A stretch of 64,000 nucleotides of DNA from an uncultured Candidatus Saccharibacteria bacterium. Its GTDB lineage: Bacteria > Patescibacteriota > Saccharimonadia > Saccharimonadales > JAGQNJ01. Where the stretch lies: assembly GCA_964602865.1 (NCBI GenBank), contig CAZRSX010000001.1, positions 153,986 through 217,985 of the forward strand, in the 5' to 3' direction. Positions within the stretch are counted from its first letter, which is position 1, and each line of letters begins with the position of its first letter. The position numbers and the translations under genes were made by a program. This document shows positions 1-64,000 of the stretch, piece after piece. A model generated the notes under the pieces. That model had not been told where the DNA came from. It saw nothing but the letters and a program-made list of their open reading frames with translations, and made no database searches.

Positions 1-66
1 AGCAGAACAATAGAAAGGATAGCCGTAATTGAGACTAAAATAATCCCAATATATTGCCGCAAACGA

Positions 67-1341
67 TTATACTCTAGATTTTTTATCAACCTCATCAGAG
101 GGCCTCGAGATCAGTAGAGCAAACAAGAAGACAAAATATAGCAAGGTTAATTCAAGGCTTGGTACGTTAAATAAGGCATTGAGAACCATGATGAGGAACA
201 ATAAAAGCAGCTGATTTTCTCTGGCCTTGACTCCGCGAACAACTGCCGTAACAGAGAGAGCTACTAGTATGATGGCAGCTACCACTCCAAACTGATGTGC
301 AAAGTCGATGTAAAGATCGTGAGTAGAAAGAAAAAGGTGGCCTTGTTCTAATGTTGCTGCTATTTCTTCTGGTACGGCCTCTCGATTATTTATAGAGCTG
401 GGAAGAGTTCCGGATCCATTGCCCAGTAGTAGGTTATTCTGCAGTAAGTCTTTACCACTTACCGTATACAGGTCAAGTCTATAGTGAATACCACGTTCAA
501 CGCTTGCTAGATGAAAACGTGCGAAGTAGCCACTCGAAATGTATGGTAAGGCAGCAATTGTGACCATAGACAGGCAGACAATTGCAATTGCTCCGATGCG
601 ACCCTTAAGTTTCTCCATTGACCACCACCAAAGCACAAACACAAATGCCACGTAGCCAATGCGAGTCTGTGTTAATACGAGAGTGGCAGTAGCAAGCAGG
701 AGGCATAGTATATAGCCTCTGCGGTATAGTCTGGATAAATTTTCTCTGGATAAACCATACAAACTGATCGCCCCAGCCAGCACTGCAAACATACCCATTG
801 TTGTTGCTTGAAGCATGACACCGCCAATCCGGATGCCGTAGCGTATGTATATGCTATTTGACCACAGAGACATTGCCAGCGTTAGGAGTAACGCCACAAG
901 GAGCGCCGGAGAGTTAATCGTCGTGCGCACGACGTGCGCGACAGTTATGCCAAGGGCTATAAATATGAGCCAGCTCAGTAGGCCCAGGTAGTCAACCGGC
1001 AGGCCAAAAATACGAAAGGCAAGTTGTTCTTGTGAAATTGCGGTACTGACTGCCATCAGCACGGAGGTGGCTGATAAGGCGAGAATCACTGGTCGTCCAA
1101 GTGTGCGTAAATTTTTGACAAAGCTTTTTCTTAAAGTTTCCGAAGCAATGACCCAACCAACAAGAGCAAATAGGAGAATGTAGCGCGCCAGTCGAATGCT
1201 CTCTGTACTGCTCTCCATTGTGTATATAAGTGGCAAGACGAACACGGCAAGAGAAAGCAGCGCTTCTTGCGAATGCGCTGCTTTCTTGCAAAGACTTTTT
1301 GTGTAATCTATTGCCCGTTGCATTGAATGTATGCCAAACAA
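67..1341 (-). CDS. polytopic membrane protein, O-antigen ligase (Wzy/RfaL)-like
   Basis: 424-aa ORF with about 10 hydrophobic helices and one larger loop, a layout typical of O-antigen-ligase-like proteins. It follows the upstream minus-strand gene after a 6-nt gap. Confidence 0.5.
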   Translation of the reverse strand: MFGIHSMQRAIDYTKSLCKKAAHSQEALLSLAVFVLPLIYTMESSTESIRLARYILLFALVGWVIASETLRKSFVKNLRTLGRPVILALSATSVLMAVSTAISQEQLAFRIFGLPVDYLGLLSWLIFIALGITVAHVVRTTINSPALLVALLLTLAMSLWSNSIYIRYGIRIGGVMLQATTMGMFAVLAGAISLYGLSRENLSRLYRRGYILCLLLATATLVLTQTRIGYVAFVFVLWWWSMEKLKGRIGAIAIVCLSMVTIAALPYISSGYFARFHLASVERGIHYRLDLYTVSGKDLLQNNLLLGNGSGTLPSSINNREAVPEEIAATLEQGHLFLSTHDLYIDFAHQFGVVAAIILVALSVTAVVRGVKARENQLLLLFLIMVLNALFNVPSLELTLLYFVFLFALLISRPSDEVDKKSRV

Positions 1342-1347
1342 CTCATG

Positions 1348-1851
1348 TTAGCGGCAAGCGTAACCAGCCTGTAGGGCGACGCCACCTTTACCTGGTTGTC
1401 CAATACTCTCAGGATAAGAGAACACGAGGCAGTCATTCAAGAATATATCCCACGTTGCTTGATTCATCTTGCCATCAGCAGGGAGCTTCTTACCGACGTT
1501 CTTTTTATCGTTCTGGTATTTTAGAACGGCTGACTTTGTTGCAGGCCCGTAAATACCATCAACCGCCAAACGCGTGTATTGGATCCCATTCATTCTTTTT
1601 AGATTTTCATTTCTGTTATTGAGGCCTCTTTGCACGGCTCTTACGCAGTGCCCTCTATGCCCCTCGTACAAAGTCGGTCGTGTTACGCAGTTACTATTAA
1701 GAAAACTTGCATACCACTTTGTGGCTGCGCTACTCATGCCCACCAAGTATGCACCAACACCGGCGAAGACTACGACGACCGCCAGCATAATCCAATGCTT
1801 TTTTATCCACGCAATTTTTGAATTTTGGGCTTGCTGTTTTGATTTTGCCAT
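1348..1851 (-). CDS. membrane-anchored peptidoglycan-binding-domain protein
   Basis: N-terminal TM helix (WIMLAVVVVFAGVGAYLVG) followed by a PG_binding_1-like segment (VRAVQRGLN...LAVDGIYGPATKSAVLKYQ). An AAGGAG Shine-Dalgarno lies upstream of the ATG. Confidence 0.6.
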   Translation of the reverse strand: MAKSKQQAQNSKIAWIKKHWIMLAVVVVFAGVGAYLVGMSSAATKWYASFLNSNCVTRPTLYEGHRGHCVRAVQRGLNNRNENLKRMNGIQYTRLAVDGIYGPATKSAVLKYQNDKKNVGKKLPADGKMNQATWDIFLNDCLVFSYPESIGQPGKGGVALQAGYACR

Positions 1852-2028
1852 ACTTTCTCCTTTTTGTTTATAGTAAATCCTGATTACAATAGTAAGACTA
1901 TATTAATGGTAATTGCAATAGCAAAACAGTAAGTTGTGGATAACCATGAACAAAATCGATTACGAGCTAGTTTCGAGGCGGACTTAATAAAGGATTCGCG
2001 GTATCAGTCCTGTATCCAGCGGCATAAT

Positions 2029-2062
2029 ACCAGGGTCAGAGTCGCCTGGTTTTTTTGTTTTT
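2029..2062 (+). terminator. hairpin plus T7GT5 tract, oriented for the plus strand
   Basis: ACCAGG / CCTGGT 6-bp stem (2029-2034 / 2045-2050) with a 10-nt loop, followed by TTTTTTTGTTTTT. Both flanking genes are on the minus strand. Confidence 0.4.
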
Positions 2063-2070
2063 CGTGACTC

Positions 2071-2712
2071 CTACGATCCTTGTTTGGCGGCAATTGCTTC
2101 GTCGATCAGCTGTTTGAAGCCATCAATGTCTTTTGGTGTTTCTTCCAGCCGCTTGCCGTCGAGTATAAACGTCGGCGTTGCCGTGGCGCCAGCCGCTTGA
2201 GCGGCTTTAACGTCCGCATTAATAATGTCGTTGACAACACTGCTGGCGACATCTTGCTTGTAGGTGTCTATATTAATGCCAAGCTCGGCAGCATAATCTT
2301 CAAAAATCTGCGTGACGTTTGGCGCTGCTTGCCAAACTTGTTGGCGGCTGTAGAGTATATCATGCATCTCCCAGAACTTGTCTTGTTTGCCGGCTGCCTC
2401 GGCCGCACGGTGCGCTGCCATAGCATTTTGGTGAATGCTTACTAACGGATAGTGTCGGAATTGGAAGGCAATTTGATCGCCGTAGTCAGCTTTAATTTGG
2501 TTGAGAAGCGGAAAATAGCTCGCACAAGCGGGACATTGGAAGTCTCCGAACTCGACGAGCACGACGCCACTGGTGCCAGCGCCTTGTACGTGGTTACTGC
2601 CAGCATTCGTATCAACAGTGGTCGCATTATCATCATTTTGCTTGGTCACCACAATGACGCCAATGAATATGATAGATAGCCCAGCCAGGATTAGTAAAAA
2701 GCGTTTGCTCAT
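2071..2712 (-). CDS. DsbA-family thiol:disulfide oxidoreductase, membrane-anchored or secreted
   Basis: N-terminal hydrophobic anchor, a thioredoxin-fold CxxC active site (FGDFQCPACASYFP), and a DsbA-like C-terminal half. GGGGAG SD upstream. Confidence 0.8.
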   Translation of the reverse strand: MSKRFLLILAGLSIIFIGVIVVTKQNDDNATTVDTNAGSNHVQGAGTSGVVLVEFGDFQCPACASYFPLLNQIKADYGDQIAFQFRHYPLVSIHQNAMAAHRAAEAAGKQDKFWEMHDILYSRQQVWQAAPNVTQIFEDYAAELGINIDTYKQDVASSVVNDIINADVKAAQAAGATATPTFILDGKRLEETPKDIDGFKQLIDEAIAAKQGS

Positions 2713-2792
2713 GAAATAAAACTCCCCTACGTTTGTTTGCCTTCATATAATAGCGAATTCATTCTATATTTCAAAAGTGTTAAGATAAGCAT

Positions 2793-3872
2793 ATGCTGGT
2801 AGCTATTTTTGGACTCGTGCTCGCGCTGGTCATGTTGTTTGCGATTTCTCTTATGAGAGTCTACCGACACGTCCCCGTAAAAGAACTCAAACGTCGTGCC
2901 CGAAAAGGCGACGAGCTTGCCAAACTGTTTTATCAACCGGTTGCGTATGGAACCAGCTTGGAAGTTTTGCTGTGGCTTGTCATTGGGCTCAGCGCTAGTG
3001 TACTTTTTGTGCTGTTGGCGACACATCTCGCGTGGCCGCTGGCACTTGTATTGTGTGCCGCGCTGATATGGTTTGGTTTTGCCTGGCTGCCTGAAGCCCA
3101 GATTTCTAAATACACAGTTATCGCGGCAAAGACGGTGACACCGGCAATTCGTTGGCTGCTTGAACTGCTACAACCGCTTTTCAAGCGGATGGCAACACTC
3201 GCTACGTGGCGTCTCAAGCACACCACCATACATACTGGTCTATATGAGAAAGAGGATCTCATTGAGCTTATCGAGACACAAAAGGTGCAGGTCGATAGTC
3301 GTATAACCAAAGAAGAGTTGACGATCGCAAAGCACGCGCTGCAATTTGGCGACAAGGCGGTGGCCGAAGTCATGACACCAAAACGCATGATGCAGCTAGT
3401 CGCGACCACAGATATGGTCGGGCCGGTGCTGATGGATAAGCTACACAAGAGCGGCCATTCGCGCTTTCCGGTCCACCAAGACAAAGAAGACAACATTGTC
3501 GGCACGCTGTATCTTCGTGATGTGGTGAACGCCAAAGAGGGCGGCTTCGTCAAAGACATCATGCGAAAAGACGTATTCTACGTGCACGAAAAACAAAGCT
3601 TGGCACGCGTGCTTGATGCATTTATAAAAACGAAACACCACCTGTTTTTGGTGGTGAATAATTTCGAAGAAATTGTTGGACTGATTACCATCGAAGATAT
3701 TGTCGAACAAATCCTCGGCAAGCAAATCATTGACGAGTTTGACCAATACGACGACTTGCGGGCGGTTGCGCGTATGCATGCAGAAAAAGATAGAGAAAAT
3801 CGAACAGAGGTGATACAATCTTCCGAAGAAGAAACTAAACAAGAGGAAGATAGTGAGAACTCTCAATCGTGA
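2793..3872 (+). CDS. DUF21 + CBS-pair membrane protein (CNNM/CorC/TlyC family)
   Basis: Four N-terminal TM helices followed by two CBS motifs (VAEVMTPKRMM..., IVGTLYLRDV..., IVGLITIEDIVEQI). Acidic C-terminal tail. Confidence 0.75.
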   Translation: MLVAIFGLVLALVMLFAISLMRVYRHVPVKELKRRARKGDELAKLFYQPVAYGTSLEVLLWLVIGLSASVLFVLLATHLAWPLALVLCAALIWFGFAWLPEAQISKYTVIAAKTVTPAIRWLLELLQPLFKRMATLATWRLKHTTIHTGLYEKEDLIELIETQKVQVDSRITKEELTIAKHALQFGDKAVAEVMTPKRMMQLVATTDMVGPVLMDKLHKSGHSRFPVHQDKEDNIVGTLYLRDVVNAKEGGFVKDIMRKDVFYVHEKQSLARVLDAFIKTKHHLFLVVNNFEEIVGLITIEDIVEQILGKQIIDEFDQYDDLRAVARMHAEKDRENRTEVIQSSEEETKQEEDSENSQS

Positions 3873-5175
3873 TGTAACGGCTCATGTTGGCAAAAGCGTG
3901 ACAATTCAGGGGTGGTTGCACAAAAAACGCATGCTTGGCGGACTAACGTTTATCAATGTTCGCGATCGCAGCGGCTTGGTGCAAATAGTCGTCGAAGACA
4001 AAGACGAAGTCGAAAAGCTTCGGGGTTTACAAATCGGCACGGTGCTTGAGGTAGCTGGTACGGCGGTTGACGAACCGCGGGCGCCTGGCGGGGCAGAACT
4101 GCATCAACCAAAACTGACCGTGTTGGTGCCAGTGACTGACGAACCGCCAATCGAAATCGATAAGCCTTTGAGTCATAAATCTGAACATCTTGATACCCTT
4201 TTTGATAACCGTGCTATTGGCTTGCGCAATCTTCAAGAGCAAGAATTGTTTAAGACAAAAGATGTTGTGTGTCGTTCAATCCGGACATTCTTTACCAAAA
4301 ATGGCTTTACGGAAATTCACACCCCAAAGCTTTTGGCCGAAGCAACCGAAGGCGGTGCCGAGGTGTTCAAAGTCGATTATTTTAGCAAAACCGCTACACT
4401 AGCGCAAAGCGCACAGTTTTATAAACAAATAATGGTTGGCGTGTTTGAGCGTGTTTTTGAAATTGGCTCGACGTATCGTGCGGAGCCAAGTGCCACAACT
4501 CGTCACCTGACAGAATTCTTGACTGTCGACTGTGAGCTTGGATTTGTGACTTTTGAGGAGCTTCAGAACTTGCTCGGCAACTTACTGATTCATGTTGTTG
4601 ACGAAACCTGGAAAACAAACGAAGCTTCATTCAAAAAATGGAATGTCGCAAAGGCAGAATTGCCTGAAAAAGCGGAAGCCATTCCTCGCGTAACGATTGA
4701 TGAAATCCACGAAATGTATCTCAAGGCAACGAAAGAAGATTTCACGGGCGAAGATGATTTGCGTCCTGACGAAGAGCGCTTTATTTGCGAGTGGGCAAAG
4801 AAAAACAAGGGCAGTGATGCGGTCTTTGTAGTCGGCTGGTCAGCAAAAAGCAAGACCTTCAAGTTTTACCATAAAGCAAATGAAAAAAATCCAGACATCG
4901 CTGATCGTGCAGACTTACTCTTCCGCGGCGTTGAGATTACGACGTTAAGTATGCGTGAACATGATTACAAAAAACTGATTGAGCAGCTCAAAGCTATGGG
5001 CGGCAATCCAGACAACTCTGGCTATGCTTCGTATCTCAGTGCCTTCAAATACGGTATGCCGCCACACGGCGGATTTGGCTTGGGATTGGAGCGCCTGGTA
5101 GAAAAGCTCTTTAAGCTTAATAACATCAAAGAAGCCACGCTCTTCCCGCGCGACATCAATCGCCTGACACCATAA
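3853..5175 (+). CDS. aspS: aspartate--tRNA ligase, archaeal/eukaryal type (class IIb)
   Basis: 440 aa with an OB-fold N-terminus (GWLHKKRMLGGLTFINVRDRSG), a QSAQFYKQ loop, motif 2 (YRAEPS) and motif 3 (GGFGLGLERLV). The GTG start overlaps the upstream gene by 20 nt. Confidence 0.85.
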   Translation: MRTLNRDVTAHVGKSVTIQGWLHKKRMLGGLTFINVRDRSGLVQIVVEDKDEVEKLRGLQIGTVLEVAGTAVDEPRAPGGAELHQPKLTVLVPVTDEPPIEIDKPLSHKSEHLDTLFDNRAIGLRNLQEQELFKTKDVVCRSIRTFFTKNGFTEIHTPKLLAEATEGGAEVFKVDYFSKTATLAQSAQFYKQIMVGVFERVFEIGSTYRAEPSATTRHLTEFLTVDCELGFVTFEELQNLLGNLLIHVVDETWKTNEASFKKWNVAKAELPEKAEAIPRVTIDEIHEMYLKATKEDFTGEDDLRPDEERFICEWAKKNKGSDAVFVVGWSAKSKTFKFYHKANEKNPDIADRADLLFRGVEITTLSMREHDYKKLIEQLKAMGGNPDNSGYASYLSAFKYGMPPHGGFGLGLERLVEKLFKLNNIKEATLFPRDINRLTP

Positions 5176-5237
5176 CGTTGAACAATATAAAACGTTGAAC
5201 GTTGACAATCGTTGAACGATTTGCTATAGTTGAACGT
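5174..5237 (+). promoter_or_regulatory. vapBC promoter (TTGACA-17-TATAGT) embedded in a GTTGAAC repeat array
   Basis: -35 TTGACA at 5202-5207, 17-nt spacer, -10 TATAGT at 5225-5230, ATG at 5238. GTTGAAC occurs at 5177, 5194, 5211 and 5229, plus GTTGACA at 5201. Confidence 0.6.
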
Positions 5238-5477
5238 ATGAAAACAGTTACGGTCTCAGCAAAATATCAAGTCGTGATTCCCAAAGAGGTTCGCCAGAAG
5301 CTCAATATCCGCCCGGGTCAAAAAGTTCGCCTGGACACCAACAAAAAAGGCGACCTCACTATCAGGAGCCACGCGGTAGTCGATGAACTATATGGCAGCA
5401 TGAAGGGTGCATGGGGCCGGGACTCCGACGCGTATCTTCGCAATATTCGTGCCGAGGCAAACCGTGATCGCTATTGA
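5238..5477 (+). CDS. vapB: AbrB/SpoVT-fold antitoxin (VapB-like)
   Basis: MKTVTVSAKYQVVIPKEVRQKLNIRPGQKV is a typical SpoVT/AbrB swapped-hairpin N-terminus. The gene overlaps the downstream PIN gene by 14 nt. The ORF-track start at 5202 lies inside the promoter. Confidence 0.75.
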   Translation: MKTVTVSAKYQVVIPKEVRQKLNIRPGQKVRLDTNKKGDLTIRSHAVVDELYGSMKGAWGRDSDAYLRNIRAEANRDRY

Positions 5478-5898
5478 TTCAAACGTGTTCATTTGTCTGC
5501 TGGAAGACAATACGCGCTTTGGGCCGCTCTCAAGGAATCTGTTTTGGGCCGCTGAAAAGACAAATCTGAGTGCTTGTTGTTCGGCTCTCGTTTTTCATGA
5601 GGTATTGGCATATCCTAAACTTACACCGGCGAAGGCTATTCGCTTGCAACAAAAACTTGAACAACTTGGCATAGAGTTCAAACCTATCACGACAACAACG
5701 CTTGTTGAGTCAGCACGACTGCGGCGCCAATATAACTTGGGCGCTTTTGATTCTGTTCATATCGCCAGCGCGATAGAAGCACGTGCCACACATTTTGTAA
5801 GCAACGACCAGAAACTACTCACAAAAAAAGTTTCCGGTATCAAGCTGGTGCCGCTCTCGGCAGTGGATACACTACTGTCGCCTGACAATCCCACCTGA
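5464..5898 (+). CDS. vapC: PIN-domain toxin (VapC-like)
   Basis: An in-frame GTG start gives VIAIDSNVFI... (first acidic PIN residue). Later motifs are FDSVHIASAIEA and FVSNDQKL. Classic antitoxin-toxin overlap. Confidence 0.8.
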   Translation: MIAIDSNVFICLLEDNTRFGPLSRNLFWAAEKTNLSACCSALVFHEVLAYPKLTPAKAIRLQQKLEQLGIEFKPITTTTLVESARLRRQYNLGAFDSVHIASAIEARATHFVSNDQKLLTKKVSGIKLVPLSAVDTLLSPDNPT

Positions 5899-5977
5899 CG
5901 CCGTAGGGTTTACCGCTTAACACAGGCTCTGTCTAAATTTTTTGCTAGGGTTGATTGGCAGACTTGGTATAATAGTA

Positions 5978-6370
5978 ATGCTTATGGATAATACACAAGT
6001 TGGTAACGAACAGGCGTCGCCACAGGCTCCGGCTCAACCGCAACCTATGCCACTCAGTCAGCAGGACCAGGAGCTTTTAGCACGCGAAATGCGCGGACAT
6101 CCCTTATTTCAGGGCATGGCACAACCTGCACCAATGCAACAAACCCCAGCAGTTCAGCCGCCGCAACCGCCGACACAACCGGCTATGACACCGCCACAAA
6201 CAGCTCAACCGGTTCCGGCTTCATTTAATCAGCAACCAGCACCGGCGCAGCCCATTGCCGAGGACGTGCCCGCATCTTCTGGCGGCCAGCTTGGGTCGAT
6301 TATCGCCATTATTATCGGTGTTTTGATTGCGCTTGCTTTACTTGCCGGCGCCGCCATGTTCTTCTTGTAG
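5978..6370 (+). CDS. Pro/Gln-rich protein with C-terminal TM anchor
   Basis: Low-complexity P/Q/A-rich body and a C-terminal hydrophobic helix (IIAIIIGVLIALALLAGAAMFFL). The start is ambiguous (ATG at 5978 or 5984). Confidence 0.4.
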   Translation: MLMDNTQVGNEQASPQAPAQPQPMPLSQQDQELLAREMRGHPLFQGMAQPAPMQQTPAVQPPQPPTQPAMTPPQTAQPVPASFNQQPAPAQPIAEDVPASSGGQLGSIIAIIIGVLIALALLAGAAMFFL

Positions 6371-6452
6371 CACGCACTTATCCACAGGACTAGCATAAGC
6401 TTGTTTGTATTTGTAGGCGAGGATGCTACTATTTAGTCAAGTAGAATAAAAA

Positions 6453-8186
6453 ATGGCAAAACAAAATACACGTAACAAAAGGAAAAATACTATGGCAAAA
6501 GCTCGTGGTAAAAAGAAATCAGCCGGCTTGTTTTCGCGGTTGTTTAGCTCCCGCAAGTCAAAAATCCTGGCAATTGTGATCGCATTCGGCGCTGTTGGCG
6601 CCAGCCTGGCACTCTACAGCTCGGCACAGACCAGATACTTTAGCCCAACCGCCAACACGACTCGTGCCCATATGGCAGCGTTTTTGTATCGTGCTGCCGG
6701 CTCGCCGGAAATTAAGACAAGCAAGTGCGGCCCGAATGCCGCCGGCCCATTCAAAGATGTCCGGGGTGACAACCAATTCTGTAACGCCATTGTCTGGATG
6801 TCAGACAAAAAGATAACCACCGGTGATAAAGACGGCAATTTTAAGCCCAACGATCCGGTTACTCGCCAGACAGCTGCGGTATTTTTGTACCGGCTTGACG
6901 GTACGCCAACCTTGTCAGCCAGAACTATCTCGCCATGTTCGGGCGGAGCGAACAGCACCGGACCGTTCAAAGACGTGAAGGCGGGTCATCAATTCTGTAA
7001 AGAAATCTCCTACGCCAAAGAAAAAGGATACATGGCGGGTAACAGCAGCGGCAACTTTAATCCAACTGGTCCAATGCCGCGCCAGCAAATAGCGCAAGTA
7101 CTCTATAACCGGGCTGGCAAACCAGCACCGCAAGCCAGGAGTGCACTATTTGCGGATGTCAAAAAGGACACAACCTTCTATAACGCTATTCAATGGATTG
7201 GCGAAGAAAAGATAGCAGTTGGCTCTAACAAGCCACTGCCGGTTCCGTCGCAAGAAAAGCCAGCCTCCGGTACGACAAGCAACAGTGATATCTGGACTGG
7301 CGGCGGCCGACCGCCTGCATCTAGCGGCAATTCTTCGGGGTCGTCTGGCAATCAAAGCACAGGCGGCAACCAAGCGGCTGCGCCAAAACCTGCAATCCAG
7401 GGTGATAAGCTGTGGAAGCAGCACATGTGCTACCCGGAAGGTTTGGCCAACAAAAATCTATCAGAGGCACAAAAACGCGATAAAGGCGCACGGGTGAGAG
7501 ATCTGCAGAATCGTCTCAGGAAGATGCATTTCCAGATACCGCAGGCCGAAAACGGCTCGCTCCTGAACAAAACTACAGTAGCAGTCGATATCTTCTATGC
7601 TGCCAAGACCAAGGGCGCCTCACGGCTCGGCCCGGGCTGCTTCAACGCCGACACTATGCTGGAAGCTTTCCGTAAGGCTGAAAAAGAAAAATGGGACGCC
7701 CGACCGTTCGCAAATTCACTGGCAGCGTTCTTTAATACAGTTGCCAATCCCACGCCACCGCCAGCAGTTGTGGATAATCGGCCACCTGCAGCGGCACCCG
7801 CAGATCCAACTGCTACAATTCTTCAAATACTCGGTGATTATGAGACAAATGGAACCTGTTTGCTTCGTTCTATTAGTATGGTAGACTCAGGGCCTTGGAC
7901 TAATGCACGAACAAAAACACAGTGCAGAAATATGTATAATGCTATGGGCAATGTTCTTAGAGCCGCGTGGACACCGAACTCTACTGGTATAAAAGAACAG
8001 ATTAATACTAGAGAACATGAGGTTAAAGACTGTGCGTATCCCCCGAAGAGCGAAACCTATCGGGTGAACTACGGAAATTGCCTTGCCTGGGCACAGCGTA
8101 ATTCCTCCGACCCCAGGTATGGTGGCAAGTATTATTGGGGCGGACATCAAATTTACCCGCAGACTACATTCATGCTGTCACCATAA
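6453..8186 (+). CDS. secreted/anchored protein with three SLH-like repeats and a Cys-containing C-terminal domain
   Basis: N-terminal basic region plus TM. There are three repeats of the pattern FKDV..QFC.aI.w....itTG...GNF.P..PvTRQ..AvFLYR, which is S-layer-homology-like. A PG_binding-like stretch (VRDLQNRLRKMHFQ) follows. Confidence 0.55.
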   Translation: MAKQNTRNKRKNTMAKARGKKKSAGLFSRLFSSRKSKILAIVIAFGAVGASLALYSSAQTRYFSPTANTTRAHMAAFLYRAAGSPEIKTSKCGPNAAGPFKDVRGDNQFCNAIVWMSDKKITTGDKDGNFKPNDPVTRQTAAVFLYRLDGTPTLSARTISPCSGGANSTGPFKDVKAGHQFCKEISYAKEKGYMAGNSSGNFNPTGPMPRQQIAQVLYNRAGKPAPQARSALFADVKKDTTFYNAIQWIGEEKIAVGSNKPLPVPSQEKPASGTTSNSDIWTGGGRPPASSGNSSGSSGNQSTGGNQAAAPKPAIQGDKLWKQHMCYPEGLANKNLSEAQKRDKGARVRDLQNRLRKMHFQIPQAENGSLLNKTTVAVDIFYAAKTKGASRLGPGCFNADTMLEAFRKAEKEKWDARPFANSLAAFFNTVANPTPPPAVVDNRPPAAAPADPTATILQILGDYETNGTCLLRSISMVDSGPWTNARTKTQCRNMYNAMGNVLRAAWTPNSTGIKEQINTREHEVKDCAYPPKSETYRVNYGNCLAWAQRNSSDPRYGGKYYWGGHQIYPQTTFMLSP

Positions 8187-8212
8187 ACAAGATAAGAAAG
8201 GGGAAATATAAG

Positions 8213-8644
8213 GTGGGAAGAATCAATTTCAAAAACAAGACAACAGTCATCGTCGCGATTGTGATATCAATTGCGTTCTTTGCGGGCGGCTTCTTTGCCA
8301 AAGGCGCGTACGATAATATGCAAGAAAAACAGGCTAGCGCTGTTGGCGCAGAATTTGTAGAGAAGGTATTAGCCGGTGATGCTGACGGTGCCTACCAAAT
8401 GACGAGTAACACCTTGCGCGAAGAGGAAGAAGAAGGAATGTTACGGGGAGTTTTATCAAGCTTCCAGGCAGATGAACCAAACAAACTCGATGGCGTAATC
8501 CTCAAAGGTAACGGCCGCACGCTGTTCGTACAGTATGTCGACGGCTTACCAGCTGTTGGTGAAGGCAATACGGCAGGCGAGTTCTATATCGCCTTGGTCA
8601 AAGAAGGCAAAGACTGGAAAGTTGCTTCCGTCAACATCCAATAA
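8213..8644 (+). CDS. small membrane-anchored hypothetical protein
   Basis: A GTG start preceded by AAAGGGGA. N-terminal TM (TTVIVAIVISIAFFAGGFF) followed by a ~110-aa soluble domain. The ORF-track start at 8135 overlaps the upstream gene. Confidence 0.45.
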   Translation: MGRINFKNKTTVIVAIVISIAFFAGGFFAKGAYDNMQEKQASAVGAEFVEKVLAGDADGAYQMTSNTLREEEEEGMLRGVLSSFQADEPNKLDGVILKGNGRTLFVQYVDGLPAVGEGNTAGEFYIALVKEGKDWKVASVNIQ

Positions 8645-8707
8645 TTACAGACTATAAAAGCCACGAAATCCTAGCACGAAAATGCCAACACTGGTACTGT
8701 ATGTGTA

Positions 8708-9046
8708 ATGAATGATTTGCAACAAAGTGGGGGAGTAAACCAGGGTTCAGGCGGCTCACAGCTGCAAGGTGCGGCTGGTGCACTCCAGCAAACGCAAAAT
8801 CTGCAGGGCAGCGGCTCACAGCAAAATGTCCTGGGTATTAGCTCTGTCCTCACTCAGTCAAATCCAAGCGCAGAAGTAACAGTAGAAGGTGCCAGCACCG
8901 GCACGACAAGCTCTAGCCAGCCCACGCCGCTTGCAGCAAGCGGCTTCACGGTATCGCCTTGGCTGATAATTCTGGCTGGCGCCATGGTTATTATCGCTGG
9001 CATCAGCTTCATCTGGTCTCAGCGCAACGACATGTCCCGCCTTTAA
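8708..9046 (+). CDS. Gly/Gln/Ser-rich protein with C-terminal TM anchor
   Basis: 112-aa ORF with a low-complexity N-terminal half and a C-terminal helix (WLIILAGAMVIIAGISFIW). Confidence 0.4.
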   Translation: MNDLQQSGGVNQGSGGSQLQGAAGALQQTQNLQGSGSQQNVLGISSVLTQSNPSAEVTVEGASTGTTSSSQPTPLAASGFTVSPWLIILAGAMVIIAGISFIWSQRNDMSRL

Positions 9047-9112
9047 TTTCTATTGCACTATCTACAACGTTCTGCTAGTGTAAAGGTAACGCTTATTGCA
9101 AAAAAGGTGGGT

Positions 9113-11716
9113 ATGATGAGAGTAGTACGCAGCCTAAAGCACCACAATCGCTTGTTCGTAACGGGCATGCTGTTGTTTAGTCTTGTAATGTCAGTGCTTC
9201 CTGGTAGCATATCTGCACAAACTGCAGGATGGACCGATAGCGACAATCCTGTATTGGGTCCGGCGCAACCGCTCAATGGCCAGCCGAGACCAAAGACACT
9301 GTCTGGTTACGGCAACGTTGATTGCGCAGACCATAAGTTTGTCACAAAACCGGCAAATATCGTGCTTAGTCAGCCAGAAGTCAGCCATGTTGCTTGTGCT
9401 GTGAGCACGAACCACGGCATGGCAAGTGGCGGCTGGATACAGCTCAATGGAACACAAACGGCGGGTCGAATCAGCTCGCCGAGCGGTGCGCCGATGGGGG
9501 CTTCTTTTATACCACATTCGTCTACTCTGATGGTGCTGTATTCTGATCAAGGCTCTTTCAAGGTGCACTTCTACAAAGACTTCCATACCCTGATAACGCC
9601 AGAAATAATGAGCAATGGCGAGGTTAAGTACAAACTGCCTGGGTCGCCAACCAAAGTACTAGAGAAAGCTGATGGGACTGACCTATATATTCGCCCAGAC
9701 ACCACCAGCTTCTCCAATAACGGCAGGTGGATGGTGACACATTCGCCGGGTGCTGTTATTCGGATAGATCTCGAGACGTTTGAGGTCGTACCGTTTCGCG
9801 ACAATTTTACGTATCACCTTGGCACCGATCCACAAGTACGCACCGCCATTAGCGATGATGGTAAATATGCGGTGGTAACAGCCAATGGGGGCAGTTTCGA
9901 GATCACTGACGTGTCGAGCTGCGCACCGGTACCGCCTAATTTTATTTACCCAGTAGCTTGTGACAAGAAATTAGTCACGCCCTTCCTGGTACAAAACATC
10001 ACGGGCTACATCAGAGCAAACCAGATGAGGTTCGTCGGTAACGATGCAGTAGATTTCTATTCCTCGTATCTTGACGGTAGCGGTACGCGCATTCCGGCAA
10101 AATATCGTCTGGTAACACCTGGCGGAACAGTCGGAAATATTGGCTATCTTGCGCTTGGCGATTCGTTTGCTTCGGGTGAGGGTGCTTATAATTACTTCGA
10201 AGAGACCGACAGCAACGAAAATCGCTGTCATCTGTCGCGCGATTCGTATCCGTATTTGATCGGCTCTGTGCTGAATTTGGATTCGTATAACTCAGTCGCT
10301 TGTTCCGGCGCGGTTCTGTATAACATTACGCACGCCCCGCAACACACTGATATTCCGCATCCAAACTCGTTAGGTGGTTTGTTGCCTGGCCTGCGCAAGC
10401 AACTTCATTATGTGAGCAGAGAGCAGCCAGAGGTGATAACGGTCGGAATTAGCGGAAATGATATCGGGTTTGGGCAGATAGTAAAAAGATGTGTCGATCC
10501 CCGCCGTGGTCTTGTGCCCTGTTTTGAGACATATGAAGATAGATACGAGCTTGCTCAAAAAGTGCGAACCCAGTACGGTAAACTTATCGCAACATTCGCA
10601 GACATTAAAGCGACAGCAAAGCCAAATGCCAAAATATATGTACTAGGCTACCCAAAGCTGGCGCAGAATGACGGCGATTGTGCTGTCAACGTCCGACTCA
10701 ATAACGAAGAAATTAAATTCTCAAATCACCTGATAGAATACTTGAATAATATTATCAAGCTGTCGACAGACAGGACGGGCGTTCGCTATGTCGATGTGTC
10801 CGATGCTTTTGCTGGTCATAAACTATGTGAGACGATCTCAAGTGACGTAGCGATAAACGGCTTGACAGCTGGCAAGGGAATTCCATTTAGTTTCGGACTG
10901 GTTGGTAATGAAAGCTACCACCCAAACAAACTTGGACATCAACTGTATAAGAGTAAGATTATCGAACAAACCAATAGTTTTACTGTGGCAATGCCTGAGC
11001 CCAACGAGAATCTATGGCCACCAGCGATAACAGACGATTTGCCACTGCTGCAAGATGCTCCCAGGACAAATCGACAGATTCGGCAAATCGATTTTGATGA
11101 GAATATTGCTGATGATACAGCAACAAAAGGTTCGGCTTTCAGTGTCGCGGTTGATACCGCAAAGAATATGCTCAAGCGCCTGGCAAACGTTAGGATTGAA
11201 TTACATTCAGACCCCATAGATCTCGGCACGTTTACGACGGACGATGTCGGTAATCTGGACGCAAATGTAACGATTCCAAATACTGTTGCGCCTGGTTTCC
11301 ACACCCTACATGTTATTGGTCAGAACGTTGCTGGCGAGGATATTGATATCCAAAAGACGATCTACATCAAACACAGCGAGGAAGATTACGACGGTGACGG
11401 CATACCAAACACAATGGACGCTTGCCCATACTCAGAAAATGGCTGGTACGATCGAGATGCTGACGGTATTGACGATGCTTGCGACGGCTTCATAGACGAG
11501 TGGCCAGAAGATGGCATATCAGAAAATCCAGTAGAACCCGGAGCAACCCCAGAACCCGCTAACCCTCCAAGCGAGCCTCAAGCACAGCAAGGTGGCAATC
11601 CTATCTTGCCTTTGCCCGAACCAGCAGCTACAACGAAGCAGCCGCCTATCCTAGTTTTCATAAAAAGTGCTCTGGCCCTCGTGTTTGCAGTCTTAAAAAA
11701 CATTAAGCTATACTGA
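9113..11716 (+). CDS. large extracellular SGNH/GDSL hydrolase with Ca-binding (thrombospondin type-3-like) repeats
   Basis: Signal peptide (LLFSLVMSVLPGSISAQT). SGNH block I is YLALGDSFASGEGA, block II is GISGNDIGF, and block V is HPNKLGH. A DYDGDGIPNTMDACP...DRDADGIDDACD segment and a C-terminal TM follow. The ATG at 9113 is preceded by AAAAGGTGG. Confidence 0.75.
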   Translation: MMRVVRSLKHHNRLFVTGMLLFSLVMSVLPGSISAQTAGWTDSDNPVLGPAQPLNGQPRPKTLSGYGNVDCADHKFVTKPANIVLSQPEVSHVACAVSTNHGMASGGWIQLNGTQTAGRISSPSGAPMGASFIPHSSTLMVLYSDQGSFKVHFYKDFHTLITPEIMSNGEVKYKLPGSPTKVLEKADGTDLYIRPDTTSFSNNGRWMVTHSPGAVIRIDLETFEVVPFRDNFTYHLGTDPQVRTAISDDGKYAVVTANGGSFEITDVSSCAPVPPNFIYPVACDKKLVTPFLVQNITGYIRANQMRFVGNDAVDFYSSYLDGSGTRIPAKYRLVTPGGTVGNIGYLALGDSFASGEGAYNYFEETDSNENRCHLSRDSYPYLIGSVLNLDSYNSVACSGAVLYNITHAPQHTDIPHPNSLGGLLPGLRKQLHYVSREQPEVITVGISGNDIGFGQIVKRCVDPRRGLVPCFETYEDRYELAQKVRTQYGKLIATFADIKATAKPNAKIYVLGYPKLAQNDGDCAVNVRLNNEEIKFSNHLIEYLNNIIKLSTDRTGVRYVDVSDAFAGHKLCETISSDVAINGLTAGKGIPFSFGLVGNESYHPNKLGHQLYKSKIIEQTNSFTVAMPEPNENLWPPAITDDLPLLQDAPRTNRQIRQIDFDENIADDTATKGSAFSVAVDTAKNMLKRLANVRIELHSDPIDLGTFTTDDVGNLDANVTIPNTVAPGFHTLHVIGQNVAGEDIDIQKTIYIKHSEEDYDGDGIPNTMDACPYSENGWYDRDADGIDDACDGFIDEWPEDGISENPVEPGATPEPANPPSEPQAQQGGNPILPLPEPAATTKQPPILVFIKSALALVFAVLKNIKLY

Positions 11717-11732
11717 AACACAACATTTTGCT

Positions 11733-12104
11733 CTATTTTGTTTTTTGCACAGAACGCAAGGAGATAAAGCCTAGAATTATTCCAATAGCTATCAAAATAA
11801 ATGCAAGCTGCATATCGAAGTAAGGATTGTCAGACGAGTTATAGATGTGCTTGCCTATGCCCTTATTTGGTCCTCCAGATATAGCAAAATTTATTAAAAT
11901 TAACCAGCCGACCACAACGCAGGCGATGGATGAGTATTTTAAATATTTAAAACCAGATTTTTTATGGATTCCCTGTTGCGAATACCTATGATGTTTTCGT
12001 GCTATGAGTATGGTTCCAATTATAAGCAGTACGATCAATGCTATAAAAGGTAACGCTATCATAAATGCTGCAAAAAGAAGTTCGTATCCACCATCATTAT
12101 ACAT
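11733..12104 (-). CDS. small integral membrane protein (3-4 TM)
   Basis: 123-aa ORF that is strongly hydrophobic. No recognisable family. Confidence 0.4.
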   Translation of the reverse strand: MYNDGGYELLFAAFMIALPFIALIVLLIIGTILIARKHHRYSQQGIHKKSGFKYLKYSSIACVVVGWLILINFAISGGPNKGIGKHIYNSSDNPYFDMQLAFILIAIGIILGFISLRSVQKTK

Positions 12105-12132
12105 AGCAGAAAACAGTATAACTGCTTATTGA

Positions 12133-12396
12133 AAAAAGACAACACTGAGTGAATTTGAGCAAGCAGAAAGGGGTAAAACCTACGTGATTGGTAATGTCGG
12201 CTTAGAGAACACAAGTGGCGAAACAAAACCATATAACGTGTTTGATTTTCGTATTCAAGCGGGAGGCGGCCAAGTGCTTGATCACGCATTCGCGAGTGTT
12301 GATAACCCACTTAACTCAGGAGATCTTGTAGCTGGGGGTAAAGTGAGCGGGCAAATTATTTTTGAAGCTCCAATTGAAAAAGCAACCAATACATAA
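12133..12396 (+). pseudogene. 5'-truncated DUF4352-like (Ig-like extracellular) domain fragment
   Basis: The frame is open from 12133 with no ATG. The sequence ...YVIGNVGLENTSGETKPYNVFDFRIQAGGGQVLD...SGDLVAGGKVSGQIIFEAP matches only the C-terminal two-thirds of DUF4352. There is no signal peptide or lipobox. Confidence 0.4.
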
Positions 12397-12463
12397 TCTG
12401 GAAGCCTCACGCCTTCAATTCAGACCGTGCGATAGTGCAGGTTAAGTAGCATGACCAGGTAGC

Positions 12464-12835
12464 CTAACCTGATAATTCGCCTGAACTTTGTGGCGGATAC
12501 AGTTCGGCAGTGACACGTAAAGCCATTGCCACAATTTCCCATGCCGGTGAATCCGCTCGGACATAGTCTACAGTTCTTGCTCCACGCTCTGAAGGCAAGC
12601 GCTCAACCATGCCAAGATTGGTTAGGATCTCCAATTGTTTATGTATTTCGGACGGCGAAACTTTATCTTCACCCATGCTCTCGCGAAGCTCAAGCGCGAA
12701 AAATGGTTGGTGGTTCAACAGTTTTTTTGATGACAGCAGCAGCAACGTCCAAACGACGCGTATGACCAAAGAGTCCCTTGATGAATGCTTCTCGAGTAGG
12801 CGGCTTTTCTGGCATAATTTTGTGCATATTACCAT
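12464..12835 (-). CDS. winged-helix transcriptional regulator (ArsR/PadR-like)
   Basis: The pattern FFALELRESMGEDKVSPSEIHKQLEILTNLGMVERL....TVDYVRA is HTH plus wing. The start codon is uncertain. Confidence 0.45.
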   Translation of the reverse strand: MVICTKLCQKSRLLEKHSSRDSLVIRVVWTLLLLSSKKLLNHQPFFALELRESMGEDKVSPSEIHKQLEILTNLGMVERLPSERGARTVDYVRADSPAWEIVAMALRVTAELYPPQSSGELSG

Positions 12836-12917
12836 ATTATGTAACCAATGTACATAATCGAACTATAGTTCAAGAAGGCGGGTGTTTTCCTGATATAATA
12901 AGCAGCAGAAACCGCTT

Positions 12918-14900
12918 ATGAAAGAAGATAAAGACAAAGAAGCCCATCTGGAAGCCGTTAAGAAAGAGCTCAATGAGAAAATTGAGCAGTTGATGGGTCC
13001 GACTATTGAAGACCAAGCCCCGGCCAGTAAACGGATTAGTCCGGCCAAAGCCGCCGACCCGAATGCTAATCGTAGAACTGCTGTCTCTGAGCCTGCGACC
13101 GCACCACTGGTTGGCGGTGCGAAGGCTACTAAAGAGCCGACTAAACAAGCCCCAGAAGTAGCCGAAGCGGGAGCAGGACAGCCAGATCCAAGCGACACGC
13201 CACTTGACGATGACATAGACAAAGCAGTTGATGATATCGCAGCCCAAGAAAGCGATGAGCTGCTGAAAGCCGAAGACGAAGCCGTGCAGCGTGCCTTTGA
13301 ACCGCAAGCACCAAAAACATTTGGACAGAAGATCAAAGATTTTTTCAAAAACTGGTGGGGCAATCCAAAAGCCCGCAAAGCCACCATTAGTGCCATATGT
13401 GTGACGCTCGTTGTGCTCGCAGTAGTGCCAACCACACGGTACTTTATACTCAACACGCTTGGCGTGCGCAGTAGTGCCAGTGTGAAAGTGTTAGACCAAA
13501 GCACTCAACAGCCGCTGAGAAATGTAACCGTGAGTCTGTCTGGCCAGAGCGGACAGACCGATGACCAGGGCTACGTCAAACTGCAAAAGATACGACTGGG
13601 CAAAAACGAGCTCAAAGTAGAGCGCCGGGCATTTGCAACCACGACCAAGCCGCTCACCATCGGCTGGGGCAGCAATCCACTTGGAGAAGTACCATTGACG
13701 CCAACAGGGCTACAGTATGCGTTTAAGACGACAGACTTTTTGTCCGGTAAGCCGATCGAAAGAGCCGAAGCCGTCAGCGGCTATGCTAGTGCGTTCTCCA
13801 ATGCCAATGGTGAACTCGTGTTAACGCTCGACACTAAAAGCGACGACGCCGTCCAGGTTACCATAAAGGCCGATGGCTACCGCGAAGAAAACATGGTTAT
13901 CACGAGTGACCAAGAAACGGTTGACGTCAACATGGCACCGTATCTAAAACACGCTTTTGTCAGCAAACGCTCTGGCAAGTTTGATGTCTACAAAATTGAT
14001 GCTGATGGCAAAAACGAAGAACTCGTGCTGGCTGGCAACGGCGCTGAGCGCGATGACATGCTACTGGCACCCCATCCATCGCGCAATGTAACGGCGTTGG
14101 TCTCAACACGAGAAAATATGCACAACAGCGATGGTTACCTGCTGAGCACCTTGACCATCATCGATCTTGATACAAACGAGACAGAAAATCTCGAGCAATC
14201 AGAAAAATTCCAAATCGTGGGCTGGATAAATGACCGATTGATATACGTCAAAGTGACGTCCGGGGCAAGTACTAATAACCCCGATCGCCATAAACTGATG
14301 TCGTATGACAGCGACACGAATGAGACGAAAGAACTAGCCAAGACTAATTACTTTAACGACGTGCTCATCGCGCAAGGCAGGGTCTACTACGCGCCGTCAG
14401 GCGCATTCCAGAACAAGGCAGACGTCAAGTTATTTGTGGTCGATCCAGATGGCAACAACCGAACGGCCCTGATAGATAGCGAAACATGGAATTTGTTCAG
14501 AACTGACTACAATACACTTACTATTGCTGTTGGCCAGGCCTGGTACGAGTACGCTATCGGCGGGCAAGAAGCACCGTACTCCTTGAACGGCGTACCGGCA
14601 GATCCATTGTCGCGAATCTATATTAGCAGCCCGAATAATCAACGCAGCCTCTGGACAGATCAGCGTGATGGCAAGGGCGTGCTGCTGGTTTACGACATAG
14701 AGAAACAAGAGGATAGGAATCTCGCGTCAGCGAGCGGTCTTACTAATCCCATTCGCTGGCTGAACAATACGACGGCGGTGTACCGTGTCCGGACGGACCA
14801 AGAAACAGCCGACTATATTGTCAGTACCGAGGGCGGCGATCCAAAGAAACTGATTGATGTGACGAATACCGGCGGCATTGACAACTGGTATTATTACTAG
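12918..14900 (+). CDS. membrane-anchored protein with CarboxypepD_reg-like domains and a TolB/PD40-like beta-propeller
   Basis: Acidic disordered N-terminus and a single TM (ATISAICVTLVVLAVVP). Two beta-sandwich modules (VKVLDQSTQQPLRNVTVSLSGQSGQTDDQGYV) precede repeated propeller-like blades. Confidence 0.5.
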   Translation: MKEDKDKEAHLEAVKKELNEKIEQLMGPTIEDQAPASKRISPAKAADPNANRRTAVSEPATAPLVGGAKATKEPTKQAPEVAEAGAGQPDPSDTPLDDDIDKAVDDIAAQESDELLKAEDEAVQRAFEPQAPKTFGQKIKDFFKNWWGNPKARKATISAICVTLVVLAVVPTTRYFILNTLGVRSSASVKVLDQSTQQPLRNVTVSLSGQSGQTDDQGYVKLQKIRLGKNELKVERRAFATTTKPLTIGWGSNPLGEVPLTPTGLQYAFKTTDFLSGKPIERAEAVSGYASAFSNANGELVLTLDTKSDDAVQVTIKADGYREENMVITSDQETVDVNMAPYLKHAFVSKRSGKFDVYKIDADGKNEELVLAGNGAERDDMLLAPHPSRNVTALVSTRENMHNSDGYLLSTLTIIDLDTNETENLEQSEKFQIVGWINDRLIYVKVTSGASTNNPDRHKLMSYDSDTNETKELAKTNYFNDVLIAQGRVYYAPSGAFQNKADVKLFVVDPDGNNRTALIDSETWNLFRTDYNTLTIAVGQAWYEYAIGGQEAPYSLNGVPADPLSRIYISSPNNQRSLWTDQRDGKGVLLVYDIEKQEDRNLASASGLTNPIRWLNNTTAVYRVRTDQETADYIVSTEGGDPKKLIDVTNTGGIDNWYYY

Positions 14901-14943
14901 ACAGGTATGCCACGCTCTTTCTTTGGTTTGCTATCATAGGAGT

Positions 14944-15414
14944 ATGAGTAATATCCGCGAAGTCATCGACGCATGGAAGCCTTACATTGCTGCTATAAGC
15001 GATTGGCAAAAGCTGGTTCAGCATGTTGAACCCAAACTAACTCAATGTGGCCCAGTGTATGAAATACCGAACCCGATTGAAGGGCGCGAAAATGAAAGCT
15101 TTGCCATATCAGACATGCGTCAGGTGAAACGAGCCGCACCGCACTATCATACCAATGGTGAAACAGAGATCTACTTTATATTGCAAGGTGAGGGCTTGAC
15201 GGTAGACGGCGGCAAAGAAATACCGATAAAGCAAGGATCGATTGTTATTACACCGCCAAATACAGCCCATTTTACTATTCCAAAACAAGACCTTGTTTTG
15301 GTAGTTATTAATACCCCTCCGTTCAGCCCCCATAATTGCATTGATATTAGTGAAACTGATGAAAAACTGGGGTTTGATAAAGCACAATACGAAAGGTTAA
15401 CAGCAGCGTTGTGA
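14944..15414 (+). CDS. cupin-domain protein
   Basis: Cupin_2 motifs HYHTNGETEIYFILQGEG and ITPPNTAHF. The ATG at 14944 is preferred over the ORF-track start at 14878, which overlaps the upstream gene. Confidence 0.7.
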   Translation: MSNIREVIDAWKPYIAAISDWQKLVQHVEPKLTQCGPVYEIPNPIEGRENESFAISDMRQVKRAAPHYHTNGETEIYFILQGEGLTVDGGKEIPIKQGSIVITPPNTAHFTIPKQDLVLVVINTPPFSPHNCIDISETDEKLGFDKAQYERLTAAL

Positions 15415-16019
15415 GAACCATTCCGAATCACGACATCAACAGGCCAGTTGTGGGTTATATGCTCAACACAGAAATTAGTCCTGAGAATTGCCCACAGATT
15501 AGCCATATTCAGGCCCATCTCAGCGAGCACTTTGGAGATGCAGTGTGGAATACTCCTCCCGAAACACTCCACATAACGCTCTTTGATTGGCTGGCTCCGC
15601 TTGTGGATTACGGTCAAGACAAAGAGCGGCTGTTTGAGCAGATATTTCCGGAGTACGATAAGGCGGTCCGCAAGGCAGTTGCACAAGAGCACCTAGTTCG
15701 AGTGACATTCGATACCATTAATGTGTCGCCAGCCGCAGTATTCATCACCGGTCATGACGACGGCACTTTTGCTCGTATTCGGAAGTTTTTTCTCGACCAT
15801 GCTGTTTTGCTGCCGAATACAAAGTTACCGCCGCAGATTATCCATTCCACCATTGCTCGTTTTGTCGGGGAGCTGAGCGTAGAAGAAGTCCAGGCTTCGC
15901 TCAAAGGACTTCACCTTTCCTTTGAGCAGCCTGTTGCCAGTTTCCGTTTAATAAAAGAGACGCTCGATCCGATGCTACAGTTTGAAGAGATAAAACGTTA
16001 CCAACTGAAGGGGGTGTAG
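15411..16019 (+). CDS. 2H phosphoesterase superfamily protein (LigT / 2'-5' RNA ligase-like)
   Basis: Two HxT/S motifs are spaced as in 2H enzymes (LHITLFDW and IHSTIARF). The GTG start overlaps the cupin stop by 4 nt. Confidence 0.6.
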   Translation: MRTIPNHDINRPVVGYMLNTEISPENCPQISHIQAHLSEHFGDAVWNTPPETLHITLFDWLAPLVDYGQDKERLFEQIFPEYDKAVRKAVAQEHLVRVTFDTINVSPAAVFITGHDDGTFARIRKFFLDHAVLLPNTKLPPQIIHSTIARFVGELSVEEVQASLKGLHLSFEQPVASFRLIKETLDPMLQFEEIKRYQLKGV

Positions 16020-16021
16020 CC

Positions 16022-16246
16022 GTGTGGAAAGAAGCGAACAATTCAATAAGCAGAGAATTCAAGTTTGCAGATTTTAAGACAGCACTTGAGTTTGTCAATA
16101 ACGTCGGTGAGCTTGCAGAACAAGCCAATCACCACCCGGATATTGAGCTTGGCTGGGGCAGGGTAAAGGTAGCACTGACAACACATTCCGAGAACAAGGT
16201 AACTGATAAAGATCGTAAACTGGCGGAGGCGATTGATAGGCTTTGA
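16022..16246 (+). CDS. pterin-4-alpha-carbinolamine dehydratase (PCD/DCoH)
   Basis: 74 aa. FKFADFKTALEFVNNVGELAEQANHHPDIELGWGRVKVALTTH is a canonical PCD core. Confidence 0.8.
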   Translation: MWKEANNSISREFKFADFKTALEFVNNVGELAEQANHHPDIELGWGRVKVALTTHSENKVTDKDRKLAEAIDRL

Positions 16247-17052
16247 AACTTACGCAAGCACAAATTCAGGAGTTCCAGGAAACCCTGTGGGATTACTACG
16301 CTAAGCATGCCCGCGACTTGTCGTGGCGCCGAACAAGCGACCCGTACAAGATCTTGGTGTCGGAAATCATGCTACAACAAACTCAAGTTACCAGAGTGCT
16401 GCCGAAGTACGACTTTTTCCTCGAGCAGTTTCCTGATGTGAAGGCACTGGCAGCCGCAAATCTTGGGGACGTACTCACGGCGTGGAGCGGCTTGGGCTAC
16501 AATCGCCGCGCGAAATATTTGTGGCAAGCAGCCCAAGAAATCATGCAGGGACACAAAGGAGAGTTTCCAAAAAAGCTTAACGCGTTAACTACTTTACCAG
16601 GAATTGGCAAAAATACGGCTGGCGCCCTGCTCGCCTATGTCTATAACGAGCCGGTATTATTTGTGGAGACGAATGTTCGCAGCGTCTATATTCACCACTT
16701 CTTTGCTGATCGGTCTGATGTATCGGACAAAGAAATACTGCTGCTGCTCGAACAAACCCTAGACAGAGAAAATCCACGGGAATTTTACTGGGCGTTGATG
16801 GATTACGGCTCACACCTGAAAAAGAAACAAGGCAACAACATAATCAAAAGTAAGCACTACGCCAAACAGTCGAAGTTTCATGGTTCAAAACGCCAGATTC
16901 GCGGCCAGGTTATCCGTCTGCTAACGGAAAAAGAACGGGCTGGCTCAGAGCTAGCCGAATTGATTACTGACAAGCGGCTCACCGTAGTACTTGATGAGCT
17001 GCAAAAGGAAGGATTAGTTATACACAGCCACGGCGTTTACCGTCTTGGTTAA
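16243..17052 (+). CDS. HhH-GPD DNA glycosylase, MutY/Nth-like, with no cysteines
   Basis: SEIMLQQTQV (MutY catalytic Glu context), an HhH LPGIGKNTAGA, and GYNRRAKYL. The protein has no Cys at all, so the usual 4Fe-4S loop is absent. The C-terminus looks winged-helix-like rather than NUDIX-like. Confidence 0.7.
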   Translation: MKLTQAQIQEFQETLWDYYAKHARDLSWRRTSDPYKILVSEIMLQQTQVTRVLPKYDFFLEQFPDVKALAAANLGDVLTAWSGLGYNRRAKYLWQAAQEIMQGHKGEFPKKLNALTTLPGIGKNTAGALLAYVYNEPVLFVETNVRSVYIHHFFADRSDVSDKEILLLLEQTLDRENPREFYWALMDYGSHLKKKQGNNIIKSKHYAKQSKFHGSKRQIRGQVIRLLTEKERAGSELAELITDKRLTVVLDELQKEGLVIHSHGVYRLG

Positions 17053-17088
17053 GCTTGGCAGGTAGGGTACAATAAACGGCAGTCTACT

Positions 17089-17787
17089 ATGTCTGACAGG
17101 GGAATAAATAAATTAATCAAAATCGTAGCAGTACTTATTCTGCTCCCGTTGGGTGTGGTCATTCCGACCTTGAGTCTTGAGAGCTACTATGCCCCACCGA
17201 CCAGTGCCCAGACGACGGATAAGGAACTCGAAGAACGCCTCAAAACATATAAAAGTGCGCTCAAAGAAGAACTCAGAACCACCGAACAGCAACGCATTAA
17301 ATTGCGTTGTCTTGCTGTTCAGACTAATATCAAGACACTCAACGTACGGGTTGAATCGGTACAGACCAAGCGCGCTACTGCCTACGACAATATTACGAGC
17401 AAACTCAATGATCTGATTACCAGACTGGACGCACAGGCGTTTGATGTCACTACGCTGCAAGAAAGTACCACTACGCTTACTGAGAAGGTAGATGCCTACA
17501 AGAGTACCATGACTGAGTATGCTCAGGCGGTTGAGGATTTGACGGTCATTGATTGTGCACAAGATCCGACTTCGTTTAAAGCGGCACTAGAAACCGCTCG
17601 TACGAAACATCGGCAACTGGTCACCATGGTCGGGGACATCCGCACCTTTATTGCCAATACCACCAAGCCGCAGCTACAAACCATTAAAGCGGCACTGGGG
17701 AAAAGTCAAACAACAGAGCCTGCATTGACGACCGACCCTGATACTCCCACGACGAACATTGAGCCAACAACAGGGAGCGAGGAATAG
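17089..17787 (+). CDS. secreted/anchored coiled-coil hypothetical protein
   Basis: N-terminal hydrophobic segment (IVAVLILLPLGVVIPTLSL) followed by a long helical heptad-like region and a Thr/Pro-rich tail. Confidence 0.4.
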   Translation: MSDRGINKLIKIVAVLILLPLGVVIPTLSLESYYAPPTSAQTTDKELEERLKTYKSALKEELRTTEQQRIKLRCLAVQTNIKTLNVRVESVQTKRATAYDNITSKLNDLITRLDAQAFDVTTLQESTTTLTEKVDAYKSTMTEYAQAVEDLTVIDCAQDPTSFKAALETARTKHRQLVTMVGDIRTFIANTTKPQLQTIKAALGKSQTTEPALTTDPDTPTTNIEPTTGSEE

Positions 17788-18348
17788 ATGAACCCAGAGA
17801 ACCAACAAGATCCATTGCAACCGCAAGCTACCCCGCAACCACAGCCGTTGCAGCAGCCGGTGATGGACATACAGCGACCCGCTATGCCACAGCAGCCGTC
17901 TGCACCCGTGCAGCCAGAACCAGTGCCGCAACCGTTTGTCTCGCCGCAACAAGACTTTCAACAGCAGCAATTTGCACCGACACAGCCACAGCCGGATCCA
18001 ATGCCAAACCCGAACGCGCAAGAGGTCGGCGCACCAAACTATGAACAGCAGCATGTTGCGCTCAACAAACAAGTCAACAAAAAGCGTCGTGGCATCATCA
18101 TTGTGATTGCGCTCGCAGTGCTTATTACGATAGGGCTCATCGGCGCAGCCGGCTATGCTTACTGGCAATCACGCAGCGCGAACCAGCCTGAACAAACGAC
18201 ATCGACAGAAACGGTTACCGACGACGGCCGAGTTGACGCTACAGATATTGACGAGACGGTGACGGAAATCGACAACTCGCTCAACAGTATTAATGACTCT
18301 GAAGACTTCGGTACAAACGATCTCAGTGACGACGGCATCGGCCTCTAA
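17788..18348 (+). CDS. Pro/Gln-rich single-pass membrane protein
   Basis: The ATG directly abuts the upstream stop (TAGATG). P/Q-rich N-terminus, a TM (GIIIVIALAVLITIGLIGAAGYAYW), and an acidic C-terminus. Confidence 0.4.
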   Translation: MNPENQQDPLQPQATPQPQPLQQPVMDIQRPAMPQQPSAPVQPEPVPQPFVSPQQDFQQQQFAPTQPQPDPMPNPNAQEVGAPNYEQQHVALNKQVNKKRRGIIIVIALAVLITIGLIGAAGYAYWQSRSANQPEQTTSTETVTDDGRVDATDIDETVTEIDNSLNSINDSEDFGTNDLSDDGIGL

Positions 18349-18371
18349 ATAAGTAGAGCTTAATTAGCCAT

Positions 18372-19136
18372 CTAGGCAACGGCTGCGCGAGAAGCCGTTT
18401 CTTGCAATAGCGCTTGATAAGTTTCGGCAGAGTTTACGTTGTAGGGAGTTGTTTGTAGGACGTGGGCACCAATAAGCCCCTTTGCAATCAATGCTTTCAC
18501 GATTTCTTCTTCTAGTGCCATACAATGTTCCGTGACCAGTCCAGATAGTGCACTCAGTACGGGCGCAGCCGGTTCAAACACGTAAATTCCAATATTAATG
18601 AGGTCGCTTTCTTTTGTCCTTTTAACTCGCGCAAAGTTGGTGATTTGCCCATTGTCAGATACGTCGAAAACTGCACCTTTGTCAACCTCTACTGTTTGCC
18701 CGACGACAAATGTGACTGGGTAGTCATTCGAGTGATGCGCGTCAAGTACGTTGTCCCATGAAAAGTCAGCGTAGAAATCTCCACTTGAACCAAACACGCA
18801 CACCTTTTCTGTAACTAGTTTGGGTATAAACGGACGGAAAGAATTACCGTACTCTGTGTATCTTACTCTAACCTCGGAATCGTCGATAAGGGGAGCGACA
18901 TCCGGACTCATTTCGATGTATAGATTATTATCGGGAGTTGTATGAATGGTGATAGGTCCAGATACTGGTGCATCAATTGCTTGGCGTGTTACTCGTCCTA
19001 GGAGTGTTTCCCCGTTAGGATTCCCCGTTGGGAGTAAGAGCTTGGGATATCCATCCGGGTAGCCAAGTTCAGTAATGTGACCGCGAAGTCGATTTGATTT
19101 GCCTGCAGCAGCAATTTCTATTCCAATTTCTGACAT
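18372..19136 (-). CDS. sugar-phosphate nucleotidyltransferase family protein
   Basis: The N-terminal G-rich loop IEIAAAGKSNRLRG is like the NTP_transferase signature. An alternative GTG start lies at 19151. A GATAAT hexamer lies 7 nt upstream of the ATG at 19136. Confidence 0.55.
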   Translation of the reverse strand: MSEIGIEIAAAGKSNRLRGHITELGYPDGYPKLLLPTGNPNGETLLGRVTRQAIDAPVSGPITIHTTPDNNLYIEMSPDVAPLIDDSEVRVRYTEYGNSFRPFIPKLVTEKVCVFGSSGDFYADFSWDNVLDAHHSNDYPVTFVVGQTVEVDKGAVFDVSDNGQITNFARVKRTKESDLINIGIYVFEPAAPVLSALSGLVTEHCMALEEEIVKALIAKGLIGAHVLQTTPYNVNSAETYQALLQETASRAAVA

Positions 19137-19174
19137 CGCAGACATTATCACATTATTCTTCGGTATAACAAAGC

Positions 19175-19570
19175 TTAAGCAGAACGAATTTGTTGTGCTA
19201 GTTCTTTAAGTTCTGGCATGGTGCATTTTTGTCTATCAATGGCTGCGAGCCTCAGCTCTTTGCCGGTATAAAGTGGTACCACATGAACATGCGCATGAGG
19301 AATCTCCATACCATGGACAACTAGTGCAATACGGAGCGGTTTAAATGTTTTTTGAAGCATGTCTGATACTGTGTGAACACTACGGAAAATTGCTTGGTAT
19401 AGTTCCTCGGAGCAGTGATCAATTTGGTCAATCGGGTTTTTTGGAATAACGAGAGTGTGCCCCTTGGTTAGCGGGCTTTGGTCAAGAAAGGCGAGCGTAT
19501 TGTCATCTTCGTAAACTTTGGCACAGGGCGTTTTGCCTTCAACAAAGTCCATAAATATTGTTCGCGACAT
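19175..19570 (-). CDS. HIT-family nucleotide hydrolase/transferase
   Basis: Histidine triad HAHVHVVP and the upstream motif GHTLVIPK. Confidence 0.85.
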   Translation of the reverse strand: MSRTIFMDFVEGKTPCAKVYEDDNTLAFLDQSPLTKGHTLVIPKNPIDQIDHCSEELYQAIFRSVHTVSDMLQKTFKPLRIALVVHGMEIPHAHVHVVPLYTGKELRLAAIDRQKCTMPELKELAQQIRSA

Positions 19571-19592
19571 AAGGGATAGTATACTTTAGGAT
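19571..19592. promoter_or_regulatory. 22-bp divergent intergenic region with a palindromic AGTATACT (-10 on both strands)
   Basis: The sequence reads CAT-aagggat-AGTATACT-ttaggat-ATG. TATACT can be read on each strand exactly 7 nt from each start codon (19570 and 19593). Confidence 0.5.
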
Positions 19593-20144
19593 ATGACTGA
19601 TGAAAAAGTGGTTTTGGTAAACAAGCAAGGAAAGCCGACGGGAGAAACCTTGCCCAAGCTTGCGGCGCATCATGCGAAGACGCCGCTCCATTTAGCTTTT
19701 TCTTGTTATGTATTTAACAATAAGGGTGAATTCCTCATAACCAAGCGAGCCAAAAGTAAAAAAGTCTGGCCTGGTGTTTGGACCAATAGCGTCTGTGGTC
19801 ACCCTGCGCCAGGTGAGGATATGATTGATGCCATAAAGCGTCGACTGGACTACGAGCTTGGTATGTCGGCCAAGGATTTCAAAGTGCTTGTGCCGGACTA
19901 CACATACAAAACACCACCGTTCAACGGCATTATTGAGCATGAGTTTTGCCCAATCTATATTGCTCGAGCTGTGGGCCTACCCCGGCCGAACCCCAAAGAA
20001 GTAGAAGATTTTAAGTGGGTAAAATGGGGAGACTTTATCACGCAAGCCGAAAAAGACAAGAATAACGTGTACTCATGGTGGTGCAAGGATCAGCTCAGGC
20101 TTATCAAGGAGCACTTGCTCATCAAGCAATACACTGATGGTTAA
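19593..20144 (+). CDS. idi: isopentenyl-diphosphate delta-isomerase, type 1
   Basis: Near-collinear with E. coli Idi as I recall it: LHLAFSCYVFNNKGEFLITKRAKSKKVWPGVWTNSVCGHP and IEHEFCPIY. Confidence 0.9.
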   Translation: MTDEKVVLVNKQGKPTGETLPKLAAHHAKTPLHLAFSCYVFNNKGEFLITKRAKSKKVWPGVWTNSVCGHPAPGEDMIDAIKRRLDYELGMSAKDFKVLVPDYTYKTPPFNGIIEHEFCPIYIARAVGLPRPNPKEVEDFKWVKWGDFITQAEKDKNNVYSWWCKDQLRLIKEHLLIKQYTDG

Positions 20145-20171
20145 ATGCCATAAGAGTGGTATAGTCCAAAT

Positions 20172-20711
20172 ATGAGTGCTGTTGATAGAGTTATCACAAG
20201 TTTTGATGAACTTGAGCCGCCTCTGAGGGCGTACGCATTGGTTACGGATGGCGATCACACTGTTTTTGTCCCAGGCGAAACAGATATGTATCCTGATGTT
20301 GAGGCATTTATTACAGAGTATCCTCCTGCTGCGACTGCGTTGGTATCAGCAGATCCAACGACACGCTTGGCTATGAAACGAGCTGACAAGCTTGGTGCCG
20401 AGGTGTTGAGGATACCGAGTAGACGCCAATGGTCCAAAGTAAGGTTGTATCTGGAAGCTATGAGATCCATTAAGAAATTATCAGAAGTCGATTGCGTAAT
20501 TGTGGCTGGCGATCGGTGGCTTATGGATGTTTCGGCTGGTAAGCTTGCTGCCTGGGCGCTTGGCTTTGAGGTCGAGGGTGTGCTTATCGAGCGTGAGCTA
20601 CCGCCACCAACAATATTTGACAGGCGTGTTCTCGATCCTTTGCAGGAGCTGGGCTATGTGTGTGCCGCCGCAGTTGGGGCTGATCGTTTGGTTCGACCAA
20701 GACAACACTAA
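20172..20711 (+). CDS. hypothetical protein, possibly a YqeG-like HAD phosphatase
   Basis: A DxDxT-like motif (LVTDGDHTVF) and a late GDxxxxD motif (VAGDRWLMDV). Similarity is weak. Confidence 0.35.
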   Translation: MSAVDRVITSFDELEPPLRAYALVTDGDHTVFVPGETDMYPDVEAFITEYPPAATALVSADPTTRLAMKRADKLGAEVLRIPSRRQWSKVRLYLEAMRSIKKLSEVDCVIVAGDRWLMDVSAGKLAAWALGFEVEGVLIERELPPPTIFDRRVLDPLQELGYVCAAAVGADRLVRPRQH

Positions 20712-20790
20712 CTACATACGCAAAAATCAAGGAGAGTGATACCATTGAGTGTGTCCAGAGACATAGTTGATAGAAATGTGAAGGAAGTAA

Positions 20791-21411
20791 ATGGCCCGAG
20801 ACTTTAGTAGCATCGCACTCAGTATTAATAGCTCAAAACTCACGACACTCATTAAAGATGGCGCGGTTGGGGTGATGCCGACGGATACTATTTATGGTGT
20901 TGTTTGTTCGGCCAGTAGCCCAGATGCGGTTGCTCGGCTGTATAACATAAAACGTCGAGAAAATAAGCCGGGTACAGTAATCGCGGCCAGCGTTGACCAG
21001 CTCGTACAACTTGGTATTAAACGCCGCTACTTAAAAGCTGTCGAACATTTTTGGCCGAACCCCATAAGCCTGGTGTTGCCAGTCGGACACGAGCTTGACT
21101 ATTTAGATGCAGGCAAGCTATCGGTAGCGGTGCGGATTCCCGCTGATGTGGAGATTCGTAAGCTGCTTGAGCAGACGGGGCCGCTCTTGACATCAAGCGT
21201 CAATATCACTGGCCAGCCGCCAGCAAATAACATTGATGAAGCCAAAGCCTATTTTGCTAGCTCAGTGGATTTTTATGTCGATGGTGGCGATAAAAGCGAA
21301 GCAGAAGCTTCAACAGTTATTCGGGTTGTCGATGATGCAATTGAAGTTTTGCGCCAAGGAGCTGTTGAGGTTACTGAATCGGGAAGCATAAAGAATAAAA
21401 GCGATGATTGA
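20791..21411 (+). CDS. tsaC: L-threonylcarbamoyladenylate synthase (YrdC/TsaC/Sua5 domain)
   Basis: GAVGVMPTDTIYGVVCSA, KRRENKPGTVIAAS and LLTSSVNITGQPPA are typical YrdC-domain motifs. Confidence 0.85.
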   Translation: MARDFSSIALSINSSKLTTLIKDGAVGVMPTDTIYGVVCSASSPDAVARLYNIKRRENKPGTVIAASVDQLVQLGIKRRYLKAVEHFWPNPISLVLPVGHELDYLDAGKLSVAVRIPADVEIRKLLEQTGPLLTSSVNITGQPPANNIDEAKAYFASSVDFYVDGGDKSEAEASTVIRVVDDAIEVLRQGAVEVTESGSIKNKSDD

Positions 21412-21561
21412 AGAGCGAAAACGTAATTTAGGATTGAAGCATAGCCATAGCTACGCTGAATGAGTAAATTGTGTTTGCAGCCTTCAAGGGTGCTTTTAAT
21501 TTTTGCTTTTCCGGTTTAGGAGTCTCATAATAGATGAAGAAACGGGGAGGATAATAAACGC

Positions 21562-21894
21562 ATGACATTTGACGAATACCAAAAACAGGCGCTCACAACC
21601 GCGATTGTGCACCCGGATCCACTGATGGACAAAACAATATGGGCAATGGGGATATCAGGCGAAGCCGGTGAAGTGCTCGAAAAATGGAAGAAAATCGTAG
21701 CCTACAAAGACGGCAAGATATCAGATGAAGACTTACACGAAATTAAAAAAGAACTTGGCGATGTGGTCTGGTACATTGCACTGCTTGCGCATAGCCTCGG
21801 ATTGTCTTTGGACGAAGTCATGCAGCTTAATCTTAATAAACTTGCCAGCCGCAAAAAACGTGGTGTCCAAAAAGGCCAGGGCGACAACCGATGA
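21562..21894 (+). CDS. MazG-like nucleotide pyrophosphohydrolase (single domain)
   Basis: GISGEAGEVLEKWKK and ELGDVVWYIALLAHSLGLSLDEVMQLNLNKL form an all-alpha NTP-PPase EEXX(E/D) pattern. GGGGAGGA SD upstream. Confidence 0.75.
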   Translation: MTFDEYQKQALTTAIVHPDPLMDKTIWAMGISGEAGEVLEKWKKIVAYKDGKISDEDLHEIKKELGDVVWYIALLAHSLGLSLDEVMQLNLNKLASRKKRGVQKGQGDNR

Positions 21895-22361
21895 GATTCC
21901 ACGACATATACGACTCAGCGCGTCCGTATACAGCCTGTTTTGCTATTTTGATGAAAGACGATAAAGTTGCCATGGTTCTTCGCAAAAACACAGGCTGGAT
22001 GGATGACCACTATGGTTTGCCTGCTGGCAAACTGGAGTATGGCGAAACATTTACCGACGGAGTGATTCGGGAGGCAAAAGAAGAAGCGGGCGTAGATATT
22101 ACACGTGAACATATGAGGGTCGTCCATGTTGCACACAGACATGCCGAAAAGGCCGATGGTTATTTTATGGATTGGGTTGATGTTTATTTTGCAGTTGACG
22201 AGTGGGAAGGAGAGCCCCACAATGCTGAGCCGGAAAAAAGCGAAAAACTGGAATGGCTTAGTATCAACGACTTGCCAGAGAACATTGTGCCGCCACAACG
22301 TGCAGCATTGACAGAGATCGCAAAAGGCAATGCTTATAGCGAGTATGGTTGGGGTGCCTAA
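21891..22361 (+). CDS. NUDIX hydrolase
   Basis: Nudix box GLPAGKLEYGETFTDGVIREAKEEAGVDI. The start overlaps the MazG stop (ATGA). Confidence 0.8.
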   Translation: MRFHDIYDSARPYTACFAILMKDDKVAMVLRKNTGWMDDHYGLPAGKLEYGETFTDGVIREAKEEAGVDITREHMRVVHVAHRHAEKADGYFMDWVDVYFAVDEWEGEPHNAEPEKSEKLEWLSINDLPENIVPPQRAALTEIAKGNAYSEYGWGA

Positions 22362-22810
22362 AGAGCACGCACGAAGTTTTGGATTTCTTGCTCAAGCTCG
22401 GAGTGATTTTCGTAGCGAACGACTTGAAGCTTCTTGCTACCGGATATCATCGGTGACAGGCGGTTACTAGATGGGGTATAGAAAAGCGCTAGAATTGGTT
22501 TGCCCCATTCCTCGGCCTTGCCCAACTCGTAGCCGACGCCCAAACTTGGCTGGGTGACTTCGGCGATAATGCCGTCACACTCTTGAATCCAACCAAGATC
22601 ACGGTCGTGAATAAACTCTAAAATGTCCTCACTCTTGGCGGCTTCTTCCTCCACTTTTTTTGGGTCGGTAAAGCGCTCGCTAAGCACCTGCGCACCGGCC
22701 GAGCGAATTTGCTTCACGATATCTTCATACAAGTGGGCATGGTCACGTCCTCCGGCAATCGAACAGGCAAAGTAAACTTTTTTCATGGCTTGAATTCTGT
22801 TTTGATCCAT
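22358..22810 (-). CDS. 2'-deoxynucleoside 5'-phosphate N-hydrolase (DNPH1/Rcl-like)
   Basis: VYFACSIAGGRD and AEVTQPSLGVGYELG match the Rcl/DNPH1 signature regions as I recall them. Confidence 0.8.
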   Translation of the reverse strand: MDQNRIQAMKKVYFACSIAGGRDHAHLYEDIVKQIRSAGAQVLSERFTDPKKVEEEAAKSEDILEFIHDRDLGWIQECDGIIAEVTQPSLGVGYELGKAEEWGKPILALFYTPSSNRLSPMISGSKKLQVVRYENHSELEQEIQNFVRAL

Positions 22811-24072
22811 TCATCAAGACTATCGCCACCACCACCAGCCATGCCAACCACGAAATTGCCCTTTTCCAGGTGACTCTTGATAGTTTCTTTGAGCTTGCTG
22901 TCTCTCTCCATGGCTACAGCAATTGATGGGTCGGACAAATGAGCAATCATCTCACTTGGCGGGATAACTCGCTGATCAGGATCTTCACGGGCCAGATAGC
23001 TCGGAATCCAGTAGACTTTTTTTGCACCCGCGAAACAGTCTTGGTAGTCATCAATCATGAAGTGTTGACGGCGGTTGGTCAGCGGTTCGTACACCACAAT
23101 CACATCTTTATCGTTTGCCATTTCAAGCGCCACACTCATGGCACCGCGAATCTTTTCTGGCGTGTGCGCGTAGTCGCTGTACAGGCCAGGCATGACTTCC
23201 TCCATGCGCCGTTGCAAACCAGGAAATTGATTCATATGCCGAACAAGCACCTCAGTTGATGCCTGTGTTATCTCATGCACGGCTTGGATAGCCAGCCACG
23301 CGTCCAGCCGGTTAAACTTGCCAGCTAGCGTGAGGCCCTCGCGTTCGGCTTCGGCTTCATCGAGCACTGACAGGTGCGTCCGTTGACTCAGACCGAGATA
23401 CTCAAAATCTTGCTGCCATAGCACGGTCCAGTCGCTTTGTTCGATAAATTCTGTGAACGCAGCCTGATAATCTTCACGGGTTGGAAAAATTTCGTGATGG
23501 TCCCACGATACGCCGGTTATCAGACTCAAATGCGGCTCAAAAGCAAGAAAGTTGCGGTCAAACTCGTCCGCCTCATAGACAAAATACGCCGAGCCTTTTT
23601 CATACCGGCCCATGTCGCCAAAACTTATTTTAGCGCCCACCGAGTAACTAATCGGTAGCTTAAGCTGCTTGAAGAGCCAGATAACCATCGCTGTTGTCGT
23701 GGTTTTGCCGTGTGTGCCAGCTATAGCGATCATTTTGAGTTTTTTCTCCGAGAGTATCAGATTAATAAACTCGTCGCGTTTACTTTTTTTGATATCTTGC
23801 TCGTTCACAAATTGTAGCTCTGGCGCATCAGTATTTTCTTTTTCCACCGCCGACGAATAGACATACCAATCAATCGGGCGGTCGGCGTGGATTTTGGCAA
23901 GCGCTGCTCGAGTCTGGCCGATGTGAATGTTAGAAATCCCATGTTTTTTAAGGTAATCAATGTACTGAGAATCTTGCTTATCAGAACCAGACACCGTGAA
24001 ACCAGCTTGTTTAGCGATGAGCGCCAACGGGCCAATGCCAGCTCCGCCTATACCAGAAAAAAATACGTGCAT
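22783..24072 (-). CDS. Mur ligase family protein, MurC-like
   Basis: N-terminal Rossmann motif FFSGIGGAGIGPLALIAKQAGFTVSGSD and the ATP-binding motif IAIAGTHGKTTTTAM. C-terminal Mur_ligase_C-like region. The 3' end overlaps the next gene by 28 nt. Confidence 0.7.
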   Translation of the reverse strand: MHVFFSGIGGAGIGPLALIAKQAGFTVSGSDKQDSQYIDYLKKHGISNIHIGQTRAALAKIHADRPIDWYVYSSAVEKENTDAPELQFVNEQDIKKSKRDEFINLILSEKKLKMIAIAGTHGKTTTTAMVIWLFKQLKLPISYSVGAKISFGDMGRYEKGSAYFVYEADEFDRNFLAFEPHLSLITGVSWDHHEIFPTREDYQAAFTEFIEQSDWTVLWQQDFEYLGLSQRTHLSVLDEAEAEREGLTLAGKFNRLDAWLAIQAVHEITQASTEVLVRHMNQFPGLQRRMEEVMPGLYSDYAHTPEKIRGAMSVALEMANDKDVIVVYEPLTNRRQHFMIDDYQDCFAGAKKVYWIPSYLAREDPDQRVIPPSEMIAHLSDPSIAVAMERDSKLKETIKSHLEKGNFVVGMAGGGGDSLDEWIKTEFKP

Positions 24073-24130
24073 ATGCTTTTAGTCTACCATTCTCTGTACT
24101 GGATAAGGAAAAGGGTTTACCATAAACATA

Positions 24131-24742
24131 ATGAATAAACGGAAACTGCATCACGTCTGGGTAAAGCTTAAAGTTGTCAACTACTGGTACTTCTTTGCTG
24201 CCTTTGTTGTTTTTGGCGCTATCGGTATTTTTGCGCTGCGGCACAACAACTTGACCGCCATACGGTTGCGTGACGAAGTCCTGCGTGCGGACGAGCAAAA
24301 TGGCGACGTCGAAGCAGCCCTTCGTGATTTGCGCGGGTTTGTGTATGGGCACATGAACGCTGATTTGTCAGCGGGTACGGGGATCCAACAGCCAATCCAG
24401 CTCAAGTATCGGTACGAACGGCTGGTTGAAGCCGAGAAGAAGCGCGTTGAAAAAGCCAACGAGAACGTCTACACCGCAGCGCAGCGCCACTGTGAACGCC
24501 GATATCCTGGCAGTTTCTATGGTGGTCCAAGGGTGCCGTGTATTGAGGAATATGTCACAAAAAACGGCCAAAAAGAGCAACCCATACCCGATGATTTCTA
24601 TAAGTTCAGCTTTGTCTCGCCGCGCTGGTCACCGGATCTTGCTGGCATCAGCCTTCTGCTTGCCGGTATGTCTCTGCTTTTATTTCTCGCGCGTTTTACA
24701 TTAGAGCGCTGGCTAAAACTTGAGTTAAGCGGACATCTATAA
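24131..24742 (+). CDS. hypothetical membrane protein (N- and C-terminal TM helices)
   Basis: 203-aa ORF with TM helices at both ends. No recognised family. Confidence 0.4.
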   Translation: MNKRKLHHVWVKLKVVNYWYFFAAFVVFGAIGIFALRHNNLTAIRLRDEVLRADEQNGDVEAALRDLRGFVYGHMNADLSAGTGIQQPIQLKYRYERLVEAEKKRVEKANENVYTAAQRHCERRYPGSFYGGPRVPCIEEYVTKNGQKEQPIPDDFYKFSFVSPRWSPDLAGISLLLAGMSLLLFLARFTLERWLKLELSGHL

Positions 24743-24750
24743 CAATAAAA

Positions 24751-24778
24751 AACTTCCCCTTTTTTGAGGGGAAGTTTT
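24751..24778. terminator. bidirectional intrinsic terminator between convergent genes
   Basis: 9-bp stem AACTTCCCC / GGGGAAGTT with an 8-nt loop, flanked by an A-run upstream and a T-run downstream. Confidence 0.7.
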
Positions 24779-24801
24779 GGTTTGCAGGATTACACTGTAA
24801 C

Positions 24802-25344
24802 TTAGCTTGACTTGTTGTCGGTTGTCTCACAATTCATGCCGTTTGGATTCTGGGCTTTGAACTGTTCGACTGCTTGAGCCACTTTACCGTCTGGTTTCAA
24901 GTTCTCCCAAAAGATAACTTGATCTTGCCTGATGACCATCAGGTCTTCTGGTCCGTGCAGCTCACAACCGAGCTTGACGAGCGAAATATCATTTTCTTTT
25001 GGCTCGGCGTCAGGCTGAACGGTCTGGTTAACTCGCAAATAGTAGATGTCACGCAGTGTCATGTAGTCCCGATTAAGACTGGTTATCTTGCCAAAGTATA
25101 CCTGGCCGCCGTTCATAAACACCGCTTGCATTTTACTGGTGTCTACAAACGATCCTTCTTGCTTACGATTGCCGCTAAATACAAATGAGAACAGTAGCGC
25201 AACGACTAAAATTGTGCTGGAAAACAGCAGAACAATTGATGTTATTTTCATGAGCTTCACCCAACCACGTCGTGATTTTAAGCTTGCAGTCGGTTGTGCG
25301 GTGTGCCCCGTTGGTGCCGGTCGGCCATTACGATTGATATCCAT
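24802..25344 (-). CDS. hypothetical single-pass membrane protein
   Basis: The start at MDINRNGRP (AAGGGG SD upstream) is preferred over the ORF-track start at 25422. TM helix ITSIVLLFSSTILVVALLFSFVF. Confidence 0.4.
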   Translation of the reverse strand: MDINRNGRPAPTGHTAQPTASLKSRRGWVKLMKITSIVLLFSSTILVVALLFSFVFSGNRKQEGSFVDTSKMQAVFMNGGQVYFGKITSLNRDYMTLRDIYYLRVNQTVQPDAEPKENDISLVKLGCELHGPEDLMVIRQDQVIFWENLKPDGKVAQAVEQFKAQNPNGMNCETTDNKSS

Positions 25345-25495
25345 AAATACCTTACCCCTTATGTTGATTCTTTTAATACAACTTACAGTGTAATGCATAA
25401 GCGTGTTCGTCTGCAAACACATTTTTCATCTCTGTTAAAGCGTGCGGTAACATCAGCATCAGATGATGCTACCTCAAGAAAGTTGTTTTACAGGG

Positions 25496-25525
25496 TTGAC
25501 AAACAAAATAACAGCGGAGTATGGT
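25496..25525 (+). promoter_or_regulatory. sigma-70-like promoter TTGACA-18-TATGGT
   Basis: -35 at 25496-25501 and -10 at 25520-25525. The downstream leader carries a GGGAG SD before the ATG at 25566. Confidence 0.5.
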
Positions 25526-25565
25526 AGGGGTACTAACGTTAACCTAAAGAGGGAGAGATAAGTCA

Positions 25566-25763
25566 ATGGCTTACCAACACACTAACAGCAAGGGCGTAAC
25601 TTACTACTTAAACTGCAAGGACGTGACACTTCGTGGCGGCAAAACGCAGACTATTTACTACTTCAGCAAAGATCAACGACCAGAGGCTTGCGACTTGCCA
25701 GATGGCAAAGTGGTAACTGAGAACCCACGCAACGGCTTCCTGACCGTTAAAAAAGCAGCCTAG
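25566..25763 (+). CDS. small hypothetical protein (65 aa)
   Basis: It has its own promoter, SD and terminator. No recognised function. Confidence 0.45.
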   Translation: MAYQHTNSKGVTYYLNCKDVTLRGGKTQTIYYFSKDQRPEACDLPDGKVVTENPRNGFLTVKKAA

Positions 25764-25784
25764 TTAAAAGGCTTCAACAAAGTG

Positions 25785-25816
25785 ATACCCTGTTTTATGA
25801 CGGGGTATTATTTTTT
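25785..25816 (+). terminator. intrinsic terminator
   Basis: 8-bp stem ATACCCTG / CGGGGTAT (one G-U pair) with an 8-nt loop, followed by TATTTTTT. Confidence 0.7.
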
Positions 25817-25836
25817 CTGCTATAGTAGTACGTTGC

Positions 25837-26604
25837 ATGGCAGAACAAAAGAGTACCGTTGTTGAAGTCACCAAACTGCGCAAGCAGTACGGCAAAAAAA
25901 CCGTCGTCAAAGACATTAGTTTTCGCGTCAAAGAAGGCGAGATTTTCGGTATTTTAGGCCCGAATGGCGCTGGCAAGACCACAACCTTGGAGATGATAGA
26001 GACTTTGCGGCCGATTGACGGTGGCACTGCGACGCTTGCTGGCTTTGATGTCTCGGCTAATCCGGATAAGGTCAAAGCACTGATTGGTGTGCAGCCGCAA
26101 ACGCCATCGTTTGAGGAAAAGACAAAATTGACTGAACTTATCCAATTTTTCTCCTCAACCTACGGCGAGAAAGTAAACCCCAAGAAATTCCTCAAAAGCG
26201 TCCAACTTTTAGATAAGGCCGATAGCTATGTCGAGCAACTCTCCGGCGGCCAACGACAGCGCTTTAGTATTGCTGCAGCGCTGGTACACGGACCAAAAGT
26301 GTTTTTCCTGGACGAGCCGACCACTGGCCTTGATCCGCAAGCCCGACGTAATCTCTGGGATTTGATTCGCGATGTCAAAAAACGCGGCGTCACCGTCATC
26401 ATGACCACACACTACATGGATGAGGCCGAAATCCTCTGCGACCGTGTCGCCATTATGGACAACGGCAAAATTATCGCACTTGATACACCCAAGAACTTGA
26501 TTAAAAATCTACTCAAAAAGGGCTTTAAAAAAGAGCAGGTTGTCGAACAGGCTAATCTAGAAGACGTGTTTATCGATCTGACCGGAAAGGACTTACGGGA
26601 CTAG
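25837..26604 (+). CDS. ABC transporter ATP-binding protein (ABC-2/DrrA-like exporter)
   Basis: Walker A GPNGAGKTT, signature LSGGQRQR, Walker B VFFLDEPTTGLD. Confidence 0.9.
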   Translation: MAEQKSTVVEVTKLRKQYGKKTVVKDISFRVKEGEIFGILGPNGAGKTTTLEMIETLRPIDGGTATLAGFDVSANPDKVKALIGVQPQTPSFEEKTKLTELIQFFSSTYGEKVNPKKFLKSVQLLDKADSYVEQLSGGQRQRFSIAAALVHGPKVFFLDEPTTGLDPQARRNLWDLIRDVKKRGVTVIMTTHYMDEAEILCDRVAIMDNGKIIALDTPKNLIKNLLKKGFKKEQVVEQANLEDVFIDLTGKDLRD

Positions 26605-26605
26605 T

Positions 26606-27721
26606 ATGGAGAAGCTACGAAAAGCAACCTTGCCGATTATTACCTTTGCCCGCATTGATGTGCGCCGGCTGTTTCGTGACAAAGTGGCTATCTTTTTCGT
26701 GTTCGCCTTTCCGCTTATTTTCTTGTTCGTGTTTGGCGGCTTATTTGGCGGCGATGACCGTATTTCGTTCAAAGTGGCCTTAATTAATCAGTCGACCAGC
26801 GAATTCTCGACTCAGTTTGTCGAGAATACCCAAAAAAACGAAATTCTAGAAGTCGACGAAGAGGCCACCACGCTTGATTTGGCCAAAGAGAAGATGAATC
26901 GCGGCGAGATACACGCCACCATTATCTTGCCAGAAGATTTCGGCACCGTAAATGAGAAGGGCTTGCCATCAGGCCAGGCCCAAGTGCTCTATGACCAAAA
27001 CAACGAGCAGGCTGGCCAAACCCTGTCGACAGTGCTTGACGGTATCTTCAAAGAGATTAACATCAGTCTGGTGCAAACTGAAACACCGTTCACCGTTGTG
27101 GCCGAATCAACCGCCAGGCAGAGTCAGCGACGCTTTGACTACACTTTTGCCGGTCTGTTGGGCTTCTCTATCTTGAGCCTCGGCATTTTTGGCCCCACCA
27201 CCGTCTTCCCGCGCCTCAAAGAAAAGGGCGTGTTGCGCCGTTACCACACCACCACGCTGAAAGTTTGGCAGTACTTTACCGGTAACGTTATTTCTAACGC
27301 CATTGTCGGGCTGATGTCGATTGCCCTGATGTTCGTCGCAGCATTGCTATTCTTTGACCTGTCCATGCACGGGGATTATCTGAGCTTTATTATCGTGGTG
27401 GTACTTGGCGTGACGCTGTTATTTGGTATCGGTCTGGCCATCGGCGGCTGGGCCAAGAACGAAAACCAGGCTGCGCCGCTGGCCAATCTGGTGACATTTC
27501 CGATGATGTTCCTCTCCGGCGTGTTTTTCCCGACATTTCTGATGCCAGAATGGCTCCAGAGTATTACCAAGTTCATCCCGCTGACACCGGTTATCGACAG
27601 CATCCGCTTTGTGGTCACCGAAGGCAAAACTATCTTCGAGCTTGGCCCGCAACTGGCTATCATTGGTGCCTGGACCCTTGTGGTCTATATCATTGCCTTC
27701 CGCGTCTTCCGCTGGGAGTAG
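26606..27721 (+). CDS. ABC-2 type transporter permease
   Basis: One N-terminal TM, a large extracytoplasmic loop, then 5 C-terminal TM helices. The start abuts the ATPase gene stop. Confidence 0.8.
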   Translation: MEKLRKATLPIITFARIDVRRLFRDKVAIFFVFAFPLIFLFVFGGLFGGDDRISFKVALINQSTSEFSTQFVENTQKNEILEVDEEATTLDLAKEKMNRGEIHATIILPEDFGTVNEKGLPSGQAQVLYDQNNEQAGQTLSTVLDGIFKEINISLVQTETPFTVVAESTARQSQRRFDYTFAGLLGFSILSLGIFGPTTVFPRLKEKGVLRRYHTTTLKVWQYFTGNVISNAIVGLMSIALMFVAALLFFDLSMHGDYLSFIIVVVLGVTLLFGIGLAIGGWAKNENQAAPLANLVTFPMMFLSGVFFPTFLMPEWLQSITKFIPLTPVIDSIRFVVTEGKTIFELGPQLAIIGAWTLVVYIIAFRVFRWE

Positions 27722-27742
27722 AGACGCCCGAAATCCTAAGTC

Positions 27743-28423
27743 TTAGGCAAGTTTCTTATGCTGTTCGCGCCGTTTTTCTGCCCACATAATAATAAGGAGC
27801 AGTGCACCAACACTGATACCGATAGCACCTGGTATCCACTGTTGAAGGCCCAAGTTCACGCCCGACCAAAACCACAGCATTGCAAAAACACTCCAAGCAA
27901 GCGTTCGCCGAACCGCAGTGTCGCCCCATACGTAGACCAGGAGCGACGTGGCCAACAGGTAACTAACAAACCGGCCGATAAAACCTATAATCGGTATGCC
28001 GTAATATGGTCCGGATGTCTCCCATTGCCAGAGCTCCATCCGGGTCAAAGCAGGACCAAGCGCAATGTCTACCACCAGCGCAAACAATGCCGCAAGCAAA
28101 ACAACCCATTTCGTGTCAGTTATCTTGCGCGCCAGCCAAAATGCTCCCAGGACAATAGGCGGATAGGCAAATGCCACTGGCCATGGAACGGCACCAAACA
28201 GTTTATAGCCGAGCGCATCGCCATAGGTGAACTTTCCGTAGAGCACTCCAGTTTTAACGGCAATTGTTTCAATGATCAACGCAAAGACACCAAGCGATAC
28301 CAGTACTAGTAAGCCTTTTCCGAGCCCTTTGAGACGAAGTGTGCCAACATAGCTCGGCAGGGCAAACAAAACAACCGACACAGCCGCCGCAATCGGGGTG
28401 GCAAGCTTTATAATTTCATTCAT
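27743..28423 (-). CDS. polytopic membrane protein (possibly DUF422 / carotenoid-biosynthesis-like)
   Basis: 226 aa with about 7 TM helices. The motif GVLYGKFTYGDALGYKLFGAVPW is reminiscent of DUF422. The family call is tentative. Confidence 0.35.
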   Translation of the reverse strand: MNEIIKLATPIAAAVSVVLFALPSYVGTLRLKGLGKGLLVLVSLGVFALIIETIAVKTGVLYGKFTYGDALGYKLFGAVPWPVAFAYPPIVLGAFWLARKITDTKWVVLLAALFALVVDIALGPALTRMELWQWETSGPYYGIPIIGFIGRFVSYLLATSLLVYVWGDTAVRRTLAWSVFAMLWFWSGVNLGLQQWIPGAIGISVGALLLIIMWAEKRREQHKKLA

Positions 28424-28521
28424 CTGTACAATTATAAGTGCAAACGTTTATTTTCAAAACAGCAAACAGTCGGGAAGCAACCCTGATTGTAAAATAAACA
28501 CAAACGTGATATAATACGAAT

Positions 28522-28881
28522 ATGGCAATAACACCCCGCGTTCTTGAAGAAGTTTTTCATGATAACCAGCGCTCAGCGCAGATTGGTGGCCAAACAGATG
28601 GCATCACCCCTGAAGTAGCTGCCGATCTTGGTTATACGCCTACTCAAGAAGATCTCGAAAGAGTTATCTCGGCTATGGAGAAAGGGGAGTTAGCGATAGG
28701 AGCCACACGAGCCGTTATTCCTGAAAATGTACGCGAACTTTCTCGTCAACACAGAGCAAGAGTAAAGGATGGACAAGATCAAACTACTGAATCAGGATAT
28801 TCTGTGGCAAGCACTCGTACTTTTGACAAAATGGCCAAGCGGTACTGGGCAAGGCAAAAAGAGGGCAACCAAGCACGGTAA
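28522..28881 (+). CDS. hypothetical protein
   Basis: 119-aa soluble ORF. TATAAT lies 6 nt upstream of the ATG. No recognisable domain. Confidence 0.4.
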   Translation: MAITPRVLEEVFHDNQRSAQIGGQTDGITPEVAADLGYTPTQEDLERVISAMEKGELAIGATRAVIPENVRELSRQHRARVKDGQDQTTESGYSVASTRTFDKMAKRYWARQKEGNQAR

Positions 28882-28886
28882 ATCCA

Positions 28887-29585
28887 ATGGCAACGAAAAC
28901 TATACCAGGGCAAGGGATATTGCCGCTGCATGAGGGGCTAGATAGATACCAGCGTATCGAGGTGCTGGGGATTACCGAGGGCTTTTTGCCAACGACCAAA
29001 GAAGAACAGGTTGAGGCGATGGGGCTTGTTACTTTCAAAGAGAAACCGGGCGGAGCAGCAAAACACCTCGCAGAGGTCGCCATTCATCAAAGTAGAGCTG
29101 ATACAACAGATAATATGCGTGCTCCACGCAAACTAACACGAAGCTACATAGACTGGATGCTTGATGCACAACAAGCAGCAGACGATATGGAAACGCTAAA
29201 AGTTGAACTGAGCCAAGATGTCAATCCACGACTAGCACTGGCAACTGTTGTTGAGTCAACGCAGCCAGGACTGCTACCCTTCTTGCGTTATTTTGACCTA
29301 TCACTACTTCGTCAGTTCAAAAAAATTCAAGCGGTTGGATACGATCCGCAAAAGGTGTCGTATAGACAAGATAACCCAGCCATTATGTATTATCTTGACG
29401 AAGCAGTACAAAGTTGGCGCGTGCAACAAGTGCGTCGTCAGTTACCAGAGGCCGTGAATCACGAAGTGCGTCGTCAAGCATTTTGGCTTGAGCGCCTTGT
29501 AGAGGTGCAAAAACACTTCCCCGCCCTTCGACCAGTCGCTACTGAGGGTATAGACAGGTACCACCAACGAGCTGGGGTCGAGTAA
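28887..29585 (+). CDS. hypothetical protein
   Basis: 232-aa soluble ORF starting 5 nt after the previous gene. No recognisable domain. Confidence 0.4.
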   Translation: MATKTIPGQGILPLHEGLDRYQRIEVLGITEGFLPTTKEEQVEAMGLVTFKEKPGGAAKHLAEVAIHQSRADTTDNMRAPRKLTRSYIDWMLDAQQAADDMETLKVELSQDVNPRLALATVVESTQPGLLPFLRYFDLSLLRQFKKIQAVGYDPQKVSYRQDNPAIMYYLDEAVQSWRVQQVRRQLPEAVNHEVRRQAFWLERLVEVQKHFPALRPVATEGIDRYHQRAGVE

Positions 29586-29591
29586 TACTTT

Positions 29592-30545
29592 ATGGTAGAT
29601 CTACCGAAGCCGTTTTTTGTGTTGGCGCCTATGGATGACGTTACAGACACGGTCTTTCGGCAGCTTGTGGCTGATTGTGCTCGCCCGGATCTGATGTTTA
29701 CCGAGTTTGTGAATGTTGACGGCTTGCAAAGTCCGGGCAGGGAAAACTTGTTACACAAGCTAGCGTTTAGCGCCAAAGAGCAACCCTTAATCGCCCAAAT
29801 CTGGGGTAAAGTCCCCGAAAATTACTACAAAACCACCAAAGAGCTCATTGATATGGGGTTTGCTGGTGTTGATATTAATATGGGGTGCCCGGACAAAGCA
29901 GTCCTCAAAAATGGTTGCTGCGTCGCGCTGGCTGATAATAGGGAACTGGCAGGGGAGATTATCGACGCCGTCCAACGGGCTGCGGGCGATGACTTCCCTG
30001 TTAGCGTTAAAACGCGGCTGGGTAATCGTGAGATTGATCTGTCGTGGCACGAGTTTTTACTGAATAAAAAACTTAACATGTTAACTATCCATGGTCGTAC
30101 AGCCAAAGAAATGTCTAAAGTGCCGGTGCATTGGGACGAAGTCAATAAAATCCGTGAAATGCGCGACAAGCTTTCCCCCACCACGTTATTCGTGGGCAAC
30201 GGCGATATTCTGACGCGGCAACAGGGCCTGGAATTGGCAGAGAAATACCAACTGGACGGTGTCATGATCGGCCGCGGTGTCTTTCATGATCCGTTTGTGT
30301 TTGCCCAAGCTTCACCATGGTCCGGCTATAGCAAACAACAGAAGATTGAACTATATACTCAACACGTTAAGCTTTTTGCTAAAACACGCCCGGACGCGGA
30401 GCGTAAAATTGCCACTCTGGGTAAATTTTGCAAAATCTATATCAACGACTTCCCTGGCGCGAAAGAACTTCGCGAACAGCTCATGAGCGCGCGCAGCATC
30501 GACGAACTACTGAGTTTGCTATACTCGGCAATATCTATAGAATAA
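29592..30545 (+). CDS. dus: tRNA-dihydrouridine synthase
   Basis: FVLAPMDDVTDTVFR, GVDINMGCP (catalytic Cys), and a TIM-barrel Dus pattern (LTIHGRT). Confidence 0.85.
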   Translation: MVDLPKPFFVLAPMDDVTDTVFRQLVADCARPDLMFTEFVNVDGLQSPGRENLLHKLAFSAKEQPLIAQIWGKVPENYYKTTKELIDMGFAGVDINMGCPDKAVLKNGCCVALADNRELAGEIIDAVQRAAGDDFPVSVKTRLGNREIDLSWHEFLLNKKLNMLTIHGRTAKEMSKVPVHWDEVNKIREMRDKLSPTTLFVGNGDILTRQQGLELAEKYQLDGVMIGRGVFHDPFVFAQASPWSGYSKQQKIELYTQHVKLFAKTRPDAERKIATLGKFCKIYINDFPGAKELREQLMSARSIDELLSLLYSAISIE

Positions 30546-30550
30546 ACTTG

Positions 30551-31129
30551 ATGACAAAAGCAATTATATTCGATTTTTATAATGTGATCTCGGCACCATC
30601 TTACTGGTCAATTGTATCCGAGCATATTCCAGAAAGTGAATGGTCTGAATGGGAAAGAATTATGCTTGCGGCTGACAAAAATGACATTTCAGAGTCAACC
30701 TTTCTTCAGTTGTTACAAAAGAAAACAGGACTTGCGCCACAAGAAGCAAAAGCGATAGGGCTCAAAAATAGCGTCATTGATAAAGCAGTTACCGAAATCA
30801 TTCGGCAACTCAAAGCTACCTATCAAATTGGCCTGCTGACCAACGCTGTTGGCGACATGCTTGAGCGAATTTTTGGGGAGCACGACGACTTGGAGGGGTT
30901 TTTTGACGAGCTAGTTATTTCGTCGCACGTTGGTATTGTGAAGCCAGATCCAGCAATCTATGAACTTGCGCTCGAAAAACTGGGTGTCAAACCAAGCGAG
31001 GCACTTTTTATTGATGATAGTCCGCGTAACGTTGCGGCTGCTCAAGCGTTGGGCATGGAGGGTTTACTCTTTGTAAGGGCCGAACAGCTTCGGCAAGATT
31101 TGATGGATCAAGGGCTGCTGCAAACTTAA
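30551..31129 (+). CDS. HAD-superfamily hydrolase (subfamily IA-like)
   Basis: Motif I IIFDFYNVI (DxY variant), LLTNA, and motif IV LFIDDSPRNVAAAQALGM. The ATG at 30551 is used because the ORF-track start at 30428 lies inside dus. Confidence 0.7.
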   Translation: MTKAIIFDFYNVISAPSYWSIVSEHIPESEWSEWERIMLAADKNDISESTFLQLLQKKTGLAPQEAKAIGLKNSVIDKAVTEIIRQLKATYQIGLLTNAVGDMLERIFGEHDDLEGFFDELVISSHVGIVKPDPAIYELALEKLGVKPSEALFIDDSPRNVAAAQALGMEGLLFVRAEQLRQDLMDQGLLQT

Positions 31130-31446
31130 GAATAGCGAGCACCCCACTGTGCCATTTGTTCGAGCACGGCCTGCAGCTCGCTGCCTTTTTTCGTCAGCAC
31201 GTAATGATAGCGCGGCGGCCGTTCGCAGTAGAGGCGTTTGGTTATAATTTGCTGGCGTTCCAGTTTGTCCAGCCGTTGGCTCAGGGTACGCGGGCTGATG
31301 CCAACCAGAGATTTTTCTAGCTCGCCAAAAGAGGATCCTTGAACCGTCAGGTCGCGGATAATCAGGGGAGTCCACTTATCGCCAATAATAGATAAAGTGC
31401 ACTCGATACAGCCGGGTTTTGTAATACTCGTTGCCATAGGCACCAT
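31126..31446 (-). CDS. HxlR-family winged-helix transcriptional regulator
   Basis: CIECTLSIIGDKWTPLIIRDL...LEKSLVGISPRTLSQRLDKLERQQII...YVLTKKG. It is divergent from an FMN reductase gene, a typical pairing. Confidence 0.8.
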   Translation of the reverse strand: MVPMATSITKPGCIECTLSIIGDKWTPLIIRDLTVQGSSFGELEKSLVGISPRTLSQRLDKLERQQIITKRLYCERPPRYHYVLTKKGSELQAVLEQMAQWGARYS

Positions 31447-31526
31447 TGTAGCAAGAAGGCTTTACAAAATATAGTTAGTGACTATACTAAGTAAAGTAAA
31501 TAAAAAACGAAGGAGTATGCTACTTT

Positions 31527-32087
31527 ATGACAAAACCGCACATACAAATAATCGTTGGCACGACCCGCCCGAATCGTGTCGGGCGCACTATCGCCGATTG
31601 GGTGCTCACTCAAACCAAAAATCGTGATGACATGACTTTTGAGATTGTGGATTTGGCCGAAGTTAACTTGCCGCTCTACGATGAACCGCGCTCCGCGATG
31701 GTGAATGACTACGAACACGAGCACACCAAGAAGTGGTCGGAAACCATCAAAAAAGCTGACGGGTATATATGGGTGAGCGCAGAATACAATCACGCTGTTC
31801 CGCCAAGCCTGACGAACGCTATCGCATATCTCAACCACGAATGGAAGCACAAACCTGTTGCTTTTGTTGGCTACGGCGGCCTTGGCGCGGCGCGAGCCGT
31901 TGAGCAGCTTATCTCTATTGCCAACGAGCTCAGAATGGTTTCAATTCGTGACCGAGTGCACATTGTTGATGTGTGGTCGGCAATTGATGAAGACGGCAAT
32001 GTTAAGCCGGAGTTTGTCAAGAATGACCCCCAGACTATGCTGGACGAATTGTCGTGGTGGGCAAACAGACTACAAGACCAGGCCTAA
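31527..32087 (+). CDS. NAD(P)H-dependent FMN reductase family oxidoreductase
   Basis: The flavodoxin-like N-terminus IQIIVGTTRPNRVGRTIADWV and SAEYNHAVPPSLTNAI are typical of FMN_red. Confidence 0.8.
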   Translation: MTKPHIQIIVGTTRPNRVGRTIADWVLTQTKNRDDMTFEIVDLAEVNLPLYDEPRSAMVNDYEHEHTKKWSETIKKADGYIWVSAEYNHAVPPSLTNAIAYLNHEWKHKPVAFVGYGGLGAARAVEQLISIANELRMVSIRDRVHIVDVWSAIDEDGNVKPEFVKNDPQTMLDELSWWANRLQDQA

Positions 32088-32109
32088 AATTGCTGTATAA
32101 TGAGGGTTC

Positions 32110-33063
32110 ATGATTCACGCCCAACACCTTCGTAAAACGTATCGCAAAAAAGTTGCGGTTGATGACATATCGTTTGAGATACAAACCGGCAAAGTCACCG
32201 GTTTTTTGGGGCCAAATGGTGCCGGCAAATCGACCACCATGCGCTTGATGCTTGGCTTGGATAACGGCGCTGGACAGACCACGTTTGACGGCAAAGCCTT
32301 GCATGAATTTAGCCGGCCGTCGCAAGTTGTGGGCATTTTGCTGGAAGCCAAAGCCTTTCATCCCACCCGCAGTGCTCGCAGTCATTTGCGCATTTTGGCA
32401 GAGGCTGGCAGCGTGCCATTGCAACGTGTTGATGAGGTGCTCGACATCGTCGGCCTCAGTGACGTAGCCAAAAAAGGTCCGGGCAAGTTTAGCCTCGGCA
32501 TGAGCCAGCGGCTTGGTATCGCCGCCGCGATTTTAGGCAAACCAAAATACCTGTTGCTTGATGAGCCGGCCAACGGACTTGATCCCGAAGGCATCTCGTG
32601 GCTTCGGCAGTTTATCAAGGATTATGCGGCCAAAGGTAACGCGGTCTTTGTATCGAGCCACTTACTGAGTGAAATGGCGCTGATGGCTGACGATGTGGTG
32701 GTCATCGGCAAGGGTAAACTTATCGCCAGTACGTCTATCAAAGCACTGGTGTCAGGCAACGGCCAGTCGAGCGTGTTCGTGCGAGCCAGCAATACCAAGA
32801 AGCTCGAGACGGTCTTGGCCAGCGCGAAACTGTCGTTTGAGAAACTTGACGGCGGCCTAAAGGTCGTTGGTGTCAAAACAGATAAGATTGGCCAGCTGGC
32901 GCATAAAAACGGTCTGGCTATTTTGGAGCTGGCACCACACAATGCCTCACTCGAAGACGCCTTTTTGGAGCTGACGGCTGGTGCACAAGAATATAAAGCC
33001 CACTCAGAAAACCATTCCGAAAAAGACGGTGAAAGATCGAGCAAGAAAGGCGGTGCAGCATGA
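32110..33063 (+). CDS. ABC transporter ATP-binding protein
   Basis: Walker A GPNGAGKST, signature FSLGMSQRL, Walker B LLLDEPANGLD. Confidence 0.9.
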   Translation: MIHAQHLRKTYRKKVAVDDISFEIQTGKVTGFLGPNGAGKSTTMRLMLGLDNGAGQTTFDGKALHEFSRPSQVVGILLEAKAFHPTRSARSHLRILAEAGSVPLQRVDEVLDIVGLSDVAKKGPGKFSLGMSQRLGIAAAILGKPKYLLLDEPANGLDPEGISWLRQFIKDYAAKGNAVFVSSHLLSEMALMADDVVVIGKGKLIASTSIKALVSGNGQSSVFVRASNTKKLETVLASAKLSFEKLDGGLKVVGVKTDKIGQLAHKNGLAILELAPHNASLEDAFLELTAGAQEYKAHSENHSEKDGERSSKKGGAA

Positions 33064-33809
33064 TCGCGTCTATAAAAGCCGAAGTCCGCAAGTTGCTCAC
33101 CGTCCGCTCTACCTATGTCATTGCGGGCATTACGCTGGCGCTCACGGCACTAGTGGCATTTTACTTTGAAGGTTACCGGGGTAACACTGGCTCGGCGGCG
33201 TCAATGCTCGAGCCGACGGCTCTGAAAGAAATCGTGGGTAATATTGCCGGATTGGGCGCGTTTTTTGTCAGCATCATCGCTGTGTTATTTATGGGGCATG
33301 AGTATCGGTACAACACCATTATGTATACCCTGACTGCGAATGCGTCGCGCACCCAAGTGTACGCCGCAAAGGTGCTGGTCATGTCGGCATTCTCAGTGCT
33401 GTTTGGTCTCGTTGTGGTGCTGTTCGGCCTGGGTTCGTACATGCTTGGCCTCAACCTTCGTGATGCAACCCTGCCAGCGCAGGATATCGAATTGCTGGCT
33501 CAGCTGGGCAAGGTGATGTTCTACTACGTTGGCTACGGCCTGGTTGGTCTGCTGATAACCGTGGTGGTGCGTAGTATCGTTGCGGCTATCGCAGTGCTTT
33601 TTATTGTGCCGATTACAGTCGAACCGCTGCTTGGCCTGGTGCTGAAAGAAGACGCAGCCTACCTACCGTTTGCAGCACTCGATAACGTGATGGGTGCAGC
33701 CTTGATTGGCGGCATCACACCGGCCAGGGCTATGGCCGTATCAGCGTTGTATCTGGCTGCTGGCGTGATCATTGTGTGGCTTTTGTTTGTCCGTCGCGAC
33801 GCGAATTAG
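33060..33809 (+). CDS. ABC-2 family permease
   Basis: 249 aa with 6 predicted TM helices. The start overlaps the ATPase stop (ATGA). Confidence 0.65.
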   Translation: MIASIKAEVRKLLTVRSTYVIAGITLALTALVAFYFEGYRGNTGSAASMLEPTALKEIVGNIAGLGAFFVSIIAVLFMGHEYRYNTIMYTLTANASRTQVYAAKVLVMSAFSVLFGLVVVLFGLGSYMLGLNLRDATLPAQDIELLAQLGKVMFYYVGYGLVGLLITVVVRSIVAAIAVLFIVPITVEPLLGLVLKEDAAYLPFAALDNVMGAALIGGITPARAMAVSALYLAAGVIIVWLLFVRRDAN

Positions 33810-33880
33810 ACCAGACTCTTACACAACCAACAACTTTTCTGCTATACTCCCCCTGTTAGCTTGCGATTTGCGGCTTAATC

Positions 33881-33998
33881 CAAAATTACAATCCAAGGAG
33901 CGTCAGCGACTGAATGTAATTTTGAGAGGAGATGGCTGGTTTTGATAAGCACCTTTGTCGAGCAAACTTGTTTTGTTGGCAAATAGCTTATCAAAACC
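33881..33998 (+). other. two long perfect hairpins in the region upstream of a tRNA gene
   Basis: H1 is CAAAATTACA (33881-33890) paired with TGTAATTTTG (33915-33924). H2 is GGTTTTGATAAGC (33938-33950) paired with GCTTATCAAAACC (33986-33998). A TTACAC-18-TATACT promoter-like pair ends at 33848. Confidence 0.5.
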
Positions 33999-34015
33999 TT
34001 ACACATCGACGACGA

Positions 34016-34091
34016 GGGGGTGTAGCTCAGTGGTTAGAGCAGTCGGCTCATAACCGATTGGTCGAAGGTTCAATTCCTTCCACCCCCACCA
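34016..34091 (+). tRNA. tRNA with CAU anticodon, tRNA-Ile2 (lysidine-dependent)-like, CCA encoded
   Basis: 76-nt cloverleaf: GGGGGTG/CACCCCC acceptor, GCTC/GAGC D-stem, GTCGG-CTCATAA-CCGAT anticodon arm, GAAGG-TTCAATT-CCTTC T-arm. The body resembles E. coli ileX and B. subtilis tRNA-Ile(CAU) as I recall them. Confidence 0.85.
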
Positions 34092-34113
34092 CGGATTACG
34101 GTAAAATATTGTC

Positions 34114-34392
34114 ATGAGCAACACAGATCCAACGCTAAATGCCCCAAAGCCCCGTTTAGATTTTGAGGACTCTGCCGTCAGAGATGAGCTGAGAGAAATG
34201 TCACAGATCGCTACTCAACCAGGCGTCCTTTTTGGGCGTGATTTTGACTTTACTCCAGAAAGACGTGAATTGGCACAGGGCGTAGTCAATGCCGCGAGAG
34301 AAAAATTACAGCCACCTATTGAAGCCAATAAAGATGAATGGGACAAACTACACGACCTACTCAAGAAGGTAGTGATAAAGGTGCAATACTAA
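34114..34392 (+). CDS. hypothetical protein (92 aa)
   Basis: ORF only. It overlaps the next ORF by 55 nt in a different frame. Confidence 0.3.
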   Translation: MSNTDPTLNAPKPRLDFEDSAVRDELREMSQIATQPGVLFGRDFDFTPERRELAQGVVNAAREKLQPPIEANKDEWDKLHDLLKKVVIKVQY

Positions 34393-34658
34393 GCTTTACA
34401 ACGCATGAAGGAACTTTTGTGCCCACTTGGTGTATTGACGGTGGTTCCGGCGTTCCGGTTCATAAAGCTCGTTCGGCAGAAGGACAGGCTCAGATTGCAG
34501 TTTCGTCTGAACTTTTTAGGTTGTTTGATTGGGTAAAAACAGTTGATGCACTTGAGCAAGCAGTTAACTCATCCGATGAACTACTAAAAGGCAGAAGCAC
34601 AAAGCAATTAGGGGTACCTCTTGGTCGACTCTCACTTCTACTTGTCTCTCCACGCTAG
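34338..34658 (+). CDS. hypothetical protein (106 aa), or the 3' part of a frameshifted gene
   Basis: ORF only. See the finding on the 34338-34392 overlap. Confidence 0.3.
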   Translation: MGQTTRPTQEGSDKGAILSFTTHEGTFVPTWCIDGGSGVPVHKARSAEGQAQIAVSSELFRLFDWVKTVDALEQAVNSSDELLKGRSTKQLGVPLGRLSLLLVSPR

Positions 34659-34732
34659 TATTTATTCAGGGTTACTTCAAACACTTTCGTTTTTACCTTC
34701 TCAGCATCTAAAGAACGTAGGCGGCCTCTCGT

Positions 34733-35872
34733 TTAATCCGCGCCAGAAAGTAGCGCTTCTTGGAACGCTCGGCCAAGTTTATCGGTGTCTGTTGTTGCGC
34801 CGCCGGCAATACGGATACAAGGGTAGTGAGCATCCGGTAGAATACGCGTTTTATCGAAGCCAAAACTCTGGCCCAACTCACATTCATCTTGTATAACTGG
34901 GTGTTGCCACAACTGTTCGGTTGCGTCGAACTGGTCGTTATTGCCAACGCACTGCAAAAAGAATACCGGAGTGAGGCCATCTGGAAATGATTGGGCGGCA
35001 AGCTCCGCATTTGAATGAGTAGGCAGCGCGGGGTGTGACACGACGTATTCCGTACTGCCAGCGCCAAAAGCCGCAATCGCTAACTGGGCAGTATGAGCAA
35101 AAATTGCCCGGTTGCGCCGATGAAACGTATCCCGAGAATCCGGCAACAACTCCTGGATGCGGTCTATGGCTGCGACGTTGGGTGTCGAGCCGGTCGTACG
35201 GCGATACTCACGAACCCGGCGGATTGTCTCGGCATTTTTACCATACACGAAGCCACACAATTCCTGGTTAAACGTATACGATTTTGTGCCGCTTTCGACT
35301 GCAACGACATGTGGGTGGGCTGCCAGCACATCGCCCAGCGGCAAGCCGGTTGATAGAGGCAGGGTGTTATCCAGGATAACGTTTGCTCCCGACTGCTTGA
35401 GGCTTGGCAGTTGTAGGAATGCTTCCAGATCGAGCACTGGCACGTCCGGGCCGTTGCCAACTGTTTCGGTAATGATAACGTCGGGGCGGTGTTTTTGCAG
35501 GATCCGGTCAATGCTTTTGACAGAGCCTGAGTCAAACCGCACTGTTTTAACGCCGCGCGGCGGCAAGTACTCACTGATGTATCGTACGGTTTGGCTGTAG
35601 CCTTGCTCGGGAAACGCAATAACTGATCCACCGTCCAAACACGTTTCAACTGCAGCCGTTACCGCAGCCATACCGCTGTTGCACAAAACCAGTTCATCGG
35701 CTTGCACCTTGACAAGTTCGGCAATTGAGGCCTCGGTCGCCGAGAGTTGCCTGGTGCCGTCGCGCGGGTACAAGTCAACAGCCGCGAAGTTATTCTTTGC
35801 TGTAAGCGCCTCGCGCAATTCGCCGGTGGTCTCAAAAGCGGGCACCACGCTAGCTGTTACAATATCTGACAT
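34733..35872 (-). CDS. PLP-dependent trans-sulfuration family enzyme (cystathionine gamma-synthase / O-acylhomoserine sulfhydrylase-like)
   Basis: CNSGMAAVTAAV, VILDNTLP and AVESGTKSY (PLP-lysine context) follow the Cys/Met-metabolism PLP family pattern. The start at MSDIV (35872) is preceded by AGAAAGGA. Confidence 0.75.
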   Translation of the reverse strand: MSDIVTASVVPAFETTGELREALTAKNNFAAVDLYPRDGTRQLSATEASIAELVKVQADELVLCNSGMAAVTAAVETCLDGGSVIAFPEQGYSQTVRYISEYLPPRGVKTVRFDSGSVKSIDRILQKHRPDVIITETVGNGPDVPVLDLEAFLQLPSLKQSGANVILDNTLPLSTGLPLGDVLAAHPHVVAVESGTKSYTFNQELCGFVYGKNAETIRRVREYRRTTGSTPNVAAIDRIQELLPDSRDTFHRRNRAIFAHTAQLAIAAFGAGSTEYVVSHPALPTHSNAELAAQSFPDGLTPVFFLQCVGNNDQFDATEQLWQHPVIQDECELGQSFGFDKTRILPDAHYPCIRIAGGATTDTDKLGRAFQEALLSGAD

Positions 35873-35907
35873 AAAAAATCCTTTCTGCCAATATGGTCGA
35901 GAAAGGA
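35873..35907 (-). terminator. terminator / SD-sequestering hairpin abutting the start codon
   Basis: On the minus-strand RNA, UCCUUUCU pairs with AGAAAGGA (8 bp, 13-nt loop), followed by UUUUUU and then AUG. The 3' arm contains the SD. Confidence 0.5.
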
Positions 35908-35919
35908 TGCATGCAAACG

Positions 35920-36040
35920 CTAAAAACATCTGTCCCTAACCAACTGGCTGGGCTCGATGGAGCACCTTATTTGCAATATACAAACAGGTTGCCGACGGAT
36001 CAACAAGCGAGATCTCTCCCCGTACTCTTTATACTTTTAG
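35920..36040 (-). promoter_or_regulatory. candidate SAM-I (S-box)-like riboswitch aptamer
   Basis: 121 nt closed by a 10-bp helix (CUAAAAGUAU / AUGUUUUUAG). The strings AAAGAG, GGCAACC and AAGGUGCU occur in the order expected for the SAM-I core, and three internal hairpins suggest a four-way junction. It lies upstream of a Cys/Met-metabolism gene. Confidence 0.4.
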
Positions 36041-36148
36041 GTTATTAAGGTACTTTAGATAGTAGCACACGATTGTTTTGCCGTGCAAACATGTTTCATA
36101 TTGCGTTCTTGCTCATGCTTGCGTTTTACATGTAATCAATGTGAAAAT

Positions 36149-36601
36149 ATGGCTATGTCTACCCCAGAAAAAGACTACCTCGATACAGTAGGCGAGGGAC
36201 AGCAGGAGAAATTGCGAGCGATACTTTTGACTTGGCGTGGGCTAGGCGTTGTTGGCTGTCGTGATTGCCAAGTCCCAAGTTGCACAGCTCCAGCCCTGGA
36301 CGGTGACCATGATGAGTTTGGGACGGGAGTAAGTCTCGGGCGGCTCACTCATTATGCGATTGAGCTAAATGCTTTAAAAAGACCAGAAGATAGGGGTATC
36401 AAGGAAAACAGCCAACAACTTAACGAGTTTGACGAACGCACACTGTTTGACATCGCAATGAGGATTGGACTGCCAGAAGAAAGCTTCGGAGCCCTAAGCA
36501 ATGCTTTTCAATCTTGTATAGCTTGCCCAAACGCAATAACTTGCGTTGGCGAAACACCTTCTTTTGAAGAAGCAGTCGCTATTCTTGAAGCTGAACAGTA
36601 G
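36149..36601 (+). CDS. hypothetical Cys-containing protein
   Basis: 150 aa from MAMSTPEK. Cys clusters occur at GCRDCQVPSC and SCIACPNAITC. No recognised family. Confidence 0.4.
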   Translation: MAMSTPEKDYLDTVGEGQQEKLRAILLTWRGLGVVGCRDCQVPSCTAPALDGDHDEFGTGVSLGRLTHYAIELNALKRPEDRGIKENSQQLNEFDERTLFDIAMRIGLPEESFGALSNAFQSCIACPNAITCVGETPSFEEAVAILEAEQ

Positions 36602-36669
36602 GGTTAAACTCCACTACTTAGATTTTGCTCATGCTTGCGTTGCAAGTCTGATTTTGCGACAGTTACTGC

Positions 36670-37181
36670 ATGACAACACCTGAAGCAGAACCGTTGACCG
36701 TTGGATATTTATTTGACGGCTACTTTGATACGACGCAAGGCGTGCCAAATTACGTGGACACCCTGGGCGACTACATGCGAGAGCAGGGTCACGAGATACG
36801 CCACATTGTTGGCGGTAGCCAACAGGTTGAGCCGCACATCTCGGTAATCGGTAGAACTTTGCTTCGGCCGATCTAGCTGTTTTTCCGGCCACTGGTGGCG
36901 AGAGTTTTGGTATTGTGCTTGCCGAAGCAATGGCGGCTCGCGCCGGTGTGGTTATTGGCGGTGATAATCCAGGATATCGAAGTGTGTTGGGTGATACGCC
37001 AGAACTTATTGTCGACCCGAACAACAGAGCTGAATTTGCAGCGCTTATACGGGAACTTGCTGCCAGCGAAACTGAACGAAGCAAGCTTCACGCTGTGCAA
37101 CAAAACTCTGTGAAGAAGTTTGATATCAAAGTCGTCGGCGCACAGATAGAAGACATATATCGAGCAGCTCTGGTACAATAA
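36670..37181 (+). pseudogene. GT4/GT1-family glycosyltransferase remnant with a large internal deletion and frame change
   Basis: The N-terminal piece (36670-36876) is LTVGYLFDGYFDTTQGVPNYVDTLGDYMREQGHEI. The C-terminal piece, in another frame from 36855, is ADLAVFPATGGESFGIVLAEAMAARAGVVIGGDNPGY...(EX7E region). About 250 aa of a normal enzyme are missing. Confidence 0.7.
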
Positions 37182-37192
37182 CAGTACCGTCT

Positions 37193-37651
37193 ATGTACGA
37201 AAAAATAAAAACAATTGTCATTGACTATCTCAAATCGCTGACCGACATACGCGTGCTTGGTCAGACGGTGTTTGTGATTATCGTGTTGCTCACGAGCTGG
37301 AGCGGTATCAAGGCCATTCAGACCAACTATGAATTACAAAAGAAGATTGTTCGTTTGGAGCAACAAGTAGAAATAGCCGAGCTCGAAAACCGAAACCTCG
37401 AACTTTCAAATAAATACCTCGAAACCGATCAATTCCTGGAACTATCGGTGCGCCGCCAATTTGGCAAGGCTGCGCCGGGCGAGAGAATCTACATCGTGCC
37501 AAAAGATGTTGCGCTCAAGTACGCCCCAGAACTGCCCAACCAAGACACGGGCAAAAAAGACCAAACTGCCAAGCCATGGTATCAGCAAAACCTCGAAGCC
37601 TGGCTGAACTTCTTCTTCCGCGAATCAAACAACAAACTCCTGGAAAGCTAA
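37193..37651 (+). CDS. septum formation initiator family protein (FtsB/DivIC-like)
   Basis: A single TM and a coiled coil (LQKKIVRLEQQVEIAELENRNLELSNKYL), followed by ELSVRRQFGKAAPGERIYIV, typical of DivIC/FtsB. Confidence 0.6.
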   Translation: MYEKIKTIVIDYLKSLTDIRVLGQTVFVIIVLLTSWSGIKAIQTNYELQKKIVRLEQQVEIAELENRNLELSNKYLETDQFLELSVRRQFGKAAPGERIYIVPKDVALKYAPELPNQDTGKKDQTAKPWYQQNLEAWLNFFFRESNNKLLES

Positions 37652-37693
37652 TAAAACACAAGCTGGCTCCAAGCTCGGCTATAATACGTAGCC

Positions 37694-38980
37694 ATGGAGA
37701 CAGTTGTTGATTTGCACGTGCATTCGCATTACTCGCGGGCGACCAGCCGCGACTGCACGCTGGCGGGTTTGTATCGTTGGGGCAAACTAAAAGGTATTAA
37801 TATTATCGGCACCGGCGATTTTACGCACCCCAAGTGGTTTGACGAATGCCGCGACCAGCTAGAGCGTGACGCCAACGGCCTGTATCGTCTGAACAAAGCC
37901 CTGGCGACGGAAGTTGACGCCGTGTTGCCGGACAGCGTGCGAGACGAGCCACTGTGGTTTGTGCCGACGGTAGAAATCAGCACGATTTATAGTAAGAACG
38001 GTTCGGTGCGTAAACTGCACAACCTCGTGGTCATGCCGACGCTGGAGCTGGCCGGCCAGCTCAACGCTCGGCTGGAACGCATTGGCAACTTGCACAGCGA
38101 CGGTCGGCCGATTTTAGGACTGGACGCCAAAGAGCTCCTGCGCCATTGTTTGGAAGTTTCACCAGACAGCCTGTATATTCCGGCGCATGTCTGGACACCG
38201 TGGTTTGCGCTGTTTGGCAGCAAATCCGGCTTTGATAGCCTCAAGGAATGTTTTGAAGAACTGGCGCCCCAGGTGCGCGCCGTCGAAACCGGTCTGTCCA
38301 GCGACCCGTTTATGAACTGGCGGCTCAGTCAGCTGGACGGTTTGGCGGTGGTGTCGAACTCCGACGCCCACTCGCCAGGCAAACTCGGCCGCGAAGCCAC
38401 TGTGCTCAACATTGAACCCAGCTACCACGAACTCGTCGGCGCTATCAAAACCAACGATACACGGCTGGTTGGCACGATTGAATTTTTTCCGGAAGAAGGC
38501 AAGTACCACTACGATGGCCACCGCGTCTGCAACGTCCGGTTTACTCCTGCCGAAACCAAAGCACACAAGGGTATCTGCCCGGTGTGCCACAAACCGCTCA
38601 CCGTCGGCGTGGACTACCGCGTGAGTGAACTGGCAGACAGGGCCGAGGGCTTTATCCCAAAACATGCCAAACGCGTCGAGTACATCATTCCGCTACCAGA
38701 GATTTTAAGCGAGCTGCTTGGCACCGGCCCGGCCAGCAAAAAAGTCACCAGCCGCTACCACGAGCTCATTGCAAGCTTGGGCAACGAGTTTGCGCTGCTG
38801 CGCGCCCTGCCGCTGGCGCAGATTGCCGAAACCGATCAGCTTCTGGCGCAGGCTATTGAACGGCTTAGAGCTGGCAACGTTGTGCGCGAACCCGGTTATG
38901 ACGGCATCTACGGCACCATCAAAGTCTTCAAAGATACAAGCGAACTCACCGCCGCCAAAAGCCAGCTCAGTTTACTGTGA
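37694..38980 (+). CDS. PHP-domain protein, endonuclease Q (TIGR00375)-like
   Basis: DLHVHSHYSRATS...IIGTGDFTHPKW N-terminus, later HVWTPWF and SNSDAHS metal-binding motifs, and a CPVCHKPLTVGV zinc-knuckle. Confidence 0.65.
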   Translation: METVVDLHVHSHYSRATSRDCTLAGLYRWGKLKGINIIGTGDFTHPKWFDECRDQLERDANGLYRLNKALATEVDAVLPDSVRDEPLWFVPTVEISTIYSKNGSVRKLHNLVVMPTLELAGQLNARLERIGNLHSDGRPILGLDAKELLRHCLEVSPDSLYIPAHVWTPWFALFGSKSGFDSLKECFEELAPQVRAVETGLSSDPFMNWRLSQLDGLAVVSNSDAHSPGKLGREATVLNIEPSYHELVGAIKTNDTRLVGTIEFFPEEGKYHYDGHRVCNVRFTPAETKAHKGICPVCHKPLTVGVDYRVSELADRAEGFIPKHAKRVEYIIPLPEILSELLGTGPASKKVTSRYHELIASLGNEFALLRALPLAQIAETDQLLAQAIERLRAGNVVREPGYDGIYGTIKVFKDTSELTAAKSQLSLL

Positions 38981-38981
38981 C

Positions 38982-39010
38982 TTGACACGACCATACGCTA
39001 CATGTACAAT
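38982..39010 (+). promoter_or_regulatory. phd/relE promoter TTGACA-17-TACAAT
   Basis: The -35 starts 2 nt after the upstream stop codon. Two TAAAATGT direct repeats (39011 and 39024) lie in the leader. An AAGGA SD precedes the ATG at 39048. Confidence 0.6.
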
Positions 39011-39047
39011 TAAAATGTCAATATAAAATGTACATAAGGATGTAATT

Positions 39048-39305
39048 ATGAGCACCAAGACAATAGACGCAACTGACATGCGTAATAACCTCTCAGAAGC
39101 TCTAGATGCCGTTTCTAAGAGTAAGAATATTATTCTTGTGAAACGTCGGGGCAAAGTAGAGTCAGCGCTGATAGATGTAGACGTACTTGAAGACCTACTG
39201 GCAGCCAGCAACCCAGAGTATCTAAAGAGTATTGCTGAGGCACGGGCTAGCAAAGAATGGTACACGCCAGAAGAAGTCTTTGGCGATTTGTGGGACGAAT
39301 CCTAG
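39048..39305 (+). CDS. Phd/YefM-family antitoxin
   Basis: 85 aa. IDATDMRNNLSEALDAV...ILVKRRGKVESALIDVD is a typical Phd/YefM N-terminus. It lies directly upstream of a RelE/ParE-fold gene. Confidence 0.8.
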   Translation: MSTKTIDATDMRNNLSEALDAVSKSKNIILVKRRGKVESALIDVDVLEDLLAASNPEYLKSIAEARASKEWYTPEEVFGDLWDES

Positions 39306-39308
39306 CCC

Positions 39309-39566
39309 ATGTATCGTCTAAAAATTGAAAGCAGGGCAAAAAAAGACCTGCAATCTCTTGACGATGTAACCAAGCGACGAATTATAAAGAAACTAAAGTT
39401 TTTCCTGGCGCAAGACAATCCGCTGGCTTTTGCCAAAAAGTTGGTTGACCTCGAGGACGGTGACTACCGGTGGCGGATTGGACATTACCGAGCAGTCTTT
39501 GACGTGCGCAGCAAAACCATAAAGCTACTGCGCGTGCAGCACCGCCGCGACGTCTACCGTAAATAA
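39309..39566 (+). CDS. RelE/ParE-family toxin
   Basis: 85 aa with the typical RelE/ParE pattern YRWRIGHYRAVFDV...TIKLLRVQHRRDVYR. Confidence 0.8.
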   Translation: MYRLKIESRAKKDLQSLDDVTKRRIIKKLKFFLAQDNPLAFAKKLVDLEDGDYRWRIGHYRAVFDVRSKTIKLLRVQHRRDVYRK

Positions 39567-39703
39567 AGGAGAACAAACGCACCAATCGCAAGGATTTTAT
39601 GTCGGTTTTCCCAAGCTATAGGCAAAAATAAAAGGCCCTCAGCGCTGGGGTAGCCTAAAAACTACGGGCTGAAGGTCTTACTTGCATACTAGCAAATAAG
39701 CAC

Positions 39704-39763
39704 AACCTATCAAGGCTTTTGAGTCTCAACCCCGCCGCCAAAAGCCAGTTGAGCTTGTTATAA
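39704..39763 (+). pseudogene. relict duplicate of the 3' end of the EndoQ-like gene
   Basis: 39731-39763 encodes PAAKSQLSLL-stop, and 38948-38980 encodes TAAKSQLSLL-stop. They share a 17-nt identical core (CCGCCGCCAAAAGCCAG). The 7 downstream nucleotide differences are all synonymous or stop-to-stop. Confidence 0.65.
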
Positions 39764-39770
39764 TGGCAAC

Positions 39771-40346
39771 ATGGACTTCCCAGTGATTAGCGGCTTGCTC
39801 AGCGGTATTATTTTTGCAGTAAGCGCTAGTTGGTACACGATTGACGTCACAAAAGGCAAAGTTACGCCAAGCATTGCTACCTTCTTAATGTTTAGCCTGA
39901 TTAATCTTTCGCAGCTTGCCTCGCTCTTGGTCGAGCAGGTATGGAATGTAATTCCTTTTACACTAGTCGGAACAGTTACTTCAATTGTCATTTGTGTAAT
40001 TGCGCTTAAGAGTAAAAGGTTCTACTTTGAGCTACCTGACAAAATCGCACTTGTTGGTGCACTACTGGGCTTTATGCTTTGGGTGGTCACTAAGGACGCA
40101 GCTATTAACTTATACGTTGTTAGCGCAGTCCAGGTTATCACCTTCACTCCTTTAATTATCAAGTCATTCAAACGACCAGAACTTGAGACGATTCTTCCTT
40201 GGCAACTCAATTTACTTGCATCGTTTTTCTTACTGCTTTCCATAAATTCACTAACAGCTGTTGTCTGGGTAGTCCCGGCTAGGCAATTCCTCTGCTCATT
40301 ACTGCTAAATGTCGGCCTCTTAAGAGGTAAGCTTCGCGCTAAGTAG
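39771..40346 (+). CDS. polytopic membrane protein (6 TM), unknown family
   Basis: 191-aa hydrophobic ORF. TATAAT lies 6 nt upstream of the ATG. Confidence 0.45.
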   Translation: MDFPVISGLLSGIIFAVSASWYTIDVTKGKVTPSIATFLMFSLINLSQLASLLVEQVWNVIPFTLVGTVTSIVICVIALKSKRFYFELPDKIALVGALLGFMLWVVTKDAAINLYVVSAVQVITFTPLIIKSFKRPELETILPWQLNLLASFFLLLSINSLTAVVWVVPARQFLCSLLLNVGLLRGKLRAK

Positions 40347-40350
40347 GCTT

Positions 40351-42033
40351 ATGGGGCTAAACTCTGAACAGGAAAAAGCTATCAAGGCCGCAGGAATTGG
40401 GCATGTGGTGGTGATTGCTGGGCCGGGGACGGGGAAGACGCACACGCTCATCAGTGCTGCCCTGCATTTGTTGGAACAACACGTCAAGCCGTCGCAAATC
40501 CTGGTGCTGACGTTTACCAACAAAGCGGCCGATGAACTGACCGCACGGCTGAAGAAAAGCCGCAGTGGCAAACTGCCGCAAGCAACGACGTTTCACGCCT
40601 GGGCATATCAGCAAATCAAAAAAGACTTGGCCAACAAAAAGCTGGTAGACAACTTTACGCAGCGCCAACTCTTGCTGGAACTCAAAAAACAAACCGGCAG
40701 CAAACACACCGTGCGCGAACTCGGCCTCATCATTGCTCGTGCCAAGAATGGAGCTGATGCGCCACCGCTATTAAAAGCGTATGATGAACTACTGGCCCGA
40801 GACAACCTGATAGACTTTGACGACTTGCTCCGTCTCTATCTGGATAGCGAGCACAAACCTGCCTACACGCATGTGTTGGTCGACGAATTTCAGGACACGT
40901 CGCCGCTCCAATATCAATTGCTCGAGCGATGTATCGAAGCCGGTGCCAAAGCCTTTGTGATTGGCGACCCCAACCAGTCAATCTACGGTTTTCGAGGCGC
41001 AGATGGCGAAGTGTTCGACAGCTTTGCGACTGACTACCAGCCCACCATTGTGCGGCTGAGCGACAACTACCGTTCGGCTCGTACCATCGTGGAAGCAGCC
41101 GCCGGAATCTTTCCTGATGCCGCCCAACACCCCGTCAACAAACACGATGGTCTGGTACGAATTATTGAGACGCTCGACAGTTTTAGCGAAGCTGACTACA
41201 TTATCCGCAGCATCGAGCAAGCGCTGGGTGGTACGGACTGGGCGGCCGTCCATCATGACGAACGCCAACTGGATAGCCAGCACTTCCGTGACTTTGCCGT
41301 GCTGTATCGTCATAACCGCGCAGGGCAGCGCCTGGCCGAAAAACTTCGCGCCGCCGGTTTGCCCCTGCAAGTTACCGGCGAAGATTCGCCCTACGCCACG
41401 CCGCTGGCGCAAGCCGTGCTGGCCGCTTTTTTGTATCTGAATGAACCCAACGAACAAACCAAACAGCAGGCCGTCCAAGCAGTTCGCACACTTGGCAACA
41501 AAAGTTCGCTGGCCTGGCTTGACCAGCTTGACGCAACGCAATCGCCTGTTCAGCTGGCAAGGGATGTTATCGAGCAGCTTGGCCAAGCCGAGCGAGTTGA
41601 CGAACTGCGCAGCGTGTTACAGGGCATCGGTCAACAACCGGACTTGCCAACCGCTATCTCGTACTGGCAAACCCTAGCCGAGCAGGATTTTTACGACCCG
41701 GCCGCCGATTGCGTGACGCTCAGCACTATTCATGCCAGCAAGGGTCTGGAGTTTCGCCATGTGTTTGTGGCGGGCTGCGTTGATGGCGTGTTGCCGCATG
41801 CCAAAGGCGACCCAGCCGAAGAAAAACGGCTATTCTACGTCGCGATCACGCGCGCTATTGCCTCGGCCACCTTGCTGCACGGCCGTAAACAGGGCGGCAA
41901 GCCAGCTGCACCATCGTCTTTCTTGGCAGCTTTGCCAGCGAGCGTACCACGTCAGACCGATGATGAACTAGAAACCATAGAAAAACGTCGTGCCCGAACT
42001 CGGCTCAAACGCTCCCAACAAAGTCTGTTCTAG
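40351..42033 (+). CDS. UvrD/PcrA/Rep-family SF1 DNA helicase (short, 560 aa)
   Basis: Walker A AGPGTGKT, motif II LVDEFQDTS, motif YRS, motif V TIHASKGLEF, motif VI LFYVAITRA. Confidence 0.85.
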   Translation: MGLNSEQEKAIKAAGIGHVVVIAGPGTGKTHTLISAALHLLEQHVKPSQILVLTFTNKAADELTARLKKSRSGKLPQATTFHAWAYQQIKKDLANKKLVDNFTQRQLLLELKKQTGSKHTVRELGLIIARAKNGADAPPLLKAYDELLARDNLIDFDDLLRLYLDSEHKPAYTHVLVDEFQDTSPLQYQLLERCIEAGAKAFVIGDPNQSIYGFRGADGEVFDSFATDYQPTIVRLSDNYRSARTIVEAAAGIFPDAAQHPVNKHDGLVRIIETLDSFSEADYIIRSIEQALGGTDWAAVHHDERQLDSQHFRDFAVLYRHNRAGQRLAEKLRAAGLPLQVTGEDSPYATPLAQAVLAAFLYLNEPNEQTKQQAVQAVRTLGNKSSLAWLDQLDATQSPVQLARDVIEQLGQAERVDELRSVLQGIGQQPDLPTAISYWQTLAEQDFYDPAADCVTLSTIHASKGLEFRHVFVAGCVDGVLPHAKGDPAEEKRLFYVAITRAIASATLLHGRKQGGKPAAPSSFLAALPASVPRQTDDELETIEKRRARTRLKRSQQSLF

Positions 42034-42097
42034 CGACCAGCGTGTTGACAATTCACATCTGTTACGATACTATATAAGACGCTCATGGAGCGATCGT

Positions 42098-42172
42098 AGC
42101 GGGATGGAGCAGCGGCAGCTCGCGTGGCTCATAACCACGAGGTCCCAGGTTCGAGTCCTGGTCCCGCAACCA
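42098..42172 (+). tRNA. initiator tRNA-fMet (CAU), CCA encoded
   Basis: 75 nt. Position 1:72 is mismatched (A1/A72), the D-stem has A11:T24, and the anticodon arm is CGTGG-CTCATAA-CCACG. The T-arm is CCAGG-TTCGAGT-CCTGG. It is collinear with E. coli tRNA-fMet as I recall it. Confidence 0.85.
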
Positions 42173-42188
42173 AGTTGTACCATCAGAT

Positions 42189-42219
42189 AGAGATTGGCGA
42201 AAAAGCCAGTCTCTTTTTT
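42189..42219 (+). terminator. intrinsic terminator after tRNA-fMet
   Basis: 10-bp stem AGAGATTGGC / GCCAGTCTCT (one G-U pair), a GAAAAA loop, then a T6 tract. Confidence 0.75.
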
Positions 42220-42281
42220 GATTTGTTTGAATCATCACTCCTGTTGTCTAAACTATCTTGCCAGTTTATTATTAGAGGTAA

Positions 42282-43196
42282 ATGAACGCTTTTCTTATTG
42301 CGCTAATACCCCCTGCACTTTGGGCGGCGGTGAACCATATAGAAAAATTCATTCTTAGTAGGTACTTTAAGAATAATGGTATTGGGACCATGATGATTTT
42401 CTCTGCCTTTGTTGGTGTTGCTGTTCTCCCAGTATCGTTCTTTTTTCAAACCTCAGCCTTTTCAATAAGTGCTTCAATGGCGTTACTCATAGGCTTAAAT
42501 GGCTGGCTTTATCTTGTGGCTGTTTTGCCGTATCTAAAAGCCTTGCGCTCAAACGATGTAGCAGCAACAATCCCTATTTTTCAGACAATACCTGTCTTCT
42601 CGTTTGTGCTTGGCTATTTCTTTCTGGGCGAAGCGTTATCGGCTAGCCAAATTATCGGCGGACTCTTAGTGATACTGGGTGCAATTATTATTTCGTTCGA
42701 GGTACAAGAGGAAAAGAAGGTGAAGCTCCGCAAAGATACATTGTTCTATATGTTACTGGCTTCATTTATCTATGCCTTTCACTTTTTCCTTTTCAAAGCA
42801 TTTGCCGTAGACGCAGATTTTTGGACGACTGTATTCTGGGAAAGCATTGGCTTCGTTATGTTTGGGTTGCTCATTGTGTTCTTCATGAAAAGTTATCGTA
42901 CAGAGTTCCTGAATGTTATGAAGACAAACGCTAAACCAGTTATAAGCTTGAATACCCTCAACGAGATACTAAACATAGTTGCCAAGCTGTTGTTTAACTA
43001 TGCGACTCTTTCAATTGCACTTGCTCTTGCATGGGTTGCAGTTGGATTTCAGCCTGTATTTGTCTTGTTCTACAGCATAGTGTTGGCGATATTTTTTCCA
43101 AAAATTAGCAACGAAAAAGTTCTTGGCAAACACCTTGTACAGAAAATCGCGGCACTCGCTGTTATGTTGCTCGGGACATACATTATTTATTTGTAA
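42282..43196 (+). CDS. EamA/DMT-superfamily transporter
   Basis: 304 aa with 10 TM helices in two EamA-like halves. Confidence 0.8.
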   Translation: MNAFLIALIPPALWAAVNHIEKFILSRYFKNNGIGTMMIFSAFVGVAVLPVSFFFQTSAFSISASMALLIGLNGWLYLVAVLPYLKALRSNDVAATIPIFQTIPVFSFVLGYFFLGEALSASQIIGGLLVILGAIIISFEVQEEKKVKLRKDTLFYMLLASFIYAFHFFLFKAFAVDADFWTTVFWESIGFVMFGLLIVFFMKSYRTEFLNVMKTNAKPVISLNTLNEILNIVAKLLFNYATLSIALALAWVAVGFQPVFVLFYSIVLAIFFPKISNEKVLGKHLVQKIAALAVMLLGTYIIYL

Positions 43197-43232
43197 GCCT
43201 AGACCGTAGGGCGATATTCTAAAGCAAAATAC

Positions 43233-43260
43233 TTGACAAATTTGCAAACTCATGTATAAT
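43233..43260 (+). promoter_or_regulatory. near-consensus sigma-70 promoter TTGACA-16-TATAAT
   Basis: -35 at 43233-43238 and -10 at 43255-43260. This is the best consensus match I found in the window. Confidence 0.6.
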
Positions 43261-43310
43261 ACAAAGTGTAATAATTCACAAACAAACACTAAAACAGAAA
43301 GGGCACCACA

Positions 43311-43394
43311 ATGACAGAACTAGCATACGAAGTTTTACCAGACGCAAGTCTGGCAGATATAGACCAGGAACTAGCCGACGTACTGTTCGGTTAG
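43311..43394 (+). CDS. 27-codon acidic micro-ORF (MTELAYEVLPDASLADIDQELADVLFG)
   Basis: It is not in the ORF track (under 60 aa). It lies about 45 nt downstream of the strong promoter, with GAAAGGG 10 nt upstream of the ATG. Coding status is unproven. Confidence 0.3.
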   Translation: MTELAYEVLPDASLADIDQELADVLFG

Positions 43395-43400
43395 AACGAC

Positions 43401-43814
43401 TTACAGATGTAAATGTTCGGTGCGGATTGGTCTGGCGGCCAGATCCTCGTCCGGGCGTGCATAGGCAGTGACTAGTTCACCGCGTCCGAATGGCGGCATA
43501 TTGAAAAATCGAAACGTCACCGTCGTGAGGTCTTTTCGGGTGCGCCCGGCACCTTCGATAATGGTTGGATACTTATCAAGCAGTTGCGGTTGCGGCAGCC
43601 GAAGGTGATAGCCAAGTCGGGACACAAATTCTATTGCCGTTCCGCTTAGTGCAGCAAGCTGGCCGGCAAAACCAGCGATAGCTTCAACGCCGCGCACTGG
43701 CTCAAGCTCAGCGGTATCAAAAGCATACATATCAGGATTTTCGTACAAATATCGAAGCAGCTCGGGTTCTCCCTCGGGCATTGGAAAAGCAGGGGGCTTA
43801 TCAAGAATTGCCAT
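43401..43814 (-). CDS. hypothetical protein (137 aa)
   Basis: ORF only. ATG at 43814, with an alternative TTG at 43820. It converges on the micro-ORF, with 6 nt between the stop codons. Confidence 0.4.
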   Translation of the reverse strand: MAILDKPPAFPMPEGEPELLRYLYENPDMYAFDTAELEPVRGVEAIAGFAGQLAALSGTAIEFVSRLGYHLRLPQPQLLDKYPTIIEGAGRTRKDLTTVTFRFFNMPPFGRGELVTAYARPDEDLAARPIRTEHLHL

Positions 43815-43869
43815 CTTCAATCAAAAGTATAACCTCGCTTTTTAAATAGTCCATTGTAAAATAAGAAAC

Positions 43870-44400
43870 ATGCCGCATATCCATACCAAGCCAGGCCAGC
43901 ACGACCATACCGCCAGCGCGTTTATTGTACGCACGGATTTTAGTGAGCCGAAGATTATGCTGCACAAACACAAAAAGCTCGGTGTCTATATGCAATTTGG
44001 CGGGCATATTGAGCTTGATGAAACACCATGGCAAGCTATCAGCCACGAGATTCCGGAAGAAACCGGCTACGAGATGAACCAGTTGAAGCTCTTCCAGCCA
44101 AAAGATCGGCTCAAAAAAGTGTCGCGGTCTATTCTGCACCCAGTGCCGGTGTGTCACAACACGCATGTGATTGTCGATGACCACTACCATACTGATTTGG
44201 ACTATGCGTTTGTGGCCAACGAGGCGCCGAAAGGGACAGTGGCCGAAGGGGAATCAAGCGATATTAGGCTGTTCACGCGCGCTGAGCTGTTGGCACACCC
44301 GGCTGATGATATTTTTCAGGAAGTGCTTGATATCACGCTGTATATTTTTGAGGTTTGCTTGCCCCAGTGGGAGCAAGTCAACCCGCGTGAGTTCAAATAA
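43870..44400 (+). CDS. NUDIX hydrolase
   Basis: Nudix box GGHIELDETPWQAISHEIPEETGYE. Confidence 0.8.
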   Translation: MPHIHTKPGQHDHTASAFIVRTDFSEPKIMLHKHKKLGVYMQFGGHIELDETPWQAISHEIPEETGYEMNQLKLFQPKDRLKKVSRSILHPVPVCHNTHVIVDDHYHTDLDYAFVANEAPKGTVAEGESSDIRLFTRAELLAHPADDIFQEVLDITLYIFEVCLPQWEQVNPREFK

Positions 44401-44404
44401 AAAA

Positions 44405-44422
44405 GTTCTCCGTTTGGAGAAC
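44405..44422. terminator. bidirectional terminator hairpin
   Basis: GTTCTCC-gttt-GGAGAAC is a perfect 7-bp stem, flanked by an A-run upstream and AAGAGTTTTT downstream. It lies between the NUDIX gene (+) and tRNA-Met (-). Confidence 0.7.
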
Positions 44423-44431
44423 AAGAGTTTT

Positions 44432-44508
44432 TGGTAGCGGCGACTGGAATTGAACCAGTGACCTCAGGCTTATGAGTCCTGCGCTCTAACCAACTGAGCT
44501 ACGCCGCC
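44432..44508 (-). tRNA. elongator tRNA-Met (CAU), CCA encoded
   Basis: 77 nt on the minus strand: GGCGGCG acceptor, AGTTGGTTA D-loop, CAGGA-CTCATAA-GCCTG anticodon arm (31:39 is A/G), and ACTGG-TTCAATT-CCAGT T-arm. Confidence 0.85.
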
Positions 44509-44614
44509 TTGTTAACAATGGAAATGTGCTAGCCCGTCAATGTGGCCGTGCTCGACAGAAAAGTCTAGTTGGTTAGAGCTTTTCGCGATTACTATTTTAT
44601 CGCCTTTGGCTTGG

Positions 44615-44633
44615 CCAACTGAGCTACGCCGCC
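44615..44633 (-). repeat. 19-nt exact copy of the 5' end of tRNA-Met, 106 nt upstream of the gene
   Basis: CCAACTGAGCTACGCCGCC occurs at 44490-44508 (inside the tRNA) and again at 44615-44633. An inverted 13-nt D-arm copy (AGTTGGTTAGAGC) lies at 44567-44579. Confidence 0.8.
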
Positions 44634-44685
44634 GCACTGCAAGGACAAACGTGAATATATCACGATTTACATCTGTTGGCTAGGG

Positions 44686-46599
44686 TTATTCCCATTCGGT
44701 GGTGGCCGGTGGCTTGTTGGTGAGCTCGAGGAACACCTGGCTAATACCCTCGACCTCGCCCAAAATACGTTCGGCGGTTACTTGTATAAAATCCTCGGGC
44801 ACGTCTTTGCCGGGGATGACGGCCTTTGCGGTCAGGTAGGTGCTGGTGATAATCGGGCGAAGAACAATAGAGCGCTCGCCCTTTTTGCCAAAAGAGAGAG
44901 GAAGCAATATCACCGGACATTGGCTGATGGTTTTGAGTAGTTTGTGGCGGCGCATTTCTTCGAATACGATGCGATCAGCTTGGCGCAATTGCTGGCGCTC
45001 ACGCTTGCCCAGAGACGTTTCTGTTAAAGAAAGTTTTGACAATGGAGCCTCGCCAAGCGCGTAGACCACTCGATTGATAGTCCCGCGGAAGTTGCCTGGA
45101 ATCTCGCGGGCAAGTACCGATAGATCTGCCCAAGTAGCCTTGCCCTGCAGTGCGCCCGGAAGGACATATGAGCGAGCATCACCGCCGACACCGACGCTTC
45201 TTGTAGGCAGGAGGCGAGCCGTAAGTTTTTTGCTTGTTGCGACGACGTATGCTTGCAGCTTTTTTTCTATTTTGTGGTTGGGTTCTTCATATTCGTTTGC
45301 TTGCAGGCATAAGATTCTAATGGCGTTGCCTGGCCCAGGGAATGGTTGGCGCCAGACAACATCGTCGGGCAGGCCCAGGTATTCGCCTAAGCTGCGGACT
45401 TCGTCTTTGTGCAGGTCGTCGAGCGGCTCAATCAGCAAACCGGCAGCTTCGAGCTCCTTGATTTCTTTGACTTGGTTATGGTGTTCTTTGATTTGCTCGG
45501 TCTTGGTGTCGCCTCTGCTGTGGCCGCTCTCGATGCGGTCAGCGGCGTTGGTGCCCTGTAGTAGCATGACTTCCTCGGCGCCAAGGCCAAGGCTAGCAGC
45601 GACTTCGTCTTTGAGTTCTGCGAACTTTTTGCCGATGATTTTGCGTTTGATTTGCGGATCGGCAACCGTGATGAGCGGTCCCAAGACGTTGCCATCAACC
45701 GTAACGGTTGCTTGCTCAAATGCTTTGCTGGCGTCAATGGCCTTAACCTGAACGCCCAGTTTTTGCAGCATGGCAATCACCGAGTCGTCCTCGTCGCGCA
45801 TAAAGCCGTTGTCGAAATAGAACGCGTGCAGTTTGCTAGGCTTCATCGCTTTACTGGCCAAAATGGTCGCGACGGTCGAGTCAATGCCGCCGCTGGCAAA
45901 TGCAATCACATGGCGCTGGCCTGCTTGCTTGGCGATGCGTTTTTGCCGGTCGCGGCACTGCGTAGCAGCGTGCCTGGCAAGCAGTGACTTGTCGGGCGCA
46001 AGCCCGCAGATGTCTTCGAAAAAGCCGCGGAAAATATCAAAACCATACGGTGTCTCGTCAAAGACCTCTGGGTGAAACTGCACCGCGACCAGGTTATCCC
46101 GCGCAAGCGCTGATAAAACAGTCTGTTGTGGCGCGTCACCAATGGTGTGGCTGCCGATAACGCTGAAGCCAGGCGGTGCTTTGGTGACAAAATCGCCGTG
46201 TGTGAACAGGGCGGTGATTTCTTTTTTGACCCGGCCAAAGAGCGGGTGACTCGTATCAACGTTAGTGGCAATGCTGCCGTCTTGCCGTCTCTGGCCTGGC
46301 TCGACCGTGCCGCCAAGTGCCAAGGCCATCGCCTGCTGACCATAGCAGATACCAAACACGCCTTTTTTGGTAGCCCACAAGGCCGGGTCTGGCATTGGTG
46401 CGCCATTGGCGTGCGTGCTGGCAGGGCCGCCGCTGACGATAAAACAACTATATTTTGACTCAATTTGCCTAAACGGTGTGGCCAAGGGAATAATCTCTGC
46501 CGCGTAGCCGAGCCGGAGACAGGCTTTTTGAATAAGATCGACGTACTGGGCGCCGGCATCAAGGATAGCAACAGGCTTTGGGGCCTCGGGCTTCTTCAT
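44686..46599 (-). CDS. guaA: GMP synthase (glutamine-hydrolysing), long form
   Basis: GATase domain (ILDAGAQY..., GICYGQQ, FHPEV), PP-loop AFASGGIDSTV, and the C-terminal signature PPATTEWE. At 637 aa it is about 110 aa longer than typical bacterial GuaA. Confidence 0.9.
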   Translation of the reverse strand: MKKPEAPKPVAILDAGAQYVDLIQKACLRLGYAAEIIPLATPFRQIESKYSCFIVSGGPASTHANGAPMPDPALWATKKGVFGICYGQQAMALALGGTVEPGQRRQDGSIATNVDTSHPLFGRVKKEITALFTHGDFVTKAPPGFSVIGSHTIGDAPQQTVLSALARDNLVAVQFHPEVFDETPYGFDIFRGFFEDICGLAPDKSLLARHAATQCRDRQKRIAKQAGQRHVIAFASGGIDSTVATILASKAMKPSKLHAFYFDNGFMRDEDDSVIAMLQKLGVQVKAIDASKAFEQATVTVDGNVLGPLITVADPQIKRKIIGKKFAELKDEVAASLGLGAEEVMLLQGTNAADRIESGHSRGDTKTEQIKEHHNQVKEIKELEAAGLLIEPLDDLHKDEVRSLGEYLGLPDDVVWRQPFPGPGNAIRILCLQANEYEEPNHKIEKKLQAYVVATSKKLTARLLPTRSVGVGGDARSYVLPGALQGKATWADLSVLAREIPGNFRGTINRVVYALGEAPLSKLSLTETSLGKRERQQLRQADRIVFEEMRRHKLLKTISQCPVILLPLSFGKKGERSIVLRPIITSTYLTAKAVIPGKDVPEDFIQVTAERILGEVEGISQVFLELTNKPPATTEWE

Positions 46600-46653
46600 G
46601 GATTAATAAAACCACAATAGTGGCACGACAAGCAACAAAAAAGAACCACAGGG

Positions 46654-46755
46654 TTTACAATGATTTACCAAAAGCGCTATAATTAAATCTCAGTATGATA
46701 ACTGGAAAAGCCCACACTATAGAACCATAAACACCTCCCTCGCGGAGGTGTTTTT
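46654..46755 (+). promoter_or_regulatory. promoter + 11-codon leader ORF + intrinsic terminator (attenuator or small RNA)
   Basis: TTTACA (46654) - 18 nt - TATAAT (46678). The mini-ORF ATGATAACTGGAAAAGCCCACACTATAGAACCATAA spans 46695-46730. The terminator AACACCTCC-ctcgc-GGAGGTGTT plus a T-run spans 46730-46755. Confidence 0.5.
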
Positions 46756-46778
46756 AATATAAAATGAAAGGAGTACTT

Positions 46779-47021
46779 ATGGGTTATCAGCAAGGTTACG
46801 AAAGAAGCCCCTTCGAACTAACATTAAGCGATCTAGACGTATCTGCAATAAGCTCAAGCCAAGCACAAGATATTCTCGCTGGTATGACGCCAGACGATCA
46901 AGAGGCACACCATAGAAGAATGATGCACTATGGCAGCAAGTATGACAGAGAAGCAATGCCACAAGAGGAGATGGACTCGCTACTAGCGGTCGAGAGTCTC
47001 TTTCGCGCAGTGGGTCAGTAG
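46779..47021 (+). CDS. hypothetical protein (80 aa)
   Basis: The ATG at 46779 is preceded by AAAGGAG. There is no recognised domain. It is the first gene of the pyrB-tilS-ftsH string. Confidence 0.4.
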   Translation: MGYQQGYERSPFELTLSDLDVSAISSSQAQDILAGMTPDDQEAHHRRMMHYGSKYDREAMPQEEMDSLLAVESLFRAVGQ

Positions 47022-47032
47022 GGTCAAGCAGT

Positions 47033-48124
47033 ATGACAATCAATGATACGAATGCTCAGCGAATAGAAGTGGAGCCAAGGCCAGTTATGCCCTTCGGGGC
47101 TGGAGACGATAGGCACGTTATCTCGGCAGCGCAGTTCAATCCAGATCTCCTACCTGAGTTATTTGAACGAGCAGATGAGCTCCGTACACTGGACGAACAG
47201 GATGACACACAGCGCGAGTTAGCACAAAGACATATTGGACGACGAATTGCCGTCACATTTCATGAGCCGTCTACTCGCACTGATTTTAGTTTTCGTACCG
47301 CGGCAGTAGCGATGGGTGTCGGTGTTGTGAACACAAACGCTGCTGGTATTTTCTCTTCAGCGGCAAAAGGTGAAACTATCGAAGACAATGCTTTAACGCT
47401 CGATGAATTTGGTTACAAAGCGGTAGTTATTCGTCATGGCACCGAAGGGAGTTTGGCTCGCGCGGCATCAGTGAGTAAAACGCCCATCATTAACGCAGGC
47501 GATGGTCCTGGCGAACACCCCACGCAGGCTTTACTCGATGCCTACACAATTCATCGAGAGTTTGGCAGTCTAACTGATAAGAATGTTGTGTTTGGCGGGG
47601 ATCTTCGATTTGGTCGTACGGTACACTCGCTGGTTCAACTTCTGGCACAGTGCGAAGGTACTAGTTTTACTTTTGCATCTACCGCGGAGCTACAGATAAG
47701 TGATGGGATAAAGACGATGCTTCGACAGAAAGGCATGCCATACCGTGAGACAGATGATATCTACGATGCTTTAAGCGACCCGAGCACTGATGTGGTGTAC
47801 TGGACTCGTACGCAAAAAGAGCGGCAAGTTCAACCAAAGCGATTTACTGATAAAGCCCGCTTCCTTGGCGACAGAACTCTTCAACGAGCGCGCCAGTTTT
47901 GGTCGCCGGCTGAAGAACCTCAAGCAGGGTTCGTGCTCAACCCAGATACTATAAGAAGGTTGTCAAGCAAAGCTTGCATTATGCATCCATTACCTAGAGT
48001 TGACGAGATAGATACGGCAATAGACCGTGATCCGCGCTCTATCTACTTCAAGCAGGTTGGTAACGGACTCTATGCACGAATGGCATTGCTTGACCATATC
48101 ATCGAGAGCACTCCCCGCTCTTAA
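47033..48124 (+). CDS. pyrB: aspartate carbamoyltransferase catalytic-chain-like protein
   Basis: Motifs FHEPSTRTDFSF, HPTQALLD and HPLPRV (ATCase-type rather than OTCase HCLP). It has N-terminal and internal extensions relative to a typical PyrB. Confidence 0.75.
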   Translation: MTINDTNAQRIEVEPRPVMPFGAGDDRHVISAAQFNPDLLPELFERADELRTLDEQDDTQRELAQRHIGRRIAVTFHEPSTRTDFSFRTAAVAMGVGVVNTNAAGIFSSAAKGETIEDNALTLDEFGYKAVVIRHGTEGSLARAASVSKTPIINAGDGPGEHPTQALLDAYTIHREFGSLTDKNVVFGGDLRFGRTVHSLVQLLAQCEGTSFTFASTAELQISDGIKTMLRQKGMPYRETDDIYDALSDPSTDVVYWTRTQKERQVQPKRFTDKARFLGDRTLQRARQFWSPAEEPQAGFVLNPDTIRRLSSKACIMHPLPRVDEIDTAIDRDPRSIYFKQVGNGLYARMALLDHIIESTPRS

Positions 48125-48142
48125 GCTGTTACAATTGCAAGT

Positions 48143-49018
48143 ATGCAGGTAAGTATGGTTCGAGGTATATATATAGTGGCGGTTTCGGGCGGGGTGGATT
48201 CGGTGGTTTTGCTGGATATGCTTACAAAACAACCCGGGTTAAAACTTATCGTGGCGCATTTTGATCACGGGATTCGGCCTGACTCGTCCAAAGACAGAAT
48301 ATTTGTCGCAAACCTTTCGCAAAAATATAACGTACCATTTGAATACGAAACAGGAAATCTTGGGACATCGGCCAGCGAAGACCAAGCACGAACAGCGCGC
48401 TATGCATTTCTTCGTCGTGTCCGCAAAAAATATAATGCCGATGCGATTGTGACCGCTCATCACCAAGACGATGTGATTGAGACGATGTTTATTAATATAT
48501 TGCGGGGTACAAAACAAAAAGGACTGATCTCGCTTGCCAGCAAGACGGATATTGTTCGTCCACTGCTCGCAGTGAGCAAACGGGATATTACGAACTACGC
48601 AAAAAAGCACAACCTCGTTTGGCACGAAGATAGCACAAATGCCGATACGCGCTATGTGCGCAACTGGCTTCGGCACACGGTATTGCCGCGCCTGAGCCAG
48701 GCCGATAGAGAACACCTTGTTTCGCTCTACGAAAAAACGAAAGCCACCGATGCCGAACTACTATCGCTGCTTGACGTCCTGGGTGCACAAAATGAGGTAA
48801 TGGACAGAAAGGTGCTGATGGCGTTACCGCATGATGCGGCCAAAGAATATGTCGCCCAGTGGCTCCGCAACCAGGGTGTACGTGGTATTGACCACAACGC
48901 TGTTGAGCGGCTGGTTATTGGTGGCAAGACGCTGCCGGCCGGCAAAAGCATCAATGTCAAGAAAGATATCATGGCCCAAATTACCACCGACACTATCGAA
49001 CTTGCAAAACTGCCATAG
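48143..49018 (+). CDS. tilS: tRNA(Ile)-lysidine synthetase
   Basis: PP-loop VAVSGGVDSVVLLDML, HFDHGIR and TAHHQDD. It is adjacent to ftsH, as in many bacteria. Confidence 0.85.
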   Translation: MQVSMVRGIYIVAVSGGVDSVVLLDMLTKQPGLKLIVAHFDHGIRPDSSKDRIFVANLSQKYNVPFEYETGNLGTSASEDQARTARYAFLRRVRKKYNADAIVTAHHQDDVIETMFINILRGTKQKGLISLASKTDIVRPLLAVSKRDITNYAKKHNLVWHEDSTNADTRYVRNWLRHTVLPRLSQADREHLVSLYEKTKATDAELLSLLDVLGAQNEVMDRKVLMALPHDAAKEYVAQWLRNQGVRGIDHNAVERLVIGGKTLPAGKSINVKKDIMAQITTDTIELAKLP

Positions 49019-49057
49019 CGCAAACAGACCGTTCTCTTGTATAATAGTTCGCACTGT

Positions 49058-50926
49058 ATGAAGAAACAGCCTTTCAATCAACCAGGGAATGACTATAGCA
49101 AGCGGCGCGGCTTTAAAAACGTCGGGTTTTTGGCCCTGCTTATTTTAATCGGTCTGATATTGTTTACTGCCTACAACCAGCCATCGAAGCTTGAGTCGGT
49201 GCCATTTTCACAAGTTATCATGCAAGCAAACGAGGGCGAGATAAAGCGCATTGACGTCAAGGGCAATGAGCTGGAAATAACCATGCAGGGCGAGGACGCG
49301 CCAAGCGCGACATCGCGAAAAGAAGGTGGTTCAAGTCTGTACGAGCAAGGACTCACCAACCGTGAAGTCGAGGTCAACGTCCAGCCGGAGTCAAGCTCAG
49401 GCGACATGTGGGCGCAGATCGGTATTTCGTTGCTGCCGGTTATTCTTATTTGCGCAGCGTTGTTTTTCATGCTCAGAAGTGCACAGGGGCAGGGCAATCA
49501 AGCCATGAGTTTTGGTAAGAGCAAAGCCAGGCTGTACGGTAACGAAAAAGACAAAGTTATGTTTAAGAATATTGCCGGAACAGAAGAGGCCAAACAAGAC
49601 CTCGAGGAAGTCGTCGAATTCCTGAAATTCCCTAAGAAATTTGAATCCGTTGGTGCCAAAATTCCAAAAGGCGTCTTGCTCGTTGGCTCTCCCGGGACCG
49701 GTAAAACCATGCTGGCGCGGGCGGTAGCTGGTGAGGCCGGCGTGCCGTTCTTTAGCATTTCTGGCTCAGAATTTGTAGAAATGTTTGTCGGAGTTGGTGC
49801 TTCCAGGGTTCGCGACTTATTCGCCAAAGCCAAGAAAAACGCACCATGCATTATCTTTGTCGACGAAATTGACGCGGTGGGGCGTAAACGCGGTTCGGGC
49901 ATGGGCGGTGGCCACGATGAGCGCGAGCAAACACTGAACCAGATTTTGGTCGAGATGGACGGTTTCGAGCAAGGCCAGAATGTGATTGTACTGGCTGCCA
50001 CGAACCGAGCTGATGTGTTGGATCCGGCGCTGCTTCGCCCTGGTCGTTTCGATCGCCGCGTTAACATCAGCCTACCCGATCGCAAAGACCGAGAGGCAAT
50101 CCTCAAAGTCCATTCCAAGAAAAAGCCGATTAGCAAAGCGGTTGACCTGGACGCCCTGGCCGCAAAGACCGCCGGAAGCAGCGGTGCAGACCTGGCAAAT
50201 ATCATCAACGAAGCGGCCATAATAGCGGCGCGCCACAACCGCAAAGAAATCATCCAACACGATATCACCGAAGCGTTTGAAAAAGTCGCCATCGGACCAG
50301 AACGCAAGAGCAAGATCATGTCCCAAAAAGAGAAAGAACTATCGGCGTATCATGAGGCTGGTCACGCCTTGGTTGGTCACGTGCTGCCCGACAGCGACCC
50401 GATTCACAAGGTAACGATTATTTCGCGGGGCAACACCGGCGGTGTCACCTGGTCTATTCCACCTGAAGACAAGAGTTATCACAGTATCGTTGAATTTAAG
50501 GATGTGTTGGCCCGGATGTTAGGTGGCCGAATCGCCGAAGAAATTGTTTATGGTGTCGATCATGTCACCACCGGTGCAGGCTCGGACTTACCGAGTGCGG
50601 CTGAACTGGCTCGGGAAATGATTGTCAAGCAAGGTATGGGGAGCGGTAAACTTCGTAACCAAGTGTTTAATGAACAAGAGGGCATCATGATGGACAAGCT
50701 GATGCACGAACGCCAGTACTCGGAAGAAACTGCTAAAACAATTGATGATGAAATTGAGCGCCTAATTGCCGAGGCCGCCACTCGTGCCCGGGTAGTTATT
50801 AAAGCCAACCGGACCAAGCTCGAAGACCTCAAAGAAGTGCTCATCAAAAAAGAAACCGTCGAAGCCGAAGAAGTGCTTGAAATCCTCAAAGGCTCCTCGA
50901 TGCCTAAAGCCGCAGCGCTGTACTAA
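49058..50926 (+). CDS. ftsH: ATP-dependent zinc metalloprotease FtsH
   Basis: Walker A GSPGTGKT, Walker [31 protein letters not shown], and zinc motif HEAGHAL. The ORF-track TTG start at 49037 coincides with a TTGTATAAT promoter-like string, so the ATG at 49058 is preferred. Confidence 0.95.
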
Positions 50927-50985
50927 CAAAACCGTTGATTTTCACTTAGATTTTTACGGCAAACCTCCCTATAATAAAGGGCAAG

Positions 50986-51090
50986 ATGAATCCCGTTAAA
51001 ACTCAAAACATGGTCTGCTTTATTGACATGATGGAAATCAGTAGTCCATGCCTAGCATGGAATCAACTAATTGGGTTAAGCGAGCTCTAA
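50986..51090 (+). CDS. 34-codon upstream ORF ending 4 nt before the murJ start
   Basis: MNPVKTQNMVCFIDMMEISSPCLAWNQLIGLSEL. The ATG lies 10 nt downstream of a TATAAT (50970-50975). The stop TAA (51088-51090) is followed by cggg and then the murJ ATG. Coding status is unproven. Confidence 0.25.
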   Translation: MNPVKTQNMVCFIDMMEISSPCLAWNQLIGLSEL

Positions 51091-51094
51091 CGGG

Positions 51095-52681
51095 ATGAAT
51101 CGTTTTTTACGTCGAGCAACAACACGACTTTCAGTCAGTGGCGCGGCTGCCCTTTTGATGGGCGTGACGCTCGGCGGCCAATTGCTCGGATTTTTGCGCA
51201 ATCGTTTGATCAGTACCAACTTTACGGTTAGCGACCCGGGCTCATCAGACGCTTTTTTTGCGGCCTTTCAAATTCCTGATTTCTTTTTCTACACTATTTC
51301 GGCTGGCGCGCTGGGCGTGGCATTCATTCCGTTTTTGAGCGATCGCTTGCAGGCCGGCGACAAAAAAGGCGCGTGGGAACTGACCAATAGTTTGCTCAAT
51401 GTGCTGATCGTGGTCATGCTGGCTGTCGGCGCACTGATACTGATCTTTGCCGAGCCGCTGATTGGTGCGTTGGCACCGAACTTACCACCCGATCACAAGC
51501 AGGAAGCAATCACTATCATGCGACTTATTGCCATGAACCCACTGTTGTTCAGTTTGGCCGGTATTATTACGAGCGTACAGCAAACTTATGGCCGATTTTT
51601 TTTCTATGCAATGGCGCCGCTTGTCTACAACTTCTCCATAATCGTTAGCATATTTGTGTTTGGCAATAGCATGGGAATTGTTGGGCTTGGCGTCGGCGCA
51701 CTTATTGGCGGCGTGCTGCAGTTGCTTATTGCAATTGTCGGTATGGTCGGGCTTGGCTATAGGTATCGGCCGCGTATCAATTGGCAAAGTGGCCGCTTTA
51801 GGGCCATGATGCGCCAACTGCCGCCGCGCTCGCTTGACCAGGGTATAGACCAGGTCAACAGTATCGTTGAGGTGAATCGAGCGCAGGCTCTTGGCACCGG
51901 CCCGATTAGCTACTACAATTTTGCGCTCACCCTGCAGAACGTACCAGTCATGCTGCTCGGTAACGCTATTTCTATTGCTGCTTTTCCACGCCTGACTGAG
52001 CGGCTATCACAGGGCCGGCCGGATCTGTTTCGCAAAGACTTCCTCAAAGTGCTCGGTATTATGATTTGGATGGCGTTGCCAGTTGTGGTGATTAGTTTTT
52101 TTGCTCGCGGCTATCTTGCCCGTCTGATCTTCGGTAGTGCTTCACCGCAAGTTGCCTTGATCTTTGGCTTTTTGTCGGCGGCAATATTTTTCCGCATTAT
52201 CTATAGCATTATCTCGCGGTATTTTTATGCTCACAAAGACTCGATGACGCCGCTTTTGGTATCAATTTTTGCTATCGGACTCAACATTTACCTCGCCTTT
52301 ACGCTCGCTCGCCCCGACGCCTATAGCATTTCCGGTCTGGCCATTGCACAGTCGATTGTCGCGTCAGTCGAAGTGTTGATACTGACGATAATAATTATCG
52401 TGCGCGACCGGCATTTTTTCACCGGCGCATTTATAGAAAAACTAACGCGGATGCTCTCGGCCACTGGCTTTGCTATTGTTGCGACCTACATCATGGTGCA
52501 GACGTTGCCACTCAGCGTTAACGACCGCGGCTTTGTGACGCTTGGCGGTAAGTTGATAAGTATCGCTGCTGTCACGATTGCTGTTTATCTTGTTACTTCT
52601 TTGCTGCTGGGGCTGGAAGAGCCCAAACCGGTTATCAGAAAAGCAAAGGCCATAATTCTAAAACCAATCCGTATCCAGTAG
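51095..52681 (+). CDS. murJ: lipid II flippase MurJ (MviN family)
   Basis: 528 aa with about 14 TM helices. The N-terminal pattern GQLLGFLRNRLISTNFG-like and FFAAFQIPDFFF is typical of MurJ/MOP. Confidence 0.85.
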   Translation: MNRFLRRATTRLSVSGAAALLMGVTLGGQLLGFLRNRLISTNFTVSDPGSSDAFFAAFQIPDFFFYTISAGALGVAFIPFLSDRLQAGDKKGAWELTNSLLNVLIVVMLAVGALILIFAEPLIGALAPNLPPDHKQEAITIMRLIAMNPLLFSLAGIITSVQQTYGRFFFYAMAPLVYNFSIIVSIFVFGNSMGIVGLGVGALIGGVLQLLIAIVGMVGLGYRYRPRINWQSGRFRAMMRQLPPRSLDQGIDQVNSIVEVNRAQALGTGPISYYNFALTLQNVPVMLLGNAISIAAFPRLTERLSQGRPDLFRKDFLKVLGIMIWMALPVVVISFFARGYLARLIFGSASPQVALIFGFLSAAIFFRIIYSIISRYFYAHKDSMTPLLVSIFAIGLNIYLAFTLARPDAYSISGLAIAQSIVASVEVLILTIIIIVRDRHFFTGAFIEKLTRMLSATGFAIVATYIMVQTLPLSVNDRGFVTLGGKLISIAAVTIAVYLVTSLLLGLEEPKPVIRKAKAIILKPIRIQ

Positions 52682-52715
52682 AGTTCTTGAGCTACCTCTG
52701 TTATACTAGACCATC

Positions 52716-54512
52716 ATGAGTCAAGACCATATTCGGAATTTTTGCATTATTGCCCATATTGATCATGGCAAAAGTACCCTTGCTGACCGTTTGCTCGAGA
52801 TAACCGGCACAGTCCAGCAGCGCGATATGAAAGCCCAACTGCTTGATAAAATGGACCTGGAACGCGAAAAAGGCATCACCATCAAACTCGCCCCAGTCAG
52901 GATGGAGCATGATGGGCATCAGCTCAATCTGATTGATACGCCGGGCCACGTCGATTTTAGCTATGAAGTGTCACGCAGTCTGCAAGCCTGCGAAGGTGCA
53001 TTGCTGGTAGTTGATGCCAGCCAAGGCATTCAGGCGCAAACGCTGGCCAATGTCTACTTGGCGATGGAACAAGACCTCACGATTATTCCGGTGCTCAATA
53101 AAATTGACTTACCGGCGGCCGACGTGGAGCGTGTCAGTGCCGAAGTCATTGAACTGCTGGGCTGCAAAAAAGAAGACATCCTGCACATCAGTGCAAAAAC
53201 AGGGCAGGGCGTCGACAAAGTGTTGGAACGAATAATTTTAGATATACCTTCACCGCAAATTGGGCAGCAGGGCAAGGCGGTGCGTGACCCAGAAACGAGG
53301 GCGCTCATTTTTGACAGTTACTACGACGATTACCGCGGTGTTATTCTGTATGTCCGGCTCGTTGACGGCGCCATCAACAAAAACAGCGCGATTCACATGA
53401 TGGCCACAGGCACAGACGGCATCGCACTGGAAGTCGGTGCGCTGACGCCCAGCATGAGCCCACTTGCCAAATTAGGCAGCGGCGAAATCGGCTATGTTGT
53501 CACCAACCTCAAGTCCACCCGCGAAGCTCGCGTTGGCGATACCGTTACCCTCGTAGCCCACAAAGCCCAACAAGCACTACCGGGCTACAAAGATGTCAAG
53601 CCATTTGTCTACGCCGGCTTTTTCCCCCAGAGTAACGAAGAATACAACTTACTCAAAGAGGCCATCGAAAAACTGTCGCTGTCTGACTCGGCCTTGCAGT
53701 TCGAGCCGGAAAGCTCGCCGGTGCTTGGTTTTGGTATGCGGGTAGGTTTTTTGGGGCTGCTGCATATGGACATTGTCCGCGAGCGGCTGGAGCGCGAGTA
53801 CGACCTTGGCCTGATCGTGACCAACCCATCGACCGATTACCACGTGGTGCTCACCAGCGGCGAGGAGCTGGACATTCGCTCGGCCAGCGACCTGCCTGAT
53901 GTCGCGCAGATTCAGGAAATCAAAGAGCCGTGGATTGTCGGCGAAATCGTCGTGCCCAAAGCATACGTCGGCGCCGTACTCCAGCTGATTACCAGCAAGC
54001 GCGGACTGCAAAAAAATCTGTCGTACGTTGACGAGCTCACTGTTGTCACGTTTGAAGCGCCACTGGCGAACCTGCTGACAGATTTTTACGACCAACTCAA
54101 AAGCGTGACGTCCGGCTACGGCTCGTTCAACTACGAACTGGCAGATTATCGGACGGAAGATTTAGTACGCATAGATTTTTACGTGGCTGGCGAAATAGTC
54201 GAAGCACTGAGCGTCATGGCGCACCGCAGCGAAGCTCAAAGTCTAGGCCGCGAGGTGGTCGGCAAGCTCAAGGAAGTCATCCCGCGCCAAAACTTTAAGG
54301 TGGCGCTCCAAGCGGCGATTGGCGGCAAGTTTATTGCCCGCGAAGACCTCAGCGGCTACCGCAAAGATGTGACGGCCAAACTCTACGGCGGCGATGTCAC
54401 ACGCCGCAAAAAACTGCTCGAAAAGCAAAAAAAGGGCAAAGCTCGCATGAAACGCTTCGGCCAGGTCGATATCCCCGCCGAAGCCTTCACCGTGATGCTT
54501 AAAAGAGACTAG
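52716..54512 (+). CDS. lepA: translation elongation factor 4 (LepA)
   Basis: IRNFCIIAHIDHGKSTLADRLL, DTPGHVDF, NKIDLP, and a LepA-specific C-terminal domain. Confidence 0.95.
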   Translation: MSQDHIRNFCIIAHIDHGKSTLADRLLEITGTVQQRDMKAQLLDKMDLEREKGITIKLAPVRMEHDGHQLNLIDTPGHVDFSYEVSRSLQACEGALLVVDASQGIQAQTLANVYLAMEQDLTIIPVLNKIDLPAADVERVSAEVIELLGCKKEDILHISAKTGQGVDKVLERIILDIPSPQIGQQGKAVRDPETRALIFDSYYDDYRGVILYVRLVDGAINKNSAIHMMATGTDGIALEVGALTPSMSPLAKLGSGEIGYVVTNLKSTREARVGDTVTLVAHKAQQALPGYKDVKPFVYAGFFPQSNEEYNLLKEAIEKLSLSDSALQFEPESSPVLGFGMRVGFLGLLHMDIVRERLEREYDLGLIVTNPSTDYHVVLTSGEELDIRSASDLPDVAQIQEIKEPWIVGEIVVPKAYVGAVLQLITSKRGLQKNLSYVDELTVVTFEAPLANLLTDFYDQLKSVTSGYGSFNYELADYRTEDLVRIDFYVAGEIVEALSVMAHRSEAQSLGREVVGKLKEVIPRQNFKVALQAAIGGKFIAREDLSGYRKDVTAKLYGGDVTRRKKLLEKQKKGKARMKRFGQVDIPAEAFTVMLKRD

Positions 54513-54530
54513 TCAGACCATATTTTCTCA

Positions 54531-54555
54531 TTTTCCAAGGAGTATCCTTGGAAAA
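54531..54555 (+). terminator. hairpin after lepA
   Basis: TTTTCCAAGG-agtat-CCTTGGAAAA is a perfect 10-bp stem. Two further hairpins follow, at 54555-54570 and 54585-54600. Confidence 0.65.
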
Positions 54556-54652
54556 CACCACATATGGTGTCGGTACGCTATATATAGTGTAGCAACACTA
54601 CCTATAGCGTCGGAAACCACCCAAACTTTTCCACACCTCGCAACCCACACAC

Positions 54653-54682
54653 TTGCAATCCACTCAGGGGGGGGGGTACACT
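54653..54682 (+). promoter_or_regulatory. candidate promoter TTGCAA-18-TACACT with a G10 tract inside the spacer
   Basis: -35 at 54653-54658, G10 at 54667-54676, -10 at 54677-54682. The downstream 12-mer TAACCACAAGAG (54689) recurs at a similar offset from the promoter of the next surface gene (56724). Confidence 0.45.
54667..54676 (+). repeat. G10 homopolymer
   Basis: Counted directly. I saw no other G or C run of comparable length in the window. Confidence 0.95.
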
Positions 54683-54751
54683 TATAGGTAACCACAAGAG
54701 TAATGGAGTATAATCAACAAAAAGGGAAGCAGAGAGAGGAAAAGACACACA

Positions 54752-56637
54752 ATGTTTACTATACATATCAAACAACTACTACAACCAAACCGCCTATTCA
54801 ATGGAGCATTAGCCCTCCTCTTCCTCATAGCCACTATCCTCACCCTCATCCCAGCCCAACCAGCTCAGGCCGTTAATGTACCCATTACTATCCCGGATAC
54901 ACCGGTAGCTGATTTCCCGACCACTAGTGGTTTTGCCGGTGCCATCCTCCCCGCTCCTGACGGCTCAGTCTATGTCGGCGGTAACTTCACCGAAATCGGC
55001 GGTGTAGCCCGTAGTCGTCTGGCTCGTATCTTGCCAGACAACACCGTAGACCCAAATTTTGACCCGGATATTTCTGGCGAGTCGTGGAGTAATATATATG
55101 AACTCGCTCTTAGCCCTGACGGCCAAACGCTTTATGCTGGTGGCACCTTCGATACTGTTAACGGTGATATTGCTCGCGGAAGCTTGGCTGCTTTTAACGC
55201 AGAAACAGGTGTGGTGACAGACTTTAATCCTCTTGGAGGCGGTTATGTATATGCCATGACTCTATCTAGTGATGGAAACATTTTATATGTTGGTGGTGAC
55301 ATCAGCAAAGACGGGAGAAGCGTATTATTTGCACTCAACACCGCAACAGGAGCGATAGTACCCGGCTTTGAACCAGCCATTGATAGTATATGTGTCATGA
55401 ACTCTAGTTGTACAGAAGCCCTTGCTCTTAGCCCTGACGGCCAAACGCTTTATGCTGGTGGCACCTTCACGACATTAACTGTTCCTGCTAAAAAAATCTA
55501 GTAGCCTTCAATGCCAATACGGGCGCTGTTACTGATTTTAGCCCTAACGTAGAGACCGGACAAGGTATATATGTTTCTAGCCTTACCCTTACTAACGACG
55601 GTCAAACTCTCTACGCTGGTGGCACCTTCACCACCGTCAACGGCGATACCCCCAGAAACGGCCTAGCAGCTTTTGATACCTCCACCGGCACCGCTACGAG
55701 TTTTGATCCCAATATAAACGGTGCCAGCGCCCTGGCTGTCACTAGTGATGGTAACATTCTCTACGTCGGTGGCTGGTTTACCACCGTCAACGGTGACGTA
55801 GCTCGCAACGGCTTCGCTGCCTTCGATACCACCACTGGCATCGTTACTGATTTCAATCCTAACACGGACGATGGTACCTACATCCTCGCCCTCTCCCCCG
55901 ACAACCAAACTCTCTACGCCGGCGGCGCCTTCACCACCGTAGGCGGCCAGTCCCGACCACACCTCGCCGTCTTCCAAGCTGAGAACACCGCCCCCAACCA
56001 AGACCTCGACAATGACAACATCCCCAACCAACAAGAACAACAAGGCCCCAACAACGGCGATGCCAACAATGATGGTACACCCGACTACCAACAATCCCAC
56101 GTCGCCTCTCTCATCAACCCCGCCACCAACCAGTACGCCGTCCTGGAAGCCAATGAACACTGCTCCATCACCGAACTTGCCCTTACTCCCGAGTCTGCCA
56201 ATACCGCCTCAGATTCTAGCTATGACTACCCCCTAGGCCTAATGGACTTCACCATAGACTGCCAAGACAACGGCTTCACCACTACCATTACCCAATACTA
56301 CTACCATGCCCCCCAAGACCAGACCTACACCCTCAGAAAGTACAACCCTACCACCCAGACCTACACCACCATCACTGATGCCAGCATTGCCCACGAAACC
56401 ATCGACAACCACCCTGTCACCATGGCCACCTACAGCATCACTGACGGCGGCCCGCTGGATCTAGACGGAGAAGCCAATGGTATCATCGTAGACCCGGCTG
56501 GGCTTGGTACCACTGCAGATAGCAGCACCAACACCGGACTGGCAGACACCGGTATGAACCCCATGTACCTGCTTGTAGCCAGCGTCACCTTAGTCAGCAC
56601 TGGCTTTGTACTCAGCAGACGAGTACGCTACCTATAG
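54752..56637 (+). CDS. LAxTG-anchored beta-propeller surface protein, interrupted by a 1-nt frameshift at an A7 tract
   Basis: Signal peptide (LIPAQPAQA). There are repeated blades (...LSPDGQTLYAGGTFTTVNGD..R..LAAF...TG..T.F.P), a DNDN/NNDG Ca-binding-like region, and an Ig-like domain. The C-terminus carries LADTG, a hydrophobic helix and RRVRYL. The first frame stops at 55501, and the rest continues open from 55498 in the -1 frame relative to the first part (a -1 slip or one added A joins them). Confidence 0.7.
55490..55496 (+). repeat. A7 homopolymer at the frameshift site
   Basis: The sequence is GCT AAA AAA ATC TAG TAG. One extra A, or a -1 slip, gives ...PAKKNLVAFNANTG..., which restores the blade consensus. 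Confidence 0.9.
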
Positions 56638-56683
56638 CGTCGGTACACCATATGTGGTGCGGTTATTGTTGGGAGACAGCGGT

Positions 56684-56713
56684 TTGACTGATCTGCGTGC
56701 GGCTTGCTATACT
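56684..56713 (+). promoter_or_regulatory. promoter TTGACT-18-TATACT of the second surface gene
   Basis: -35 at 56684-56689 and -10 at 56708-56713. The shared 12-mer TAACCACAAGAG and an AAGAGGA SD follow. Confidence 0.5.
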
Positions 56714-56749
56714 AAAAACTAGCTAACCACAAGAGGAAATAAAACAAAC

Positions 56750-57754
56750 ATGGATCCGTGCATTTTAGCAGACACCGGTGTCAACCAAACGATACTTCTA
56801 GCCATCGGTAGCATATTGTTATGTGCGGCTGTCGGCTTTTTATATCTGCAGAAACGCTTTGGTATCAAAAGCCTTGTTTTGCTTTTTGCTATGTTTGGCT
56901 TGACACTTTTTGCCGCTTTACCTGCAACAAGCTACGCGCAAACTGCCGGAGATTGCCCGCCAGCAGCTCAAGACGAAGATAGCGGCAGTTCGCCGCAGGT
57001 GCTGAGTCTTGTGAATGACCAAGGAGTGCTACAACGCCCAAGTGGCGGTGATGGAGGTTCCCCGCAGACCTACCTCCATCTTGCTATTCTTGCCAATGAC
57101 AATGCACTGGCCGGTGACCCTATCGACTGGACGACCATCGATCTCGACCCGAACACGGCTGGCCAGCAAACCAGCCTAAGCCTCACTCACCCGAGCGACG
57201 CGACCTATAGTTGTGGCAGCATCACCGTAAGCAGCTTTGGTATTCTGGAGATTAGCCTGAACATCCGCTGTTACAATGAGTCCTTTGATGAACTGACCAT
57301 TCCTGGCGACTACGCCATTCCGCCGTTTACCTACACCGCTCAGACGCTTGGCGGCAATCCGGCGCCAGCACCGGCTACGGTGACTATCCTGGTTGTAGCA
57401 GAGCCGGAACCGGGCGTTGTCTTTGCTCAAGATGATCAGGAATCTGCGGGTGGTGGTTGTTCGTTTGAGGGCTTTACACTGAACTTGGTGGCTAACGACT
57501 CGACAACGACCGGCACCATAGACCCGACAACCGTTGACCTAAACCCCGGACTGCCCGGCCTGCAAAAAACCGTCACCCTAGACTACCAAGCGTCAGTGTT
57601 CCAAGCCAGTGTAGACAACAGCGGCGTCGTCACCGTGACGCGACTGAGCGGCATTGATGCCGATCCGCCAACCTTTTACTACACCGTGCAAAACACCAAT
57701 GGTGATGTCTCGAACGTTGCCACGATTCTCTACGAATGCATGGTATGGTCATAG
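56750..57754 (+). CDS. secreted protein with two cadherin/VCBS-like modules and an N-terminal sorting-signal-like segment
   Basis: The N-terminus MDPCILADTGVNQTILLAIGSILLCAAVGFLYLQKR is followed by a signal-peptide-like LVLLFAMFGLTLFAALPATSYAQT. Two modules are related (ILANDNALAGDPIDWTTIDLDP and LVANDSTTTGTIDPTTVDLNP). Confidence 0.5.
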   Translation: MDPCILADTGVNQTILLAIGSILLCAAVGFLYLQKRFGIKSLVLLFAMFGLTLFAALPATSYAQTAGDCPPAAQDEDSGSSPQVLSLVNDQGVLQRPSGGDGGSPQTYLHLAILANDNALAGDPIDWTTIDLDPNTAGQQTSLSLTHPSDATYSCGSITVSSFGILEISLNIRCYNESFDELTIPGDYAIPPFTYTAQTLGGNPAPAPATVTILVVAEPEPGVVFAQDDQESAGGGCSFEGFTLNLVANDSTTTGTIDPTTVDLNPGLPGLQKTVTLDYQASVFQASVDNSGVVTVTRLSGIDADPPTFYYTVQNTNGDVSNVATILYECMVWS

Positions 57755-57772
57755 AATAGAGTCTAAACGTTC

Positions 57773-58240
57773 TTAAGAAGCCGTTTGCAGTCGTTTGAGT
57801 TCGCTTAGTACTTGCTCGCCGTGTCCAAGCGGCGTGACGCGGCCGTAGGTTTTCTTGATTTCACCCTGCGGGCTGATGATAAACGTCTTGCGTAAAATTC
57901 CCTCGCGGCCAAACATCTTTTTGCCCCACGCGCCGTAGGCTTCGATGGTTGTGCCGTCCGGGTCAGATAGCAGTGTGAAGTTGAGCTGGTGTTTGGCTTT
58001 GAACTTGCGGTGGCTATCCGCATCGTCTTTGCTAATACCAACCACCTGAGCACCAGCGGCAATCAGCTCGTCGTTGGCATCACGTAAACTGCAGGCCTCA
58101 ACCGTGCAGCCGGGCGTGTCATCTTTGGGGTAAAAATACAGCACCAGCCATGCCCCGGCAAAATCTTGCAGGGTTTTGGTCTTGCCGTCTTGGTCTTTGA
58201 GCGTAAAATCCGGCGCTTTATGCATCATGGCCGGTTTCAC
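57773..58240 (-). CDS. bcp: peroxiredoxin, Bcp/PrxQ type
   Basis: FYPKDDTPGCTVEAC is the peroxidatic Cys context. The GTG start at 58240 overlaps the upstream gene; an alternative ATG lies at 58228. Confidence 0.85.
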   Translation of the reverse strand: MKPAMMHKAPDFTLKDQDGKTKTLQDFAGAWLVLYFYPKDDTPGCTVEACSLRDANDELIAAGAQVVGISKDDADSHRKFKAKHQLNFTLLSDPDGTTIEAYGAWGKKMFGREGILRKTFIISPQGEIKKTYGRVTPLGHGEQVLSELKRLQTAS

Positions 58241-58862
58241 TCATTGCTCGTTCAAGTAATGCAGAGAAAATTGAGTCTGTCACTTCATCGGGGGTTTGAG
58301 TGCCGTCGATGCCAACCAACAGCCCTTTGTCTCGGTAATAGTCAATGACAGGGACGGTTTTGTTGCGAAACTCCTCAAGGCGGACTTCCAACGCTTCGGC
58401 TGCGTCATCTTCGCGTTCACCTCGATCCTTGAGCTCCTGAGCAGCTTGCCAACGTTTCTGAATTTCTGTTTCGGGTAGGTCAAGAAAAATCACCGCTTTT
58501 TGAGGATGGCCGCTCCGAATAGCAGCATCCATTATGACTTGATCTTCACCAATCCACCGGCCAACTGAACTTAGAATGATTGGCCTATCTGCAAATTCTG
58601 TTTTGCTCAAAAACGGAGTAACTGTCGCAAGATAGGCATCGGTTGGCGCAAGTTTCCCGCCAGCAATCGCTGCTTTTAGCTTTTCGTCGTTTCCGCTGCG
58701 AATAATGTCGCCACCACCGATAAGCGGCGCGTTAAAAAACTCGGCTAGGCGCTTCCCTTGGGTATCTTTACCTGCCCACGGTGTGCCAAAAATATTGATT
58801 GAACCTGTCCCCAACCATTTCTTTAGTGTTGCGACCCGAGTTTCACTGAGGTTTATTGCCAT
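58218..58862 (-). CDS. adenylate-kinase-like nucleoside monophosphate kinase
   Basis: The P-loop variant INIFGTPWAGKDTQGKRLA and the C-terminal pattern RLEEFRNKTVPVIDYYRDKGLLVGIDGTQTPDEV are collinear with Adk. The ATG at 58862 lies 7 nt downstream of TATAAT. Confidence 0.6.
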   Translation of the reverse strand: MAINLSETRVATLKKWLGTGSINIFGTPWAGKDTQGKRLAEFFNAPLIGGGDIIRSGNDEKLKAAIAGGKLAPTDAYLATVTPFLSKTEFADRPIILSSVGRWIGEDQVIMDAAIRSGHPQKAVIFLDLPETEIQKRWQAAQELKDRGEREDDAAEALEVRLEEFRNKTVPVIDYYRDKGLLVGIDGTQTPDEVTDSIFSALLERAMSETGHDA

Positions 58863-58957
58863 GCGACAGATTATACAGAGGATTGGGTCTAGCACAAGTG
58901 TTTACAGATAAGGCTTACGCTTGCAAAATCTAATTCTTAGAGTACTATCGTAATAAT

Positions 58958-59383
58958 ATGAGCTTTCACCCAGAACTGTGGATACCAGAACCGCGAACGG
59001 ATTTGACGAGAGCACAAGCGTTTTCGCGCGCGTTTGTTCGCCTTGCTGCTGAAACAAGACTCAGGCATGTGAAACAAGACTTTTCTACGCGTGCCGGAGA
59101 AAGGTCTATGGTTTGGGGTCGTTTTAGCGACGGCAAACTCGAAGCAGAAATTATTACACGCGGGGGAGTAATGGCCGGGACTTCGTATGAACAGGTTGAT
59201 TTGATTGTTGAACGGGGTGAATGGGGTGAGGTTGCTGACGTATCAGCGACGAGGATGGTTGGCGAAGAAGATCGTGAACCAGAACTCTATGAGAACTTCG
59301 GTCTTTATGATCCGGCGAGTACGTTAAGTTGTTTGCGGGTCATGAGGGCGATTGGCCTAGTATCCAAAGTAGCAAAATCATAA
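58958..59383 (+). CDS. hypothetical protein (141 aa)
   Basis: ORF only. It ends 1 nt before the CIRCE element. Confidence 0.4.
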   Translation: MSFHPELWIPEPRTDLTRAQAFSRAFVRLAAETRLRHVKQDFSTRAGERSMVWGRFSDGKLEAEIITRGGVMAGTSYEQVDLIVERGEWGEVADVSATRMVGEEDREPELYENFGLYDPASTLSCLRVMRAIGLVSKVAKS

Positions 59384-59384
59384 A

Positions 59385-59411
59385 TTAGCACTCTTGACTC
59401 GTGAGTGCTAA
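59385..59411 (+). promoter_or_regulatory. CIRCE operator (HrcA binding site)
   Basis: TTAGCACTC-N9-GAGTGCTAA is a perfect consensus inverted repeat. The N9 spacer contains a TTGACT -35 (59394-59399), with TATACT at 59418-59423. Confidence 0.9.
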
Positions 59412-59432
59412 TTTAGTTATACTTGGCACTGT

Positions 59433-60149
59433 ATGACGGACAGTGCTATTTTGACCCCAAGACAAGAAAAACTGCTCGAGGCAATCGTCGAGCAGTACGC
59501 CGAAGTTGCCGCTCCGGTGGGTAGTAGTTTGCTGGCCAAAGTTTTTGGTGTGAGTTCGGCAACCATCCGTGCCGAAATGGTCGAGCTGGAGCGCCAGGGC
59601 TATATCAAGCAGCCCCATACCAGCGCCGGCCGCATTCCGACCGACAAGGGTTACCGCTACTATGTGAATCGCGTTCAGCAGGAACCGGCCACAGAAAACA
59701 GCCGGGGCAACCGTGCATTATCGGCACGCGTATCTGATGGCGGCCTGCCAGAGCAGACTATCCGTAACGCCGTTGATACGCTGGTAGAGTTGACCCATAA
59801 CCTGGGTTTGGCGACTATTGGGCCGCAGCTGTATATGAGCGGTTTGTCTAATTTGTTTGGTCAACCGGAATTTATGAACAAAGGCCAGGTCCAGGAGGTT
59901 GCGAGGCTTCTGGACAATCTGGAGCCATGGCTGCGTGAGGCCGCGCCAAACGAGCCGCTTAATGTCTACATTGGCCGCGAAAATCCGATTGGAGCGAGTG
60001 CTGGTTGCAGCCTGATAATTAGCCGTTTCCGCAGTCCATATTCTGACCATAGTTACATTGGTATACTTGGTCCGACCCGGCAAAGCTACCGCGGCACGAT
60101 TAACCTGGTGGAGCGCGCCGGCAAAGAATTGGAGGAGGTATTGCTATGA
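59433..60149 (+). CDS. hrcA: heat-inducible transcription repressor HrcA (short, 238 aa)
   Basis: The N-terminal wHTH is LTPRQEKLLEAIVEQYAEVAAPVGSSLLAKVFGVSSATIRAEMVELERQGYIKQPHTSAGRIPTDKGYRYYV. A CIRCE lies directly upstream. Confidence 0.85.
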   Translation: MTDSAILTPRQEKLLEAIVEQYAEVAAPVGSSLLAKVFGVSSATIRAEMVELERQGYIKQPHTSAGRIPTDKGYRYYVNRVQQEPATENSRGNRALSARVSDGGLPEQTIRNAVDTLVELTHNLGLATIGPQLYMSGLSNLFGQPEFMNKGQVQEVARLLDNLEPWLREAAPNEPLNVYIGRENPIGASAGCSLIISRFRSPYSDHSYIGILGPTRQSYRGTINLVERAGKELEEVLL

Positions 60150-60225
60150 GCATAACTGTTCTGTTGGAGTTCGTTATTTTTATCGGAGATGTCGTTGAAA
60201 AATTCAAGCAAAGAAGGCAAAGAGC

Positions 60226-60723
60226 ATGAGTAAAAAACTAACCCTCAAAGATTTAGAGCAGCAAGTCGGCGAGCTAACCGAAGCGTTGCAGCGCGAGCGG
60301 GCCGATGCCGTGAACTTACGGCGCCGACAGGAAGAGCAAATCGGCAGCCTCACAACAGTGGTCAAAGCGCAGGTTATTCAGGAATTACTACCGGCAATCG
60401 ATAACCTGGAGCGGGCGCTGAAGCATGTACCAAGTTCTAGTCAACAGTCAACAGTCAACAGTCAACAGCAAAAAACGTGGGAAGACTGGGCTAAGGGTGT
60501 CTTGGGTATCAAATCACAGTTTGAAAAGACACTGACTGATTTGGGAGTCCAGCGCATCAAGACAGTTGGCGAAATATTTGACCCTAGCATCCACGAAGCA
60601 GTTGGCATGGAAGATGGCGACGGCGACCACGAGATTGTCAGTGAAGAATTACAGCCAGGCTATCTCTTGGGTGATGAAGTCATCCGCCACGCCATGGTAA
60701 AGGTAAAACGGGAGGCGAAGTAA
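60226..60723 (+). CDS. grpE: nucleotide exchange factor GrpE
   Basis: Coiled-coil N-terminus, LLPAIDNLERAL, and a C-terminal beta-domain (FDPSIHEAV...GYLLGDEVIRHAMVKV). Confidence 0.9.
   Translation: MSKKLTLKDLEQQVGELTEALQRERADAVNLRRRQEEQIGSLTTVVKAQVIQELLPAIDNLERALKHVPSSSQQSTVNSQQQKTWEDWAKGVLGIKSQFEKTLTDLGVQRIKTVGEIFDPSIHEAVGMEDGDGDHEIVSEELQPGYLLGDEVIRHAMVKVKREAK
60441..60468 (+). repeat. 4 x TCAACAG heptanucleotide tandem repeat inside grpE
   Basis: Four perfect tandem copies, encoding SQQSTVNSQQ in a loop after the LERAL motif. Confidence 0.95.
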
Positions 60724-60944
60724 TGACAACACCAGATGGTAGAACTATGGAATCTAGCGAATTTCTTGGCACTGCGGAAAAAATACGAGCCACAGATGCC
60801 CAAGGACAACCTGTTATACCTGATATAGATACCCTTGCAAATACTGATGACACGCAACATCCCAGGCCATATCGTAAAAGTGGTTTCGCTGTGGCAGGCA
60901 ATCCACCCCCAAAACCGCCACTAGAACAAGAATTCACAGATTAA
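60723..60944 (+). CDS. 73-aa Pro/Thr/Asp-rich hypothetical ORF between grpE and dnaK
   Basis: Its ATG overlaps the grpE stop (TAATG). The composition looks disordered and there is no recognisable domain. Coding status is uncertain. Confidence 0.3.
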   Translation: MTTPDGRTMESSEFLGTAEKIRATDAQGQPVIPDIDTLANTDDTQHPRPYRKSGFAVAGNPPPKPPLEQEFTD

Positions 60945-60966
60945 TTAAAGAAAAGGAGAATAATAA

Positions 60967-62901
<1,935 letters not shown>

Positions 62902-63255
62902 ATGCTAGAGCCCCAGGAACTAGTGTTTTCTTATCAGCGCGAAGTGTTTCTTGATCTTGTGCGGGATAACCTCTATGGGTGGGAAACTCCTCAGAGCAAG
63001 CAACGAGTCGATAAGTACCTAGAGGCTCTGAAGGACGGAGCAATGTTTCCTGCAGTTGCAGCATACGAAGTTGACAATGATTTTTACCTAACGCCGACTA
63101 TAGAATTGCCTAATGGGTTGCCGGACGGAGGTCACCACAGAGCCATAGCACATTTCTTGGGTGGGGTACCACTCAGGGTGAGAGTTCTTTTCGGAGGAGG
63201 TGTGCCATACACACGACGAGCACAGCTAAACGTAAGAGAGATGAAGGTGGCTTAA
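62902..63255 (+). CDS. small ParB/Srx-fold-like protein inserted between dnaK and dnaJ
   Basis: 117 aa. The ATG abuts the dnaK stop (TAGATG). The pattern [20 protein letters not shown]....[19 protein letters not shown] resembles the ParB-like nuclease domain core (DGxHR..A). Confidence 0.45.
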
Positions 63256-63257
63256 TA

Positions 63258-64000
63258 ATGACCAAGCGTGACTACTACGAGGTTTTGGGAGTCGGCAAGG
63301 GCGCGAGTGCTGACGAAATAAAAAAGGCCTTTCGCAAAAAGGCTGTCGAACACCACCCGGACAAGGGCGGTGATGAGACGAAGTTCAAGGAAATCAACGA
63401 AGCTTACGAAGTGCTCAAAGATCCCTCCAAACGCCAACGCTATGACCAATTTGGTCATGCCGGTGTTGGTGGTGCCAGCGGTGGTCCGGGTGCGGGCGGT
63501 TTTGGCGGGTTCGGGCAGGGCCAAGAAATGCACTTTGACTTTGGTGACCTGGGACTGGGCGATATATTTGGAAGTTTTTTTGGCGGCCAACAGCAAGGCG
63601 GCCGTTCCAGGAGGCAACGTCGCGGCAACGACATGCAGACAGCGGTTGACCTGACGTTTGAGCAAGCCGTGTTCGGCACCGAAGTCGATCTGCACCTTCA
63701 TATCAATGATGCCTGCGAGCACTGCAAAGGTACGACGGTCGAACCTGGCCATGAACTCAAAACCTGCCCAACGTGCAAAGGCTCAGGCCAAGTTGTCTCG
63801 GTAACGCGTACGGTGTTTGGCAATATCCAGCAAGCAACTGTCTGCAAAGAATGTGAAGGCACCGGCAAGGTTCCCGAAAAAGTCTGTTCTGTCTGTCATG
63901 GCAAGGGTGTGAAAGAAAAAAAGCAAGAGATAAAGCTCAAAGTGCCAGCTGGCATTGACGACGGCGCGACGATTCGCCTGCACGAACGCGGCGAAGCCAT
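63258..64000 (+). CDS. dnaJ: molecular chaperone DnaJ (3'-truncated by the window edge)
   Basis: J-domain [12 protein letters not shown]...[20 protein letters not shown], a G/F region, and four CxxCxGxG zinc-finger repeats ([31 protein letters not shown]). It is absent from the ORF track because no stop is reached. Confidence 0.95.

What the first reader, a model, noticed from the sequence alone, without database searches (positions are those of the whole stretch)
38949..39763. phd/relE cassette inserted at the 3' end of the EndoQ-like gene, leaving a synonymously diverged duplicate of the gene end
The EndoQ-like gene ends ...ACC GCC GCC AAA AGC CAG CTC AGT TTA CTG TGA (38948-38980). About 750 bp downstream, after a self-contained TA module with its own TTGACA-17-TACAAT promoter, the sequence CCC GCC GCC AAA AGC CAG TTG AGC TTG TTA TAA (39731-39763) encodes the same AAKSQLSLL-stop. 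The 7 nucleotide differences are all synonymous or stop-to-stop. Weaker, indel-broken similarity extends about 30 nt further upstream (IKVFKD versus IKAFES). Synonymous-only divergence implies the two ends come from two functional alleles. The TA module therefore probably arrived by recombination together with a foreign copy of the gene end, in the way integrative elements restore their target. The relict end also supplies the TATAAT for the downstream membrane-protein gene.
Basis: seen in the sequence. Interest (0 to 1): 0.6.

Follow-up and report, generated by a model that had tools for sequence, protein, structure and literature searches.

The report
Toxin-antitoxin cassette with duplicated gene end
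A small toxin-antitoxin gene pair was inserted right behind a DNA-repair gene of a Saccharimonadia (CPR) bacterium, and the last 32 bases of that gene survive as a second, silently diverged copy on the far side of the insert; this is a clear but fairly ordinary footprint of gene exchange between related strains.

Summary
The end of the EndoQ-like gene (38949-38980) recurs at 39732-39763. The two copies share an exact 17-nt core that is unique in the window. The tail differs at 7 of 15 bases yet encodes the same LSLL-stop.

Between the copies lies an intact Phd/YefM-RelE module with its own TTGACA-17-TACAAT promoter. Seven close relatives (81-89% EndoQ identity) all lack the module and the second gene end.

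The site is a hot spot. In four relatives EndoQ abuts or overlaps the UvrD-helicase gene. Four others, one of them more distant (62% EndoQ identity), carry four different inserts there.

Silent-only divergence is unlikely if the relict had decayed in place (P about 0.01 or less). This favours two functional alleles brought together by recombination.

Three corrections apply:
- The codon before the core differs (Thr vs Pro).
- The weaker upstream similarity is not above chance.
- There is no evidence for an integrase.

Three other Phd-RelE loci elsewhere are also bracketed by a diverged repeat; in two of them it is clearly a duplicate of a neighbouring gene's 3' end.

The closest precedent is "insertion with long target duplication", described for restriction-modification systems. 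I rate it a new member of a known kind, of modest interest.

The parts
37694..38980 (+). EndoQ-like (PHP / TIGR00375-type) gene, 428 aa, intact. Its last 32 nt are copy A.
   Evidence: ORF. Pfam PHP_C. Homologs carry PF27218 and some sources name them 'endonuclease Q family protein'. TIGR00375 scores 162 bits, below its cut-off.
38949..38980 (+). Copy A of the gene end: the 17-nt core 38949-38965 plus CTC AGT TTA CTG TGA. This is the copy in service.
38982..39010 (+). Promoter of the TA operon, TTGACA-17-TACAAT. The -35 box starts 1 nt after the EndoQ stop codon.
   Evidence: 11 of 12 consensus positions. The -10 region is conserved in cassette homologs L088, L089 and L163.
39003..39034 (.). 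Two TGTACA palindromes (39003-39008, overlapping the -10 box, and 39029-39034). They are the likely operator for the Phd/YefM-type antitoxin.
   Evidence: Read. GTAC motifs at the same spacing are conserved in L088, L089 and L163. Operator function is inferred from established knowledge of yefM-yoeB operators.
39048..39305 (+). Antitoxin gene, Phd/YefM family, 85 aa.
   Evidence: Pfam PF02604, 32.7 bits against a cut-off of 29.8.
39309..39566 (+). Toxin gene, RelE/ParE superfamily, 85 aa.
   Evidence: Pfam PF05016, 34.8 bits against a cut-off of 23. Solved relatives are 2khe, 1wmi (archaeal RelE), 3g5o (Rv2866) and 3bpq (RelE3). The closest homolog in 5.8 billion proteins is 81% identical.
39567..39731 (+). 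165-nt non-coding spacer that arrived with, or sits beside, the cassette. Its origin is unknown.
   Evidence: No similarity to any fetched locus. No Rfam match. Fold z-score -1.4. No terminator on the + strand. Not conserved among cassette homologs.
39732..39763 (+). Copy B, the relict gene end: the 17-nt core 39732-39748 plus TTG AGC TTG TTA TAA. It is not translated; an in-frame TAA lies at 39697-39699 and no start codon follows it apart from an in-frame TTG four codons before the stop.
   Evidence: It is orthologous to the native gene end in L085.
39756..39764 (+). Extended -10 element TGTTATAAT. It overlaps the relict's stop codon and ends 6 nt before the ATG of the membrane gene, which suggests a leaderless or very short-leader transcript.
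   Evidence: Read. TATAATGGCAA is conserved in L085. Promoter function is inferred.
39771..40346 (+). 191-aa multi-pass membrane protein with no family assignment. It is itself a variable occupant of the EndoQ|UvrD junction.
   Evidence: It is present at this site only in L085 among the relatives examined.
40351..42033 (+). UvrD-type helicase gene, the conserved right-hand neighbour and functional partner of the EndoQ-like gene.
   Evidence: Pfam. It is fused to EndoQ in 34 of 86 loci and adjacent in 16.

Best explanation
The phd-relE pair is a self-contained, autoregulated type II toxin-antitoxin (TA) module. It was acquired horizontally and sits in a recombination hot spot between two normally contiguous, functionally coupled repair genes: the EndoQ-like nuclease gene and the UvrD-like helicase gene.

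**Shown.**
- It is an insertion.
- The downstream 32-nt copy is the native gene end of the EndoQ/membrane-gene arrangement.
- The two ends differ only silently across the nine shared codons and the stop.

**Inferred.**
- The resident chromosome was EndoQ(end B)-membrane gene-UvrD.
- DNA from a related Saccharimonadia lineage, in which the TA operon lay 1 nt behind its own EndoQ allele (end A), was taken up. Saccharibacteria are naturally competent.
- The incoming DNA recombined with a long homologous anchor inside the EndoQ gene on the left.
- On the right it joined by a short-homology or illegitimate join at or within the 17-nt identical core. This is the pattern of homology-facilitated illegitimate recombination.
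- Because the right-hand join fell 32 nt before the resident stop codon, the resident gene end was displaced rather than replaced. The donor end now completes the protein. The resident end persists as a non-coding relict.

**Consequences.**
- The relict still supplies the extended -10 element (TGTTATAAT) for the membrane-protein gene.
- The two 17-nt cores also make the insert cleanly reversible. A deletion between them would regenerate an intact EndoQ gene.
For: **Repeat is real and unique.**

**Module is intact.** Pfam hits are above the cut-offs and a near-consensus promoter is present. RelE-type solved relatives exist.

**Empty and alternative states in close relatives.**
- L082, L164 and L165: the EndoQ stop overlaps the UvrD start.
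- L083: a 36-nt gap.
- L085: the membrane gene only, with a junction orthologous to copy B and its flank.
- L081 and L166: other single genes.
- L003: a 2.8-kb insert.
- Sources.

**No other second copy.** No relative carries a second gene end.

**Silent-only differences.** All 7 differences are silent. P = 0.008-0.010 if 3 changes, and 0.0015 if 4, had hit a neutral relict.

**Divergence level.** Divergence between A and B (25 of 33 identical) equals that between orthologs of different lineages, which run 72-85% identical along the gene.

**Sharp boundary.** Homology ends sharply at 39732.

**No vehicle.** The insert contains no recombinase, and none of the 16 neighbouring ORFs tested had such a domain. 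There is no plasmid or phage match.

**Competence.** Natural competence of Saccharibacteria is reported in PMC10633639.

**Recurrence.** Three other Phd-RelE loci (L088, L103, L108) are bracketed by diverged direct repeats, against a 1% background; in L103 and L108 the repeat is a duplicate of a neighbouring gene's 3' end. Each has a different target sequence.
Against: - No donor genome with EndoQ(end A)-TA was found. The nearest RelE is only 81% identical and sits next to a tRNA gene, not an EndoQ gene.
- No mosaic boundary is detectable inside the EndoQ gene or from UvrD identities. The homologous left anchor is therefore inferred, not seen.
- Polarity (TA plus A incoming, versus membrane gene plus B incoming) is not resolved.
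- The '0 of 17 then 7 of 15' pattern is not by itself proof of a crossover. Copy A against the ortholog in L081 shows 0 of 17 then 4 of 15 without any such event.
- GC3 of the cassette (0.45-0.54) is lower than in EndoQ and UvrD (0.60-0.67). It resembles other genes of the window, so composition is uninformative.
- The sample is one 32-nt repeat.
Confidence: 0.55

Rival explanations
1. Insertion with long target duplication in situ. The cassette entered at a staggered break and the last ~32 nt of the resident gene were copied on both sides, as described for restriction-modification units. The two copies then diverged in place.
For: - The architecture meets the published criteria: a complete system, an insert under 20 kb, a repeat over 30 bp, no mobility gene, and an empty site in a relative (PMC2853133).
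- The published cases are mostly in naturally competent species, and Saccharibacteria are competent.
- In L103, L108 and L088 the relict copies carry many amino-acid changes or premature stops, as expected for decay in place.
Against: - In the window all 7 differences are silent (P about 0.01 or less if 3 or more hit the neutral copy).
- The 5 codons of the core show no change although the tail is saturated.
- Published cases have nearly identical repeats (44/46, 47/47), whereas here 25 of 32 match.
- That much divergence implies an age similar to the split from L081-L083, which lack the insert.
Confidence: 0.15
2. Site-specific (Campbell-type) integration of a small circular cassette. Its attachment site mimics the EndoQ 3' end, and integration is catalysed in trans by a host or helper recombinase. 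Copy A's tail and the sequence left of core B would then be element DNA. Copy B's tail would be the displaced host end.
For: - An exact 17-nt core is flanked on both sides by divergent sequence.
- 3' of the core the element-side copy still encodes the right peptide, whereas 5' of core B nothing needs to be conserved and nothing is.
- This is the layout of islands that target and restore gene 3' ends.
Against: - The insert has no integrase, and none was found among the 16 neighbouring ORFs tested.
- There are no inverted repeats or structured recombination site in the spacer.
- Homologous cassettes in L088, L089 and L163 have unrelated flanks, so there is no conserved attachment site.
- No second copy of the core exists in the window.
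Confidence: 0.12
3. Reverse polarity. The resident arrangement was EndoQ(end A)-TA-spacer-UvrD. The incoming DNA was the tail of an EndoQ gene (end B) plus the membrane gene, anchored by homology in UvrD and joined illegitimately on the left.
For: - The membrane gene is itself patchy: present in L085 but absent in L164, L165, L166 and L081-L083.
- Elsewhere it sits in other contexts (L086).
- Its GC (0.43) is as atypical as that of the cassette.
Against: - No relative has EndoQ-TA-UvrD.
- Membrane-protein identity to L085 (82%) equals EndoQ identity (82%). That fits vertical descent of the EndoQ-membrane junction.
- UvrD identities show no L085-like affinity.
Confidence: 0.13
4. Assembly chimera, or a chance repeat in a metagenome-assembled contig.
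For: The window comes from a metagenome-derived contig (its own proteins P0001, P0121 and P0182 sit on a single 223-kb NCBI contig).
Against: - The 17-nt identity is shorter than usual assembly k-mers.
- The sequence 5' of copy B is not EndoQ gene body, as a strain mis-join would give.
- The chance expectation for the core is 0.05 per window. The nine shared codons and aligned stop make chance negligible.
- The downstream flank is orthologous to L085.
Confidence: 0.03

Closest known systems
[quoted passage not shown] 2000, Gene 259:99; Furuta, Abe & Kobayashi 2010, PMC2853133)
   Same: - A small self-contained 'addiction' gene unit with no transposase or integrase.
- It is bracketed by direct repeats of tens of bp that align with a single copy at the empty site of a relative.
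- The repeat can overlap the 3' end of the flanking gene; the Haemophilus 46-bp repeat overlaps 15 bp of HI0105.
- The cases are mostly in naturally competent bacteria.
   Different: - The cargo is a type II toxin-antitoxin pair, not restriction-modification genes.
- The repeats are only 78% identical, with purely silent differences. That points to two alleles rather than a fresh duplication.
- The repeat (32 nt) is at the lower limit of the published class.
Integrative elements that target the 3' end of a gene (tRNA, tmRNA or protein gene) and restore it from an element-borne copy
   Same: - The intact gene end is followed by the insert, and a displaced duplicate of the gene end lies at the far boundary.
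- An identical core is flanked by divergence.
- The gene stays functional.
   Different: - There is no integrase.
- There is no conserved attachment site among cassette homologs.
- The insert is only 0.75 kb with two ORFs.
Minimal mobile elements of Neisseria (Saunders & Snyder 2002; Snyder et al. 2007) and homology-facilitated illegitimate recombination (de Vries & Wackernagel 2002). Both are cited from my own knowledge, not checked here.
   Same: - A fixed site between two conserved genes holds different cargo genes in different strains.
- The cargo is exchanged by transformation and recombination in the flanks, without dedicated mobility genes.
- One-sided homology plus a microhomology join explains a displaced target segment.
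   Different: - A classical minimal-mobile-element exchange uses homology on both sides and leaves no duplicate.
- Here the right-hand join lies inside the left-hand gene's own end.
yefM-yoeB / relBE-type type II toxin-antitoxin operons
   Same: - The antitoxin comes first and is of the Phd/YefM family.
- The toxin is of the RelE/ParE fold family.
- There is a 3-nt gap between the genes.
- The promoter overlaps TGTACA palindromes like the yefM-yoeB operator.
   Different: - This is a Phd-type antitoxin paired with a RelE/ParE-type toxin rather than a YoeB-type toxin.
- No function has been tested.
- The host is a CPR bacterium.
Integron gene cassettes that carry toxin-antitoxin pairs (e.g. the Vibrio superintegron)
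   Same: A promoter-proximal small cassette holding a relBE- or phd-type pair and bounded by repeats.
   Different: - There is no attC-like structured site, no IntI and no array.
- The repeat is derived from the target gene.

Membership tests
Type II toxin-antitoxin module (Phd/YefM antitoxin + RelE/ParE toxin) | Two small adjacent co-oriented genes with the antitoxin upstream, each matching its family model. | tested here: met
   The genes are 39048-39305 and 39309-39566. PF02604 scores 32.7 bits (cut-off 29.8) and PF05016 scores 34.8 bits (cut-off 23). RelE-type solved relatives exist.
Type II toxin-antitoxin module (Phd/YefM antitoxin + RelE/ParE toxin) | Own promoter with a palindromic operator for autoregulation. 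| tested here: inconclusive
   The promoter matches 11 of 12 consensus positions. Two TGTACA palindromes are conserved in homologs. Binding and repression are not testable here.
Type II toxin-antitoxin module (Phd/YefM antitoxin + RelE/ParE toxin) | The toxin inhibits growth and the antitoxin neutralises it. | not testable with these tools
   Needs expression experiments.
Site-specific integrative element | Encodes, or is adjacent to, an integrase or recombinase. | tested here: not met
   The insert holds only two ORFs. No recombinase domain was found in the 16 neighbouring ORFs scanned between 33.0 and 46.6 kb. The rest of the genome was not examined.
Site-specific integrative element | An identical core repeat at both boundaries. 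| tested here: met
   17-nt exact core at 38949-38965 and 39732-39748.
Site-specific integrative element | The same attachment sequence accompanies other copies of the element. | tested here: not met
   Cassette homologs L088, L089 and L163 have unrelated flanks. The repeat in L088 is a different sequence.
Insertion with long target duplication (criteria of Furuta et al. 2010) | A complete gene system in an insert under 20 kb, with no other mobile-element genes. | tested here: met
   The repeats are 783 bp apart, start to start. The insert holds both TA genes and no mobility gene.
Insertion with long target duplication (criteria of Furuta et al. 2010) | Direct repeat longer than 30 bp that aligns with a single copy at an empty site in a related genome. 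| tested here: met
   The repeat is 32 nt. L085 has one copy followed by the same downstream gene. The relative is only 82% identical, so the empty site is not from the same species.
Insertion with long target duplication (criteria of Furuta et al. 2010) | The two repeats are near-identical, being products of one duplication. | tested here: not met
   25 of 32 positions are identical. All differences in the shared codons are silent, which is unlikely for decay in place.
Transposon / IS / MITE | Terminal inverted repeats and a short exact target-site duplication. | tested here: not met
   No inverted repeat brackets 38981-39731. The repeat is 32 nt and imperfect.
Integron cassette | An attC-type structured recombination site, with IntI and attI nearby. 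| tested here: not met
   The spacer folds no better than shuffles (z = -1.4). There is no Rfam hit. No integrase was found among the neighbours.
Endonuclease Q family (flanking gene) | PHP-type N-terminal domain plus the MJ0043/EndoQ C-terminal domain; family-level model match. | tested here: inconclusive
   Pfam PHP_C scores 22.3 bits (cut-off 21.3). Homologs carry PF27218 and NCBI names them 'endonuclease Q family protein'. TIGR00375 scores 162 bits, below its 326.6 cut-off.

The most novel reading that the evidence does not exclude
Phd-RelE cassettes may be recombinase-free, self-targeting mobile units.

A cassette that has once landed at a gene's 3' end keeps a copy of that gene end on its far side. 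It then carries homology to the same target on both flanks. By natural transformation it could be dropped into the same gene end of any related genome, whatever lies downstream. It could also be lost again cleanly by recombination between the two copies.

Diverged bracketing repeats in 4 independent Phd-RelE loci would be the footprint of this life cycle. In three of them (the window, a macro-domain gene in L103 and a second high-GC locus in L108) the repeat is a neighbouring gene's 3' end; in L088 the repeated ORF is unconfirmed. It would extend to toxin-antitoxin modules what Kobayashi's group proposed for restriction-modification units.
Probability: 0.2. Interest if true: 0.55.

Novelty: new member of a known kind. 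Interest (0 to 1): 0.3.

Why it matters
- It is a clean, datable footprint of how accessory genes enter the very small, gene-dense genomes of CPR bacteria. The insert sits between two repair genes that are translationally coupled here and fused in other phyla, yet neither gene was damaged.
- It shows that the EndoQ|UvrD junction is a multi-cargo hot spot in Saccharimonadia.
- It gives a sequence-level hint that toxin-antitoxin pairs can spread without any mobility gene. The mechanism would be short-homology recombination that duplicates or displaces the target gene's end.
- If the recurrence seen in three further loci holds up in a systematic survey, it would link toxin-antitoxin mobility to the 'long target duplication' mode so far documented for restriction-modification systems.
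- In itself, this single case is an ordinary consequence of recombination between strains.

Tried and rejected
1. **Exact-protein look-up of the window's EndoQ.** Nothing is on record with this start codon. Its NCBI-annotated form, P0001, sits on one contig only, so no same-species empty site could be retrieved.
2. **Search for a near-identical cassette.** The best RelE hit among 5.8 billion proteins is 81% identical. The metagenome scan gave 52% or less. Plasmid and phage DNA searches gave no match. No donor was identified.
3. **Mosaic or recombination-tract detection.** Neither sliding identity along EndoQ nor EndoQ-versus-UvrD identities gave a signal.
4. **Upstream extension of the relict (IKAFES).** Tested and rejected as not above chance.
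5. **A structured RNA, attC-like site or terminator in the 165-nt spacer.** No Rfam hit, z = -1.4, and no terminator on the + strand.
6. **Composition as evidence of foreign origin.** The cassette's GC3 is lower than that of its flanks but like other genes of the window.
7. **The 17-nt identity as proof of a crossover point.** Rejected as proof, because the ortholog in L081 shows the same 17 of 17 identity to copy A.
8. **Gene-end duplicates next to the other inserts at this hot spot (L081, L085, L166, L003).** None found.
9. **Literature search for toxin-antitoxin pairs flanked by gene-end duplicates.** Nothing specific was found. Only the restriction-modification precedent turned up.
Full report
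**Observation**

The 428-aa ORF 37694-38980 ends ACC GCC GCC AAA AGC CAG CTC AGT TTA CTG TGA. The string CCC GCC GCC AAA AGC CAG TTG AGC TTG TTA TAA lies 783 nt downstream, at 39731-39763.

- The shared 17-mer CCGCCGCCAAAAGCCAG occurs only at these two places in 64 kb, even with two mismatches allowed. The expectation from shuffles is 0.05.
- A window-wide search for exact direct repeats of 14 nt or more within 5 kb returns it as one of only five families.
- Over the 30 nt that encode AAKSQLSLL-stop there are seven differences. All are silent or stop-to-stop.

Two details need correcting.

- The codon in front of the core differs (ACC Thr vs CCC Pro).
- The 'weaker similarity' further upstream (IKVFKD vs IKAFES) is not distinguishable from chance. 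P = 0.35 against copy A, and P = 0.20-0.24 against the gene ends of six relatives. If it were real it would be in frame, 9 nt shorter. Ungapped homology stops abruptly at 39732.

**What lies between and around the copies**

- Pfam assigns 39048-39305 to PhdYeFM_antitox and 39309-39566 to the RelE/ParE toxin family, both above the curated cut-offs.
- The toxin's solved relatives are RelE-type proteins: 2khe, 1wmi, 3g5o and 3bpq.
- The operon has a near-consensus promoter, TTGACA-17-TACAAT at 38982-39010, whose -35 box begins one base after the EndoQ stop codon.
- Two TGTACA palindromes (39003-39008 and 39029-39034) recur at the same spacing in homologous cassettes. By analogy with yefM-yoeB operators I take them to be the antitoxin's binding sites. 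That is an inference.
- A 165-nt spacer (39567-39731) follows. It matches nothing fetched, has no Rfam family, shows no unusual fold and carries no terminator on the + strand.
- Copy B overlaps an extended -10 element, TGTTATAAT (39756-39764). This ends 6 nt before the ATG of a 191-aa membrane-protein gene (39771-40346).
- That gene is followed by a UvrD-type helicase gene (40351-42033).
- The flanking gene has a PHP_C domain. Its homologs carry PF27218 and NCBI names them endonuclease Q family. TIGR00375 is matched below its cut-off.
- The nearest genomes are Candidatus Saccharimonadia.

**Comparison with relatives**

Among distant Saccharimonadia (62-67% identity), the EndoQ-like gene is followed directly by the helicase gene (L001, L002, L005, and also L006). 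Across 86 loci the two genes are fused into one ORF in 34 and adjacent in 16. They therefore form a conserved functional pair.

I recovered seven distinct loci with 81-89% EndoQ identity (look-ups).

| Locus | State of the EndoQ\|UvrD junction |
|---|---|
| L082, L164, L165 | EndoQ stop overlaps the UvrD start |
| L083 (and its duplicate L084) | 36-nt gap |
| L081 | Unrelated 228-aa gene |
| L166 | 129-aa C39-like gene |
| L085 | 195-aa membrane-protein gene, 82% identical to the window's, with no toxin-antitoxin genes |
| L003 (more distant) | 2.8 kb including APH and HAD genes |

The L085 junction reads ...CAA TTG AGT TTA CTG TAA TCGGC TATAAT GGCAAGT ATG GAT TTC. Window copy B reads ...CAG TTG AGC TTG TTA TAA TGGCAAC ATG GAC TTC. 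Copy B with its downstream flank is therefore the native EndoQ-end/membrane-gene junction, apart from a 10-nt indel between TAAT repeats. This is exactly the predicted 'empty site'.

The site is a hot spot with at least five different occupancy states. None of the empty or otherwise occupied relatives has a second copy of the gene end. The duplicate is thus tied to the toxin-antitoxin insertion.

**Two alleles or decay in place?**

If the 32 nt had been duplicated at insertion and the downstream copy had then drifted as non-coding DNA, about 64% of the differences should alter the peptide.

- Simulation gives P = 0.008-0.010 that three neutral hits are all silent, and P = 0.0015 for four.
- The A/B divergence (25 of 33 identical) equals that between orthologs of distinct lineages, which run 72-85% identical along the gene. 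Yet the lineages at that distance lack the insert.

I do not regard the sharp '0 of 17 then 7 of 15' pattern as proof of a crossover point. The ortholog in L081 shows 17 of 17 identity to copy A and then 4 of 15 differences without any such event.

**Mechanism**

The insert encodes no recombinase. None of the 16 neighbouring ORFs I scanned has such a domain. No inverted repeats bound the insert. Homologous cassettes elsewhere (L088, L089, L163) share only the stretch from the -10/operator region to the toxin stop and have unrelated flanks. A cassette-borne attachment site is therefore unlikely.

The simplest account is recombination between diverged relatives after DNA uptake. Saccharibacteria are naturally competent (PMC10633639). 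There would be a long homologous anchor in the EndoQ gene on the left. On the right there would be a short-homology or illegitimate join at or within the 17-nt core. This would displace the resident's last 32 nt instead of replacing them.

- This is inferred. I found no donor and no mosaic signal.
- Polarity is unresolved. By parsimony with L085, the TA pair and end A are the newcomers.
- The rivals (in-situ long target duplication, Campbell-type integration in trans, reverse polarity, assembly chimera) are scored in the report sections.

**Is it a one-off?**

I scored similarity between the 350 nt upstream of the antitoxin gene and the 350 nt downstream of the toxin gene in 45 Phd-RelE loci.

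- The window (35), L088 (49), L108 and its duplicate L109 (56) and L103 (61) stand out. L120 (30) shares part of the L108 repeat sequence.
- Windows with the same spacing placed elsewhere reach 35 or more in 1% of 1024 placements.
- In L103 the copy next to the toxin is the true 3' end of a macro-domain gene (...EVSFVAFNQATHDAYAQLL-stop). The copy beyond the antitoxin promoter is a decayed relict (EVTSVAFDQETCDARANLLW).
- In L108 a gene end ...RGQERAFYKMLGNGTYA-stop has a relict GHERALHRVLRIGTNGCGS.
- In L088 an 18-nt exact core sits in a diverged repeat of about 75-90 nt, with a premature stop in the downstream copy.

The targets differ and both orientations occur. A diverged bracketing repeat — a gene-3'-end duplicate in the window, L103 and L108 — therefore recurs around this toxin-antitoxin family in roughly one locus in ten. 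This is a small sample.

**Comparison with what is known**

[quoted passage not shown] 2000; Furuta et al. 2010, PMC2853133). It features small addiction-type gene units without mobility genes and repeats of tens to hundreds of bp. Some overlap a neighbouring gene's 3' end, and most cases are in competent species.
- The window meets the published criteria except that its repeats are not near-identical.
- It resembles integrative elements in restoring the target gene, but it fails the integrase and conserved-attachment-site tests.
- The multi-cargo site resembles the minimal mobile elements of Neisseria, and the proposed join resembles homology-facilitated illegitimate recombination. Both comparisons come from my own knowledge and were not checked here.
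- I found no paper describing this for toxin-antitoxin pairs. The search covers only open-access literature.

**Verdict**

Three corrections apply. The Thr/Pro difference was overlooked. The upstream extension is not significant. The integrative-element analogy is an analogy only.

It is a tidy example of a known kind of event in an under-studied phylum. Interest is modest (0.3). The more interesting possibility is that such duplicates act as portable homology arms that make toxin-antitoxin cassettes self-targeting. This is not excluded, but it rests on four loci.

Noticed in passing
window 36109-36125 and 36625-36641: An exact 17-nt direct repeat (TTGCTCATGCTTGCGTT) brackets a single Cys-rich ORF of about 150 aa (ATG 36151 to stop 36601, no Pfam hit). 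The right copy lies 29 nt upstream of a glycosyltransferase start codon. This looks like a second small cassette inserted with a target duplication in the same window.
   Followed up: partly
window 36670-37181: The group-1 glycosyltransferase downstream of that cassette exists only as two short ORFs (68 and 88 aa; the second matches the C-terminal part of PF00534). It is probably a truncated or decayed gene.
   Followed up: partly
window 44432-44633, minus strand: The first 19 nt of tRNA-Met (GGCGGCGTAGCTCAGTTGG) are repeated exactly, 125 nt upstream of the intact gene. This is a tRNA 5' fragment and possibly the scar of another insertion or deletion.
   Followed up: partly
loci L001-L087; L082 3247-3250, L164 5290-5293, L165 4784-4787: The EndoQ-like and UvrD-like genes are fused into one ORF in 34 of 86 loci from many phyla. 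In several Saccharimonadia the EndoQ stop overlaps the UvrD start. This implies a conserved functional pair that the window's 1.37-kb insert splits.
   Followed up: partly
L081 6327-7013; L166 1842-2231; L003 7288-10127; L085 6288-6875: Four other, mutually unrelated cargos occupy the same EndoQ|UvrD junction in relatives: a 228-aa protein, a 129-aa C39-like protein, an APH plus HAD block, and the membrane protein. None has a gene-end duplicate.
   Followed up: yes
L088 1307-1950: Directly downstream of the Phd-RelE pair and its relict repeat sits a second toxin-antitoxin pair (RHH antitoxin plus PIN toxin). This is a small tandem array of cassettes.
   Followed up: no
L089 2850-2875 and 3616-3641: A 26-nt imperfect direct repeat brackets the two-gene HXXEE plus DUF2087 unit that lies immediately upstream of a Phd-RelE pair. 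It could be another cassette boundary or a repeated promoter.
   Followed up: no
L163 1-60 and 100-135: The closest RelE homolog (81%) sits just downstream of a tRNA 3' end. A T-arm-like fragment (GAGTTCGAAAT...CCA) follows about 60 nt later.
   Followed up: no
window 39713-39686, minus strand: A promoter-like site (TTGATA-16-TAGTAT with TG) in the spacer points back into relE and could give an antisense transcript. This is a consensus match only.
   Followed up: no
L086 5001-6464; window 39771-40346 and 42282-43196: In another Saccharimonadia contig the homologous membrane-protein gene is followed directly by an EamA-type transporter gene. The window has an EamA gene 2 kb further on, after UvrD and tRNA-Met. 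This hints at an older linkage of the two membrane genes.
   Followed up: no
window 55088-55932: Four copies of a 63-nt unit (63-87% identical to the reference copy) lie inside what appears to be a repeat-protein gene.
   Followed up: no

What the first reader, a model, noticed from the sequence alone, without database searches (positions are those of the whole stretch)
54531..57754. Candidate phase-variable, recombining LAxTG surface-protein locus downstream of lepA
Several independent oddities co-localise in 3.2 kb. A G10 tract lies inside the spacer of the candidate promoter. An A7 tract carries the single frameshift that splits a ~628-aa propeller/LAxTG protein. A 45-nt perfect intragenic repeat lies 22 nt upstream of that frameshift. 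The gene is bracketed by 15-bp inverted and 21-bp direct repeats that look like the 3' end of a lost paralog. The next gene shares a 5'-UTR 12-mer and begins with a copy of the sorting signal. Together this resembles contingency loci of host-associated bacteria (slipped-strand on/off switching plus cassette recombination). If the organism is a CPR episymbiont, as gene content suggests, such a switchable adhesin-like locus would, to my knowledge, be undescribed.
Basis: partly seen in the sequence, partly recalled or inferred. Interest (0 to 1): 0.75.

Follow-up and report, generated by a model that had tools for sequence, protein, structure and literature searches.

The report
Possibly switchable surface-protein gene in Saccharibacteria
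A cell-wall-anchored surface protein gene, inserted next to lepA in a Saccharibacteria genome, carries a run of 10 G in its promoter and is broken at a run of 7 A, so it may switch on and off by slippage, but one assembly cannot prove this.

Summary
The sequence features are all real. G10 (54667-54676) is the only G/C run of 7 or more in the window, and 401 kb of related Saccharibacteria DNA has no G/C run of 8 or more. It fills the 18-nt spacer of TTGCAA/TACACT. The closest homologue has the same promoter layout without the tract. An A7 (55490-55496) is the only break in a 628-aa gene: signal peptide, 7-blade delta-60 propeller, choice-of-anchor-U domain and LADTG sorting signal. A8 restores a colinear, confidently folding protein.

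Saccharibacteria are reported to lack MutS/MutL, so both tracts should be unstable. Slippage-driven on/off switching is my best reading (about 0.4). No tool here gives reads, and no close relative exists in the collections searched, so a plain pseudogene or a homopolymer assembly error remain live.

The "lost paralog / cassette recombination" part is not supported:
- The bracketing repeats are five 14-bp palindromes at exact 20-nt phasing, lying upstream of both promoters.
- There is no second copy of the gene in the window.
- The next gene's N-terminal LADTG is a conserved trait of its family, analogous to the N-terminal LPXTG of streptococcal IgA1 proteases.
- A related genome has that gene directly after lepA, so the propeller gene is probably an insertion.

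The parts
52716..54512 (+). lepA, the conserved left flank.
   Evidence: 598-aa ORF. It is 70-81% identical to Saccharibacteria LepA.
54531..54555 (+). Perfect 10-bp stem hairpin (TTTTCCAAGG-AGTAT-CCTTGGAAAA) just after the lepA stop. It may be a terminator or the boundary of the insertion.
   Evidence: The 113-nt region folds with z = -7.3.
54556..54609 (.). Upstream array of three 14-bp palindromes, CRCYA-N4-TRGYG, starting at 54556, 54576 and 54596. The period is exactly 20 nt.
   Evidence: 6 matches in the window against 0.94 expected, 5 of them here. One search shows the units.
54653..54682 (+). Candidate promoter P1: TTGCAA, an 18-nt spacer, then TACACT.
   Evidence: Sequence. The same layout (TTGCTA-17-TATACT-5 nt-TAACCATAAG) lies upstream of the closest homologue in L083. 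The consensus scanner did not call it.
54667..54676 (+). G10 homopolymer filling the 3' part of the P1 spacer.
54685..54703 (+). Leader motif TAGGTAACCACAAGAGTAA, shared 17/19 with the leader of the next gene.
   Evidence: (family D11).
54752..55501 (+). 5' part of gene 1: signal peptide and propeller blades 1 to about 4. In the A7 state it stops at TAG after 249 aa.
55106..55150 (+). 45-nt perfect repeat, copy 1 (blade 2, ALSPDGQTLYAGGTF).
55424..55468 (+). 45-nt perfect repeat, copy 2 (blade 4).
   Evidence: Other blade pairs are 63-67% identical over the same stretch (family D1).
55490..55496 (+). A7 tract carrying the single frameshift. A8 would read GCT AAA AAA AAT, that is A-K-K-N.
55492..56637 (+). 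3' part of gene 1 in the other frame: blades 4-7, a TSP3-like Asp/Asn linker, a choice-of-anchor-U domain and the LADTG sorting signal (56539-56553).
56626..56659 (.). Downstream array of two palindromes (56626 and 56646, 20 nt apart). The first overlaps the stop codon of gene 1.
56684..56713 (+). Promoter P2 of the next gene: TTGACT, 18-nt spacer, TATACT (10/12 match).
   Evidence: It aligns with the lepA-g2 intergenic promoter of L086.
56720..56738 (+). Leader motif TAGCTAACCACAAGAGGAA.
56750..57754 (+). g2: 334 aa with N-terminal MDPC-I-LADTG (56765-56779), TM1, a K/R loop, a second hydrophobic segment ending YA|Q, and two Ig-like adhesin domains.
57773..58240 (-). AhpC/TSA-family peroxiredoxin (bcp-like), the conserved right flank.

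Best explanation
Gene 1 encodes a sortase-anchored surface protein with five parts:
- a signal peptide;
- a 7-bladed delta-60/DUF5122 beta-propeller;
- a TSP3-like linker;
- a choice-of-anchor-U domain;
- a LADTG sorting signal followed by a membrane helix and a basic tail.

It arrived, with its own promoter, as an insertion of about 2.15 kb between lepA and g2.

Two homopolymers gate its expression, and both should be hypermutable because Saccharibacteria lack MutS/MutL.
1. G10 sets the -35/-10 spacing of promoter P1. The spacing is 18 nt now, and G9 would give the 17 nt seen in the closest homologue.
2. An A8/A7 tract in codons 247-249 sets the reading frame.

The assembled consensus is in the OFF state. 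A7 yields a 249-aa secreted stub with no anchor. Slippage back to A8 restores the full protein.

Shown here: the tracts, their positions, the single break, the intact downstream frame, the conserved promoter layout and the rarity of such tracts in the clade. Inferred: that tract lengths actually vary, that the variation changes expression, and that the organism benefits from it.
For: - G10 is unique. G runs go G5 x9 and then straight to G10.
- G/C runs of 7 or more: window 5.3 expected, 1 observed; 401 kb of related loci 22 expected, 2 observed. Runs of 8 or more in the related loci: 5.2 expected, 0 observed.
- The P1 layout, TTGCAA-18-TACACT-6-TAACCACAAG, matches TTGCTA-17-TATACT-5-TAACCATAAG upstream of the closest homologue, P0001 in L083.
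- The A7 is the only disruption. A8 gives a protein colinear with intact 577-635-aa homologues through the junction and the LAxTG signal. It folds confidently (pLDDT 82.4; junction blocks 83-94).
- The 381-codon downstream frame has no stop.
- No other homopolymer in the window breaks a gene, which argues against a generally error-prone assembly.
- MutS and MutL were not detected in Saccharibacteria (PMC8406219).
- The product is predicted to be surface-exposed.
Against: - There are no reads, and no relative closer than 49% identity exists in any collection searched. Tract-length variation is therefore unobserved.
- A7 is an ordinary length here: 11 A7 and 9 T7 tracts in the window. A one-off deletion in a former A8 is just what neutral decay would produce.
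- The P1 hexamers are weak (8/12) and were not called by the scanner.
- P2 also has an 18-nt spacer, so 18 nt need not mean OFF.
- A perfect TATAAT at 54709-54714 is an alternative -10. With it, G10 would sit upstream of the core promoter.
- No homologous locus examined carries a comparable tract, so this is not a family-wide strategy.
Confidence: 0.4

Rival explanations
1. Plain pseudogene. A recently acquired, dispensable surface-protein gene suffered a one-base deletion at its longest A tract and is starting to decay. G10 is an unselected, transient accident of the inserted DNA.
For: - The gene is accessory. None of the related loci L001-L030 has it downstream of lepA, and L086 has g2 directly after lepA.
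- Its codon usage is atypical: third-position G is 0.06-0.09, against 0.21-0.25 in neighbouring genes.
- A7 tracts are common in the window, and a former A8 would have been the most fragile A tract.
- Neither fragment appears in the protein database, although g2 from the same genome does. This is consistent with pseudogene annotation in the source record, which is my inference.
Against: - There is only one lesion. The 381 downstream codons stay open and model as a confident fold.
- In a clade that purges G/C runs of 7 or more, an unselected G10 exactly inside a promoter spacer is unlikely to persist.
Confidence: 0.3
2. Assembly or base-calling error. The true sequence is A8 and the gene is intact. 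The length of G10 may also be mis-called, although the tract itself is real.
For: - The break is a single-base difference in a homopolymer, which is the typical long-read error.
- Several related MAGs in the collections are long-read assemblies (a chromosome-level MAG is listed).
- The sequencing platform of the source contig (223 kb) is unknown.
Against: - None of the other 121 homopolymers of 5-6 or more in 64 kb disrupts a gene.
- The T8 at 51596-51603 in murJ is in frame.
Confidence: 0.2
3. Programmed recoding. The full-length protein is made from the A7 template by -1 ribosomal frameshifting or by transcriptional slippage on the A run.
For: A -1 slip on AAA AAA would read P-A-K-K-N-L-V-A-F. 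From my own knowledge, RNA polymerase slippage on A runs is known in other bacteria.
Against: - The zero-frame heptamer is U AAA AAA, not X XXY YYZ.
- There is no stable structure downstream. Fold z-scores are +1.46, +0.57 and -0.52.
- Intact homologues have no A run at this site.
- From my own knowledge, A7 is short for efficient transcriptional slippage.
Confidence: 0.05
4. Recombinational switch. Either the segment flanked by inverted repeats inverts, or the gene exchanges sequence with silent paralogous cassettes.
For: - A 15-bp perfect inverted repeat and a 19-nt direct repeat flank the gene.
- The 45-nt perfect intragenic repeat and the GC3 mosaic (0.30 rising to 0.82) indicate past gene conversion or recombination.
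Against: - There is no second copy or fragment of the gene in 64 kb.
- None of the genes I scanned, from guaA-like (44.7 kb) to 63.7 kb, is a recombinase.
- The inverted repeat encloses the promoter as well, so inversion would not switch the gene.
- The repeats resolve into 20-nt phased palindromes whose spacers (TCGGTA) are in direct, not inverted, orientation.
- g2's N-terminal sorting signal is a conserved family trait, not a relic.
Confidence: 0.03

Closest known systems
Promoter-spacer homopolymer switches: Neisseria meningitidis porA (poly-G) and opc (poly-C), and Mycoplasma hyorhinis vlp (poly-A). Recalled from my own knowledge.
   Same: A homopolymer lies between the -35 and -10 hexamers of a surface-protein gene, so a one-base slip changes the spacer length (18 nt here, 17 nt in the homologue).
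   Different: Length variation and an effect on expression are not shown here. The phylum is different (Saccharibacteria). The hexamers are weak.
Intragenic poly-G/poly-A contingency genes of MMR-deficient Campylobacter jejuni and Helicobacter pylori. Recalled from my own knowledge.
   Same: The organism lacks MutS/MutL (PMC8406219). The homopolymer sits inside a surface-protein ORF, and one length gives a truncated product.
   Different: A7/A8 is at the short end for such tracts and is not over-long for this genome. There is one locus only, with no evidence of a genome-wide set.
Delta-60 repeat / DUF5122 propeller proteins with a choice-of-anchor-U domain and a LAxTG (class E sortase-type) signal.
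   Same: The matches are PF17164, PF12768, TIGR02608 (below its cut-off) and NF041766 (above its cut-off). The LADTG-TM-basic tail is conserved in Saccharibacteria homologues.
   Different: Best identity is only 49%. The gene is frameshifted. It stands alone next to lepA rather than in the tandem arrays of L081 and L082.
N-terminal LPXTG anchor domain of Gram-positive M26 IgA1 metalloproteases (PMC9637739, citing Bender and Weiser 2006). This comparison concerns g2.
   Same: A sortase motif lies at the extreme N-terminus, followed by hydrophobic segments and a cleavage site about 55 residues downstream. In g2, LADTG is at residues 6-10 and YA|Q at 63/64.
   Different: The motif is LAxTG and is preceded by a conserved Cys. 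The passenger is two Ig-like adhesin domains, not a protease. The phylum is different, and no experimental data exist.

Membership tests
Homopolymer (SSR) phase-variable contingency locus | A tract long enough to be hypermutable and exceptional for the genome. | tested here: met
   G10 is the only G/C run of 7 or more in the window. There is no run of 8 or more in 401 kb of relatives. A7 is not exceptional.
Homopolymer (SSR) phase-variable contingency locus | The tract is placed so that a +/-1 change alters transcription or the reading frame. | tested here: met
   G10 lies in the 18-nt spacer of P1, whose layout is conserved in L083. A7 versus A8 decides between a 249-aa and a 628-aa product.
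Homopolymer (SSR) phase-variable contingency locus | Tract length is polymorphic within or between populations. | not testable with these tools
   There are no reads. No relative above 49% identity was found.
Homopolymer (SSR) phase-variable contingency locus | Reversible ON/OFF expression is demonstrated. | not testable with these tools
   This needs reporter assays, RNA-seq or proteomics.
Sortase-anchored LAxTG surface protein | N-terminal signal peptide plus a C-terminal LAxTG, hydrophobic helix and basic tail. | tested here: met
   The repaired protein ends LADTG-MNPMYLLVASVTLVSTGFVL-SRRVRYL. Homologues share this ending. AF2 models helices at residues 11-31 and 604-627.
Sortase-anchored LAxTG surface protein | A cognate sortase is encoded in the genome. 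| tested here: inconclusive
   No sortase was found in the 64-kb window by tblastn with the L084 sortase. The rest of the genome is not available. A sortase lies 2 kb from the g2 homologue in L084.
Delta-60/DUF5122 propeller with choice-of-anchor-U | Profile matches above the curated cut-offs. | tested here: met
   PF12768 scores 58.2 (cut-off 28.8), PF17164 scores 55.1 (cut-off 27) and NF041766 scores 57.4 (cut-off 32). TIGR02608 is below its cut-off.
Cassette-based antigenic variation (pilE/pilS-like) | Silent homologous donor cassettes near the expression locus. | tested here: not met
   tblastn and blastn of the locus against the window find only intragenic blade repeats.
Invertible-promoter / invertible-segment switch | Inverted repeats flank a promoter (not promoter plus gene), with a recombinase nearby. 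| tested here: not met
   The inverted repeat encloses both P1 and the gene. The repeat spacers are in direct orientation. The flanking genes are housekeeping.
Programmed -1 ribosomal frameshift | An X XXY YYZ slippery heptamer in frame plus a downstream stimulatory structure. | tested here: not met
   The heptamer is U AAA AAA. Fold z-scores of the downstream region are +1.46 and +0.57.
N-terminal LPXTG anchor domain (M26 IgA1-protease type), for g2 | A sortase motif within the first ~15 residues, then a membrane helix, basic residues, a second hydrophobic segment and a cleavage site about 55 residues on. | tested here: met
   The layout is conserved in 7 of 9 aligned homologues and in all but one of 19 further family representatives. 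The layout of the known family is taken from PMC9637739.
N-terminal LPXTG anchor domain (M26 IgA1-protease type), for g2 | Sortase-dependent processing and localisation are shown. | not testable with these tools
   This needs experiments.

The most novel reading that the evidence does not exclude
This would be the first homopolymer contingency locus in the Candidate Phyla Radiation. In a Saccharibacterium that lacks mismatch repair, an acquired sortase-anchored propeller adhesin is gated twice, by G10 in the promoter spacer and by A8/A7 in the ORF.

It would also be wired, through phased 20-nt palindrome arrays and a common leader motif, to the neighbouring Ig-like adhesin g2, which uses an unusual N-terminal Cys-x-LAxTG anchor. 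Population-level switching of attachment proteins could then tune which host bacteria the epibiont binds.
Probability: 0.25. Interest if true: 0.7.

Novelty: new member of a known kind. Interest (0 to 1): 0.45.

Why it matters
Cultivated Saccharibacteria live attached to host bacteria, and how they choose and hold hosts is largely unknown. A surface adhesin that switches stochastically would give a concrete mechanism for within-population variation in attachment. It would also extend contingency loci to a phylum where my literature searches found none reported.

The test is cheap: count tract lengths in existing reads. Separately, the conserved N-terminal LAxTG family (g2) shows that the atypical N-terminal sortase anchor known from streptococcal IgA1 proteases also occurs in CPR adhesin-like proteins.

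Tried and rejected
- **Genome-contig scan with LepA:** the closest relative is 81% identical, and none has the locus. However, the protein searches also show none closer than 49% for gene 1, or for g2 apart from the source genome's own copy.
- **Metagenome-contig scan with the repaired protein:** one relative, at 36% identity.
- **Relic-of-a-paralog idea for g2's N-terminus:** rejected by family conservation.
- **Terminal inverted repeats of a mobile element:** the spacers between the palindromes are in direct orientation, and there is no transposase.
- **Palindrome array in other genomes:** there are no clusters in 1.4 Mb of fetched loci.
- **Rfam:** no hit.
- **RNA structure for frameshifting:** none.
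- **General assembly sloppiness:** no other homopolymer frameshift.
- **Leader motif TAACCAYAAG:** not enriched overall (13 observed against about 12 expected in 1.5 Mb). It does sit just after a -10-like hexamer in four Saccharibacteria cases.
Full report
**Organism and setting.** LepA of the window (52716-54512) is 70-81% identical to LepA of uncultured Saccharibacteria/Saccharimonadia MAGs. The order murJ-lepA-[variable]-hrcA-grpE is shared with them. Flanking genes are housekeeping: OTCase, tilS, ftsH, murJ and lepA on the left; a peroxiredoxin, an adenylate-kinase-like gene, hrcA, grpE and dnaK on the right. The interval after lepA differs from genome to genome.

**The observations hold.**
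- G10 is at 54667-54676 and A7 at 55490-55496.
- The 45-nt perfect repeat is at 55106-55150 and 55424-55468, ending 21 nt before A7.
- A 15-bp perfect inverted repeat lies within a 36-nt, 81% match.
- A 19-nt direct repeat (18/19) flanks the gene, and its downstream copy overlaps the stop codon.
- A 12-mer, TAACCACAAGAG, within a 17/19 block is shared by both leaders.
- The next ORF begins MDPCILADTG.

**Gene 1.** Adding one A (A8) joins the 249-aa ORF to the 381-codon frame that ends at 56637. The 628-aa product has the following features:
- a signal peptide;
- a propeller matching PF12768 and PF17164 above their cut-offs, with a delta-60 repeat match below its cut-off;
- an Asp/Asn-rich linker;
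- a choice-of-anchor-U domain (NF041766);
- a C-terminal LADTG followed by a helix and a basic tail.

It aligns end to end with intact 577-635-aa homologues, at least one of which NCBI names as Saccharibacteria. The alignment runs through the junction, where A-K-K-N-L-V-A-F lines up with A-R-G-G-I / T-R-N-N-L. AlphaFold2 models it with mean pLDDT 82.4, and the junction blocks score 83-94. So this is one gene with one lesion, a loss of one A from A8.

In the A7 state the product is a 249-aa secreted stub. The downstream frame has no ATG, GTG or TTG for 250 codons, so the C-terminal part cannot restart.

**Is the break an artefact?** I edited each of 122 homopolymers by +/-1. Only this one joins two long ORFs inside a gene; the other four flagged sites are at gene ends. 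The assembly is therefore not generally sloppy. A single error cannot be excluded, because the sequencing platform is unknown.

**The G tract.** G runs in the window fall off as G3 404, G4 80, G5 9, then none until G10.

| Sequence | Run length | Expected (iid) | Observed |
|---|---|---|---|
| Window (64 kb) | G/C of 7 or more | 5.3 | 1 (the G10) |
| Related Saccharibacteria loci (401 kb) | G/C of 7 or more | 22 | 2 |
| Related Saccharibacteria loci (401 kb) | G/C of 8 or more | 5.2 | 0 |

The clade avoids long G/C runs. That fits the reported absence of MutS and MutL in Saccharibacteria (PMC8406219).

G10 fills the last ten bases of an 18-nt spacer between TTGCAA and TACACT. The hexamers are weak, and the scanner did not call them. 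However, the closest homologue (P0001, 49% identical, locus L083) has TTGCTA-17 nt-TATACT-TGGAT-TAACCATAAG upstream of its start. The window has TTGCAA-18 nt-TACACT-TATAGG-TAACCACAAG. This shared layout is my main reason to accept P1 as a real promoter with G10 in its spacer. G9 would reproduce the homologue's 17-nt spacing.

Two caveats apply. P2 also has an 18-nt spacer. A perfect TATAAT at 54709-54714 could be the true -10.

**The bracketing repeats.** They resolve into five copies of a 14-bp palindrome, CRCYA-N4-TRGYG, at 54556, 54576, 54596, 56626 and 56646. That is exactly 20 nt apart within each array. The window has 6 matches against 0.94 expected. No such clusters occur in 1.4 Mb of other loci.

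Three copies lie upstream of P1 and two upstream of P2. The spacers (TCGGTA) are in direct orientation on both sides, so this is not a simple terminal inverted repeat. I read the copies as phased protein-binding sites shared by two promoters, or as marks of the insertion boundary. Their function is unexplained.

**The next gene, g2.**
- Its 334-aa product is in NCBI from the source genome (P0121, 100% identical, contig of 223 kb).
- Full-length homologues at 34-49% identity mostly keep the same N-terminus: M-x-C-x-LAxTG, a membrane helix, K/R residues, a second hydrophobic segment and YA|Q.
- A profile search of 1.84 billion representatives found about 25 further full-length members. All but one of the 19 I read carry the motif.
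- The mature part models as two Ig-like domains most like RTX-adhesin extender repeats and cadherins. The second domain recurs up to 26 times in giant proteins.
- In L086 the g2 homologue lies directly after lepA. Its promoter aligns with P2 of the window.
- In L084 the homologue stands alone, 2 kb from a sortase gene. L088 has three copies in tandem.

So g2 is ancestral at this site. Its N-terminal LADTG is a family trait rather than a relic of a lost paralog. Gene 1, with its promoter and palindromes (about 54516-56663), is extra DNA relative to L086.

The known analogue is the N-terminal LPXTG of Gram-positive M26 IgA1 proteases, which are cleaved 56 residues downstream of the motif (PMC9637739). 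In g2 the predicted cleavage site is 53 residues after the motif.

**History of recombination.**
- The 45-nt identity between blades 2 and 4 stands out against 63-67% identity for other blade pairs and indicates recent intragenic conversion.
- Third-position GC climbs from 0.30 to 0.82 along the gene.
- Third-position G is 0.06-0.09, against 0.21-0.25 in neighbouring genes. Homologues show a milder form of the same bias.

This fits an acquired, mosaic gene. There is no donor cassette in the window and no recombinase nearby, so an active cassette system is not supported.

**Other rivals.** Programmed frameshifting lacks a proper slippery heptamer and a downstream structure. Rfam has no match in 54300-58300.

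**Verdict.** The anatomy is that of a classical slipped-strand switch placed on an acquired adhesin-like gene, in a lineage that lacks mismatch repair.

| Reading | Confidence |
|---|---|
| Reversible switching | 0.40 |
| Simple pseudogene | 0.30 |
| Assembly error at A7 | 0.20 |
| Recoding | 0.05 |
| Recombinational switching | 0.03 |

Phase variation of this kind is well known elsewhere, so I rate this as a new member of a known kind, of moderate interest and cheap to test.

Noticed in passing
window 56750-57754; loci L084, L086, L088: g2 belongs to a family of proteins of about 320-350 aa. Their N-terminus reads M-x(1-7)-C-x(0-2)-LAxTG, then a membrane helix, K/R residues, a second hydrophobic segment and A|Q, followed by two Ig-like adhesin domains. 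A conserved Cys sits just before the sortase motif. The layout resembles the N-terminal LPXTG anchor of streptococcal IgA1 proteases.
   Followed up: yes
window 54556-54609 and 56626-56659: Five 14-bp palindromes, CRCYA-N4-TRGYG, lie at exact 20-nt phasing: three upstream of P1 and two upstream of P2. The half-sites are CACCA, CGCTA or CACTA. The binding factor and the function are unknown.
   Followed up: partly
window 54531-54555: A perfect 10-bp stem hairpin, TTTTCCAAGG-AGTAT-CCTTGGAAAA, lies 19 nt after the lepA stop, with no U tract after it. It is absent from the orthologous intergenic region of L086.
   Followed up: partly
window 54752-56637: Gene 1 almost lacks G at third codon positions (0.06-0.09, against 0.21-0.25 in neighbours). 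GC3 rises from 0.30 to 0.82 along the gene. As a result there is no ATG, GTG or TTG for 250 codons after the frameshift.
   Followed up: partly
window 54709-54714: A perfect TATAAT lies 38 nt upstream of the gene 1 start codon, with no good -35. It is an alternative -10 that would put G10 at about -45 to -54.
   Followed up: no
window 54631-54663: A 15-nt unit (CCACACACTCGCAAC) occurs in 2.3 tandem copies and overlaps the -35 hexamer of P1.
   Followed up: no
L082 10001-15275; L081 3498-9413: Other Saccharibacteria carry two or three intact LAxTG propeller genes in tandem, with 4-nt overlaps. In L082 the array lies between ftsH and murJ, the same neighbourhood as the window but at a different insertion point.
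   Followed up: partly
L088 5791-8991: There are three tandem paralogs of g2 in one genome.
   Followed up: no
window and L001-L020, L022, L030, L043, L081-L083: Long G/C homopolymers are strongly depleted in these Saccharibacteria sequences. In 401 kb, runs of 7 or more are 22 expected against 2 observed. This is consistent with selection against unstable tracts in a lineage without MutS/MutL.
   Followed up: partly
L083 7911-7954; L088 4769; window 54689 and 56724: The motif TAACCAYAAG lies 5-11 nt downstream of a -10-like hexamer at three promoters (window P1 and P2, L083) and just downstream of a -10-like hexamer in L088. It may be a conserved start-of-transcript or leader element.
   Followed up: partly

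What the first reader, a model, noticed from the sequence alone, without database searches (positions are those of the whole stretch)
54653..54682. G10 homopolymer inside the spacer of the surface-gene promoter
TTGCAA (54653), an 18-nt spacer whose last 10 nt are G10 (54667-54676), and TACACT (54677) form a promoter-like unit. The promoter of the next surface gene (TTGACT-18-TATACT) is followed at a similar distance by the same 12-mer TAACCACAAGAG, which supports this being the real promoter. Loss of one G would give the optimal 17-nt spacer. Homopolymer tracts between -35 and -10 are an established mechanism of graded phase variation, for example in Neisseria porA and opc. I saw no other run like this in the window.
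Basis: partly seen in the sequence, partly recalled or inferred. Interest (0 to 1): 0.7.

Follow-up and report, generated by a model that had tools for sequence, protein, structure and literature searches.

The report
Poly-G tract in surface-gene promoter
A run of ten G's sits between the two recognition boxes of the promoter of a cell-wall-anchored surface protein gene in a Saccharibacteria (TM7) genome; it is a plausible but unproven slippage switch of a kind long known in pathogens, and the gene is also broken at a run of seven A's.

Summary
TTGCAA (54653-58), an 18-nt spacer ending in G10 (54667-76) and TACACT (54677-82) are all there. G10 is the only G/C run of 7 or more in the window, and 351 kb of related Saccharibacteria DNA has none longer than 7.

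The hexamer match alone (8/12) is worthless here. The promoter call is rescued by comparison: the same layout, TTGnnn-17/18-TAnACT-5..10-TAAYMAYAAG, precedes the neighbouring surface gene and homologous surface genes in three other Saccharibacteria genomes. Eighteen nt is the usual spacer in this set, so G10 gives normal geometry rather than a sub-optimal one.

The gene encodes a secreted DUF5122 beta-propeller with an LADTG sortase signal. It lies in a 3.2-kb island absent from relatives and is frameshifted at an A7 run; A8 would restore it. Saccharibacteria reportedly lack MutS/MutL.

Length variation could not be tested, because no second strain exists in any collection searched.

Verdict: a credible candidate contingency locus of the porA/opc/tp0126 type, a new member of a known kind, and unproven. 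Two arrays of NrdR-box-like palindromes upstream of both promoters are an unexplained extra.

The parts
54653..54658 (+). -35-like hexamer TTGCAA
   Evidence: Read. It aligns with TTGACT, TTGCTA, TTGCTC and TTGTCA of the family promoters. It lies in the second copy of a 15-bp tandem duplication at 54631-54663.
54659..54676 (+). 18-nt spacer TCCACTCA + G10
   Evidence: Read. Four of the five family promoters also have an 18-nt spacer and one has 17.
54667..54676 (+). G10 homopolymer, the candidate slippage tract
   Evidence: Only G/C run of 7 or more in the window. No G/C run longer than 7 in 351 kb of related loci. It aligns with the G-rich spacer GCGTGCGGCTTGC of the paralogous promoter.
54677..54682 (+). 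-10-like hexamer TACACT
   Evidence: It aligns with TATACT (gene 2 and L082) and TAAACT (L083, L084). It has no TGn extension, unlike gene 2, L083 and L084.
54685..54703 (+). Conserved leader box TAGGTAACCACAAGAGTAA; the predicted transcription start is about 54689-54690
   Evidence: The 19-mer is 89% identical to 56720-56738. The core TAAYMAYAAG follows the -10 by 5-10 nt in all five family promoters. The start position is inferred, not mapped.
54709..54714 (+). Alternative -10 TATAAT (rival promoter, TAGGTA-18-TATAAT, 9/12)
   Evidence: It lies 37 nt before the ATG; gene 2's -10 lies 36 nt before its ATG (read).
54555..54610 (.). Three 16-bp palindromic boxes (54555, 54575, 54595) with 4-bp linkers, NrdR-box-like
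   Evidence: 12 strand-matches against 0.77 expected. The conserved NrdR-box positions C4 A6 A8 T9 T11 G13 are met 6/6, 6/6 and 5/6 (read against PMC13584703).
54752..55501 (+). Surface gene, N-terminal part: signal peptide and DUF5122 beta-propeller blades; ends at a stop 5 nt after the A7 run
55490..55496 (+). A7 run at the frame junction; A8 would restore one 628-aa ORF
   Evidence: One search shows the frames. P0001 aligns straight through the junction; the other 19 A/T runs of 7 or more that lie inside ORFs leave their ORFs intact.
55492..56637 (+). Surface gene, C-terminal part in the -1 frame: more propeller blades, a choice-of-anchor U domain, then LADTG + hydrophobic segment + RRVRYL sorting signal
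   Evidence: (NF041766, 57.4 bits against a cut-off of 32).
56625..56660 (.). Two further palindromic boxes (56625, 56645) upstream of the gene 2 promoter
   Evidence: The box at 56625 lies 59 nt before its -35, and the box at 54595 lies 58 nt before its -35.
56684..56735 (+). Paralogous promoter of gene 2: TTGACT-18-(TGc)TATACT-10-TAACCACAAGAG
   Evidence: (10/12, with TG extension).
56750..57754 (+). Gene 2, the second surface or membrane protein of the island (334 aa, no Pfam or NCBIfam family)

Best explanation
The G10 run forms the promoter-proximal ten bases of the 18-nt spacer of a sigma-70-type promoter (TTGCAA / TACACT). That promoter drives a secreted, sortase-anchored DUF5122 beta-propeller surface protein in a Saccharibacteria genome. 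The tract is long, and the lineage is reported to lack MutS/MutL, so slipped-strand mispairing at replication should add or remove G's at high frequency. That would change the -35/-10 distance (G9 = 17, G10 = 18, G11 = 19 nt) and so raise, lower or shut off transcription, as in porA/opc/fetA of Neisseria and tp0126 of Treponema pallidum.

An A7/A8 run inside the ORF would give a second, translational on/off level. In the sequenced state the promoter geometry is normal for the family and the ORF is off.

Shown: the tract, its rarity, the conserved promoter layout, the surface nature of the gene, and the frameshift. Inferred: the transcription start, the instability of the tract, any effect on expression, and any adaptive use.
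For: 1. The tract and hexamers are at the stated coordinates.
2. G10 is the only G/C run of 7 or more in 64 kb, where runs of 6 or more are ten-fold depleted, and related loci have none longer than 7 in 351 kb.
3. Sigma-70 consensus promoters are used in this organism: matches of 10/12 or better are about 15-fold denser in intergenic than in coding DNA.
4. The full layout TTGnnn-N16-18-TAnAnT-N3-12-TAAYMAYAAG occurs 5 times in 1.07 Mb on both strands against 0.23 expected (maximum 2 in shuffles). In all five it runs towards the adjacent surface gene: 62 and 30 nt from the expected transcription start to the ATG in the two window genes, and about 50-60 nt from the box to the called start in L082 and L084. 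In L083 the called start is about 135 nt downstream and is probably mis-called.
5. The regulatory regions of genes 1 and 2 align as duplicates (score 70 against 13 +/- 7.5). The -10 hexamers are in register, and the G tract lies opposite a G-rich spacer.
6. The box-to-promoter distances, 58/59 nt to the -35 and 82/83 nt to the -10, agree only when the tract is about 10 long. This shows that the tract is an integral part of the promoter geometry.
7. The gene product is a surface protein: signal peptide, DUF5122/Rax2 propeller, choice-of-anchor U domain and LADTG sorting signal.
8. The gene lies in a 3.2-kb island absent between LepA and Bcp in relatives.
9. The frameshift falls exactly at A7, while the other 19 A/T runs of 7 or more inside ORFs are in frame.
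10. No MutS/MutL was found in Saccharibacteria (PMC8406219).
11. Precedents are cited in PMC2791445 and PMC7864442.
Against: - The hexamers match the consensus only 8/12. That level is equally common in coding DNA, and the scanner did not report the pair.
- A perfect TATAAT at 54709-54714 (9/12 with TAGGTA) sits at the same distance from the ATG as gene 2's -10 does from its ATG.
- None of the homologous promoters examined carries a homopolymer, so the tract is not a conserved feature of the family.
- The layout motif was widened after the homologues had been seen, and L083 and L084 are orthologues, so there are about four independent cases, not five.
- There are no population or strain data at all.
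- The gene is frameshifted, so the locus could simply be decaying.
- The sequence appears to come from a single assembly (one cluster member), so the exact tract length is a consensus call.
Confidence: 0.5

Rival explanations
1. Incidental tract in a decaying gene. The surface gene is a recent pseudogene (frameshift at A7). Its promoter has drifted: 8/12, TGn extension lost, spacer bases replaced by G's from an already G-rich spacer. The G10 run has no selected switching role. It may slip, but nothing depends on it.
For: - Frameshift in the ORF.
- Weak hexamers compared with the paralogue's 10/12 plus TG.
- No homopolymer in any homologous promoter.
- The paralogous spacer GCGTGCGGCTTGC is G-rich, so few changes are needed to make a G run.
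- The island is lineage-specific and dispensable in relatives.
Against: - There is only one lesion: 381 codons remain open downstream of the frameshift, so any inactivation is very recent or reversible.
- The lesion lies exactly in a mononucleotide run, while the other 19 comparable runs inside ORFs are intact.
- The tract length gives exactly the family-typical 18-nt spacing and preserves the box-to-promoter distances of the paralogue.
- The lineage purges G/C runs strongly, so a neutral G10 should be short-lived.
Confidence: 0.25
2. The tract is upstream of the core promoter rather than inside it. Transcription starts from the TATAAT at 54709-54714, and the G tract lies at about -45 to -54. 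There, changes in length would alter the helical phasing between the upstream palindromic boxes (a regulator's sites) and the core promoter, as with the TAAA tract of nadA or, from my own recollection, the C tract of the Bordetella fim promoters.
For: - TATAAT is a perfect -10, and 9/12 matches are about 4.5-fold enriched in intergenic DNA here.
- It is 37 nt from the ATG, against 36 nt for gene 2's -10.
- Arrays of palindromic boxes lie upstream of the tract.
- The nadA precedent is in PMC2791445.
Against: - The -35 partner is poor (TAGGTA, 3/6) and there is no TGn extension.
- The homologue L082 has no equivalent TATAAT at that place but does keep the TATACT-5-TAACCATAAG layout.
- The global alignment with gene 2 puts TACACT, not TATAAT, opposite TATACT.
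Confidence: 0.13
3. Sequencing or assembly artefact. The G run, or its exact length, and the A7 frameshift are homopolymer miscalls or a poly-G artefact of two-colour chemistry.
For: - Single assembly with no second copy to compare.
- Homopolymers are the commonest site of indel errors (general knowledge).
Against: - The other 19 A/T runs of 7 or more inside ORFs are in frame, so the assembly is not homopolymer-noisy.
- Without about ten bases at this place the -35/-10 spacing and the box-to-promoter distances would not match the paralogue.
- The run is internal, with unique sequence on both sides.
Confidence: 0.04

Closest known systems
Neisseria meningitidis porA, opc and fetA promoters (poly-G or poly-C between -35 and -10)
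   Same: A G/C homopolymer of about 10 within the -35/-10 spacer of a surface-protein gene. Its length sets the spacing and so gives graded expression (PMC2791445). From my own recollection of van der Ende et al. 2000, which I could not read here, porA also has an intragenic homopolymer route to loss of expression, as this gene has at A7.
   Different: Here nothing has been measured: no transcription start, no length polymorphism and no expression data. The organism is a Saccharibacteria (CPR) episymbiont-type bacterium, not a Proteobacterium. The product is a sortase-anchored beta-propeller, not an outer-membrane porin. The family-typical spacer is 18 nt rather than 17.
Treponema pallidum tp0126 (OmpW homologue) and the tprE/G/J/L poly-G promoters
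   Same: A poly-G of 7-11 in the promoter of putative surface proteins in a small-genome, host-dependent bacterium. In tp0126 the tract lies between -35 and -10, and expression is best when the spacing is 17 nt (PMC7864442).
   Different: In T. pallidum the length heterogeneity was shown by fragment analysis and the effect by GFP reporters. Here both are only inferred. The genes are unrelated.
Neisseria nadA (TAAA tract between NadR operators) and Bordetella fim genes (C tract between the BvgA site and -10)
   Same: A repeat tract lying between regulator-binding sites and the core promoter, so that its length changes the phasing. Here palindromic box arrays lie 56 nt upstream of the tract (PMC2791445; the Bordetella case is from my own knowledge).
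   Different: The regulator that binds the boxes is unknown here. The tract appears to lie inside the core promoter rather than distal to it.
NrdR boxes of ribonucleotide reductase promoters
   Same: The five 16-bp partial palindromes carry the six conserved NrdR-box positions C4 A6 A8 T9 T11 G13 (6/6 in three boxes, 5/6 in two) and ACAC...GTGT-like ends (PMC13584703).
   Different: Neighbouring boxes have 4-bp linkers, not 15-16 bp; only the outer pair at 54555 and 54595 has a 24-bp spacer (PMC12051234). The boxes lie upstream of surface-protein genes, not RNR genes, and about 40 and 23 nt upstream of the -35 rather than over the promoter. No nrdR or RNR gene is in the window.

Membership tests
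Promoter-spacer homopolymer phase variation (porA/opc/fetA/tp0126 type) | Mononucleotide tract long enough to slip (about 8 or more G/C) | tested here: met
   G10 at 54667-54676.
Promoter-spacer homopolymer phase variation (porA/opc/fetA/tp0126 type) | Tract lies between the functional -35 and -10 of the promoter that drives the gene | tested here: inconclusive
   The hexamers score only 8/12, which is uninformative. The conserved layout in four or five family promoters and the paralogue alignment support the placement. A rival TATAAT exists. The transcription start is not mapped.
Promoter-spacer homopolymer phase variation (porA/opc/fetA/tp0126 type) | Tract length differs within or between populations | not testable with these tools
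   No second copy was found. DNA-pattern scans of genome contigs and metagenome contigs returned nothing. A protein scan of the metagenomes found only a 36% relative. Exact look-ups found nothing. The cluster of the identical protein has one member.
Promoter-spacer homopolymer phase variation (porA/opc/fetA/tp0126 type) | Expression level depends on tract length | not testable with these tools
   This needs reporter fusions or transcript quantification.
Promoter-spacer homopolymer phase variation (porA/opc/fetA/tp0126 type) | Controlled gene encodes a surface-exposed product | tested here: met
   Signal peptide, DUF5122/Rax2 propeller, choice-of-anchor U domain, and LADTG + hydrophobic segment + basic tail, which is shared with P0001.
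Intragenic homopolymer (translational) phase variation | Mononucleotide run in the ORF at which a one-base change switches the reading frame on or off | tested here: met
   The two halves of the gene meet at A7 (55490-55496), and A8 gives one 628-aa ORF that aligns through the junction with P0001. Reversibility is not testable here.
NrdR operator | 16-bp box with conserved C4, A6, A8, T9, T11, G13 | tested here: met
   The boxes at 54555, 54575 and 56645 score 6/6; those at 54595 and 56625 score 5/6.
NrdR operator | Two boxes separated by 15-16 bp (or 24-27 bp) | tested here: not met
   Adjacent boxes have 4-bp linkers. Only the pair 54555/54595 has 24 bp, and the gene 2 pair has 4 bp only.
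NrdR operator | Located in, and overlapping, the promoter of a ribonucleotide reductase operon, in a genome that encodes NrdR | tested here: not met
   The downstream genes are surface proteins. The boxes end 42 and 23 nt before the -35. No nrdR or RNR signature is present in the window or in the fetched loci. The rest of the genome is not available.

The most novel reading that the evidence does not exclude
The locus is a two-level contingency switch: a G tract in the promoter and an A tract in the ORF. It controls a sortase-anchored surface propeller in a mismatch-repair-less CPR episymbiont, which would make it the first simple-sequence phase variation described in Saccharibacteria or the CPR. 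It would also be wired to arrays of NrdR-type operators, so that surface-protein expression would respond to the ATP/dATP status sensed by NrdR, a regulator so far tied almost wholly to ribonucleotide reductase genes.
Probability: 0.1. Interest if true: 0.7.

Novelty: new member of a known kind. Interest (0 to 1): 0.42.

Why it matters
Saccharibacteria live attached to host bacteria. Which surface proteins mediate attachment, and how their expression varies, is largely unknown. A slippage switch on a wall-anchored propeller protein would point to a concrete candidate for variable host interaction. In a lineage without MutS/MutL, it would also show that the contingency-locus strategy of pathogens operates in the CPR. 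My full-text searches found no report of simple-sequence phase variation in Saccharibacteria or Patescibacteria. The mechanism itself is textbook, so the value lies in the organism and the gene, and it depends on data that are still missing.

Tried and rejected
**Searches for a second strain, to compare tract lengths (all empty).**
- Exact-protein look-ups of LepA, gene 2, Bcp, the 249-aa fragment, GrpE and P0121.
- Gapped DNA-pattern scans of genome contigs and metagenome contigs.
- A protein scan of the metagenomes, which found one 36% relative.

**Orthologous promoters next to LepA.** Relatives keep FtsH-MurJ-LepA and Bcp/ADK/HrcA but lack both surface genes.

**Homopolymers near homologous genes.** None was found in L081-L086 or L088.

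**Invertible-element reading.** A 36-nt inverted repeat (54556-54591 and 56624-56659) flanks the gene. I rejected inversion as a switch because the repeat is made of the palindromic boxes themselves, and because an inversion would carry promoter and gene together. No recombinase was looked for.

**Gene 2's N-terminal LADTG as a remnant of a deleted gene.** Rejected, because the feature is conserved in most homologues (seven of the eight aligned).

**Known RNA element in the leader.** No Rfam match at E up to 1.

**NrdR regulon membership.** The box sequence fits, but the spacing and the gene context do not.

**MAFFT alignment of the five promoters.** It came out of register, so I used anchored regular-expression matches instead.

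Full report
**1. What is in the sequence.**
TTGCAA lies at 54653-54658. It is followed by an 18-nt spacer, TCCACTCA plus ten G's (54667-54676), and then by TACACT at 54677-54682. The 12-mer TAACCACAAGAG occurs only at 54689 and 56724. It lies 6 nt after TACACT and 10 nt after the TATACT of TTGACT-18-TATACT (56684-56713), which the promoter scanner reports at 10/12 with a TG extension.

G10 is the only G or C run of 7 or more in the window. G/C runs of 6 or more number 2 against 21.6 expected. In 351 kb of Saccharibacteria-type loci fetched later, the longest G/C run is 7, with none of 8 or more against 4.8 expected.

**2. Organism and setting.**
The upstream gene (52716-54512) is LepA. Its nearest relatives among species-representative genomes are Saccharibacteria/Saccharimonadia MAGs, at 81% identity or less. 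The order FtsH-MurJ-LepA ... Bcp-ADK-HrcA-GrpE-DnaK is shared with those relatives. However, the two genes between LepA and Bcp (54513-57772) are missing from that position in all of them. The finding therefore lies in a 3.2-kb lineage-specific island.

**3. The gene behind the tract.**
The ORF from the ATG at 54752 stops at 55501, 5 nt after an A7 run (55490-55496). The protein continues in the -1 frame to 56637. With A8 it forms one 628-aa protein that aligns without a break across the junction to its best homologue, P0001 (49% identity). It has these features:
- a signal peptide ending in AQA (read from the sequence);
- DUF5122/Rax2-type beta-propeller repeats;
- a choice-of-anchor U domain (57 bits against a cut-off of 32);
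- a C-terminal LADTG motif, a hydrophobic segment and a basic tail, which is a sortase sorting signal that P0001 also carries.

Of the other A/T runs of 7 or more in the window, the 19 that lie inside ORFs all leave their ORFs intact. The assembly is therefore not noisy at homopolymers, and the frameshift is probably real.

**4. Is TTGCAA-18-TACACT a promoter?**
The consensus match alone says nothing. In this window, matches of 10/12 or better are about 15-fold denser in intergenic than in coding DNA, so sigma-70-type promoters are in use. But 8/12 matches are equally common in both, and the scanner did not list this pair. A rival, TAGGTA-18-TATAAT (54685-54714), scores 9/12. Its -10 lies 37 nt before the ATG, and gene 2's -10 lies 36 nt before its ATG.

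The decisive support is comparative. The layout -35-like TTGnnn, 17-18 nt, TAnACT, 5-10 nt, TAAYMAYAAG is found at five places:

| Locus | Layout |
|---|---|
| Window gene 1 | TTGCAA-18-TACACT-6-TAACCACAAG |
| Window gene 2 | TTGACT-18-TATACT-10-TAACCACAAG |
| L082 (P0001) | TTGCTA-17-TATACT-5-TAACCATAAG |
| L083 | TTGCTC-18-TAAACT-5-TAATAACAAG |
| L084 | TTGTCA-18-TAAACT-5-TAATAACAAG |

The full pattern occurs five times in 1.07 Mb on both strands, against 0.23 expected from shuffles. Each time it faces the adjacent surface gene: four DUF5122 genes and, in the window, gene 2.

Two cautions apply. I widened the motif after seeing the homologues. L083 and L084 are orthologues, so there are about four independent cases.

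In addition, the regulatory regions of genes 1 and 2 align end to end (67 of 116 columns identical; score 70 against 13 +/- 7.5 for shuffles). TACACT lies opposite TATACT, and the G tract lies opposite the G-rich GCGTGCGGCTTGC.

**5. What the tract length means.**
Four of the five family promoters have 18-nt spacers. The distances from the conserved box at 54595 to its -35 and -10 (58 and 82 nt) match those from the box at 56625 to the gene 2 promoter (59 and 83 nt). G10 therefore gives the normal family geometry. The tract replaces the TGn extension that gene 2, L083 and L084 have.

**6. Would it switch?**
This is inference. Long G/C runs slip in every system studied. Promoter-spacer tracts of this type control porA, opc and fetA (PMC2791445) and tp0126 (PMC7864442). 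A comparative study found no MutS or MutL in Saccharibacteria (PMC8406219), which would raise slippage rates. It would also explain the strong purge of G/C runs elsewhere in these genomes.

Against this, no homologous promoter carries a homopolymer. I could find no second strain to compare. The only identical protein in the large collection is a single NCBI entry whose DNA could not be retrieved. All other look-ups and scans were empty.

**7. Upstream palindromes.**
Five 16-bp boxes of the form ACRCYAYMTATRGYGT lie at exact 20-bp steps: three before the gene 1 promoter and two before the gene 2 promoter (0.77 expected). They carry the six conserved positions of NrdR boxes (PMC13584703). But their 4-bp linkers, their position upstream of the -35 and their gene context do not fit NrdR operators (PMC12051234). 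No such tandem boxes occur in the other 1 Mb examined. They indicate a shared regulator for both island genes. Its identity is open.

**8. Verdict.**
The promoter assignment is reasonably supported. The surface-gene context is confirmed. A second homopolymer lesion in the same gene strengthens the contingency-locus reading but equally fits recent decay. Switching itself is untested.

This is a candidate new member of a well-known class, in a phylum where it has not been reported in the literature I could search. I put the phase-variation mechanism at about 0.5, incidental decay at 0.25, the upstream-of-TATAAT variant at 0.13 and an artefact at 0.04.

Noticed in passing
window 55490-55496: The surface gene is out of frame at an A7 run, and A8 would give one 628-aa ORF. 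The other 19 A/T runs of 7 or more inside ORFs are in frame. This could be a second (translational) switch, recent decay, or a -1 slippage site.
   Followed up: yes
window 54555-54610 and 56625-56660: Five 16-bp palindromes at exact 20-bp steps carry the conserved NrdR-box positions (C4 A6 A8 T9 T11 G13). They have 4-bp linkers and lie in front of surface genes. No nrdR or RNR gene is in the window, and there are no such arrays in 1 Mb of fetched loci.
   Followed up: partly
window 56750-56880; homologues P0122-P0126 and P0128: The gene 2 family has a sortase-like motif at the N-terminus: M(D/E)xC-x-LADTG, then a hydrophobic segment, a basic loop, and a second hydrophobic segment ending in YAQ. 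The motif is present in seven of the nine aligned sequences; P0127 and P0129 start after it. A sortase gene lies 2 kb from the homologue in L088.
   Followed up: partly
window 54513-57772: Both surface genes form an island that is absent between LepA and Bcp/ADK in all related Saccharibacteria loci examined.
   Followed up: yes
window 54631-54663: A 15-bp tandem duplication (CCACACCTCGCAAC / CCACACACTTGCAAT). The second copy supplies the -35 TTGCAA, and the first has TCGCAA.
   Followed up: no
window 60439-60468: A perfect heptanucleotide repeat, AGTCAAC x 4.3, lies inside the GrpE coding region. Gain or loss of one unit would shift the frame of a housekeeping chaperone gene.
   Followed up: no
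window 54531-54555: A perfect 11-bp hairpin (TTTTCCAAGGA gta TCCTTGGAAAA) lies just after LepA. It is probably the terminator but has no T run after the stem, and its last base is the first base of the first palindromic box.
   Followed up: no
window 59394-59423: The promoter-like site before hrcA, TTGACT-18-TATACT, has the same hexamers and spacing as the gene 2 promoter.
   Followed up: no
whole window and Saccharibacteria loci: G/C runs of 6 or more are about ten-fold depleted in the window and about 3.5-fold in the related loci, while A/T runs of 6 or more are about 2.5- to 3.5-fold enriched. This fits a lineage reported to lack MutS/MutL.
   Followed up: yes
window 55500-56750: There is a strong negative GC skew (-0.25 to -0.43) in the 3' half of the surface gene. 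The leader around the tract is also C/A-rich, so the G10 run stands in a G-poor context.
   Followed up: no
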